Source: Dimorphilus gyrociliatus (Eukaryota; Animalia; Annelida). From it: a DNA stretch of 54,533 nt. Below, piece after piece: positions 1 to 54,533 of the stretch. The stretch's first letter is position 1, and every line of letters begins with the position of its first letter. A program made the translations under genes and the position numbers. Where the stretch lies: NCBI GenBank assembly GCA_904063045.1, contig CAJFCJ010000059.1, forward strand, positions 1 through 54,533, read 5' to 3'. The notes under the pieces are model-generated. The model did not search any database. It was not told the origin of the DNA and saw nothing but the letters and a program-made list of their open reading frames with translations.

Positions 1-1350
1 CAGTTTTCTTTGATGATCATTAATTCTTATAAAACTTTTTACTACTGAACAATTAATGAATTGATTTTCATTGAGAACTAATTGAAATGGCATAATTTCA
101 ATATTCAAAAATGACCAAAAATTTGTATTTAAAAATTTATTATTAGTAATGTGATAATAATTTGATGACATATTCTGAAATCTTGATGAATGATATATCC
201 TGATTAAATCAAAATTGCCATTTGTAAATGTATTATTTCTGATAGCAAAATATGAATCAACATAATTTTTATCATAAATAATTAGAAATGATTGAAATGT
301 GGTAATTATGTTATTATCTTCAAAAAGTATTCTACTTTCCTTTTGATGGCCTGTAGTAATTGATACAGATTGGACATGATAACCACCTCTATAAATCTTG
401 AATATATTATTTCTTATCTCCATAGAAACTATATCATAAACTTGTAGAGATGATTCAATATTTAAATGAGGTCCATAGTAGTGTACTTTTAGTCTATATT
501 GCTGTGTTATGAAAATATTTAATAATTGCTCAAAAATTATTAAATAAAAAGACATACTGTTAAAAACTTATTATTCACTATTTCAGATTTTGTTGATTTT
601 TTGAAAAAAAAATTGTTTGCAATATTTAAAAACCTATCAGAATTTCCATCAAATGTACAATTTCTTATTGATATTTTAGAGTTTGTTGATCTGAAGTAAT
701 TGTGAAGTATTTCTACTTTAGAATCTTCAAAATAACTTGATTCAATTGCAAAGTTTCTACATTTAATTTGAGAAATGATTAAGGAATCCTTTAATGTCAC
801 ATTATATAACAGTAAACTTTGGATAGAGTTTAATGCTAGACCAGTATTCTTATCAAAAGTAGAATAAAAATTTGAAATAACACTGATTTCTTTGTCTAAA
901 ATTAAGAAGTTTTAAAAATATGCATATATTACGCAATAGCAAAACCTTCTCTTATTGAATCTATCATCAAGTAGGCATACGTTTGTACTATAGTACATTG
1001 AATTGTAATATTTTGACTGCCAGATATAAAGGAAGCATATGTGCGTGTTGTTTCAAAGAAAAGTAATTCGTTGCCATTGTAAATTTTGCATTCACTTTCC
1101 AAGATCAAGCCAAGATTTTTTATAGACAAAACTTCATTTTCTCGAGCCACAAATGTCTTTTAAATTAATAATTTTTATATTATTTTTATTAAAAATGTAT
1201 TATAAAGCTTATTCTTACTATATTTAATTTCTTCATTGTAAGGGAACGAGACTTGATCGGATATGATACGTAAGTATCATCGCAAACAGTACAATTCAAA
1301 TCTTCTATAAATCTATGAGAGAATGTCCATGAATATAGTTTTGATTCTTC
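1..1350 (-). CDS. Multi-exon gene for a parallel (right-handed) beta-helix repeat protein, probably extracellular; 3' part runs off the window
   Basis: Open minus frames at about 1-510, 540-905, 929-1150 and 1189-1350 with recurring I-x-N-N-x-F units (IRNNIF, FEDNNI, IRNNTFTNG, ITNNKFLN, LNENQFINC, IRNCTFDGN). The 1-510 frame is not in the ORF track; I translated it by hand. Confidence 0.55.
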
Positions 1351-1814
1351 AACTCTTATCACAGAAAATTTATTAGGATGGGGGTGCGAACGTACCCATG
1401 GTGGGTTGAAGCCTACCTTAACATATCTGAAATTGAGTGTAATATCTGTGTTTTTTATATTCACTAACCCTAAATTGGAGCCCCTCTAACAATAAATTCA
1501 TCCAAATATTCAAACTAACCCTTTCCTAAAATGTTTTCTTATCAAATGTATAATCATGAAAGGAATGATAATAGAAAAACAAGAAGAAATCATATCAACA
1601 GATGATCTGATATTGAAGTTTTGAGACGAAATGGCACAATTGTTTCAGTGTTCTTAACAAAAAAAAACCAAATTCAATTTTTATAATATCACTCAGGACA
1701 GTTTTAAACAATGAAAGAAATATAGATTAGGTTAGATATAATATTTCTTATAATATAACTGTGCACTTAGATATAGTGATATATGAATACTTAGACTTTA
1801 GATATAAGGCTACA

Positions 1815-1975
1815 TTAGAAAGACTTCTATTTTATAAGAATTAGACTGGTGCAACTATAGAAATACTTCTATTTTGTAGGAATTATGGTGGTGGAACTTT
1901 AGAAAGACTTTTAATTCGTAGAGTTAGCTTTTAGTACTTTAGAAAGAACTCTATTTTGTAAGAAATTGACTATTT
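1815..1975. repeat. Degenerate tandem repeat, about 4 units of about 42 bp
   Basis: Recurring TAGAAAGACTTCTATTTT-like core at roughly 42-nt spacing. Confidence 0.5.
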
Positions 1976-1978
1976 GAC

Positions 1979-2306
1979 TGTAACAGATGGTGGCTACTTG
2001 GCAATTAACAAAGGAACAAAGAACATGGAAAAGATGCAGGTCAAACAACAGATGCTGATGAGGCTGGCCTGCTTGCTGTGACACATGTTTGGCATGTGGC
2101 CCTAATCTTCTGATTATATTTTATATGTGTCATAAAACAAGTCTTTCATATTTTTGTTGAACACACCTGTATAAAAGGAAATGCATTTCCCCAGCTTGTC
2201 AGTTCAGTTCTTTAACCATTAACTGGTTGTTTAAACTTACTTTTTTAGAACTAGAAACTCATTTACTCAATACATATTCTTTGGACAAAATACTGGTGTT
2301 TTGTTG
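1979..2306 (+). mobile_element. Truncated LTR, family B
   Basis: Starts TGTAACA. 2200-2306 matches the reverse complement of about 11193-11310 (TTAGAACTAGAAACTCATTTACTCAAT...AAAATACTGGTGTTTTGTTG). Cut off by a family A LTR. Confidence 0.6.
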
Positions 2307-2314
2307 AATTATTC

Positions 2315-2695
2315 TGTACTGCTCTTGCTGGCAAAATCTATGGGTTTGCAAGTTATAACAATACTGGTTCTACTCAAATCTTTTAAACAAATGTTTAAAA
2401 TTAAAACGGTTTATTCGCAAAAATGATACTTAAGCAAGTAGTAATATGAGAGTTCAATAGCAGAATGGTTTATTCAGAATAATCATATTTAAGAGAGTAG
2501 CAATATGAGAATTCAATAGCAGAGTAGATAGTTTGTAATGGCAGGTTGCAGGTTGCCAAATTACCATGCTGTCTTCCAATGTTGAGGAGCAGATAAGTGG
2601 TTTCAGGGGAGGTTGTTTCCAGGTTATCTTCCCAGGTTCTTGGGTCCAGATGGAAGCTGCATGCAAAATGAAAATAGTGAGGACTTATAAATAGT
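2315..2695 (-). mobile_element. Partial solo LTR, family A (R/U5 side), with a small internal duplication
   Basis: Reverse complement of the 3' part of the LTRs at 17750-18377 and 25187-25741, ending in the same GTACA terminus. Confidence 0.85.
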
Positions 2696-2777
2696 AAAAA
2701 GATTTAGTAATGATTGTTGGCTAATTGATGTAAATGATATCCTCTTACCAGAAAATTTGAGCAACTATCTTGAATAA
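2692..2777 (+). pseudogene. 3' fragment paralogous to the ORF at 41000-41347
   Basis: IVKRFSNDCWLIDVNDILLPENLSNYLE* versus IVKRYNNDCWLIDVNDILFPEKFNNYLE*. Confidence 0.65.
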
Positions 2778-3084
2778 TCTTATTATTTGTAATTAAATGC
2801 TATCTACAATGTAGTTTAAAATACCTGAAAGTAAATCTAACTATTTTCTCAGTTTATTAAAAAATGCAGAATACAAATTTTATTTGAAAATGTGACACAA
2901 AACAAAAAATATGCAATTAAAAAGCAAGCATAACAACTCAATTCAAATAACAACAATACAACAGAGTTCAAAAAACTTAACATCACATAGTAATGTTTTG
3001 TGTTTATTTGTTTTCTTTGATATTTTACAACTGGTGGATTTTATTGGTATTAGACACCAGTTAGATTTTGTTTGCATTAGCCAT

Positions 3085-3755
3085 CTAGTAGACCTGATAG
3101 ACTGTTGATGTTTTTTGTAGGATTGATGATTTTTTGATAAATTTAGTATTGTTTTTGCTGGTTTGTTTTTTGTTTGAAAATTGTTTTTTTGATGTTTCTA
3201 TACTGCTCTTAATATTGGAATATATAAAAGTATACCAGCTATAGCATTTTTTCCAAAAATATAAATAGAAAGGTGGAAGAAGATCTAAAATATTACATAC
3301 AATAGTAACATGATCTTTAAAATTAGTCTGGTAAGTATTCCAACCCATAAGAGGCAATATACAGATAACAAGACTGCACAGCCATATACCCGCAAGTAAG
3401 TCCTTATTGACCATATTTGATGGAAATTTAAAGGATTTACAACTGCAATAAACTTTTCAAATGTAATTAGAGTCAATGTAAAAGATGATACAGCAATAAT
3501 TAATAATACTGGTTGAGTTAAGAAAAGACAACTGTAAAAACTTACTTGTTAATCAGTTAGATAGAAAAAGCATAAAATACTTATTGATTATAAAATATCA
3601 GTAAAAGTTAATGCAGTAACACCAAAATTTTCTAATTTCCAAATATCTCTATTCATTGTACCAATGGCAATTAAATTTCCATTTGAAAAAAGACCAAAAA
3701 TCTGATTACAACTCATGAATATCATTACACATATTTGATAGAAATAATAATCCAT
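3085..3755 (-). pseudogene. Class A (rhodopsin-like) GPCR pseudogene, paralog of 19508-20413
   Basis: MDYYF...KLENFGVTALTFTDIL*, FEKFIAVVNPLNFHQIW and LPLMGWN align to the intact copy. In-frame stops and frameshifts; truncated after TM5. Confidence 0.8.
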
Positions 3756-4074
3756 GTTTAACAGGAAGATAAATAATGCAAAGTTTTTGCTAAGAGTAAA
3801 TTCAAATATTTAAAATGGCTGTTATTATTAAGCTAATTCTGTCTTTTATGTGTGAAGTTATAGTTATTAAATTATTCACTATTTAATATGCACTTGTAGA
3901 ATTTCATAATCCTGTGCTGTTATGAAGAAAGTGTTGCTATACTAGTTTTAGGACTAACAAAAATTTAGTATAGGGTTCAAGGCCATTTTTCAAAGTTTTA
4001 GTATGAAAAATTTATTATATAATATTTTAAAAACAAGATTAAAAGACTTTATAACATTTTAAAAGTTCTAATTT

Positions 4075-4468
4075 GTAACATTCTCCTTAAAGTTTTACCA
4101 AAATATAGAACATCTTGACTGTAACCAACTTCTTCAATCCTAAAAACTTTCACCAATGATAACATCCATCTCTTTTCCTCCTCATTCCTCTGTTTTTTAT
4201 AAAATCTTTTTTAATATTGAAATAAATGAAACAGGAATGTTTGTACAACCTGAAAAAATATTTTTTCAAATGAAATTTCACCTTTTAAGGCAAAATTTGC
4301 TGAATGACAATAAGAAATTGCAACTGCTATATTTTTTGAAATTTTCAAAATATTTCTAATTGTAAAAATTAGATGAGATTTTGTGAGAGTTTCAAGCGTC
4401 TCTAAAGGTGTATAAACACAGAGGAAATTGCTGTTCATCCCACTGATAAAACTGCAATCTTTAAGCAT
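4075..4468 (-). pseudogene. Degenerate protein-kinase-like (tyrosine-kinase-like/pseudokinase) segment just downstream of the LGR-type receptor
   Basis: ILKISKNIAVAISYCHS (alphaE-like), KRWM (subdomain VIII-like) and SQDVLYFGKTLRRML (subdomain IX-like) occur in the right order in one frame. One TAA at 4211-4213; no HRD or DFG. Confidence 0.5.
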
Positions 4469-4784
4469 AAGAAGTAAAATTTTAATACGGTTGCCTTATC
4501 CTTAACTTTGGGATGTTTTTTCACCTAAGCCTACAATTGTAAAGGATAAAAGGCTTGAGGAAATTCCTTAAATCAAGGAAAGACTACTTAAAGTTTTTAT
4601 TTAACATTAGCATTACACCTGACAAATTTACTCTATTCAAACAATTTTATGATACTAAAATAAGATGCATTTTTTTTTAAATAGATCATATGCCTACCAC
4701 TTTCCAACTGTTGCATTACTCTCATTTCCAAAGATTGCTGACTGTGTAAAAAATAGAAAAGAATTTGTCCTTCTGATTAAATAA

Positions 4785-7700
4785 TTAACTGACAATCACT
4801 AACATTTTTCTCTTCTTTTCATCTGACAAATTCTTGCAGTAATCTGCCAAATCATTATAAGTATACAAAAAAGGGTTAACAACTGCATTAAGTGGTAAAA
4901 TTAGTAGAACTAATGTAGTGTATAATTGTTTTGAAATGACTAATTCATAAAATACAGAATAAACTCCTGCAATAGAATAATTTTAAATTGGAGATAAAAC
5001 TGCAAAAGAAGTTGAAACCTAAAACTGCAATAGGAAACCAACACAAAACATTTGTTATTACAATTAAAAAGACTCTTGTTTTTATCTTTGACTGTTGAAT
5101 TTTGAATTTAAATTTTCCAATTAAATATTTTGAATGTAAAGTTTTCTTCCATATCATCAAATAAAGAATACAAATCACCATACATATAATAGTAATGAAG
5201 CAGCTAAACATCAAAAAAGAGTAGAGCCATCCTTCCTTCTTCTTACTGGAAATATGCAGTGTAAAACAAACTGCATTTTCTGAGTAGTAATTCTACAATG
5301 AAACTATTACAGTTTGAGAAAGAGAGAGAGAGAGAGAGACAATTTGTCCTTCTCTTATACTGACATCATATATGAAACATGGCAAAATAGAGAACAGAAG
5401 TGATAAAAATACAATTAAAAAGATATATAATCCTTTGAAAAATGCTTGAAAATGTTTTAACAAAGGATAATTGATTGTTTGAAATCTTTCAATTGTTATA
5501 AACATTACACTCAATGCTGACAATTGAATGGAAAAACTGCACAATATTCCAATAAGGGAACATCTTAAACTATTTCTCCATTTGAAATCCTTTTCTATGT
5601 ACTCTCCTTGAAATTGTAAATCTGCTAATCCAATTGTTATGCAGTATATTGAAGTAATTAAATCTGCAAAGATCAATGTTATATTGAAATAATTCTTTTC
5701 CTCTTTAGAGAAGAAGATTCGAAATGTTAATGATGAGATATTTTCCAAAAATGCCATTATACCAAATGTCCACAAGAGAATTTTTAATATCTTTGAATCT
5801 AATAAATCATCACAAGAATTGAATAATGACTTATCTGGTTGACAATGTTCCAAGTGTCTTGAATACTTTTTGGCAAAGCAACACAACTCAAAATAATTAC
5901 TTTTCAATCTTTCAAGACTTTTTAAATGTTGAACCAAAAATTTTCCCTCTCTCATGTTAATAATTGAACTTTCTAAATTCAAATGCTTCAACTTTATAAG
6001 ATCAATAAATAATCTTTTGTTAATTGTTTTTATATGAGAAAAACTTAAATCAAGACTTTCCAGGATACTTATATTTTGAAAATATTTATTTGAAAAGTTT
6101 GTCAAGTTTGTCATTGAAAGGTCAAGCTTTCTTAAATTTTTAAAAGTACTAAAAGAAAAGTTTAAATTTAAAGCTAATTGATTTTTGCAGAGGATAAGAA
6201 TTTGCAGTTTGTGGAATACATTTTCAGGTAGATTCTTTAATGATATTATTCCATTATTACTCAAGTTAAGAAACATTATGTTGGGAAAATTTTGATATAT
6301 TTTTAAAAAGTTTACATTACTCAATGTAATAGTTAAAATTGAGAGATGGAAATGTTTATCAAAATGTGATTTGAGTGAATTGTTGTAGTTTGAAATGTAC
6401 AAATTTTTCCAGATTATCAATCCAGAGTATTTTAAATCATTGAAAACTGGTTTATTCTTTAAAATACACTTTACTGTAGAAAAATTATCACATTTGCAGC
6501 CTTGAGGACAAAAATTCAAGTTTTTGCAGTTAATTTCGTCACTTCCTTTCAAACAGTCAACAATTCCATTACAGACTTCAGATAGAATAATGTAAAATCT
6601 CTCATCTCTACATTTGAAAAATCCTTTTGGTTTGAAATTTTCTTTTAAAAAAAAAAAATTTCAAAAAAACTTATCCAACTGTAAAATTATTTACAAACCG
6701 CAATTTGATTCGTCATCGTATTCAGTACAGTGGACAATATTGTCGCAAAGATTTTTTATAGATATACAATAGTTTGCATTCCTGCACAAATATTCACCAA
6801 ACTTACATCTTGTTTCATTACAATCTTGCAATGTCATAAATGGATAATGAACTTTGCTTAGCAGAATTCCCATTGAATTGTACTCAACTAAACATTTCTT
6901 TTTAAAATTCTTGATATTTTTTATTATAGATTGACAAACTCTGTGATTATTTTTTGTCGAGTCAGCATGATGATATCTTTTCAAACATGCTTGTAAACTT
7001 TCATCACTAGAATCAAGACAATTCTTTTGAAAATCACAAGTATTTTCAATAGGAATACATTTTTTATTACAAGCATAAAAATCTTCATTGTTGCTGCATT
7101 CTTTGGAATTATTTTTTGTAGTAATTACTCAATTATACTATTAAGCCTACTTGCAACAACAAAAGGGTTAATAATACTCTTCAGAAAAGTTTCAGAACAA
7201 ATTTCATCTGTACCATCAATACAATTTATTTCACTATTGCAAAATTTCCATTTTTCAATGCATTCATTATTTCGACATCTGGAAAAATTAAAATATATTC
7301 AAAAATTATTTCTATTATCGCTCATCTCTTGAAATATAAACCTCTTCCCCTGATTGCATTCTTTCCATTCTTAATCATAAAAAAAGGAAATATTTTTTTT
7401 TTATATTTGAATTTTTAAATATGAAAAGTTTTACTGCAATCTCTCTCATCATCTCCATTAAGACAATCTATGATATGATCACATAGGTGTTTGTAGTTAA
7501 TTTTTTTACCATCTTCGCATTGATACTCTTCAATAATTGGACAATATTTCTCATCCTCACCGGATATACAATCATTATTTCCGTCGCATTGATAAATACC
7601 ATTAATATATACATCATCCTCCAAACAGTGGAATAAATGATGATTGGAATGATTTTTTGATTGATTGTACTCAAGTAAATTTCCTAAATCAAAAGTTTCT

Positions 7701-10325
7701 GTTTCTGTAAAAATTATAGTTTTGAAAAGATTTTCAATAAATTCTTTCTCAAGGTTTTTTCAAAACCTGCTGGAGTAATGCAGTTAATTGCTGTAATTTC
7801 CTTTGTATGACATTCTGCAGGATGGATATTATAGGTTTTACTTTTAACCAAAGACTGGAGGAAATCGTATTGTACAATTTTTGATACAGCTGATGAAAAC
7901 TGGTAGTAGAAACAAGATGATACTTTTGATACTGTTGGCTTTTGAATAAGATGAGATTGAACTTGAGCACACAATTCAAGTTGACTGAGATTTAACCACA
8001 AAAAAAGAGTATGTTTGTATTTACAATACTAATTATCTCTACCTTGGTTGAAATGATGTAAATTCAAAAGGTTTATTATCTAAATGAGCTGTTACAATAT
8101 TATTTCTTCTATCTTTTATCCTCTTCAATTCTTGTCATTTTTTTGAAAAAAAAAATATTGAATTATAAAAAAGAAAAAATCTATCATCCATGTTTTTTTT
8201 TTTTTACTTCCGGCTAATATTAATTTATTTCTAAAAGGTTTCACATTAAACATTGACATCATTCTTAAACTTTCCAAATTGATTAGAAATTGATAATTTT
8301 TGAAGGATAAATGTCCAAGAGTACTATTTCTACTTTTACAATACTCTTCAGTATTATCAATTGATAATTTCCTCTTCATACTTATATAAATGTAACAGAG
8401 ACTTTGATACAAAAATGCCTCTTTATCAATACACCATCTTGTTCTATTCAATTTACATTCAATATTCATATGACCAGAGTTCAGTTTGTCAAACAAATGT
8501 TGATATTTCGGATTGAGTATATTATTTGAAATGTTGCCAATAAGTGAAAAAGAACATTGTACAGAATTTATATACGAAATATCGCTACATTTCATTATTG
8601 CGTAATTGAATGTAAACATATTTATGTTTGTCAAATATTCAAAAATTGTTGCCGATTGAAAACCGAGTGTCTTACATAGGCTGATTAAATGTTTTAAACG
8701 GAAAGTATCAAATACGGGTTGAAACCACAAATTATTGTAAAATATTTGTAAATTTCCACTAAATTCATTAAAATTATGTTTGTCACCAAAATTCAAAATA
8801 TTATCTTTATCTTTATAAATTCTATAATGGAAATCTGTAGAAAAATACTCAATAAATCATTTTTAAAAAATCTATTAAAATATACAGTTACAAACTTTTA
8901 TGGATTTTCTTCTCATACATTACAAACAATAACTTTACATTTGTATATTCTAATTTTAAATTACATGTTTTTAAATTGTATTCAGTTAAATTACAACCAA
9001 TCATTGTTGGAAGTCTCAGATTGTTAACTACTGTAATAGTCCTTGTACAATAATAGTATTTTAGAACCTGTTTTGTTAATAGTATTGATTTAAATGCAAT
9101 AATGGATAGGATAGAATTTAAAACTATTTAAAAAATACATAATTCTTGTATAAGCCTGTTTTGTAAATTGGACTGAGTACTTTGGAACTGGCTTTGGTCA
9201 AAGATAGTGCTATTTTTGTTATTTCTTTTGAATTTATATAAGTAATTGGATTATGTCCCATTGTTTTAGAGTTAATTACATAGAATGATGATTCAGAGAG
9301 GATAATCTCTCCAAAGAGAATTCTATTCAAATGACCAGAATACTTTTCAATAACAAAATCTATGAAGAAAAGAGACAAGTTTTAGGAACTTTTTATTAAA
9401 ATTCTTTGTCAATATAAAGTAAATTTTACCATTCAAATCTGTAAATTTACATACAACTCTTGCTTGTTGAAAGTCCTTGGAATAATTTTGAAATGTTACA
9501 TTTTTATGGTTTAAATTTAAAAAACTAATAGAATGATTATCTAATTCATCTAATTTGAAATCTTTTATAAAAAATTCACTTTTCCTACACAGGGCTTCCT
9601 TTGCCAGTATTTTTTGATAAAAGAACCTAAATGTTCTCTTCCGATATCTCGTGTACAGAATAAAGTTAGTTTCTCTGTCCAGACTGGCAGCAAATAGATC
9701 TGTAAACAAAAAAATTAGTAGGCTTAAGTAAATCAATAATAACTGATTGATTGATACATGGCTGTTTAATTTTAAAACATTTCAAGCAGATTAAACCAGT
9801 TTTTTCATCTATCTCTTTGACTTTATAGCTATTGGGAAAAACAACTTGGACCTTCTAATTTTTTTCTACCAGTTGTCATCAGTATTGTTAAAAATACTTA
9901 CAAATTGAAATTTTTTTTTCTGACTTTAAGAAAGCCAGTTATTTTTTCTAATAAATTTAGAAAGAAATTATTTGTTTTTTAATAAAAACATAAGAAATAA
10001 TGATACCTTTAGAATTTATGCAACCTTGCAATATATAATGTATTGTATCATATCCCATTGATGAACAAATACGTTTAATATATTTTGGAGAAATGTCAAA
10101 TTGAAAGCCAAGCGTTTCTGTTTGATTATTTGAAATGGTTCTAAGCCTTAAATTTCCATAAATAGAATGTTCTTTTTCTTCAATAGGATTGAGAGAAAAT
10201 TTAAAATATTTCTCATTTTTGAGTACAGTAGTGTAAATTATTTCTCTTTTACATCTTAAGGAAATAACAAATAAAAATTTTGGTAAAACAACAAATAGAA
10301 AGAGAAATATGTTTGAAAAAAGCAT
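4785..10325 (-). CDS. Multi-exon GRL101/relaxin-receptor(RXFP)-like GPCR: signal peptide, SRCR-like, C-type-lectin-like, about 6 LDLa, LRRs, 7TM
   Basis: ATG at 10325 with hydrophobic leader. SRCR-like GNLQIFYNNLW...LCKTLGF and CTL-like CYIY...EEYC (8125-8796). LDLa repeats such as CDGNNDCISGEDEKYC and CDNIVHCTEYDDESNC. LRRs and FELCC hinge (5293-6552). TM3 ITIERF, GWLYS, TM6 LIVITNVLCWFPIAVLG, TM7 LPLNAVVNPFLYT. GT-AG introns. Confidence 0.85.
5321..5339. repeat. (GA)n microsatellite in a receptor intron
   Basis: agagagagagagagagag; it explains the SLSLSLS tail of the ORF-track protein. Confidence 0.85.
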
Positions 10326-10705
10326 TCTATTTGTATAGATCAATTTTTGAACATATCTCTATAAAACATTATTTTACAAACATTTTAGATATCCATTAAA
10401 TGCAATTTAATACATTGAAAACAAGATTGAGTTTTTGTCATTTTTGTTATCAATCTACTTGAAATATATAGTAAGTATAAATTTTAAACTAAAGCTAATA
10501 ATCATTTTGAAAAAAGTGTCTTTTAAAGATCTGTTTCTTTCTAAATGCATAAACAAGGGTTTCTTTTTAATTTCAAATAGGATATTTCTTAAAAATCAGT
10601 TTGCATTGAAAGTTCTCTTTCTTCAAATTTCTAACAAGAGCAGTATTAATTCTGATGACTTCATTTGAAAATTACCAATCAATGTTACTCCTCAGTGTAT
10701 ATTGT

Positions 10706-10770
10706 AGGGATCAGGACATTTCGGCCCAGGACAGTTCGACCCACTTTTGGACATTTCGGCCCATTCTAAG
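10706..10770 (+). repeat. Subterminal-repeat-like end of a DNA transposon
   Basis: Three near-copies of GGACA(T/G)TTCG(G/A)CCC in tandem; no partner end found. Confidence 0.4.
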
Positions 10771-11033
10771 GTAATCATACTAAAGGCATTGTCTCACTTG
10801 AAGATAGGTTTTGTACTTATGAATTGATAAATATGACAAATATAATTTTTATTTTGTGAACTATTATGTTTATTTTTTTAATATAAAAAACAATTTACAA
10901 ATAGTAAGGAGTGTTGAGTTTTATAACTAAAATGCAGAACAAGAAATAACAAATTTTACAGATATTTAAATCAACAAGTCTATCCAATAATTCATCCAAA
11001 CTCAATTCTCTTTCTTCAAATTTACTCCACAAC

Positions 11034-11488
11034 TGTACTTTGTTGTATTGTAATTGTAGGAATCTCTAGCTTATCAAATTCGAATTCGTCCTCACCAATC
11101 ATTTACCAATGTACCAAAGTTCTGGTCCAAATAGAACCTTTCAAGTTCGTCCACAAGTTGTCTCAACAAATGAAAATTTACAAGAAATTTACCAACAAAA
11201 CACCAGTATTTTGTTCAAAGAGTATTTATTGAGTAAATGAGTTTCTAGTTCTAAACAAGCAAGTTTTAACACAAAGTTAGCTGTTAGAAAACTGAACTGC
11301 CTACTGATAAATTCATAGGCTTTATATACTTTTCCAAAAGTTGACAGTTCACAGATAAAAATATCTACACAAAACAAATGTATCATTATGGATAAAAGGA
11401 AAGTTCAAATATGGTTCCATATTTGTTAACTTTGCTTTGTTAAGGAAAACTGTTGTCAGTGGGTCAGAAAACTGCATAAGATGTAACA
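11034..11488 (-). mobile_element. Solo LTR, family B
   Basis: On the minus strand: TGTTACA start, TATA-like GTATATAAA, AATAAA, GTACA end. Homologous copies at 1979-2306, 14629-14659 and 47052-47287. No TSD found. Confidence 0.7.
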
Positions 11489-12575
11489 ATTTTTGGTAAA
11501 TGTTGGATTGGTTCCAACACACAAAAATAGACAGAGATCATCATAATGCTGTTTTTAAATACCACAAATTATTAATAATAATTGTTTGTGAAAAGTAAAA
11601 TATTTGAGTATAAGTCATTGGTAGAGTAAGGTTAATTTAATAAAGAATTTAAATCTCCATTTTTTTTTCACTTATATTTAAATCTCTTTTCAAGCTATTC
11701 TGAAATTGAAGATAAAATTACTCAACTATATAATGATAAAGGTATTTCTTTTAAATAAAAATTTTTTACATATTACATTTGTTTTTATTAATATTAAAGG
11801 TGTAAAATTAATTGATAAATTACCACATTTTCTTGGATACTTTAATATTGAAAATGAAATAATAAGGCTAGAAATTGATAAAATGTTTTATTACAAATAT
11901 CAATATGTGAAATGTTTAAGAAGTATGGCAAAAGCAATTAAATTTTGCCATTTGAAAAGCTTTGGTATAAAAGAGACAATAACAAAAGATAATATATGTA
12001 TACAATTTCCTTTTCCTGTTTTAATACAAAACCCCCAAATGTGTACATGCTTGCTTAGTTGAAATAATTAACATTATGAATAATCTAATATCTACCAAAA
12101 AAATCCTTGGACATGGAAATGCATAATAGATTGGGTTTATATGGAAATAAGATGGCTGTGTCTCTTGTTTTTATAGAACAAAAGATCATAAGAAAGAAAA
12201 GATTTGTCATCAATTATTCTAGAACTTCATCCTTCAGTTGTGTGCTAACCCATAAAATACAAAATTTTTTGAATAAATGATTAATTACTTTACACTCGTC
12301 TCTAAATAAATTTAAAAATATGAAAGACCAAGAGGTAGTTGCATTCTTGTATTTCATGGTCTCTGCTACAACAATTCCTCTCAGAATGCAACATCTACTT
12401 TTCTGTGCTTATTTCTACCTACAATTCACACTATCCTTGTCTACAGATGATATTTACACATCTTGTTTAGAAGCTTTACTTAAAACAAAACAAAATTCTG
12501 CAATTAACATTTAAAATACAAACATCTTTTAAAGGAGAAATTGCTGATATTTTATGTGAAAACTACAATAGTATA

Positions 12576-13325
12576 TTGGGAAAAGCTTATCTTGACAACA
12601 ATTCTGAAGAGATGACTCTCATGGATGATGGTCAATATAGTGATCCTCTATCTTATTCAAAAGATATTGTGTATGAGAACCTTTCTGAAGAAGGTGTTAA
12701 TCAGTTTTTAAAAACTATTTCAACATGTACACAAGATATAACATTCTGGTCATTTTACTCTTTCATTTTTCATCACGCCTATATTTTCTGGGATAATATT
12801 TATAGACTTGGAAATAATTTTCCTGATGGAATTTGCAAATGTTTTACTGACATTAGATGTAAAGAAGAGTCAAATGTAAATGCAGAATGTTATGGCACAC
12901 CTGATAACAAGTGGGTAGATTTTAGTGGAACTTTCTCTGTAAAATCACACAGTCTACCATTAAAGACAATTGTACTTGGTGACCTTGGGCTTACTGTTGA
13001 GAAAGTAGAATATTCAATTAAAAAACTGGAATGCATGTTTCAACTGGTTATGGTTTCAATAGAATTTCCATTTGAAAAATGTTGGTGTAATCAGGAAAAG
13101 TGGAAGAAAATTAAATTGGAACTAGTTGACTCTAAAACTGCTACTTGTGTAACTTTAATTGGCAAGATTCTCCATCTGACAATTGAAACTTTGACTAACT
13201 TTGTAGAATTTCAAATTTATGGAGAGAATATTGAAGAAAATAATCCTGAATTTTTTGCCTATGATAAAAATTCTGTATTGTGCAAAGAAAAAGAAAATTA
13301 CAAGTTTTTTTGTCCATCAACATAA
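12576..13325 (+). CDS. Uncharacterised coding segment; C-terminal part weakly resembles a galactose-binding/F5-8-type beta-sandwich end
   Basis: 249-codon open frame without ATG. C-x2-LIGKILHL...FVEFQIYG resembles the C...GRYV...CEVEVYG ending. Gene model unresolved. Confidence 0.35.
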   Translation: MGKAYLDNNSEEMTLMDDGQYSDPLSYSKDIVYENLSEEGVNQFLKTISTCTQDITFWSFYSFIFHHAYIFWDNIYRLGNNFPDGICKCFTDIRCKEESNVNAECYGTPDNKWVDFSGTFSVKSHSLPLKTIVLGDLGLTVEKVEYSIKKLECMFQLVMVSIEFPFEKCWCNQEKWKKIKLELVDSKTATCVTLIGKILHLTIETLTNFVEFQIYGENIEENNPEFFAYDKNSVLCKEKENYKFFCPST

Positions 13326-14012
13326 TTTGTTAATTTAAAAATTTTTTTAAAAGAATCTTCAAAGCCATTTAGGTTGTGTGAAATTGTTACCAAGGTATAA
13401 CATAAATATAATCACCTAACATGATTAAAAATAATTAGAGCACTATGATGTAAATGTCACATTTATGCTAAGCAATATATTAAATAAATGTATACCAACA
13501 ATTCAATTTGTTTTGCAAATTTTACTTTAATAGAATGACTCAATGAACAATTGAGATATTATGGTTAAATTTTCCATGAGTTAAGTTTCTTGAATATATT
13601 TCAAAAGCATGCTTTGTTGAAGTATTTTGTTTCAATAGTTTACAGAATTCATATTGTGAAATAGCCAAATAAAACAAAGGAAAAGCCAACATCAAACAGT
13701 AACTGTTTTATTTAGTAGCTGACAGTCAAAGAAAATCAAATTTCTTTTGTTAGTGATATTTATTCATTTATAATATAATAATAAAATTCTTCCATACATT
13801 AAATAATTTAAAATCAGGAAGAAAAAACTGTTCATAGCAGGAGAGAATATTCCTAAATAAGTAATTAAAATTTCTGAATTTTATAAATTATTTAATGTAG
13901 GTAAGTTTTTACATATTTTTTTTTATAAAAATTACTATTGTTTTATGATTTTTTTCTTATTCGGCCAAATGACATGATTATTGGCACATAATCTTTTGAG
14001 TTAAAATTTCCT

Positions 14013-14560
14013 TTATCTTTGTATGTGCTGACCCTTTCTTTCAATGTATTTACTAATCCTATGGCCCATTCCATCATACAAATTTGGAAGCAACTCTGGA
14101 TTCTTCTTTATAAGCTCATAGCAGCTTTTCCTAATTTTTTTCCATAATTCATCCTCTGACTCAAACTGTGGCCCATCATAGACCATTGTTTTTGTTAGGT
14201 GCCACATGTTTTCGATCAGGCTCAGGTCAGGACTCCTTTCTAGCCAATCAATGGTCTTGATTTTATACTTCCTGCCCATTTTTGTCTCAATCTCTTCTGT
14301 GACAGGAAGAACATCTTCCAAAATGAAGGAGCTATAAATTTCTGCATTCAATCTTTTCTTTATCCTCCATACTTTGAATATGCCACCAGATGTTATCAAC
14401 CCCCAGACCAATACTCCTCCTCTCCCCATATTTTTGTCACCCTAAAGTCCTTTTCACTATTGTTAGTCCACATTTAAAAGTCATCAGGTCCACTTGGCAA
14501 GAATCTAGCCTCATTGGTAAAAATTACTCTAGACCAGTCTAGATTTTTGCTAATCATTTT
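14013..14560 (-). pseudogene. Tc1/mariner-superfamily (DDE_3-type) transposase remnant
   Basis: WSRVIFTNEARF.SGPD*, GGVLVWG, WLERSPDLSLIENMW. In-frame stop, first catalytic D replaced by N, internal deletion. Confidence 0.85.
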
Positions 14561-14628
14561 GAGACAATATTCTTTTCTCCATTTACAATCTTTAGAGGTG
14601 AGATCTGTTCTTTGCCTGATTCTTTGTA

Positions 14629-14678
14629 AATTCCTACAATTACAATACAACAAAGTACAAATATGGCACAGTCAACAG
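14629..14678 (+). mobile_element. Family B LTR 3' end plus tRNA-Ser-type PBS
   Basis: TTCCTACAATTACAATACAACAAAGTACA matches the family B LTR end and is followed by TGGCACAGTCAACAG, nearly identical to the PBS at 18382. Confidence 0.55.
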
Positions 14679-14999
14679 CCCACAATTCAACTTTAAGGAA
14701 TGATATTTTGGTTTATGAAAGGGAGAAAACCAGAGCAAAGGAAATAGATGAGTATCTTAATAAAATAAATGAATTAATGTTGAGAATTAAGGGTAGTGGA
14801 GCCAAAATTGATGGTAATAGCTTTTTGAAATACCATTAATAATCCTAGTTAAAACATTTGATGTTCTCCAATAATTTATTAAACACTGTACAACTGATTG
14901 AGGATTTGTATTGTGTATAATCTTTGCGTTTGAAGTTCAAATGGTAGATTTGGATTTTTAAATAGATTAGAGGTGATTGGTATTTCTCCTCTAGTGTTA

Positions 15000-16430
15000 G
15001 AAATTGGAAATTGTGTTATTTTGAAAAGTGAACTGTAAAAATTGATAAACTTCTTCAATTTCATAAGAGACAATTCCATCTCGATTGCTATTTTTCTGTA
15101 TTACCTTTAGAGAGAATATTAAAGACATGACTCACCTGTATAGTATAATAGTTTTGTATGAATCATATTAATAATTCTTTTATCAATAGTTGACAAACTG
15201 TTAAGAAGAGTTGAAGCCTTATCTTAGAATTGAAGAGAATTGTAGCAGATTAAGACTAGCCAATGAATCCAATAAATTAGAAGCAGGGAAAGAATAAATA
15301 TAAATTATAAATTGGTTAGGCAAGAACACTACAGTATTTTAATATCTTCTCTTCTGACAGCATTATTTAAAAAGCTGATATAAGATCTGCTTCTCCTTTC
15401 AATTTAAATGACTGTGCATCACAATTCAGTGGTTTAAATAGAGAAATCACTTCTTTATGATCAACATCCATTAATATAATTATGTTATGTTTTATATTGT
15501 AAAAGAATTAATATAAAATTCAAAATATTTTCAGAGTAATGAATACCAGTTTTCCTTATTACAAAACTATATTTTACATTGTTTTTTCCTTTTCCTGTTT
15601 TGACAAATTTAGAAGATATGTTTCTTTTTTTCATTTTTCATATAAGCTTTGATAGAAATCACAACATGAATTTGAAAAACTGTTGGAAGTGTGGATTCAA
15701 ATTTCATTGGACACAAAGAAAATTCAGATACAAGTTGTGCAGACATTTTTATCAAGCAAAATGTTCAAAATATAAGTAAAATCTCTAACTTTCTGGGGTT
15801 TAATGCTAATCAGTTATATATTAAGATGCAGATTATTGTCCTGATTGTCATGATGTCAGCAAGCAAAAATTATTTATTAAATTAAAGAAAATAGATAATT
15901 ATCATCAGAGTGAAAGTCCTCTAGAATATTATCTTTAAATTTTAAGATAATATCTTCTGTTATTCCTTTACCTGTTTTTCCATTGTCACCAGTTGCCATT
16001 TCTTTCAAGCCCATTCTTGAATGAAGAACATTTTCCATGTTTTTATGCAACTTATGAAGATGATTTTCATTTCTTACAATGAACTTTGAAATCATCTCTA
16101 TCTCCATGATGTTTCAAAATAACATTTAGTCAGCAATTGAATCATATGCTTTTGGCTTTTTCTTTCAATTGAACATTGTAGATTCTAAATTTAAGTTACT
16201 GAATGTTCAATGCAAAGATATACTTTTTCTCCCTTTGTAAGCAAATAGTGTAAAACTATTCCAATCCCAATTCCTAATTTACAATTGAAATTTTTATTGA
16301 AAGAAAAATAATTGTTAATCATATTGTTACATGCAGCAAAGGAAACAAAATGAAAAACCATTGTTTTGAAATTTAAATCCTTCAATCTGTTGTTTGAAGC
16401 AACAAATGAAATTATAACCATATGTTTCAA
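15000..16430 (-). pseudogene. Heavily decayed NACHT-type NTPase (NLR) paralog
   Basis: CKLGIGIGIVLHYLLTKG resembles the Walker A region GKPGIGKSVQVKYLLHKW at about 53330. NVLHSRMGLKEM resembles Walker B VVLLIDGADEL. Many stops. Confidence 0.4.
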
Positions 16431-16478
16431 GGTTATTATGGTTATTATTCAGTTATACCAGTTTTCATTTAAATAATT

Positions 16479-16533
16479 CTGGTTCAATACTACTTCTCTA
16501 TTGTAGAGTATAGCTGACAAATATATGCGTACA
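16479..16533 (+). promoter_or_regulatory. 55-nt dispersed host motif directly abutting the folB ATG
   Basis: Ungapped near-identical copies at 40450-40504 (+) and 54108-54162 (-); diverged copy at about 38775-38822 (-). Regulatory function is inferred only. Confidence 0.55.
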
Positions 16534-16892
16534 ATGGATAAAATTATATTAAAAAATTTAGGTTTTTATGGCTACCATGGCGCCATGTCAGAGGAAAATA
16601 CACTGGGTCAAAAATTCTTTGTGGATTTAGAATTAGGTGTAGACCTAAAAAGGCAGTCAAAAGTGATCGAGTGCAAGATACAGTACACTACGGAATGGTC
16701 TATGATGTGGTTAAAAACATAATAGAAGGTCCTCCTATTAACTTGATGGAAGCTTTGGCTGAACAAACTACAGAAGCTATTTTTAAAGCATTTGAAAAAG
16801 TAATGACTATTAAAGTAACTCTAAAAAAACCAGAAGCACCAGTGGCAGGTATTTTTGACTATATTGCTGTAGAACTTTATAGGGAGAGATAA
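16534..16892 (+). CDS. folB: Bacterial-type dihydroneopterin aldolase, intronless, with a 1-nt frameshift in the A5 run at 16647-16651 (pseudogene or assembly error)
   Basis: [39 protein letters not shown], then frameshift, then [18 protein letters not shown]...NLMEALAE...[24 protein letters not shown]. Adding one A gives 119 aa with the FolB active-site Glu, Tyr, Glu and Lys motifs. Confidence 0.9.
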
Positions 16893-16910
16893 GATGCATA
16901 TGGTTTATTT

Positions 16911-17135
16911 AATGTTTAAATTAAAACGGTTTATTCGCAATAATAATACTTAAGCAAGTAGTAATATGAGAGTTCAATAGCAGGTTGCCAAATTACCAAA
17001 CTGTCTTCCAATGTTGAGGAGTAGATGGATGGTTCCAGTGAAGGTGTTTCCAGGTTATCTTCCCAGGTCCTAGGGTCCAGATGAAGACGCGGTGCAGAAT
17101 GAGAATAGCATGTAAAATATAACCAAAGTTGTACA
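16911..17135 (-). mobile_element. Internally deleted solo LTR, family A
   Basis: Begins TGTACAACTTTGG on the minus strand at 17135 and matches the LTR A R region; lies 18 nt after the folB stop. Confidence 0.85.
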
Positions 17136-17325
17136 GTAACATGGGTGATCGTTGTGCATTAGTAGATGAAGCTGTGAAACAACTAGACACCCATATGAAT
17201 ATCAAAGTGACAGGTCAAAGTGTCTATTATGACAGAAGACACCTGATATGGTTAGTCCATAGAAGAGGCCCTAAGCAAAATAGAAGATCAAGCAATTGAA
17301 CATTTGTAGTTCTTGTAAATATTTA

Positions 17326-17745
17326 GGGGTCGACAGAAAACGTCCATGAAGAAAAACGTCCATGAACCGAAAGAAAACATTCACCATTAAGGTTATCAAT
17401 TTCCCTACAGTGAATCTTTTTAAGGAGTGCCTTTTAATAAATGACCTGTGTGTTTTTAATTAGAATGTCACTCAATTTATAAATACGTGGATAATCTGAA
17501 CTTTCTATATTCAGAAAAGTATCCCAAACGAATATGTTATTCTTGTAATAGGCTAATTGAATAAAAGTTTCTTTTTTGGGTTCAGACAGAAAACGTCCAC
17601 AAAATTAAAACAGTCAAAAGAACTGGTAAAAAAAAATTTTTCTTTATAAAACTTTATAGAAAAGTATTACTTTTATATGTATAATTGATTATATCTTCAA
17701 AAAAACATGTCTTTGATACTTAAAATTAAGGGACAGAAAATATCC
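17326..17745 (+). repeat. DNA-transposon-like terminal region with repeated CAGAAAAC(G/A)TCC motifs
   Basis: Motif at about 17333, 17348, 17587 and 17734; the same core forms the TIR of the MITE at 48274-48481. Confidence 0.4.
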
Positions 17746-17749
17746 ACAT

Positions 17750-18377
17750 TGTACAACTTTGATTATATTTTACATTCTTGAACTGTATTATTTGATGCAA
17801 CTTATACATGTACATCTTAAAACCTACGCAAGAAAATGCTTGGCCAAACATAAGTCTGATTAGTCAGCAACAAGGCTCATCTTTAATTACCAATAAAGGT
17901 TTGGCCAAGTTATAATCTAATTAACTTGCCTAGGGTGTCGCCAAGTTATAATTCAATTAACCTTCCTAAATGTTGAACCTTGTAACATCCTGTTACTAAA
18001 GATAAATATGAAATACACATTTCAGCAACTGTAAAGTGATGATTGGATGTCAGAGGCAAACCTCAGAGTATATAAATCTTCATTATTCTCATTCGGCATG
18101 CAGCTTCCATCTGGACCCAAGGACCTGAGAAGATCACCTGGAAACAACCTCCCCTGGAACCCTCCATCTACTCCTCAACATTGGAAGACAGTTTGGTAAT
18201 TTGGCAACCTGCTTTTACGAACTATCTACTCTGCTTTAGAGCTCTCATATTGTTACTTGCTTAAGTATTATTATTGCGAATAAACTGTTTTAATTTAAAC
18301 ATTTGTTTAAAGGTTTGATTAGAACCAGTATTGTTATAACTTTCAAACGCATAAATTTTGCCAGCAAGAGAAGTACA
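17750..18377 (+). mobile_element. 5' LTR (family A)
   Basis: TGTACA...AGTACA termini, TATATAAA at about 18070, AATAAA at about 18279; direct repeat of 25187-25741. Confidence 0.9.
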
Positions 18378-18381
18378 AATT

Positions 18382-18399
18382 TGGCGCAGTCAACAGGAT
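18382..18399 (+). promoter_or_regulatory. Primer-binding site, tRNA-Ser type
   Basis: TGGCGCAGTCAACAGGAT, 4 nt after the LTR; resembles the TGGCGCAGTCGGTAGGAT tRNA-Ser PBS of Drosophila 17.6/297-group elements. Confidence 0.75.
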
Positions 18400-18437
18400 A
18401 TTCTTTTGGTTTATTCAAAAGTTTTGAGAAAGTAAAT

Positions 18438-18767
18438 ATGGCAGAAGGAGGAAATGGAAATGCCACTGGGGCAGTTACAGACTCTAACCCTTCAACCCCA
18501 GCAACTCCAACAATTACAATTCAGCCAGCAGAAATGTCAGAAAGGCAACAAAGACTAATTGAAGACTATGATAGATTGGTGAGTGAAATGAAAAGAAATC
18601 GAATCACAATTCCAACAGATCATGGAGATGGAACACATCACCCAGCACAGAACCCAAATGTTGATATCACAACAGTAATTCAAGCATTAAGGGCTGCTTG
18701 GGACCGCCCTCAAAGAACTATTCTCAAGTTGTATGATGGAAGCAAGGAGTGTTCAAAATTCAAGGAA
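18438..18767 (+). pseudogene. gag: gag N-terminal half
   Basis: MAEGG...KLYDGSKECSKFKE; continues in register with RYNYLAYQY.W at 20730. Confidence 0.75.
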
Positions 18768-18774
18768 GTAATGT

Positions 18775-19110
18775 TTTCATATGTAGATTGTCAATGAAAT
18801 TTTTGCTTTTTATAGAAATGATATCTACTCAAAAAAGGAAATAAAAAACAATTTAAAAATAATAGAGACTGAGAGAGAAGACAAATTTATTTGTTTTTTA
18901 CAAGATTGTGATTTATTGTGGCATTTTTTCAAGCATAAGCCACTGATAATGAAATATCACTAAATGAAACAGTAGGAATAAATATTACAATTGTATCTGG
19001 AATATTATTCAACCTAAACTATATTATTAATAAAAAACCATTCAACAACAAACCAAGAGAAATAAATGTCAAATTGAAATTTTTCATGAAAAATTGTCTC
19101 TCCAATTTGT
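18775..19110 (-). pseudogene. Class A GPCR pseudogene fragment (TM1-TM3) inside the insert
   Basis: FISLGLLLNGFLLII*, FIPTVSFSDI, ICLLSQSLL, SRY...KFH with several stops; truncated at the gag junction. Confidence 0.5.
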
Positions 19111-19507
19111 ATAAATGTCAAGTCAAGGTCAACTGAATGGTTGTAGACAATGTAATATTATCATCAAATCCAATGATTTTTTCCCAATACACAAGAATTA
19201 GGTGGAAAGTGATGATGGATGGAATAGATGGAATAATATGGGATAAATTCTCTCATCATCTTCTCTCCTTTTAAGTTGTTAATGGATTGCTGCTAAATTT
19301 TTAATCATAGCTATTTTACTAATCAAATTTTATTAGAATACCTTTTAGGCCTACATTGATTATTGATTAGAGTAAGACTCTAAAAATGGCTTATGCCTGG
19401 AAGGGATAATATAGAGGAAATGCTAACAAAAACTAAAATACCATCAAATCTTAGTTTCTAAGCTATTGGTCACATGATTTAAGGATTTATTTTTAATTCC
19501 AACTGAC

Positions 19508-20413
19508 TCATTTGCAAGTAAATTTTTTCAATAGATTTGAATAAAATTTCTTAGTTTCGTGTTTTATTGACACTTTTGTGTAGCCATGAACTAATGGATT
19601 GATTGTTGAATTTGAAAGAACAACTGCTCTAAATGAATCCCTGAGTAATTTAAAATCCAACTCTGATAGAGAAAATGTTTGCTGACTCCCATAATGTGTT
19701 ACTATAGTGATTATAATAGGTAAAATCCATAAAAAACAATTGAATATTATCAAAAATGTTAGAACCCTGATATTACTTCCTTCATTTGCAAAATTTTCGG
19801 CATTTGTTACATCAGAAATTGCTTTTCTCTGTTTCCTTACTGCTCTGAGAATTGGAATAAATAATAGTAAACTGGTAATGGCATTTGGTAAAACAGTACT
19901 AAATGACCAAAAATACATATAAGCAAATGGAAAAATATTGTTAGTGTTACAATCAAAAGTGGAGTTTTGTTTTAAAACAATTTCGTATCTGTTCCAACCC
20001 AAAACTGGAAATGAACATATAATAAGAGAAGTAAACCATATAAAAGAAAGTAGGATAAATGCATTCCTAGTTGTCCATAGTTTATGGAATGTTAAAGGTT
20101 TTACAACAGCTAAATACTTTTCCAATATTATTAATGTTAATGTAAAAGATGATACTGAAACAATTAGAAAAATTGATTGGTTAAAAATGAGGCAACTGTA
20201 AAAATTCGTCTGCTCTTTATGAAGAATAAAGAAACATAATAGGCTTATTGAATATAAAATATCTGTAAATGTTAATGCAGTAACACCAAAATTATGCAAT
20301 TTCCATAAATCCTTATTAATTGTACCAATAATGATTAAATTACTATTTAAACAAAAACCAATAACTTGATTAGTACATGAAACTAATAATATCAATTTTT
20401 GTGCATCAATCAT
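19508..20413 (-). CDS. Intact single-exon class A (rhodopsin-like) orphan GPCR, 301 aa
   Basis: Seven hydrophobic segments; TM2 LTFTD, EKY (DRY variant), FPVLGWN, TM6 CFLWILP, TM7 NSTINPLVHGY. Confidence 0.9.
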   Translation of the reverse strand: MIDAQKLILLVSCTNQVIGFCLNSNLIIIGTINKDLWKLHNFGVTALTFTDILYSISLLCFFILHKEQTNFYSCLIFNQSIFLIVSVSSFTLTLIILEKYLAVVKPLTFHKLWTTRNAFILLSFIWFTSLIICSFPVLGWNRYEIVLKQNSTFDCNTNNIFPFAYMYFWSFSTVLPNAITSLLLFIPILRAVRKQRKAISDVTNAENFANEGSNIRVLTFLIIFNCFLWILPIIITIVTHYGSQQTFSLSELDFKLLRDSFRAVVLSNSTINPLVHGYTKVSIKHETKKFYSNLLKKFTCK

Positions 20414-20729
20414 TGTCTTTCAAATACAGAAATTTTTTGCAGTAGATAATGCAAGAGATATTTAACACTGAACCAAATATATATAAAATCTGATGAGTCA
20501 TATATCATTTATAATATTTTTAATACAAATTAACAGATTACTTTTATATCTGCATTTATTATTTATATATTTTTATATCAATAGAAATTTTCTTAGTTTT
20601 CCACTTATTTTCTTTCTTTTTTTGCTCAAATCAGAAATGGCTTATAATGAATCATCAGCTGTTTACTCTTTTGTTGGAAAAACACATAAATCTCCCTTAC
20701 CTGTCCAAAACAGCTTACATTTTATATCC

Positions 20730-22416
20730 AGATACAACTATTTAGCCTATCAATACAAATTGGGCCAACAGAAAACGTCCCCAAGTGAGATTTTATTTAA
20801 CTGGCCCTGCAAAGGATTTGGTGTTGGCCCTGGATGGAGAGCCTACTGTAGAGGAAATATGGAAAGCCCTCCATGATGAATTTGATCTAGATCCCTTGGA
20901 GTATCAAGAAAAATTGCTGAACTTAAAGCAAATGAATGGCAAAAGTGTGGTTCAGTTTGTTAATAGAGCAAAGAAATTGATAAAGAGGTTTTCTCCACCT
21001 AGACCAATGGAACCACAAGTGCTTGCAACTATGAAAGAAATAAAACTGATGGAAGTTTTACAAAGAGGATTACAACAGGATATTCTACATTTAGTGTACA
21101 CCTTACATCCTAAAAGTCAAACATTGGCAGAACTATATGAGGCTGCTAAGCAAGCAGAAACTTCATTAAAACTAACTCAAAGAAAACCAATCACAATGGT
21201 GTCAAAATTGGAAACTCAACAAAGAAAAGAGCCCAAAAAGACCCAGGTAATCAGAAAAGATGCTTCTACAGAAACTCCAAATTTTTGGAATAGAAAGCAT
21301 GTACCTGACAACAAAAATGCTACTAAAGAAAAGTTTTCAAGCCAAAAAGTCCAAAAGTATGCACCAACTCCAACAAACAGGTATTATAAGAAAAATCAAC
21401 CAGCAAAGACAATACTGAAAGAGGAACCTAAGCTACAAAAATTAGAAACATTAGACAATGAAAGCATGTCAGAAAATGACAAAGTTCAAGATATTCTCTG
21501 TTTTTCAGATAGTGATGAATCCACTTGTCAGCTGTTACAAGGCAAACAATCTGAGCAAAATGCTTCAACATTTATTGGACAATTTGAAACTAATACTGGT
21601 TTTAAGTTTGATGCCTTGATAGACTCTGGTAGTGACAGATCTTTCATTTCAAAAAAGGTATTAAGACAAGTTCAAGGAAAAGCATTCTTTCCAGAACAAA
21701 CTGTGAAAAATGCTAGAGATGCGTCAGGTAATAGCATAGAGATATTTGGAGAAATCATTCTCAGACTTTATTTTAATGGAAAGATTATTAAACAATGCTT
21801 TCTGATCAACAAAATCATTACACAACAATGTATTATTGGGTGTGACTTTCTACAACAAAATGGAGCTACCCTTGACTTTGGCAAGAGGCAGATTATACTC
21901 CAGCCAGGTACAGAAAAGAATTACCCTCTTGGAACACAACACTTATCTTTCAAAGGATTTTATCCAGTTCCTCTTACTATGAAAAAGAATGAGAGTCAAA
22001 TACATACCCTTCAGACAACAATTGAACAAGAAAATCCCGAGATGAAGGAAAAAGTTACCCAAATTCTGGCAAAATATAAAGAAACTATTGCAGAAGACAG
22101 ATTTGATATTGGCATTCCAGAGGTACCATCCTTAGAAATTACTCTTCAACCAGGTTCAACGCCATATAGACAAAAGCCATATAGAATGTCACCTCAAAAA
22201 CAAGAAGAATGCAAACAACAGATAGCTGAGTTGGTAAAAAGCAAACTTATTCAACCAAGCAAAAGCAATTTGGCTTCACCAACTGTTTTTGTAAGAAAAA
22301 AGGAAAGTAATCTACAAATGGATGTAGATTATAGAAAACTAAACCATGGCTCTTCATCAGAAATCTCAGATAGTGACGATTCAGAGATGGAAGTTACTAA
22401 TTCTGATACTGGTTAA
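20730..22416 (+). pseudogene. gag-pol: gag C-terminus, aspartic protease and first residues of reverse transcriptase (truncated)
   Basis: RFYLTGPAKD...W...F (gag); ALIDSGSDRSFIS (protease); PYRQKPYRMSP...ASPTVFVRKK...DYRKLN (RT start), then an abrupt switch to acidic sequence after 22344. Confidence 0.9.
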
Positions 22417-22820
22417 AAAGCAACACTTTTGAAACAGACTGTAATTATGGTTCTAATGAACTCTCAAGCTCAACTGAAAGTGATGACACTGTAATGAATA
22501 GTGAACTGAATCAAAATAAACATTCAGAGGCAAACATTATTTCTGATATTATAGAAGAAGAAACATCTAATTCAAATAATGAATCAATAATTATTGAAGA
22601 TTCATCCAAAGGAGAACAAGAAAATCAAAGTGACACAGACAAGGATTCAGTCATACTTTTAGATGAGACTGAAACTATCTCTGAAGAATCAGATTCTGAA
22701 ATAGAAAGGAAAACTCGATATTTAGAGTTAGAAGATGAAATAACTATCAGAGTGGAACCAAAACAAGAAATTTTCAACCATTCAACTATAGCCAACACAG
22801 GAAGAGCTAACATGAAACAG

Positions 22821-25177
22821 ATGTAGTGGCTTCCACTAGTGATGACTGTAATGGTGATCTATGGCTGCATCCACTCAAAAACAGTTCCAAAACCATCCTA
22901 CCAAGGCACGCATGTTACAAGTGCAAACATTACCTTAACATTTAAACCACTATTATACTTTTGTTCTAACCAACTACCAAGCCAGGCATTTGATCTAGCA
23001 GATGAGCTGACTTGTAATATAGAATCGCAAGAAACCAAGACAATTACAGCTGATATCTATGAATTGAACTTGGAAGAAATTGAAACAAGAGCAGTAAAAT
23101 GTCAAGTGTATCTAAGAACTAACTTTTACACTTACTATTTCTTTGGAGCAAAGAAGAGGAGAATTGTTAACTCAGTTATTAAAGTAACTCATGATCAATG
23201 CAACAGATGGTAAAAGACAAATGATCTTTTCAAGGAAAACCTTTAATGGTGAAAAGAAACATTTGGATCCACCAAGATCAGTTTCCTGCTGCCTACACAT
23301 GGCCAACAACTACCAAGGTGCTGGAATACACCACAATTATCCAGTTTGGCAAAGCATATTGGCAACCTCCTAATATGAAAATTACAACTAATCTAGACTA
23401 CCTGGAAGATTGTTTACCAGGGCAGTCCTATTGTGAAACAGAAGAGGCAATTATTGTCTTTAGAAACCTCAAGAATAATTACACACTTGGGCAACAATCA
23501 CCATGGATAAAAATTAGCAACAGAATTAGTTGTATAAAATTTGCTGGTCACTATTCTTGTCCAGGGTATTCTATTCTGGACATCCCTTATCAAGACAAAT
23601 TCATGGATGGAATTGGTGGCCCTGGAACAAAAATGCTAGTACCACTAGAGGAACAGAGTTTAATACAGGAAACAGGCAAGGAACACCTATACAATTTGCT
23701 ACAATATCAAAAGATTGGAAAAAATGAAGAAAAACGACTATTAAACTATCCCAATAAAGTGAAAGAACAAATTATACTATACAAGCAAAACAACCCCTTA
23801 CCAAGTCTTAACCAATGGTATAGAGAAACAAACACAAAGTATAAACTAATGAGAAATAAAGGCACACTCAAGGAAGTTGTGATATATCATCTACAACAAC
23901 CCATTAGTCCATCTTACTGGGAGCTGGATAACTATTATATCCAAGAAATGCTGCAAGCAGTCAATTGGACAAGGGCAACAAGACAATCTATTATGATTTC
24001 AAAATATGTATATAGTGAGAAAAGAATCAAACAGAAGGTATTACCAACATTGGGCATATGGTATAAAGGACCACCAGCCAGAGAATTTAAGATTACCCAT
24101 GAAGGAATTTATTTTACTCTACACATGTGAATGGCTAAAAAGCAGATGAAGAAGGAAGCAAAACTGAAACATAATATAAGTAAAAACCCATACCATAAAT
24201 TCCCACTGGAAATGAGAGAAGCTGCCCAAACATCTACCTTACTATATGGTATTGATTCAAATTTTAAGAACTTAAAAAAGTTTACCCAACAGCTGTCAAG
24301 TGTTCTCTGCAATCAATTTGTTCAAAGAGGCAGGATGATGGCATTACTGGCAAATTTGGATCCTCAATTGACCACAGTGTTAACAAATGAGTTGGGAATG
24401 CACAGTAGTCAGATGGGAGAATTAGCTATAATTAAACAATGTTCACCAATAGATTCAACAGAAGTAGTTTGTGACTTAAGTGTGATAAAAAAGAATAACA
24501 AATGTTCTCAATTTTTACTTATCACCATGAACAACCTGCTTTTCCAAGTAGAACCAGTTACTCATGTTTTACAGCAAGTCGATCCTGAAGAGATTACCTA
24601 TAATGAGTGTAAGTCTAACAAGTTATTCTACAAAACAACTCACAACCCATTAAATCCTATAAGAAACCAACCAATGAAAGACAAAACATATGTGTATTAT
24701 TCAGAAAGAGGATGCAGATTTCACACTGTGTCTGCAAAATCCATGCAGTTAAATATCCACAATCACCTTTCTGAACCAAAAATTGAAATTGCCAGATTAG
24801 CTGACCTACTCCACCATGGGGTAAAGAAGGATATTGCATACCAACACTCAAAAATTAAGCAAGTCATCAGTTCACTGGAACAGAAGCAGGCAAAGTATGA
24901 TAACATGGTCACTGTTGCAGAGAAAAATGGCATTGTACCCAATCTATCTGGAATTAAGCAGTTTTTCCATAGTTGGTACTACAAACCTGGGAAAACACTT
25001 TATGTTATCATATGTAATATTTGTTTGAGTATTGTAGTTTCAATGGTATGTATCATCATTTTCAACTATATTATTGGAAGAAGAAAACAAAGAGAAGAAA
25101 CTGCTACCCCAAGTGAGAGCACAGATAACTCTCCTGAAAACCCAAAACTAATGAAACAAAGTTGTAGCTTTAGTTAA
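22821..25177 (+). pseudogene. env: env-like viral glycoprotein, probably class III fusion protein (rhabdo-G/chuvirus/gB-like); several stops and a frameshift
   Basis: Signal peptide M*WLPLVMTVMVIYG; C-x-YYFFG...C-x2-W...YTWP; LANLDPQL...GELAIIKQC...C; C-terminal TM YVIICNICLSIVVSMVCIIIF. Lesions at 22824, about 23210-23225 and 24128. Confidence 0.72.
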
Positions 25178-25186
25178 CATCAAACT

Positions 25187-25741
25187 AAGAAAATGCTATA
25201 ACATTGGCCAAACATAAGTCTGATTAGTCAGCTTCAAGGCTCATCTTTAATTACCAATAAAGGTTTGGCCAAGTTATAATTTAATTAACTTGCCTAGGGT
25301 GTCGCCAAGTTATAATTCAAATAACCTTCCTAAATGTTGAACCTTGTAACATCCTGTTACTAAACATAAATATGAACTACACATTTCAGCAACTGTAAAG
25401 TGATGATTGGATGTCAGAGGCAAACCTCACTATATATAAATCCTCACTATTCTCATTTGGCATGCAGCTTCCATCTGGACCCAAGGACCTGGGAAAATCA
25501 TCTGGAAACAACCTCCACTGGAACCATCCATCTACTCCTCAACATTAGAAGACAGTTTGGTAATTTGGCAACCTGCTTTTACGAACTATGTACTCTGCTT
25601 TAGAGCTCTCATGTTGTTACTTGCTTAAGTATTATTATTGCGAATAAACCATTTTAATTTAAACATTTGTTTAAAGGTTCGAGTAGAACCAGTATTGTTA
25701 TAACTTGCAAACGCATAGATTTTGCCAGCAAGAGCAGTACA
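25187..25741 (+). mobile_element. 3' LTR (family A); first about 80 nt differ from the 5' LTR
   Basis: Direct repeat of 17830-18377 ending CAGTACA. Confidence 0.9.
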
Positions 25742-25769
25742 ATAGTTACTTCACTGATAGGCAATATTC

Positions 25770-26065
25770 AATTCTTTTGAATTTTGTATGTTAGATGAAG
25801 AACAATGTAAATCAATAGCAAACCTATTCAAAAATTGTTACAACATTGAAAAAGTTAATTTAAATGGTAATAAAAATATGGGAAATGATGGGCAATGACG
25901 AGATGAAAACTGAAATCTGTTAAAAAACATATGCAATGGACTTCATCAATCTTCAAAAGCATTGAAAATTATTAATTTTATTGGTTGTAATTTAAATAAA
26001 GAGCAAAATGTTTGCTTTAGAAATTTGTTGAAAAATTGTTTGATAATAGAAGAAATGAAGCTAAA
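25770..26065 (+). pseudogene. RNI-like LRR fragment of the same NLR family as 49780-51850
   Basis: FCMLDEEQCKSIANLFKNCYNIEKVNLNGNKNMG...GLHQSSKALKIINFIGCNLNKEQ matches the repeat unit at 50544-51227. Confidence 0.65.
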
Positions 26066-26379
26066 AATATGTTTACATTTCTCTTACTGTTCTCTTACAC
26101 TTTAGAATACAGTTATATTACTCTTATATCTTGGTTCTATATTCATCCTCCCTTCAGAGCAGGAAAGTACACTTACAAATCTCTATTTCTATTGCATACT
26201 AATATTTTGAGGTCACATTTAATGAAAAATTGAGGGTTTGAAAATGGAGTTTTTGGAATAAATTTCTTTGCATGAGCGCAAAAAACAGATCTTTTTAAAG
26301 CAATAAATAGATTATGAATACTTTGTCTCCATTACAAAATTTTACTGGCCTGTTTGAAAATTCATCTTGATAAAAGAAA

Positions 26380-26680
26380 TAACAATTAAATCCATTGCCT
26401 ATGCATCTTAACAATTCAATAGTAATCGAATGAAATATGCAGCCTACTAAAAAGAAGCTTTTGGTGTATATTCGGTTGTGAAGAAATTTTTGCATTACCT
26501 TTAAGACAAATCATTCTCTTTTATACTGACCATCAAAGTCTGATACAAACTTTCAAGCAAAGAAAACTAAATGTCAGCACAGCAAAATAGATCATGGCTT
26601 TAATGGATTAAAAATTTACAATTAACTTTGTACTAGGATGAAAAAATAGAACTATTGCTCTAACAAGATTGGAAGAATAT
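26380..26680 (+). pseudogene. Decayed Ty3/Gypsy RNase H fragment
   Basis: IAYAS*...YAAY*KEAFGV..VKKFLHYL*DKSF and, in a shifted frame, YTDHQSL match the AYASR..YS..EKE..YL.G..F..TDH pattern. Confidence 0.6.
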
Positions 26681-26899
26681 ACACCAGGAAGTTAAGAGAC
26701 ATTTGAAGAACTAATTCAAGGAAAAATTGAGAAGGAAATATCTCCCTTTATGTCAGTTAAAATAGAACAGTATAAACATATATCAGAGGCAAAAATTGTT
26801 TGCATATACAACATTGAATATCATCCGAAACAATACCTAGTTGTTTTAAACATTCTTCACAAAATGTATGCTGACAATTAGGTGTTTTTGGCATTCTGT

Positions 26900-27108
26900 T
26901 GTACAACTTTGGTTATATTTTATGCTTGAACTATATTACTTTATGCAACTTATACATGTACCTCTTCAAACCTATGCAAGAAAATACTACAAGTTATAAT
27001 TCAATTAACCTTCTTCAATATTGAACTTTGTAACATCCTGTTACTAAACATAAATATGAACTACACATTTTGGCAACTGTAAAGTGATGATTGGATGTCA
27101 GAGGCAAA
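26900..27108 (+). mobile_element. Partial LTR, family A (U3 side)
   Basis: Begins TGTACAACTTTGG and matches 17750-18060 with an internal deletion. Confidence 0.85.
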
Positions 27109-28195
27109 TAAGATGTTTTTTTGGTTTGAGTTTCTTATTTATCTTTTCTAGATCAGTATAAAAAAATATTTAAATATATTCTCTATGTGAATGATCAAAA
27201 TTCCAAGTTAATTATTTATACCATTTCTATGAAGCAAGTTAATAACACTTTATCCAGGGTTATGTCCACTTTGACTCCTATGTAAGGAGGGGAAATGTTT
27301 ACTTCCTAAAATATATTTTTATTTGCTGTATTATAAAAATAGTATGGCTTAGATGAAAGTTTTCCATCCTAAATAATTTTGTCTTTAATGCTGATAGAAT
27401 CATTCTACTTTCTAAAACTAGACATTAAGTTTTATTCATGACATTAGGAAAAAAATTCTATAATGAGATTATGCAAAATTTGCTGAAATTCTTTTTAAAA
27501 AACTTTCTCATCCCAGTTGTCACCTTCCCTTTTTCTTTATGATAGCTTTTGCATCACTATATAAACACAATAAATGTATCTTGCTTCTACAACAATCATT
27601 CTGCATAACTTGTATCATTATGTTGACTTTTGTTAGATTCCCTAATCCAATAATGTTTTCAGTATAAAGTATTTTAAATTCAACAACTGATGTGAGTGTG
27701 AGAATTAATAAAATAATAAATAAAGACTGTATTGACAACAAAAATATTTCAGTGAATCATTAATCGTTCAATAGTTGCCTATAAATAAGGCAGTCAGTGC
27801 GCTTTGACTGGATCAATACCAATAAAAATTGTTTGGAGTTCAATGACTCATTCAAGAAATAAGCAAAACAAAAAACTTTAAAATTCTTTGATAATAATAT
27901 GAGATATATGTAATAAGTAATAGTCTGAATCAACAAAAAATAGTTGTTTAATAATTGTATAGCTGATATGAGCATAAATCTTAGTAGTATAGAATTCTGG
28001 GAATGATTAATTATTTTATTCAAAAGAAATCTCCCACTCTATAGTTCCCAGGAAATGAAACGTGGGTTAAAACTATATATATATATATATCTTGTTTTCT
28101 TGGTGTTTTGCATTTGGACTACAAAGTTTTTGACTGTCTCATGCAAAGAAATTGAAGCTAGATTAACAAACCATTTTTTCAGAAAAAGACGCAAG

Positions 28196-31100
28196 ATGGA
28201 TTATAAAATCTTCTTCTTTTTCACATTGAATTTGATAAGTGATACTCAAAAATCTTACTTTATCTTTTATCTTCTTATTACTGTTAATACTTTTTTCAGC
28301 TACTGATTCAGCCACAGTAACAAAAAAACAAATTTTAAATTGTCAAGTTGGACAAACCACTGATAAGATACTATCTTGTGGAATTTGTCAAAGTGGAACA
28401 ATTCATTCAATTGATCGATTAAGCTGCTACAGTTAGTTAATTAATTATTTTATCAAAAAAGAAAACAAACAAAGATATGAAAACTTATGTTTTGGTTTAG
28501 AATGTCCCGATTATTGTGCAATTGGATCCTGTAAACTAAAAGCGGATACAAGTAATCCTGCCGATGCAACTATTTGTGAAAAATGTATCAACAATTATTT
28601 TATGAAGGAAGGAAGTTGCCAAAGTAATTCTTTAAAGCCTATTTTAAATTTCACTTTTACTTACTGAATAATTATTTTAGAATGCTTGCCTGGCTGTAAA
28701 AAGTGTGATTCTATTGACAAATGTCAAGATTGTTTTTCCAATTTTGCTTTACGAAGCAAATCACAAGATTGCATTGCATGCCCTCAAAATTGTAAAAAAT
28801 GTAGTTGGCTAGTAACCACCCTTAATGTACTATGTGAAATCTGCAATGAAGGATATACTGTTCAAAATAGGAACTGTGTAGGTTAGGTCTTGAGTGATAT
28901 ACAATTAAATGTGTGGTTTCAATTGAAACTTTTTGAAATATAGCTTGTGGATCATACTGCAAATCCTGCAAATATACTAAAGGCATTGGAATTACTTGCA
29001 ACACCTGTGATACCAATGCTTATAAAGAAACTAATAATAATAAAAGTACTTGTAAACTATGTTCTACATCAATGGCTGGCTGTGCCAAATGTTCAAATAA
29101 AGATACATGTACTGAATGCATCTCTAAAGCCTATGTCCTGACTTCATCTAAGAGCTGTACAAAATGCAGTTCAATCCACTCTTCCTGCTTAGAATGTAAA
29201 GCAAGCAGTGGTACTAATAAGTGTACAAAATGTAAGATTGGCTATTATATAAAAGATAATTCATGCTTTTCCTGTCCAAGGAATTGTCATACTTGTCTAG
29301 AAACCAACAATGTTGTAAAATGTTCAAGGTGTATGGCTGATTATACAGTTCTTGCCAGTAATGCATGTGACAAATGCCCTGATAACTGTTTAGAGTGTGA
29401 AGTTTCTTCTTCCAAGCTCATCTGTAAAGCTGACAAATGTAAACCAAAATATACAAGAAATTCACACAATCTCTGTTCAAGGTGTCCTGATAAATGCAAT
29501 GAGTGCACTTGGAATGCAGCCAACTCGAGGACTGAATGTACTGGAACAAATGCTATTCATTCATGCATTGAAAAGGAGACTGGAAGATCATGGGGACGAA
29601 AGAGTGATGGAACTTGTGCAGGTTTGTTTACATATATCAGATTTTATTTCAAATACTAATTGTTTATTAAACCATGCATATAGCTTGCCCTAACAATTGT
29701 GATAAATGCTACTTTGAAAAAAATACTGCAATAACTCCAGTTTGCTATGCTTCTATGTGCCAGAATAAATATACATTTGATGATATTAGTGGTATTTGCG
29801 TTTCCTGTCCAGATGGTTGTGAACACTGCAAGAAAAGGCCGACTGGGCTAACCTGCATTGAATGTAGTAAAGGGTTTGCTCCTAATTATGGAAATTCATC
29901 AAATAATATTGAATTTTGTGTAGCTTGTTCGATTGAAAACTGTGACTTTTGTGAGGTAATATCTAATGAGGTGAAATGTATGAGATCACCATGTGAAAAT
30001 TTTGCAAGTAAGAAGTTCTCTTTTGAAACTGGAACCTGTGAAGATATTCCTATTAATAGTGTATCTTTTAGTACGGATACTGATGAGAGTGAATTTTTTT
30101 CTCTAGAAAGGACTAATGGTACATCATTTGATCATGATACTGCTAGTGAGTATATTGAGGCACACCCTGATGAAGTTTTTGCCTGGAGGTTTCCACCACC
30201 ACCACCACCACCATCACCATGTCCTCCAGGAAGCATATTCATACCTTTTGGCCCATTTTCTGGACAATGCAGAGATTGTGGGTATAATTGTGCTGATTGT
30301 TTTTGGCCTTTCGAAGAGATAGATGTTAAATGTAGAACATGTATTGGAAATACTCAGTGGGTTGATATTGAGGTAGAAGGTGTAGCTTCTAGAGGATGCT
30401 ATGGTACTAATTTAGCTTTGTTTAAAAACCACTTGCAGTTGATTTTCTATCATTAAAACAGATTGCACCAATGCAAGACTTCAATGTAACAAATTTGAAA
30501 GATTTGGTTCTCATCCAAATTATAAATGTAGATGTAAAGTTAATGAATGCATGGGAGATCAAACAGTTTCTGGAAAAGTTACAGCTTTACAGGAATCCAA
30601 TTCAGCATCAACACCTTTTCAAAAGTGTTCAGGTAAATAGTTTGGTTATTTTAAAAATGGCTCATTTTCAACTGCCTTTATTCAATTATAGCATGCTCTG
30701 AAATGTTTCCATATGCTTTTGAATGTTCTGGTTCCACTAATGGATATCCAAAAGTCTCAAGCTGTCAAATTGGATTTGCTAAATCTAAAGAAGATGATTT
30801 TTGTCTCAGTTAATATATCTTAGATAATTAACCATTTGTTAGCTAAAGCAGTAATTATATTTTTCAGAAATAGATGACTTTTGTACAGTATGGAATGTTA
30901 CCGATACAGTTAATTGTTTGGATTGTGCAGTTGGATCATTTAAATCTGAGCTTGGTTGTGAACCCTGTCCTCCTGGCTGTAGTGAATGTTTTCTTTTGGA
31001 TAGTGAACCCTTTTGTATAGCATGTTCAAATGGAAAATCTGGTAGGGATTGTAAATCTTCACCTGATATTTGTGATGTCAAAACTGTAGACTTTTGCGAA

Positions 31101-34100
31101 CAAAAACTAAATGTAGTTGAACAAAACTTTATAGTAGCAATTTGCAGCTGTGTAGCTTGTAATTCCAATTACAAAATAGAAAATGCATTATATAAAAGTG
31201 GCCAAAGAGTTGGAAGTTGTACAGTCAGAGATGATATAATAGGCCCTTTACCAAATTGTTTAATGCATAGCTCAACTCCAGAAGGTATTGGATGCAGCAG
31301 ATGTAATCAATCTGCCACACTAATAAACCACCGATGTGTTGGCATAGACAATTGTAAACCAGGATTCAATGGAAAATATATGGACAAAGTTCAGTGCAAT
31401 GTACCTGCTAAGAATTATATAAAAAATGATACTGAAATGATTTATGTTCCATCATCACTTCAAGGAGGACTTTACTGTAAAGGCTATATTTCAAAATCAC
31501 AGACTTTTTCTGTTAATGCAGCACGGTGTGCTGGTTGTGAACCAGGATACGTTTTAGATACTTCCAATGAAAATCAATATACATGCATTTCATGCCAGCT
31601 ATCAAATTTACCAAATTGTGTATTTGCTATTGCTTTCAATTCAAAATGCATTTGTGGGAGATGCTATACTGATACAGCAGATAAACATTTTCTCAAACAT
31701 CCAGTTGATTCAGGATGTATAGAAATTGCAGATATACCAGATTGTAATGAATACACACTAAAACTAACAGAAGGAGTATATGTTTCAGTCTGTAATGAAT
31801 GTAGTAATGATAAAATAGTTTCTAAAGATGGCCAAACATGCCTTCCCTGTGGACCATGTCACAATGGAATACCAAAGCTGAATTTGACACGAGATGCATG
31901 TGAATGCACATGTTTAAACAATTCATTTTTAAACACTAACTCTAATGGTTGTGTTAACTGTTCTTTAGATCAAATTCCCAACTGTAAAGTTTTCGGATTA
32001 ATTAATGATGCTTGTACATGCTCAGAATGTTTACCTACTTATGAACTGATTGGCAATTCACAGTGTATTAATTGCCAAAATGATATAATATGTACTGGTG
32101 GAACAGCAGTAAAGAATTCAGGAAATATGTGTGTATGCACATGTTCAAGTAATGCCTTGTTGAATTCTAATTCAAATGGTTGTGTTAGTTGCTCTTCAGA
32201 TCAAATTCCAAACTGTAAAGTTTTCGGATTAATTAATGATGCTTGTACATGCTCAGAATGTTTACCTACTTATGAACTGATTGGCAATTCACAGTGTATT
32301 AATTGCCAAAATGATATAATATGTACTGGTGGAACAGTAGTAAAGAATTCAGGAAATATGTGTGAATGCACATGTTCAAGTAATGCCTTGTTGAATTCTA
32401 ATTCAAATGGTTGTGTTAATTGCTCTTCAGATCAAATTCCAAACTGTAAAGTTTTCGGATTAATCAATGATGCTTGTACATGCTCAGAATGTTTACCTAC
32501 TTATGAACTGATTGGCAATTCACAGTGTATTAATTGCCAAAATGATATAATATGTACTGGAGGAACAGCAGTAAAGAATTCAGGAAATACATGTGTATGC
32601 ACATGTTCAAGTAATGCCTTGTTGAATTCTAATTCAAATGGTTGTGTTAGTTGCTCTTCAGATCAAATTCCCAACTGTAAAGTTTTCAGATTAATCAATG
32701 ATGCTTGTACATGCTCAGAATGTTTAGTTAATTATCAGTTACATGGGAAAACACAATGCATAAACAATACAAATGGTGAGGGTGGAGCAGGGGTCATTGC
32801 AAATTGTAAAGAATACAATAGCCCAGCTGTTTCAGAATGTATAGAATGCATTTCTGGTTGGGCTCTTGAGCCTGCTTCCCCTTTAACAATATCAAAATGT
32901 CATCAATGCCAAGCTGGATGTAAATCATGTATTGTTGATGTAACTTCAACACCAACTACAGTTAACAAGTGCACTGAATGTTTATCAAGCTATGCACTTA
33001 ATAATGCTGGAACATGTATACAATGCCCATACAATTGTGATGAATGCAGAGCTGATCCTGAAAATCAAAATAATGCTATATGCCTCTCTTTGGGATGCAG
33101 ATTAGGTGCTTTGAAAGATTCTGATTTCAGTTGCAATTCTTGTTCTATTGCCAATTGTGAAGTATGTGTACAACAAATCAATGGAATATTCAAATGTTTG
33201 AAATGCCATCGAGGTTATTATAAAGATAACAATGGAAACTGTGTAGCTTGTATTGCAAACTGTCCTGTTTGTTTAAATGATCAGTATTGTATATCTGATG
33301 GTTGCAAAGAAGGCTTTATTAGACACAGAACTGAGGGAACTTGTCTGCCTTGTACTGGAGATGGAGTAGCAAGATGTTCATATCAAACAGCTTCATCCAA
33401 TATACTTATACCACAAATATGTAAAATTGGTTTCAGATTAAACAAATCCACCAATCTTGCTTTTTGTGAAAGTAAGTATTGTGTTAATGAATTCACCATT
33501 TTTTGAGTGTTTAAATTTTTACAGGATGTGATCCAAATTGTAAAAAATGTAATGTTAATGGAATTGCTAAATGTGATGATGAACAATGTAATCTTGGTTA
33601 TTTCTATGATCCAATTAGTAAAGAATGTTTTCAAAATAAACCAAGATGTGAGAAATCAGAAAGGTTGGGTGAAAAAACTGTTTGTACTTCATGCAATACT
33701 TCAATATCCGTTTTATCAAATGGTGAATGTAGAACTTGTCCAATTGGATGTTCCAGTTGTTCATTTGATACAAACACAAATAGATTTTCTTGCCCTTCAT
33801 GTAAAAGTCGATATTATATATCAAGCAACAATATTTGTAGGCTATGTCCAACTGGATGCAATTCTTGTTCACTAGTTGGAGAAAGTGTTCAATGCACTTC
33901 TTGTCTACCAAGCTATGGGTTGAGTCAAGGATCATGTAAACAATGCAATGTAGATAAATGCCAAACATGTGAAATTCCATCTGGAAAATCTTCAATGGTT
34001 TGTACACAATGCTCAGAGCAACATTACTTAAATGCTGATAGTTGTGGTAAATGTCCACATCTCTGCAAGGAATGCTCTCACAATGGAAACTATCAATGTA

Positions 34101-34914
34101 AAACATGCTTGAAAGGATATGGTAAAGCATCTGATGGAACTTGTATTCATTGTCCATCAAATTGTGAAATATGTGCTGTAAACTCCAATAGAATTGGTAT
34201 ATGTATTAAATGTGCATCAAATGAATTTTCTCTTCAAACTGATGGAACATGCATGCCTTGTTCATCTGCTGTATTTGCCAACTGTGCAACATGTAGTTCA
34301 ACAACATTAAATAGAAAGGCTGTTTGCAATTCATGTACTGCTGGTTATTCTTTAAGTGATGATGGAGAAGAGTGCATACCATGTTCAATAACTAAATGCT
34401 CCATGTGCATTCATGGAAATATTTGCTCTGAATGTAAAACTGGTTTCCACTTGATGAATTATAACAAGGAATGTGCTCGTGAGTAGTCCTAGTCTATATC
34501 ATGTCTATACTCATTATAATATGTTATTGCGTAATTTCTTTAGAAAAATGTTATGAATGTAAAGGAAATCAAGCTGAATGTGGAGATGAAATTTCCAGTA
34601 GCAACAACAATACAGATAAAATGAGAATTGTTAATTGTTCCATTGGAGATTGTTGGGCATATAGAAGTGAAAGTTTCAGTAAATTAGAATATGCCAGAGG
34701 CTGTTCAAATGAAACTTGCACTTCGGAAACAGAACACGAATATTGTAAGTCTGCAGATGGAAAGATAGAGTGTGTAAAATGCTGTAAGGGAGACAAGTGC
34801 AATTCTTGGGAATTAGATGGCAAGGCAGGAGTTGAAAAAACTACTTATAAATTGCCATTAATTGCTATTTCTGTCATTTATGTATTTTTTTTTCAAAGTA
34901 AACCTTTTAATTAA
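28196..34914 (+). CDS. Very large multi-exon secreted Cys-rich (furin-like/CxxC repeat) surface protein with C-terminal Ly6/uPAR three-finger domain and probable GPI signal
   Basis: Signal exon MDYKIFFFFTLNLI (28196-28238; intron 28239-28299). Dozens of C-x2-C-x2-C units across 28300-34480. Last exon CYEC...RGC...CCKGDKCN followed by a hydrophobic tail. Confidence 0.85.
31940..32725 (+). repeat. Intragenic 231-bp (77-aa) tandem repeat, about 3.4 near-identical copies
   Basis: CAAATTCC anchor at 31971, 32202, 32433 and 32664 (period 231). Confidence 0.95.
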
Positions 34915-34929
34915 GTTTCCTTAGAAACC

Positions 34930-35110
34930 AGCTATTTATAATTTTATTGCAAAGTCATGCACGAATTTGATTGGAGGCTGTGTTACTCCAGTCAATTCCT
35001 TTACTGTTAAATAAACAAGATGTCACTAATAAGTTTTAAGGTGTAAAAATTTATCACTTACTCTGAATAAAGCTGAGTATGTTATTCTCTTATTGGAAGA
35101 AAAAAGCAGT
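34930..35110 (-). pseudogene. Small MULE transposase fragment including an intron copy
   Basis: AVKELTGVTQPPIKFVHDF resembles AVKDLIGGYSPKKICLDYE; nucleotide match to 36405-36530. Confidence 0.55.
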
Positions 35111-35268
35111 TGAACTGGATAGAGAGTATCTCATAGTATTTCTTAACCTTATGCTTTTTAATCTATTTTTATATTCCTGAGTCGGGATTAGGGAAAAATA
35201 GTTAATTCTGTGAGACATTTTCTCTGGTATCCATGTCTTTCTGTTCATTAAGAGTGGTTAGTGATCTT

Positions 35269-35300
35269 TAGGGATAGGGTTGGGGGTTAGGGTTAAGTTT
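35269..35300 (+). repeat. Short degenerate TTAGGG-like run
   Basis: ttagggatagggttgggggttagggttaag. Confidence 0.4.
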
Positions 35301-35579
35301 TTAATAAAAGTTTAACTAGACACTAAGATCTGAGTTCTGGTAAAAGTTGAACAACTTCCACCAAGTTTCAGGAGTTCCAAAATGGAATGCAAGAGTGTGG
35401 ACATTCTGCACAGGTTTGACAGACAAAGCAATGTCCTGGTTCATGATGTAAAATGTTTTGAAAAATCTTCTTTTGAGTAACAACAGTAAAATAGTCCCTT
35501 TTCTTGATAATTTAACATATTATTTTTCTATGTAAATATTAAAGATTAAAGAGAGAGGCGTTGAGTATATAAATTATTG

Positions 35580-38078
35580 GGGACCGGTTGAAAAAGGCTG
35601 CAAGTGAATTTTTATAAAGATTGGAAATGGAAAGTAGTTTAATGAATATTATATGGTTTATTGAAAAGAATAAAAACATTTGATTATATATTTAAGTCAA
35701 CTATGAAAATAGACTTTAGAACAATTTTCTATAATTTGTAGTGCAGTAATTTGGCCATTCTTAAATTTATCCCAAGTCTCAAATATTTTTCTTTGTAGGT
35801 TTACATAAATTTTCTTCTGATATCTTTTTAATTTTCTTTCACACAGCATCTTTTGAAACAGAGGTACCAGATCTGATTCCCTTTTTAATTCATTAACTAA
35901 TTTGTAAAAAGATTTGGCATTTCCAATATTTAGGTTTAATCTATTATGGAATCCTTCTACATCATTATTAGTTCTGATAGCTAAGTCAAATACTGACCAA
36001 GCTGGTGTCCAAGTAGCATTGATTATCCAAGTGTTTTCCACATAATGTAATAAATCTGATAACTTTTCCAAGGTATTTAAATGAGCTTTTATTTTGTTAA
36101 ATTCCTGGGGAATGATATCAGCAGGCAAAAAAGGTAAACCCATGAGAAGCTTCATTTCAGTCCACTGTCCAGTATGTTTTTTGTAGTCAGATGAATATCC
36201 CAATTCCTATAAAAATATATATTAAAATATGGCAAAAGACAATAAAACATTTTAATTATTACCTGAATTTTTTGAAAAATTGCTTGAGTCCAATGAAATA
36301 GACAACCTTTGATTTCAGTTTCTGGAAAATATTTTGCCACACTTTTCCAGATTGCCTTTTCATAATCTAAGCATATTTTTTTTGGTGAGTAACCACCAAT
36401 TAAGTCCTTTACTGCCTGAATAAACAAGATGTTATTAATAAGTTTTAAGATGTAAATATACTTATTATTTACTTTGAATAAAGTTGAGTATGCTTTTCTT
36501 TTCTTAGAAGAAAGTAGAGCAAAGAGCAGAGGAACTTGTTTTAGTTCACCATTCTTCTTTAGGAAGCTATGAATTGAAAATAATTGCTTAAATGGAGGAT
36601 TGACAACCTTAAAGGTGCCATCCATAAAATAATAAATATACCATATTTTAGATAATGCTAGTAATTCCATTTGTTTAGTAGTTGCAAATATTAAAATTTG
36701 CTCATTGTTTACTGATAGATCATTTCTAAGAAAACCATCTGGTAAAAAAGTGTGATGTAAAGGAAAAAACAATGTTTTTGGTTCCTCTGGTTGATTTTTT
36801 CATCTGTGATAATTCACCACTTGTTTACAGCTACTCATACTGGGAAAATTAGAAATGTTTTGTTTTTGGATAAATGTATCTTCAACAATTCTCTTGGCAC
36901 TTGTTTGAGTGTCCATTTCTGATCTTTGTTTTATGATAACTTTCATATCAATAATTTCTTTTAAATTTAATTTGGGAGAATGATTGTGTGATTTTGAACC
37001 CAAAGTAAAATTACCATCATTCTCATTGACACTACCAGGACATTGATCTTGTTTGTTATTATTGCCACTACATCTCCAAATTCTTGATTTATTTCTTTGG
37101 TTTTTGATAGTATATGAAAATCCATCATGAACAAGTAATGGCTTTCCTTTTTGACTCCCATTTTGGAAAATTTTAAATGATCCATCACTCCTTAGAACAA
37201 CATCATCTACATCTTCAAATGAGCTGTCTTCAGGTTGGTTTGTGTTGTGATCAAAAGGAAAATAATCCTCTCTTGTATTCAAATGCTCCATTGTAACATC
37301 TTCAGCAAAAACTTCTCTTTGTGGTATTTGTGTATTTTTAATGACTACATTATCTATTGGTCCTTCTATTTGCTTAATACTTTCACCATCATTGGCAGAT
37401 TTGTCTTTTTCATTATTTGCAATCAAAAGATCATTAATGTCATCAGCAGTGGCTTCCACTTGATTATTTCTAAAAATTTCTTGATGATCAATTCTCTTAG
37501 GAAGTTTTGCTGTTAAAGTATTTTCATCACATCTTCTTAAAACAATTTGTAATGAATAGTTGTTGATTTTCAGGCAAATTTCACAAAAGCCATCTATATA
37601 TTAAGAAAAATGGTGTCAAATTGAAAAATATGAACATTTAACTTACCATTTAAACAAACCCAATGAGTTGTATGCTTACATAGAGAGCATACACCTCTTT
37701 TTTGTTTATTAATTTTCTTCTTACAAGCATAACAGAGAGATGCCATATTGAAATTATCTTCTGAAGAAAATGATTTGCTTCACAGGTTAGAGAGTATATC
37801 TGGCAAAAATGATGTACAATAAATACATTGCATTTATATTGAAGTCTTTACTCTCTTCATATGATAAATAATATAACATATAATAAAAATAATTCAAACT
37901 TTTTACATATATGTGACCACACTTGTTGTTATAGTACAGTGTAAAACATTCTATTTAAATAGAAAAAACTGGTAGAAACATTATGAAATCTATTTGAAAT
38001 TCAGCATATTTGGTAAGCCTGAAGCCTTTTTTAATCAGTTGCAGCCTTTTTCAATTGCAGCCTTTCTTAACCTAATCC
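35580..38078 (-). mobile_element. Complete Mutator-like (MULE) DNA transposon with TIRs and 9-bp TSD
   Basis: TSD AAATTATTG at 35571-35579 and 38079-38087; inverted TTGAAAAAGGCTGCAA (35588-35603) and TTGCAGCCTTTTTCAA (38039-38054). Confidence 0.92.
35697..37746 (-). pseudogene. MULE transposase gene, 4 exons: PHD finger, FLYWCH, DDE; one premature TGA at 36800-36802
   Basis: ATG 37746; CYAC..CSLC..HWVC..CEIC (C4HC3); LVHDGFSY..WRC..C..HNH; MDGTFK, LDYEKA, GCLFHWTQA, RTNNDVEGFHNRLN. Introns 37594-37646, 36416-36472 and 36207-36262, all GT-AG and frame-preserving. Confidence 0.88.
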
Positions 38079-39455
38079 AAATTATTGATACAATAACACC
38101 TACAGATTGGCACAAACAAAGAGCAAAGGAAGTATCAATTATGAATTACATTTTCTCTTGTGGACATTTTCTCCATAAACTGTAAGGGAATATTCTTAAA
38201 AGATTTTTTATATCATTTGAAAGATAGTAAGTATAGTAAATTTTCTTTTAATGTCAAGGTCAAAAAAAAATATTTTTTTATACCTTCTTTTCTAGATTTT
38301 CATGGAAATGTGTAACTAGTTTTCGAGCAATATCATGAAAGTAATTTTCAAAAACAATTGTGTTTGACATTAAAACAAGAAATGTTTTTTAAGACTATTA
38401 CTTCAAATTTAGAATGTACCCAACAATTGAGCCATCTTTCCTAAACAGGAAGAAAATTCTATCAATTTTATTACATTTGCTAAAAAATATAGTAAAAAAA
38501 GTTTTTAAATTTTAAAAAACAAAACATATTTGTCCAATTGAAAGTAACCTTTGTATTGAAGGATTCATTCTAGCTATGTGTAATTTACAAAATAGTAAAG
38601 AAAGGAATATTGAAACAGTTTCAAGATGAATACAATTTCTGGTGAATCAATCTACATAGAATATGACTTTGAATTACCATTTAAAATGTATGCAAAATCT
38701 AACAAGAGATTATTTTTTTTTCTACAAAAGAGAAAAGAAGATGAACATTAATTTGTTATCCTTAATCTTTTTACTGCTCTTATATTGATCAGCTATATAT
38801 TCTACAATAGATAAAGTATTATTGATCAATTATTGTGATGTGTTAATAGCACTTTTAAAGATAAAGATAATAAAAAACTAGTAACCTAATTTCTTGTGCT
38901 GTCATTTGAATTATTTACAGTTAATTAATCTATAAAACTTATTAAATTAAAATGATATCATTTCTCAATTACTTGAATTATTGCATTAAAATTTCTAAAT
39001 CTTATGCAATTCTCCAACATTCACTCATCTTTTTCTAAAACTTTTAATCCATATATTTGTGATTCCTTTACAGCTATATTAAATTATTATCAGCAATTAC
39101 AAGTATTGAAAACTGATAGTTTAACAACAGTGGCTTTAAATCTTTAACATTAGTTGTCAACTTTACAATATTGATTGAGTACATTCTTTTTAACAGTTTA
39201 AAAATAAAATTTAAAATTTTACTTTCAAAAAAGATTGATACTTGTCAGATTTTTACTTCTTGATCATTTAGGCATTAAGTGAACAGTAAATGAATATATA
39301 AAACTCTCCAACTGATTGTAAAAGTAGATTTGAAGAAGAAAATTTTTTACAACATATAAAAATAGGCCTTTTCATATTTCTACTTTCATTTTGGTTCTTT
39401 AAATGTTGAAATGAGAAAAGAAACTTTTTAAACTACATTCCAACTTTTTTGAATA

Positions 39456-39961
39456 ATGGAGGTAAATTTTTTATTCTTTCTTTTATAAAGTGAAATTTTC
39501 TTTTTTTTTTTAAAATTTCCAAAACTTTTTTTATAGATTAGAGAAAGAGGTTTAGTTGTTCAAGAAACTTGGATTAATAGTTTATGCAGTTGTTTCAATA
39601 ATGTTTCTGGATGTAAAGTTTGACAAAGAAAGCAAATTTTTAAATACAAAAAAATTTTTTTTTGTTTCCTTTAGGTTTAGCTGCAGCATGCTGCTTTGAA
39701 TGTTACGCAATACATGTCACCTGTAGAATGAATGAGGGTTTACTATGTTGTATTTCCTGTTTCTCACCAACATTAGCAGCTATGAGATCTTACATTCGAG
39801 GAAAATACAATATTCCTGGAAGCATATGTGGAGATTGCTGTGCAGCTCATTGTTGCCCTTGTTGTGTGCTTTGTCAAATAATGAATGAGTGGGAAAGTCG
39901 ACACCAAACTACGGGAATTGTGTTTGTAAAGGAAATTGAAACAATCAAGCATATTCATTGA
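39456..39961 (+). CDS. PLAC8/cornifelin-family Cys-rich protein, 3 exons
   Basis: ME|IRERGLVVQETWINSLCSCFNNVSG|CLAAACCFEC...RSYIRGKYNIPGSICGDCCAAHCCPCCVLCQ; introns 39462-39536 and 39613-39674. Confidence 0.85.
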
Positions 39962-40999
39962 TAATTTAAATATTAGATCTATCTATCTATAGATGTTAAT
40001 ATTGTATAAAATTTAGTATAAAATGAAAATGTCAATTGGCAATGCTTGATAATTTAAATAAAAAGTTATTCAATCTGTTTAATTGAGTAATTAGTACACA
40101 AAAGTTTGGATGAAGCTGCCTTTTTTCCAAATCTTTTTATTTATAAAAGTCCATTTTTAGGAATTTGTCGAGAATTTTTTGCTAAGAAATTTTTCACTGA
40201 AACAGGAAGTAAGATGTACCAATTTTACGGGACCAGTCAAAAATGGCCATAGTGTATAATTTCATTAAAGATTTTTAAGATTAGGAATTTCTGGTTTGTC
40301 ATAACAATAATTATTCTTTTCAATCATTTAACAATTCACCAAAGTGCTCAAACAAATAGAAACTTTAAAATTGATTCACAAATAGTCTCAATAAATGTAA
40401 TTTTGGTAGAAATTAATCAACAAAACACCAGCCTGTCAAGCCTGCTAATCTAGTTCCATACTACTTATCTATTGTAGAATATAGCTGACCAATGTTAGTG
40501 TACAGTAAATTCATTCATTTGTTGATATGATCTATAGCATTATTTTATTATCAATATATTTTTATCAATAAAAAAAAAGAACAATTAAAGAAGAGCTCTC
40601 CCTTTCTCTTTATCTTTCTATTTAAATAATTTTCTATTAATATTGTAAATGTTAATTGTTGCTGTTTTCAAACTAAATGTTTTACTTAAGCAAAAATCAG
40701 AAGAATATCTTTAAACACTGAATTTATTTACAATTAAATTTTCATAATTCTCAGACATTTTTTTAACAATAAAAGGTAGTTTTGTACATATTAGACAACT
40801 AGCAAATTTAGCTAAATCAATGGGATGGTATATAATGTTTTCTTCATTGTTTTACTTGCCTAACAAAAAACTTTACATCTTATACAATTTTCCAATATTC
40901 AAAATTCAACTATTATTTAGAAATCTCAACCACAATGCTATTGTTAAACATTTGTATTAAATAGTATTGAATTAGGTCTACCATTTTAAAAAAAGGTTT

Positions 41000-41347
41000 T
41001 TATTCAAGATAATTGTTGAATTTTTCAGGGAAGAGGATATCATTTACATCAATTAGCCAACAATCGTTATTATATCTCTTTACTATCTTTGAATGAACCA
41101 GTCTATTATTTACTATGACAGAAGAGTCCATATCATTTATGCTGTCTTGAACATTCTCAAAGATATGGAAATTTTTTTGGTGAATGATACCAAGTAATCC
41201 TCCATTTTTCTCGTTTCTAAATTGTGTTTGAAAGATAATATCTAAAAATTCTCCAATTACAAGCTTGTTTGATTTTTTTACTGAGAAAAATTCTGGCTTA
41301 GAGTGGTTCCCTTTCTTTATTCCAACCAAAAATATATTATTCTCCAT
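41000..41347 (-). CDS. Uncharacterised 115-aa ORF downstream of a MULE remnant
   Basis: Open from ATG; paralogous 3' fragment at 2692-2777. Confidence 0.4.
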   Translation of the reverse strand: MENNIFLVGIKKGNHSKPEFFSVKKSNKLVIGEFLDIIFQTQFRNEKNGGLLGIIHQKNFHIFENVQDSINDMDSSVIVNNRLVHSKIVKRYNNDCWLIDVNDILFPEKFNNYLE

Positions 41348-41399
41348 GTGCTAGAGTCACAGTAAAATCTGCAATTTGAATTGTTTTTCTTGTAGAATG

Positions 41400-41800
41400 C
41401 CAGTCTTGATATTTTTGATCCTGAATGTACACTCCATCTAGAGCAATAGTCAAATCATGATTATTTAAAGACTTAATAATTTCTTATAAAGTGTAATCAA
41501 CTCTGCTTCTCTCTTCAATGATAACATACAATGAAGAATTTGCATGAATATTCCTGTTTAATCTGTTGTACCATCCTTCCAGGTCATTGTTGGTCCTGAT
41601 TGCTTCACCATATGTTGACCAATTAGGTCACCATGTAAAACAACAGTTTAGTTACAACTCATAAAATTTACACCTCTCAATCTAGAATAGCATCTGAATG
41701 AACCTGTACTTGTTAAAACATAAAGAATTGGTTTGAGCCTAACATAGTCTGAAAATAAAAAGATTATAATTTTCCCTATCTTAAAGATATATGCTAATAA
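41400..41800 (-). pseudogene. MULE transposase C-terminal remnant
   Basis: NWSTYGEAIRTNNDLEGWYNRLN. Confidence 0.75.
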
Positions 41801-42043
41801 TTTCTATGTTGACCTTCTGTTACAAGAAACAAATGAACTAATTATCCACATTGATTTTTTCAAACATTTTAGTTGTGTAAACATTCTGTAAAATATAATA
41901 GAAGAAGGTTAAGTAAACTAGACAAACTTTTTTCTCTTTTATAGTTTTAATTGAGTATCAAAGAGAAATGTTTATTAATTTATGGAACAATTGTTTTTAA
42001 ATATATGTAAAGTAAACTGGAACATGCAGTTAGTTAGTTACAG

Positions 42044-42044
<1 letters not shown>

Positions 42045-42072
<28 letters not shown>
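42045..42072. repeat. (TC)n microsatellite; another at about 43364-43380
   Basis: Direct reading. Confidence 0.85.
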
Positions 42073-42078
<6 letters not shown>

Positions 42079-42084
42079 AAAGAA

Positions 42085-44261
42085 ATGGACAAGTTCTTAG
42101 TAATTTTAGTTGGTTAGTTGAAAACTGTCACAGAATGAAAGTATTCATTATTCTTTTCTTCAGCTATGCTTGTAAAGAATATTTATACTTTGGAAAATAT
42201 TGCGAGAGGAAAGGAAGCTTTTCAAAGTTCAACAACATTCCATATTAATCATAAATTAGCTAATTTTGCAACTGATTCAAATATTGTTATTGATGATGGA
42301 GTGGTAGATTTTAAACAATTTTTGTTCATTGTTAATTCCTTCACTTTTCATTTTTGTCTTTTCAGAGTGGTTACGAATGTGCTAAAACTCATTCAACTGT
42401 TGATGAATTTTCCTGGTTTGCAGTTGACCTTGAAAATATTTACAAAGTGGAAAGAGTTTGCCTTCTAAATGGGATGAATAGTAACTATTTAAACAATTTT
42501 GAAATCACTGTGGGCAATGTAACAGAAGTAGGCAACAACTTTTGTGCAAGAGTTATTCCACCTATAGAAAAATCAACCTCAACATCCTTTTCGGAATACG
42601 AATGTTTAACTTGCGCTGACAATGCTGTTGGTTCATTTGTTTTGCTAAAAAAGACCGTTGTCAACTCTGCAATAATGCTTTGTGACATTATTGTTGAAGG
42701 AAAATTCATTAGGGATAGAGGTAATAAACAAACAAAAACTAGTTAAACTCATCCATAAATCCAATACCAGTTTATTTTTTTGATCAGATTTCCAACAACT
42801 CGACCTTAGTAATGTCAATCTAATATCTGGTAAAGAAGAGACAAATAAACAAAAAGCATTCAGTATAGATAGGGATTTTTCTACAACATTTTCAACAAGA
42901 ATTACAAATGGAATGTATATTAAACCATTCCTGTTGATGAAATTTGAAGAAATATTTTCATTTTATGGAGTAATTCTGATTAGAATTGAAGAAAGCAGTA
43001 TAACAAACTTCTCTTTTTTTTTACAATTCTCTTTTCTAAATAACAATAATTTCTTCTTTTTAGATCTACATTTAAAGAATGTTTACATTACTGTAAAATC
43101 AATTCCAGACACGTATTATGACCCAAATAATTTAATGTGTAAAAAGAACGTTACATCTCCCAATCATCGGCCATATACTGCAATAGTAATGTGGTGTGAT
43201 GATATTTACTCCGGAAATTATTTACTTATTAGCCAACGTCCAGACTCTGATAGTATCAAACTTGCATTAGCATTGACAGAAATCTATATTTATGCTAAGA
43301 AATTTGATAAATCTGAGCAATATGGTAAATTTGTTAAAAATTTAATAATCCCTTATCCATTCTCTCTCTCTCTCTCTCTCTTTGTTAGAGTCAGCTCTTC
43401 AACGTCAACAATCCTATACAGTAGTAAAAAGAAATAATGTTAGCCTAACAGAAGCTGCATACAAGATATTCTATGACAATCTTCTATACGATACGAACCC
43501 TTTTATTCAATTAAATACAAATAACATACTCACAGTATCAACTAAACTGATTCATTTAAATACCATTTGCTTATCAAGTTGAGTATACATCATTCTCTTT
43601 TCTGCTCTTCTTTAATTTCCTTCACTTATCTTTTGCAGTAACAATCTCAAGTTACAAAGACATAGACAGTAGTTTAATAGTTTTCGATCACTTTAGAAAT
43701 GAAGAGATTACTACTCAAGTTAAAGGATCATTTCTGTATGATCATACAATTTGTACTAAATTCAAGACAGCCTTTACAAAATACTTTACATTTATATCAA
43801 AAATTCTAATGCATTTAACTGAAATTCAATGTTTTGCTGAATCAATTGCATCGAGAAATTGTAAATAAAAAAATGTATTAAGCCTATATATTAATAAAAG
43901 AATTTCTTTTTAAATAGATAATATTCAAGATATGACTCATCAATGCCAAACTAAATCACCTTCACCAGGAGTTTCTCTCACTCTCGTTAATCATAACGAA
44001 TTGATTGGAAAAATGTGCCTTGCTGAATTGATTGGTGAAAATATTACTCAATCTGACATTATCATTCTTTCAAGGAATGAATTGAATGCAAATGTAATGG
44101 GACTTTTCCAACCTTTGAAATTGTCCAATGAGGATGGAGATATCGATTACGGAAAAAGTGTATTTTTAACATGTCAAAATTGTGGTTACTATATTGATTT
44201 CTACCATTTTGGTGAGATAATGAACTGTTTTCAACAAGTTCATTTATATTCACTTGAATAG
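42085..44261 (+). CDS. Secreted multi-exon protein with F-type lectin (FTP/F5-8-like) domains
   Basis: Signal MDKFLVILV|AMLVK; NIARGKEAFQSST, WFAVDLENIYKVERV, IMLCDIIVEG; a second, more diverged domain (LALTEIYIYA); GT-AG introns. Confidence 0.75.
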
Positions 44262-45004
44262 CTTAGTTGAAAATTTTGAATGTTGTTCATTATATACTTA
44301 AATTCTACATATCCAATTAGTCAACCTATTTTCATCAGACAATATCTTGAGCTTAACATAGAAAATGTAATGAGTGTCTTTTCTTTATAATGCTGTTGTG
44401 ACCACCATTTCAATATATAATAAGGGAAATTACAACACCTTTTGTAATTATACACCTCTTTGAAGCTTTCAAATAGCATAATTCCTTTGAAGGTAATATG
44501 GTTTTAATTTGGGGTGATAACATGCCTAAAAATGGGGCTGACAGGTTTTTATGAACCTTAACTTTGACTAGCGTTTAGGTTATGCGGGTTATGAGAAAGA
44601 AAAAACCTAGGGTCAGCGATAATGAAATAGATTGGGCACGGGGAAGAGAAGAGGTCTTGATATGCTGCAACAGAACTTTTAGTAGAGTTGTTTCAATTAT
44701 CCTATCACATCTAATTCACTGATTGTAAAAGATATAGTCGAAAAGCATTAATTGAAGAATAATACAACAATGTCATCAGCAATTCTTTTGTCCAATGACT
44801 TCCTATTCGCTATAGCTAAAATTTGGTCACGTGACATCTACTTGAATAACTGCTTGCTTAAGCATTCACTTTTGAATAAATCATTCAGACTAAACAAATT
44901 CATTTAATAGTTTTATTTAATGGAATCTATGCTGTTCTAATTCTAAGAAAGAGAACTTAGCTAAGTAGAATCATAATACAATGAGTAATGAAATCTGAAC
45001 AGAA

Positions 45005-45375
45005 TGTTATAGATTATGTGTTAGTTTGAGTCAGCGAGTGTATATTAGTATGTATATCAGTGTGTGTCAGTGTAAGTCGGCGTCACTTAAAGGGTTAGCT
45101 TGACTTGGCCAAAGCCAGAACGGTCCCATTGACTCGGTGCCACATCACGGGAGCCACACCGTGGCGCGAACGTGGCACCACAAATGAGCAAAGTAAAGCA
45201 TCTAGTTAAGTGACGCCACCAAGGTATAAAAGAGTGTGAATATGTCAGAACAGTGTGAGAAAACAACGAATGCCTAAGAATATAATTTAGACGGAATTGT
45301 CCGCAATTCTGTGATATAAGTGAATAATAAATCTTATACAATCAACAGTTTAGAGTTTATTATGTATGGCAAACA
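45005..45375 (+). mobile_element. Probable solo LTR of a third family, GC/CpG-rich and structured
   Basis: TGTT...AACA ends, TATAAAA at about 45225, AATAAA at about 45326; nested inverted repeats; TSD not convincing. Confidence 0.5.
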
Positions 45376-46914
45376 AGCAAAAAGACAAATGTTTGTCTAG
45401 AAATTTGTGTCATCCTGTTTATAAAGTGTACATCGTGCACTTTGTGTCTTTAATCCAAACATTTTTAATCAAAAGAAAGAATATGAATTCTCTTTCAAGA
45501 ACCATCATTAGAATTAAAAGAGTTAGATCCTTACCCAAATGTCAAGGCTTTAGAAAATAATAAAAGTTATATCAATGATATTTTTAAACTGTATTGATAA
45601 AGATAAATAAAAGAAGAGACTAGTTTCCTGTTTTCGACAATATATGATAAGATTGCAAAAATTTTCTTAAAATTGAACCAATATCTTTAGTAATTTCTTT
45701 AGCCTCAGTTGGATTACTTTGTAGTAAAAGTTTATTTGTGATATTTGTATTTTTCTATCAATAAATAACTCGAATGAATACAAATAATAGAAAAAATTAT
45801 TTTATCGAATGAATAAATGGGTATCATGGGAGAAAATGTTGCAATTTTTGGATTTTATTACCAACCCTATTAACCTGATCAAGTGGTAAATTTGTCTTCT
45901 TTTTGTTCATCAAGTGATTTCAATTTCCCCAACTATTAAAAGGATAGCCAAGCTTTATCTTGCTTATACATTTTCTCTCAATCTAGGATAATAAATATTT
46001 ATTAAATACTTGCCAATTCAAGAAAATACTCTTTATTAATATTAAGACTGAGAAAACATTGTTTAGAATGTAAAATGTTTAAAAATTTTGTATAAGATTT
46101 AAATTCAATTAAAATTGCTAGAGCAGAATTATTTTTCTTTAAAAATTTAATAGATTGACAATCAAATTCTTGTAGACATTGAAAAACTAAGAAGTTAAAA
46201 GAAGAACATAAAGCTTTATACCAGAAATGACATTTAAACATTTAAATTATAAAAACAACAATGACAGCCTGTTTTTATCACATTACCTGGATAGACATAT
46301 TTTGTGATGAATAAGTCTTCTTTGTTCAGTCTAAAACAATTTTTACTTATAACCCTAAATATTTAAAAAAAAAAATAAATTTCCATATATGGAAATATGG
46401 CAAAAATATTGTTTCTATAAAACTATAACAAAAGAAATAATGAGATATTTTACATTTGTTGGCATTTGTGTTTTTTGATCTCATAAATTATATCTTTAAA
46501 TGTGATAATACTTGAGGTTAAAAAGCATAAAAATGGTAATAACCACAAACTGAACCATTTAACAATAGCAAACATTTTTATAGGTGTATTCTTAAATGTT
46601 AATACTGAAAGGAGAAAAAGAAAAGAAATACTATAATTGATTACTTCATTTATTCTACTATACTTGCATAAACTACTCATAATCAAATAAACAAGATTAA
46701 GTGAAATTGTTGATATATGAATTGGAATAAATGTAAATTTAAATAATTGATAAAATAGTTGTGCAAGTTTAAACAATCTACGACATACAATAAGAGAATA
46801 GTAGAAACACGAAATAATATCTATAATAGACAGAGTTAAGAAATATGCTCTTCTTTTTAATATCCTATATTTAAATATTAAAATAACTTTAATTGTAAAA
46901 CATACAAATTATTC

Positions 46915-47050
46915 CAAACCAAAAAAGTTCTTTGCTGATTATGAGTTAGGATTATGGACTGCTTTATCATCTGTTTATCCTAATGTCCCAATTCAAGGAT
47001 GTGTTTTCCATTGGACACAAGCAGTTTTCAGAAAAATCCAAGTAATATAT
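46915..47050 (+). pseudogene. MULE transposase middle fragment
   Basis: PKKFFADYELGLW...IQGCVFHWTQAVFRKIQ then GTAATA, the same intron position as in the intact element. Confidence 0.8.
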
Positions 47051-47051
47051 T

Positions 47052-47287
47052 TGTACTGCATTGTACGGTAATTGTAGGAATCTCGAGTTCGTTATGATTG
47101 AATTCGTCCTCACCAATCATTTACCAATAAACCAAAGTACTGGTCCAAATAGAACCTTTCAAGTTCGTCCCACAGGTAGTCTCAACAAACGCAATTCCGG
47201 CAAAAATTAATCAATGAACCGCCAGTATTTCGTGCAAAGAGTATGTATTGAGTATAATGAGTTTTAGTTCTAAACAAGCAAGTTTTT
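47052..47287 (-). mobile_element. Partial LTR, family B
   Basis: Matches 11034-11270 (GAATTCGTCCTCACCAATCATTTACCAAT...GGTCCAAATAGAACCTTTCAAGTTCGTCC). Confidence 0.8.
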
Positions 47288-47294
47288 GAGATTG

Positions 47295-48150
47295 TACAAG
47301 GAGGAAGCAGAAAAGGACATGACATTTTATTGAATGATGGATATTCTTTTGTTGTTAAACATAAAACACTTACAACAACAATTTGGGTATGCAGTGTGAG
47401 AAGTAAGAAAAAAAGATGTGTAGCTAGAATAAGACAAAATGGAAGTATATTTATTAAAGGCAATCTGGAACATAATTACAACAGAAAACCTAATTTGGAA
47501 GTAGATGTTAAAGTAAAAACTGATGTAAAAACTATTTGCAAACAAAGCATCTGGAAGAAGCATTGCTGAAAAAGTTCTATTATCATATGAACCTAATGCT
47601 AAATGTCTTCCTGATATCAATTACTTAAAAAGGATGGCAAACTCAAACAGACAAAAATTCAGGCCAGTTGAACCAAAAGTGTATAACTTCAACTTGAACA
47701 CAACTTTTTTACCTGATGAATTTCTCCAGAAAGACATTTGTGAAAATGGAGAAAGAATCTTAATTTTTGCAACAAACCATCAGCTGAACTTATTATCCAA
47801 ATCCAACTACTGGTATATTGATGGTACTTTCAAAATTGATTTCAAGTTGAGCAAATTGACATCAATTGATTTATTGATGCAGACATCTCATATCTACTCT
47901 CCAGCATAAACATCATTTTTTAACTTATCTTGTTCTTTAGTATTAGAATTTAGTGTTTGTTTAGCTGTTTAAATACATATCTTTCAGTTCATATTCAACT
48001 GTGTATTTACAAAATCTAATCAACAGTATAACATGTGTACACCTCTGGAACCAAACCATTTGATGAAAAATCAATAAAGAAATGAAAGAGGAGAGAGGGT
48101 GTGAACATACCTGGGTACATTCGCACCCAGGTACGTTCGCACCCCTAACC
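47295..48150 (+). mobile_element. Deleted FLYWCH-MULE element ending in a TIR-like end
   Basis: GSRKGHDILLNDGYSF..WVC..C..HNY; WYIDGTFK; terminal GGGTAC(A/G)TTCGCACCC twice (48118-48145), whose reverse complement also occurs at about 1381-1397. Confidence 0.7.
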
Positions 48151-48273
48151 ATAACAAAGACATGAAAAACTATTGCATCACTTCTGGCTAACATGTGTCA
48201 CTGCAAAAACAAGCCTGCCTGATTTATCAAAGCAGTTAATATCTCCATCACAGCTCTTACTAATCATAAATGA

Positions 48274-48481
48274 CAGAATAACAGAAAACATCCCCAAATG
48301 AGATTTTTGAAAGCAAGATTTCGGATTGAAAAATGGTTAGCAGGAGTAAAGTAGCTGTTGATTTGTAGTTAGGGGGGTTCCATCTAAGGGTTAGGGGTAA
48401 TCAAAAAGGTTAGAGAGAGACAAGGGCTAGGTTAGGGTTAGGGTTAAACCATGAATTTGGGGATGTTTTCTGTCGTATCTG
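48274..48481. mobile_element. MITE-like element with internal TTAGGG-like repeats
   Basis: 19-bp perfect inverted repeat ACAGAAAACATCCCCAAAT (48281-48299) and ATTTGGGGATGTTTTCTGT (48455-48473). Confidence 0.7.
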
Positions 48482-48603
48482 TTTAGAACTAGTTTAGTAA
48501 CTACACTATTCAAAAACTATAAAACTGTAGATAACATAAAGGAAAATGTTATTTAAAATCTTGTTTTTGCTTCCAAAAGAAAATAATTTTGGAGTCTGAT
48601 AAA

Positions 48604-48924
48604 ATGGAAAAGAAACTTCTAATTCTTTGTTTCATTTGTTGCCTTTCACTTCATGTTTTTTCATTTCCATCATCAGGAAGCAGTTTGAGATCAATTTTAA
48701 AAGAACTGGAAAAAAGAGAGCAATTCAACAGTGTGTTTGAGGATGAGTTGAATAAGAAAGGGTTGTTGGAAAAAGTAAGTTATTTTAGTTATTACTGATG
48801 AAAATTTAAACTTTGTTTGCAGCGTGTTCCCTGTGAAGCTGTGTGTAGTGATACTGTTGGAAAAGCAAATGATGACTGCATGTTCAATTGTGGTTTAGGG
48901 AGAGCTGCAATGATGGGAGGGTAA
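48604..48924 (+). CDS. 90-aa secreted prepropeptide releasing a 4-Cys peptide; 2 exons (48604-48774, 48823-48924)
   Basis: MEKKLLILCFICCLSLHVFS signal; KR sites; GTAAGT...TTTGCAG intron splitting K|R; VPCEAVCSDTVGKANDDCMFNCGLGRAAMMGG*. Confidence 0.75.
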
Positions 48925-49779
48925 CATTTCCTAACAAAGTTTTTAATGTTACTTTTTCTGAAGATTTTAAAAATAAATTTGAATTGAGCATAAACAGTGA
49001 ACTTTGTTATATTGTAATTGTAGAAATTTCTTTTGTAATCTGCATTATTCTGAACTTGAATTATTCCATAGGTACATTCTGTGTTTTAGTAATACCTTTC
49101 AACAATCCTTCCTTATTTAAAAAATATAAAAAATTTCAAAACTTTTAATCATAAAACTATTGACATATTTGATAAAAAAAGTTAGAAAAAAAACACAACG
49201 AATAGCTTCAAATATAGAAAATGAAAGATATTGAAAATATGTTTGTAATTTCATTTTTTTCTGCTTTGTAATGAAAATATTCTGTTGTTTTACAAAACAT
49301 ACAATTTAATTGGAAAGGATCTCGGGTTAATGATTGAAAATGCCCATGAATCAAGATTTTAAACAATTAGGCCTAGATCAAGAAGTTCAAAAATGGGCAT
49401 TATCAATAGAATTTTTATTCTTTACAAAGTATGTGTGTCTTGTAGCATCTAATACAAGCCATTTCATAACTGACTATTTTGTCTATTGATGTTAAAAAAC
49501 ACAAAAAATCAAACTCCTGACAACCTTATGAACTATAGTTTATAGATATTTTATAAATGATACTTACTATATGGTAGAAGTGTTGAAGTAGATGTTGCCT
49601 CTAGGGTATATGGTACCCAACTGCCAGAATCAACCCCTTTTATAGGCAAAGGATAACATGTTACATAACAAACATGTTGACAACAACAAGTGGTTATTTA
49701 CATAAATATGATGTAAGAATTGACCCTTGATGATTAGACAGATTATTTTATTTTTTTTTCAAAAGAAAAGCTGTAATTT

Positions 49780-52700
49780 TTAAAAGTTTCTTTGTTTTTA
49801 CTTACAGAAAAGGGTGGAAAAATTTGAAAATTTAAAAAACAAAAATAGTATATTCTTATATATATATAAATATTATTATGTTGATGTTTCTAAGTGCACA
49901 TTTCCCAAAAAAATTCCCTGTTCTTCATTTAATCAACAAGCAAAAACATTAATAATTTCCAAAGTATTTGAAGATGATTCCAATCCATCAAATATTTCAT
50001 TTAGTGATTTAACCAGAGCATCATTACAACACATATCCATGTTTTTCAAGTTGGAACAGTTTTTAATAGTTTTCCTAAAGATTTTCCTTCTTCTTCCTTT
50101 AATTTATACCTCCCCAAAAAAATATTTTAAAAAATATTTACATATGGTTTCAATCCTACAAATCTTTCATTCATTAATTTACCCACAATTTAATTACTTA
50201 GCAAATCTATGTTTTTCAAATTAAAACACTTTTTAAGAAGTTTTCCTGAAGAGTTTCCTTGTTCTTCATTTAATTTACAATCCCAAAAAGAAATACTTTC
50301 CAAAGTAGTTGAAGATAATTCCAATTCTTCAAATATTTCATTCATTGGTTTACCCATAGCATCATTAAAAGACAAATCTATGTTTTTCAAATTAAAAAAC
50401 TTTTTAATAGTTTTCCCAAAGATTTTCTTTCTTTCTTTAAATTATGCAGTTCAAAAAAACTATTTTCAAAAGTATTTACATATGGTTTCAATCCTTGAAA
50501 TATTTCATTTATTCATTTACTCATAACATAATTACTAAAAAAATTAATCTTTTAACAAATTAGAACACTTTTTAAGTAGTTTTCCCAAAGATTTCCTTTG
50601 TTCTTCATTTAAATTACACCACCCAACATCAACATTTTCCAAAGTATTTGAAGATGATTCCAATCCTTCAAATATTTCTGTAAATGATTTACCTATATTA
50701 TTATTTTTTGCAATATTAACATCTTTTATAAGAAAGCACTTTTTAAATAGCTTTGCTAGAAATAGTCCTTGCTCAACATTTAAGTCACACATTTGGAGAA
50801 GAATCTTTTGCAAAGTTTCTGATGATGAAGCTAATCCTTCAGACACAAGATTGAATGATTTTCCCAGGTTTTTATTACCCTTTAAGTCAATGCACTTGAT
50901 ATGTGAACAGTTTTTTAATAATTCTCCAAGAGATTTCCCATATTCTTTATTCAAAGAACAGTAATTAAAATCAATCTTTTCTAATGTCTTTGAAGATGAG
51001 TCTAAGCCTTGAAAAACTTCTTGAAATGATTTATCAATATTTTTATTTGCTCCCAACTTAATCTCTGTTATAGATGAGCATTTTTTAAACATTTTTCCCA
51101 AAGATTTTCCATGTTTTTCATTTAAACAGCAGCTGCCTAAATTAACATTTTTCAAAACATCTGAAGATGATTCTAATCCTTCAAGTATTTTATCAAATGA
51201 TTTACCCATATTTTTATTCCATGCCAACCCAATATCTGTTATATACAGGCACTCTTTAAGTAATTTCCCCAGTGAATGCCCTTCTTCAATAGTTAAGCTA
51301 CAGTTACTGATTTCAATCTTTTTTAATGTTTTAGAAGAATGGTGTAATTCATCAAAGATTGTTGATAGGGACTCTGTATGTTTGGATTTCCTGATAAATT
51401 GATGTACACTAAAGTAGAACAGCGTAACACTAATTTTTCAAAAGAATCCATATGTGTCTGATTGAGATTACAATTTTGGATATTGATTCCCTCAAAAGAT
51501 TTAAAAGAAGATTTTAGTCCAAGGCAAATTGCTTGAAACTCATCTTTCATCAACTTGTTGTGTGATAAATTTAGTGTTTTCAAATGTTTAATTGATTCTA
51601 AGAATTGACTCAATGTTTTTGCTTCAATGGCTGTTAAATTACATGAATCAAAATTTAGGTGACTTAAAGTAATAGAGTTGCAGTTCAAATGATTGAGAGT
51701 TGTTTGTAAATGTTCTTTAGTATTCTGAAGTTTTTCAAAATTTATGTCAGTTAAGAAAGGTAGCAGGTTAATGGTGTTGATAAATTGACTGAAATCTATT
51801 TCATTGGATATTTTAATATGAGTAAGATATAATAATTGTAGAGTACTAAACATCTGTGTGTCAGAGTTAATAATAATCTTTACAACAGTAATAACATCAC
51901 AATAATGTCCAATTAAGTGTACAGATCTTTTTTCTGAAAACTTACTATTAGGTAGCCATTTGATAAAAGAAGTTAGCTTTTCATTTAGAAAGAGGTTTTA
52001 CATGACAGAATACCATACAACCCTTTTTTCTTTGTTTGAATATGTGATTGTAAGCAGACTATTACTATCTATTTTAAGAGAGATATAATCATTTGAAAAT
52101 GGTTCATCATGTGTTGTTCCTCCAAAAGATGTTTGACAATATTGATTTGTAATTAATTTAAGGTAATTATCCAAAAAGTCACTGTCCAGATTGCTTATTT
52201 CACAGTTATATGTTTCAAACTCTTTAAATTGTGTGTTCTGTAGCTTTTTCTTTATCATTGAAAAAAAGCTTTTTCTACCAGTTTCTCCAAGTTTTTATTT
52301 GCAATAACCAATTTTTTTAGTTAAAATAAGCCTTCAAAAAGTTTAATCTTTGCATCAGTAAAGTAGTTTTTTGAATTGAATGCTTCATCAGTAAATTGTA
52401 TAATATAATTAGCAGAACAAATGATGATAAATTTACAAAAATTATCAAAGAAATTGCAAGTAATAGTATTTCCTTCAACAGCCAAAAAATTCTCTCCAAT
52501 GGGTATTTTCTCTAATTTTTTTAAAAAATTCAGATTTACCAGATTCTCCAAAAAAGATCTTCTGTAAATGCTTCATTATTATTATATAATTTTTCACCTT
52601 TCACTTCCAAAAACTTTAATCTTGTACAGTGTTCAAAACAGCAATTGATCAATAATTTCAAATTTACTGATGTGTTAATCAATCATTTTCTTTTGTGATG

Positions 52701-53990
52701 CAACTATGATTTTCTTGTGGAAAACTTATTATATCTTCATAATTTTGATAAAAAGTTTTATCAAAGATAGATTCCCCTCTTTTCTTCCAAACATGAAATA
52801 ATATCATTGCCAACAATGGGACCTTGCACAGACTCTCAATTTTTTTTTTTTTTGCGAACTAGACTTTCTACAAATTCTAAACTCTTTTGAATATCTCCAT
52901 CCTTAAAGCACTTTTGAAAAAATGATCTCATTTGAGTAGTATTCCAACCTGTTAAATCAAATATTATATCACATTTTGAATGCAATTCTTTTGCTCTCCA
53001 TTCACGAAACCATATTGCAGTTGGAATATCACATATTGGATTTTCTAATAGATTATATAGAGGATGATTTGTTTGATATAACTCATCAGCCCCATCAATC
53101 AAAAGAACAACATCATTTCTCTTATCAACAAAAATAGATTCCACTATATTTTCAGTGATATATGGAATATTTTTGAAATTTTGTTTAATTATTTCCTGAT
53201 AGATGTTTGAATCTTTTTTAACCTTTCTTAAAATGATAAATAACAATAGTTTTTGAGAATCAATTTTCCATTGGTCATTTGCCCATTTGTGGAGTAGATA
53301 TTTGACCTGTACACTTTTGCCTATTCCTGGCTTCCCTCGAATTAAAATTTTTTTGAATTCTGAATAAAATATTCTATAGAAATGTTCGTATTTATATTCT
53401 CTTTTCTGTAATTCCCAATCAATTATATCAATTTTCTTTACCTCAGATATTTCAATAGATGTTATAATATCTGATATTTTGACTTTAGTTTTTGTGAAAG
53501 GAAGTAATGGAATTGTTGTAAATTCTTTTTTTTGTTCTATTTTAGTATCACAAATCAATTTTTCCCATATTTTCTTTTTTTCAGATAAACACTCAGCTAA
53601 TCTTTGACAGTTCAAATCCTTGATATCAAAGAAAATTTCCAAAATATCTTTAAAATTTAGCTGCCACAATTTGTTTAAAATTAACAAAACAGCCAAACTT
53701 TTTTGCTCACCATCATATTGCTTTTGTAGTATATCTTTGTCATCAGGATATAATAATTGTAGAGTTGTCAATTTTATACATACTCTATCAAAGACTGATT
53801 TAGTATTAAGTAATTTTTTGATTTCTGTTTTATCTTATTTAAGACACAATTTTTCATCAGTATTAAGTCATGAATCCATAATAAAATCAAATAGTCCTTT
53901 TATTTGTAATAGGAAAGTATTACCAGATATTGAAAAGAATTCATACAAGCAATATTCAGACAAGGCTTTTTGTAGTAGACTTCGTTTTTT
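49780..53990 (-). pseudogene. NLR-type gene: death-fold-like N-terminus, NACHT, RNI-like LRRs; multiple stops and frameshifts
   Basis: Walker A GKPGIGKS, Walker B VVLLIDGADEL, LCKVPLL; 28/56-aa LRR units at 49800-51850; stops near 53836-53870 and lesions at 52560-52850. Confidence 0.85.
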
Positions 53991-54533
53991 GTCATAGACA
54001 TCAAAATTCAGGGTTAGGTTTTTGTTTTATGTACACCAAGTTAAAAGTGCTACTTATACTGAATACTGCAAAATTAAATAATTACATATGATTTAATTAT
54101 TTTAGGCTGTACACTTACATTTGTCAGCTATATTCTACAACAGATAAGTAGTATTGAAACAGTATTGTATTTTGAGGTCTTGTTTCATTAACTAAATTGC
54201 TATTGTTCATTAAAAGATAGATTATTATGATAGACTAATAACTAAATGATTACAGTTGTTTGTATGTACAAAAGATTTAAGCCTATATTTGACAGATAAA
54301 TTATGAATTTGTTCATGATTACAAAATCAATAAAGTGGTAAGCCAGGAAAAAAATTTCAATGCCCTCACTGAAACAGGGTAGGGTAAATTATATAATTTG
54401 ACTATATTTCAAGTCAAAAATACATCTGTATTATTCAAAAACAAAAACTGTATAACTAAAATCAGTTGACAATGATGAATAAAAAACCTAACAAGAGTAA
54501 ACAAGAAAATTTAACATCTTTCATGCTGTGTAT

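Follow-up and report, generated by a model that had tools for sequence, protein, structure and literature searches.

A contig of the annelid Dimorphilus gyrociliatus carries a short stretch of bacterial DNA with the genes folB and folK in the arrangement of a bacterial operon, and both genes are broken. We regard this insert as most probably a non-functional, decaying relic of DNA transfer from a bacterium to an animal. Termini of host LTRs adjoin the bacterial DNA on both sides, and the frameshift in folB recurs in contigs from two studies.

The window, by which we mean the whole stretch of DNA that was analysed, is the complete 54.5-kb contig C59 of a 77.9-Mb assembly in 349 contigs, with a GC content of about 23–35%. 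The features on which the argument depends are listed here by position in the window.

16475–16533, plus strand: last 59 nt of a host LTR (LTR-A); left side cut off, true 3′ terminus abutting the A of the folB ATG
16534–16892, plus strand: folB (dihydroneopterin aldolase) pseudogene of 119 codons and a stop, with Pfam and NCBIfam matches and bacterial identity
16894–16912, plus strand: first 19 nt of folK (HPPK), one base past the folB stop, a spacing shared with the bacterial operon; aligned to L013, L014 and L015
16913–17135, minus strand: LTR-B fragment inside folK, truncated and internally deleted, matching dozens of genomic copies
17134–17232, plus strand: folK codons about 10–42; blastn and tblastn against L013 8388–8486, 85% nucleotide and 80% amino acid identity
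17225–17309, plus strand: folK codons 131–157 and stop, past a 264-nt in-frame deletion
17749–18378, plus strand: 5′ LTR (LTR-B) of a Ty3/gypsy-type element, whose 3′ LTR lies at 25187–25742; the LTRs are 94% alike, with gag/protease ORFs between them

A broken folB followed by a wrecked folK

The initial annotation had recognized a gene with the full FolB signature at 16534–16892, and profile searches bear this out. Both halves of the conceptual protein match Pfam PF02152 above its cut-off of 31.8 bits, with 37.6 bits for residues 1–39 (16534–16650) and 68.9 bits for residues 41–119 (16653–16889), and the C-terminal half alone passes the TIGR00525 folB equivalog model (75.4 versus a cut-off of 72.15). 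On alignment to Staphylococcus aureus DHNA (1dhn), the equivalents of E22, Y54, E74 and K100, which we take to be the catalytic residues, are all kept. The E22 equivalent lies in the N-terminal SEEN motif of the window FolB, and the Y, E and K were placed by the 1dhn alignment. There is no nonsense codon among the 119 codons.

The two halves of folB are nevertheless in different frames as the result of a single 1-nt deletion within 16647–16652. An uninterrupted ORF of ~120 codons is absent, and mechanical translation yields ORFs of 65 and 73 amino acids. The lesion had previously been described as one missing A in an A5 run; that exactly one nucleotide is lost stands, but the identity of the base is not fixed. 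Relatives have ACG or ACA (Thr) at this codon, and the residue varies among T, I and Q, so that the lost base cannot be named. An A missing from an A6 run would be only one possibility.

Bacterial DNA goes on past folB, which had not been noticed before. In alignments the homology starts exactly at the folB ATG, crosses the stop codon, and enters folK one base later. Nucleotide searches with blastn place three segments of the bacterial contig L013 on the window: 8001–8385 on 16534–16918, 8388–8486 on 17134–17232, and 8751–8836 on 17225–17310. The folK sequence is heavily damaged. Codons 7–9 are split by 223 nt of host sequence (16913–17135), with seven bacterial bases (GTTTAGG) lost at the site, and a deletion of 264 nt removes 88 codons in frame at an 8-nt microhomology (TATyATGA). 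The C-terminal piece carries two nonsense codons, TGA at 17244–17246 and TAG at 17253–17255, at positions that encode Cys and Gln in bacteria. With two stops among its 63 remaining codons, folK indicates a stretch that is evolving without constraint.

About 570 bp of bacterial sequence survives in the insert as a whole. Searches with tblastn, tblastx and blastn, using the operon and six relatives against 15000–18400 and against the whole window, found no further bacterial DNA near the insert, whose true 3′ end cannot be fixed because the bacterial relatives themselves cease to align past the folK stop. We also considered whether folB is better preserved than its neighbour, and set this idea aside: the contrast in stop codons (0/118 in folB versus 2/63 in folK) is not significant (about p = 0.12), and nonsynonymous differences per site are alike (0.061 versus 0.072).

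Residence in the worm chromosome

Contigs, rather than raw reads, from four public runs (X1–X4, representing two studies and two organism labels) were placed on positions 15200–18800. Run X1 is possibly the assembly's own sample and X2 comes from another study; the two labels may refer to one species under an older and a newer name. In all four runs the contigs match the window without a difference or a gap from a point within LTR-A (16489–16508), through folB, to at least 16833, spanning the LTR-A/folB junction and carrying the same frameshift. The LTR-B/folK junction (17109 onwards) is spanned in X1 and X2. In X1 the folB contig has a depth of 104, compared with 98 and 100 for the unique flanks at 16054–16507 and 15200–15541. 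The bacterial DNA is physically integrated in the host chromosome. The initial annotation had judged it integrated rather than a contaminant contig, and this is upheld by LTR ends that abut or interrupt the bacterial DNA, by junction contigs in two studies, and by a folB depth equal to that of the flanks.

Some features of the locus could be expected of a chimeric assembly or of a contaminating bacterial piece outside the animal chromosome. At 54.5 kb the contig is short, and it is rich in repeats; each junction coincides with a high-copy repeat, and a low-depth contig of X1 with uninterrupted folK suggests that a related bacterium was present in the sample. However, contigs that cross the junctions are found at host depth in independent runs, the lesions are those typically seen in neutral DNA resident in a host, and the assembly contains nothing else of the 12-kb operon. 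Since a host LTR fragment sits within the bacterial gene, with bacterial sequence on either side, and contigs span the junctions, we consider contamination or chimeric joining very unlikely and give this explanation the least weight of those considered.

The low-depth contig of X1 has a depth of 10.7, compared with about 100 for the host, and connects 16912 with 17134 by way of GTTTAGG, so that its folK lacks the LTR; its depth profile places it only from about 16817. A related bacterium of the donor clade in the worm sample fits this contig better than an LTR-free allele does. Other runs show irregularities of their own. Past 16845 the folB contigs of X3 and X4 continue with 32 letters unlike the window, and that of X2 ends at 16833. 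The depth of folB is ~2–3 times that of the covered flanks in X4 (22.8 versus 7.3) and X2 (85.9 versus 38–47). These anomalies of X2–X4 could reflect structural alleles or further transposon insertions, and they suggest a second structural form of the locus.

The same contigs bear on the possibility that folB is functional now, the frameshift being either an assembly error, as had been entertained for the A5 run, or bypassed by −1 ribosomal or transcriptional slippage on that run (A AAA A). The lesion does lie in a homopolymer, where long-read assemblies err, and after a −1 slip the P-site tRNA-Lys could re-pair, with the next codons then in the FolB frame. Yet the contigs of four runs from two studies are identical to the window across the site and show no gap, which speaks against an assembly error, and a run of A5 is short for efficient slippage. 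With folK wrecked and no RNA run containing the locus, present function of folB is highly improbable.

The host sequences at the two junctions are recognizable as LTR ends. LTR-A belongs to a host LTR family of ~940 bp that begins TGTAC and ends GTACA. Its 59-nt terminal motif forms the end of the ~940-bp unit in the 13 genomic copies that we read, in which the upstream sequence is conserved and the downstream flanks are variable; it occurs at no fewer than 190 genomic places and at ~400 times single-copy depth in run X1. The initial annotation had noted flanking host repeats that recur in the window, and they do: diverged copies of the 59-nt motif are present at two further sites, 40453–40513 and 54098–54158, where none is expected by chance, and LTR-like sequence of the kind that begins at 16911–16913 recurs at three, 17749–18378, 25187–25742 and 2315–2689, as well as on dozens of other contigs.

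The copies at 40273–40513 and 54098–54158 are short, internally deleted LTR-A derivatives, consisting of the 5′ part with the last ~60 nt or of the last ~60 nt alone. These older copies end in GTAAGT or GTTAGT, which had been read as a splice donor. We considered the 55–59-nt motif as a spliced leader, a 5′ exon or the mark of a retrocopy, with folB as a processed retrocopy, and rejected this, as the motif is an LTR end with TG...CA termini and variable downstream flanks.

The LTR-B fragment inside folK has its 5′ terminus (TGTACAAC, minus strand) at 17135, adjoining the resumed folK. The bases at 17134–17135 (CA) fit either the LTR-B terminus or the bacterial sequence, giving a two-base overlap of the parts, and the bacterial sequence thus resumes at 17134–17136. 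An LTR terminus marks each of the two junctions, LTR-A/folB and LTR-B/folK, and on the side away from the junction each LTR piece is truncated. Ordinary LTR insertion followed by deletion is one history that would fit these junctions; repair of a break by end-joining with linear retroelement DNA is another, and the loss of 7 nt without target duplication would fit the latter somewhat better.

The relic lies in a transposon nest, as the Ty3/gypsy-type element at 17749–25742 lies close by; two ORFs past pol in this element had no family match in a Pfam scan. Elsewhere in the window, large ORFs encode an LRR-7TM receptor, a rhodopsin-type GPCR, NACHT/LRR-like genes, cysteine-rich repeat proteins, a mariner-type remnant and the gypsy-type element. 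The Dimorphilus gyrociliatus genome has been described as 73.8 Mb in size, with gypsy-type 'Dingle' elements that carry a gB-like env, mariner and MULE transposons, and with transposable elements concentrated in gene-free islands (PMC7854359). The transposon content of the window fits this description.

A Clostridia donor and a second insert of probably like origin

The window FolB shares 85% nucleotide and 88% amino acid identity over its full length with the bacterial FolB P0001. Its nearest proteins, all metagenomic, are 81–85% identical over the C-terminal 79 residues, and in each of these nearest relatives folB resides in a pabA-pabB-pabC-x-folE-folP-folB-folK operon beside hydrogenase-type and thioredoxin genes. 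The spacing of one base between the folB stop and folK is also found in L013, L014, L015, L125, L126 and L127. A search with P0001 among one genome per species ranked an uncultured Clostridia MAG first (73%), whereas Clostridiaceae, Youngiibacter and others reached no more than 58%. A maximum-likelihood tree built from 80 FolB sequences groups the window sequence with metagenomic Clostridia proteins (100/98), with the uncultured Clostridia MAG as sister (100/93).

P0003 was excluded from this tree. It is the FolB of L126 (a Logan contig of SRR32120540), and its N-terminus is garbled by two compensating frameshifts. In the same contig, among genes at 475–2249, folE is split in two and folP is short, which looks like error-prone assembly rather than biology.

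By its phylogenetic placement and operon order, the donor is an uncultured Clostridia lineage, and the same protein search and phylogeny exclude a vertical eukaryotic ancestry of the window FolB. The earlier suggestion of a Bacillota-like origin is thereby confirmed and assigned to the class Clostridia. Literature searches found no publication naming the sample or contig accessions from which the environment of the donor's relatives might be learned.

A second family of Clostridia-type sequence, a GT4 glycosyltransferase, has about ten intronless matches in the genome, about eight of them with open frames of 252–402 amino acids. They lie on small repeat-rich contigs and on C19, as follows.

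GT4 matches (loci L131–L138): C98 (21398–33491), C112, C198, C268, C230 and C19:3016870–3017352

Several observations connect GT4 with folB. The best GT4 relative (92%) is on a contig from SRR28602243, the run that also gave the 47-kb folate-operon contig L013, and both bacterial contigs have a GC content of 37%. A GT4 orthologue (82%) is also present in the Clostridia MAG whose FolB is sister to that of the window. Synonymous divergence from the SRR28602243 contigs is similar, with dS of 0.73 for GT4 and 0.71–0.86 for folB. Because the two share a run and a MAG and have similar dS, GT4 and folB very probably came from one Clostridia lineage, which would imply repeated or multi-fragment uptake from one associate.

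GT4 resembles folB-folK in its donor clade, in its location in LTR-rich DNA, and in having a truncated LTR-A 3′ end upstream in the sense orientation. This end is 67 nt away from GT4 (L135 2751–2820, and the same place in L133, L134 and L136–L138), compared with 0 nt for folB. The common LTR-A end could be due to chance in LTR-dense DNA, to a shared joining mechanism, or to selection. The two families differ in that GT4 has long open frames at about eight places, whereas folB-folK is single-copy and broken. The idea that the folB and GT4 loci are copies of one composite unit was rejected, as the sequence shared between them is limited to LTR-A fragments; besides these no common sequence was found, the fragments including one 33-nt match (window 14628–14660).

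A broader proposal, which we put forward tentatively and would not yet favour over its negation, is that a lineage related to the MAG behind L033, with its nearest known members in SRR28602243, gave DNA to the worm germline repeatedly or in one multi-fragment event. The pieces would have settled in LTR-rich islands of closed chromatin, where GT4 was amplified and folB-folK is decaying, and the worms may to this day be accompanied by a relative of the donor, as the X1 contig of depth 10.7 may indicate.

Fate of the insert and comparison with known systems

We propose that a short piece of Clostridia DNA with folB and folK in operon arrangement integrated into a transposon-rich island of the small, AT-rich worm genome and afterwards behaved as neutral DNA. 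One LTR end would have been placed exactly at the start of folB, with loss of the upstream bacterial DNA (folP). A second LTR fragment would then have entered folK at codons 7–9 with the loss of 7 nt, a deletion at a microhomology would have taken 88 folK codons, two folK codons would have turned into stops, and folB would have lost one base. We infer this order of events from the lesions, and by the same reasoning the insert is probably silent and would never have served its host.

The near-intact look of folB can be attributed to a transfer that was recent relative to the divergence from the known bacterial relatives. Compared with bacterial genes, folB gives ω of 0.07–0.09 and dS of 0.7–0.9, equal to values between bacteria, although this ω, calculated without a second animal copy for comparison, mixes bacterial evolution before the transfer with any change after it. 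The GC content of folB (34%) equals that of the bacterial genes. As ω, dS and GC all have bacterial values, most of the divergence would predate the transfer, and residence in the animal would have been short on that scale. Amelioration of folB towards AT was looked for as well and is not visible, window-specific changes going in both directions.

One observation is unexpected under a purely neutral history, namely the exact match of the LTR end with the ATG. It is among the reasons to consider that folB was domesticated, used by the worm for a time, and inactivated lately by the 1-nt deletion, a course of events that we consider unlikely. In such a scenario the enzyme would, for example, have made 6-hydroxymethyl-dihydropterin or acted in pterin metabolism, with a 5′ end derived from the LTR. 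The kept catalytic residues, the lack of stops and the low ω accord with use by the host, as do the two stops in the adjoining folK and the precedent of amphioxus, which retains and transcribes a prokaryote-derived folB-folK without folP (PMC4224340). However, a low ω is expected anyway if most divergence arose in bacteria before the transfer, the difference in stops between folB and folK does not reach significance, and the last 59 nt of the LTR represent its U5 end rather than a promoter. Capture of a promoter by folB is likewise not supported, since no more of LTR-A than this terminal piece is present. Moreover, no RNA run contains the locus and the genome offers no downstream pathway. A period of folB use by the host is compatible with the absence of excess amino acid changes and of stops, yet we assign it little probability and prefer the neutral decay of a relic.

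To our knowledge, animals lack the pterin branch of folate synthesis. The rest of the genome gives folB no partners. The 77.9-Mb assembly holds one FolB only, with no second copy, and beyond the three folB/folK pieces the rest of the 12-kb operon region is absent from it. A DHPS protein search of the genome finds nothing; the only Pterin_bind (PF00809) match, at C12:1620560–1621387, consists of two separated stretches and would suggest a host gene split by an intron, for example methionine synthase, and not DHPS. The sole HPPK match in the genome is the wrecked folK beside folB. A search of an index of sequencing runs found no RNA run that contains the locus, which is weak evidence against its expression.

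Several expectations of the initial annotation are not supported by these results. It had envisaged one of several folB copies, or part of a dispersed acquired pathway; there is one copy, no DHPS was found, and there is no HPPK besides the wreck. A working enzyme for the animal is not borne out either, with folK ruined by the LTR fragment, the 264-nt deletion and two stops, and with no RNA run holding the locus. The insert would thus give the animal no new vitamin-making enzyme, and that candidate function is not supported by the sequence evidence. The reading favoured by the evidence is the fallback that the annotation had named, a dead relic of horizontal transfer.

The folB-folK relic adds one more well-documented case of bacterium-to-animal transfer, and it corrects the idea of a gained folate or pterin enzyme. 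LTR fragments at and inside the bacterial DNA, together with the microhomology deletion and point decay, provide unusually clean proof of residence in a field in which contamination is commonly suspected. The connection with GT4 suggests that the transposon islands of a compact annelid genome repeatedly trap DNA of one bacterial associate, in a pattern in which most of the trapped DNA would decay and an occasional piece be retained or amplified; this merits a genome-wide survey. If the repeated-donor reading is true, the worm and its bacterium would form a tractable pair for following the flow and fate of DNA from bacteria to animals.

Compared with bacterial FolB (PF02152, TIGR00525; closest solved structure 1dhn), the window gene has the same 119-residue length, fold family and catalytic equivalents, and has folK one base past its stop. 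It differs in that its frame is broken by a 1-nt deletion and that it lies between LTR fragments in animal DNA without folP or folE neighbours.

Decaying insertions of bacterial DNA are familiar from animal genomes in the form of Wolbachia-derived fragments in arthropods and nematodes. Like these, the present insert is a non-functional fragment in repeat-rich host DNA that gains indels and transposon insertions. Unlike them, it derives from a donor that, judged by its relatives, belongs to free-living or gut- or sediment-type Clostridia and is no germline endosymbiont, and only about 570 bp of it is left.

A parallel is found in amphioxus, in which Maguire et al. (2014, PMC4224340) described a fused folB-folK gene that is of prokaryotic origin, is transcribed, and grouped near Planctomyces; questionable or putative folB or folB-folK sequences were listed for Trichoplax and Nematostella in the same study. 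As in amphioxus, an animal genome here holds bacterial-type folB and folK without folP. In amphioxus the genes are fused, intact and transcribed, whereas in Dimorphilus gyrociliatus they remain two separate genes, as in the operon, each of them is broken, no expression was seen, and the donor belongs to the Clostridia.
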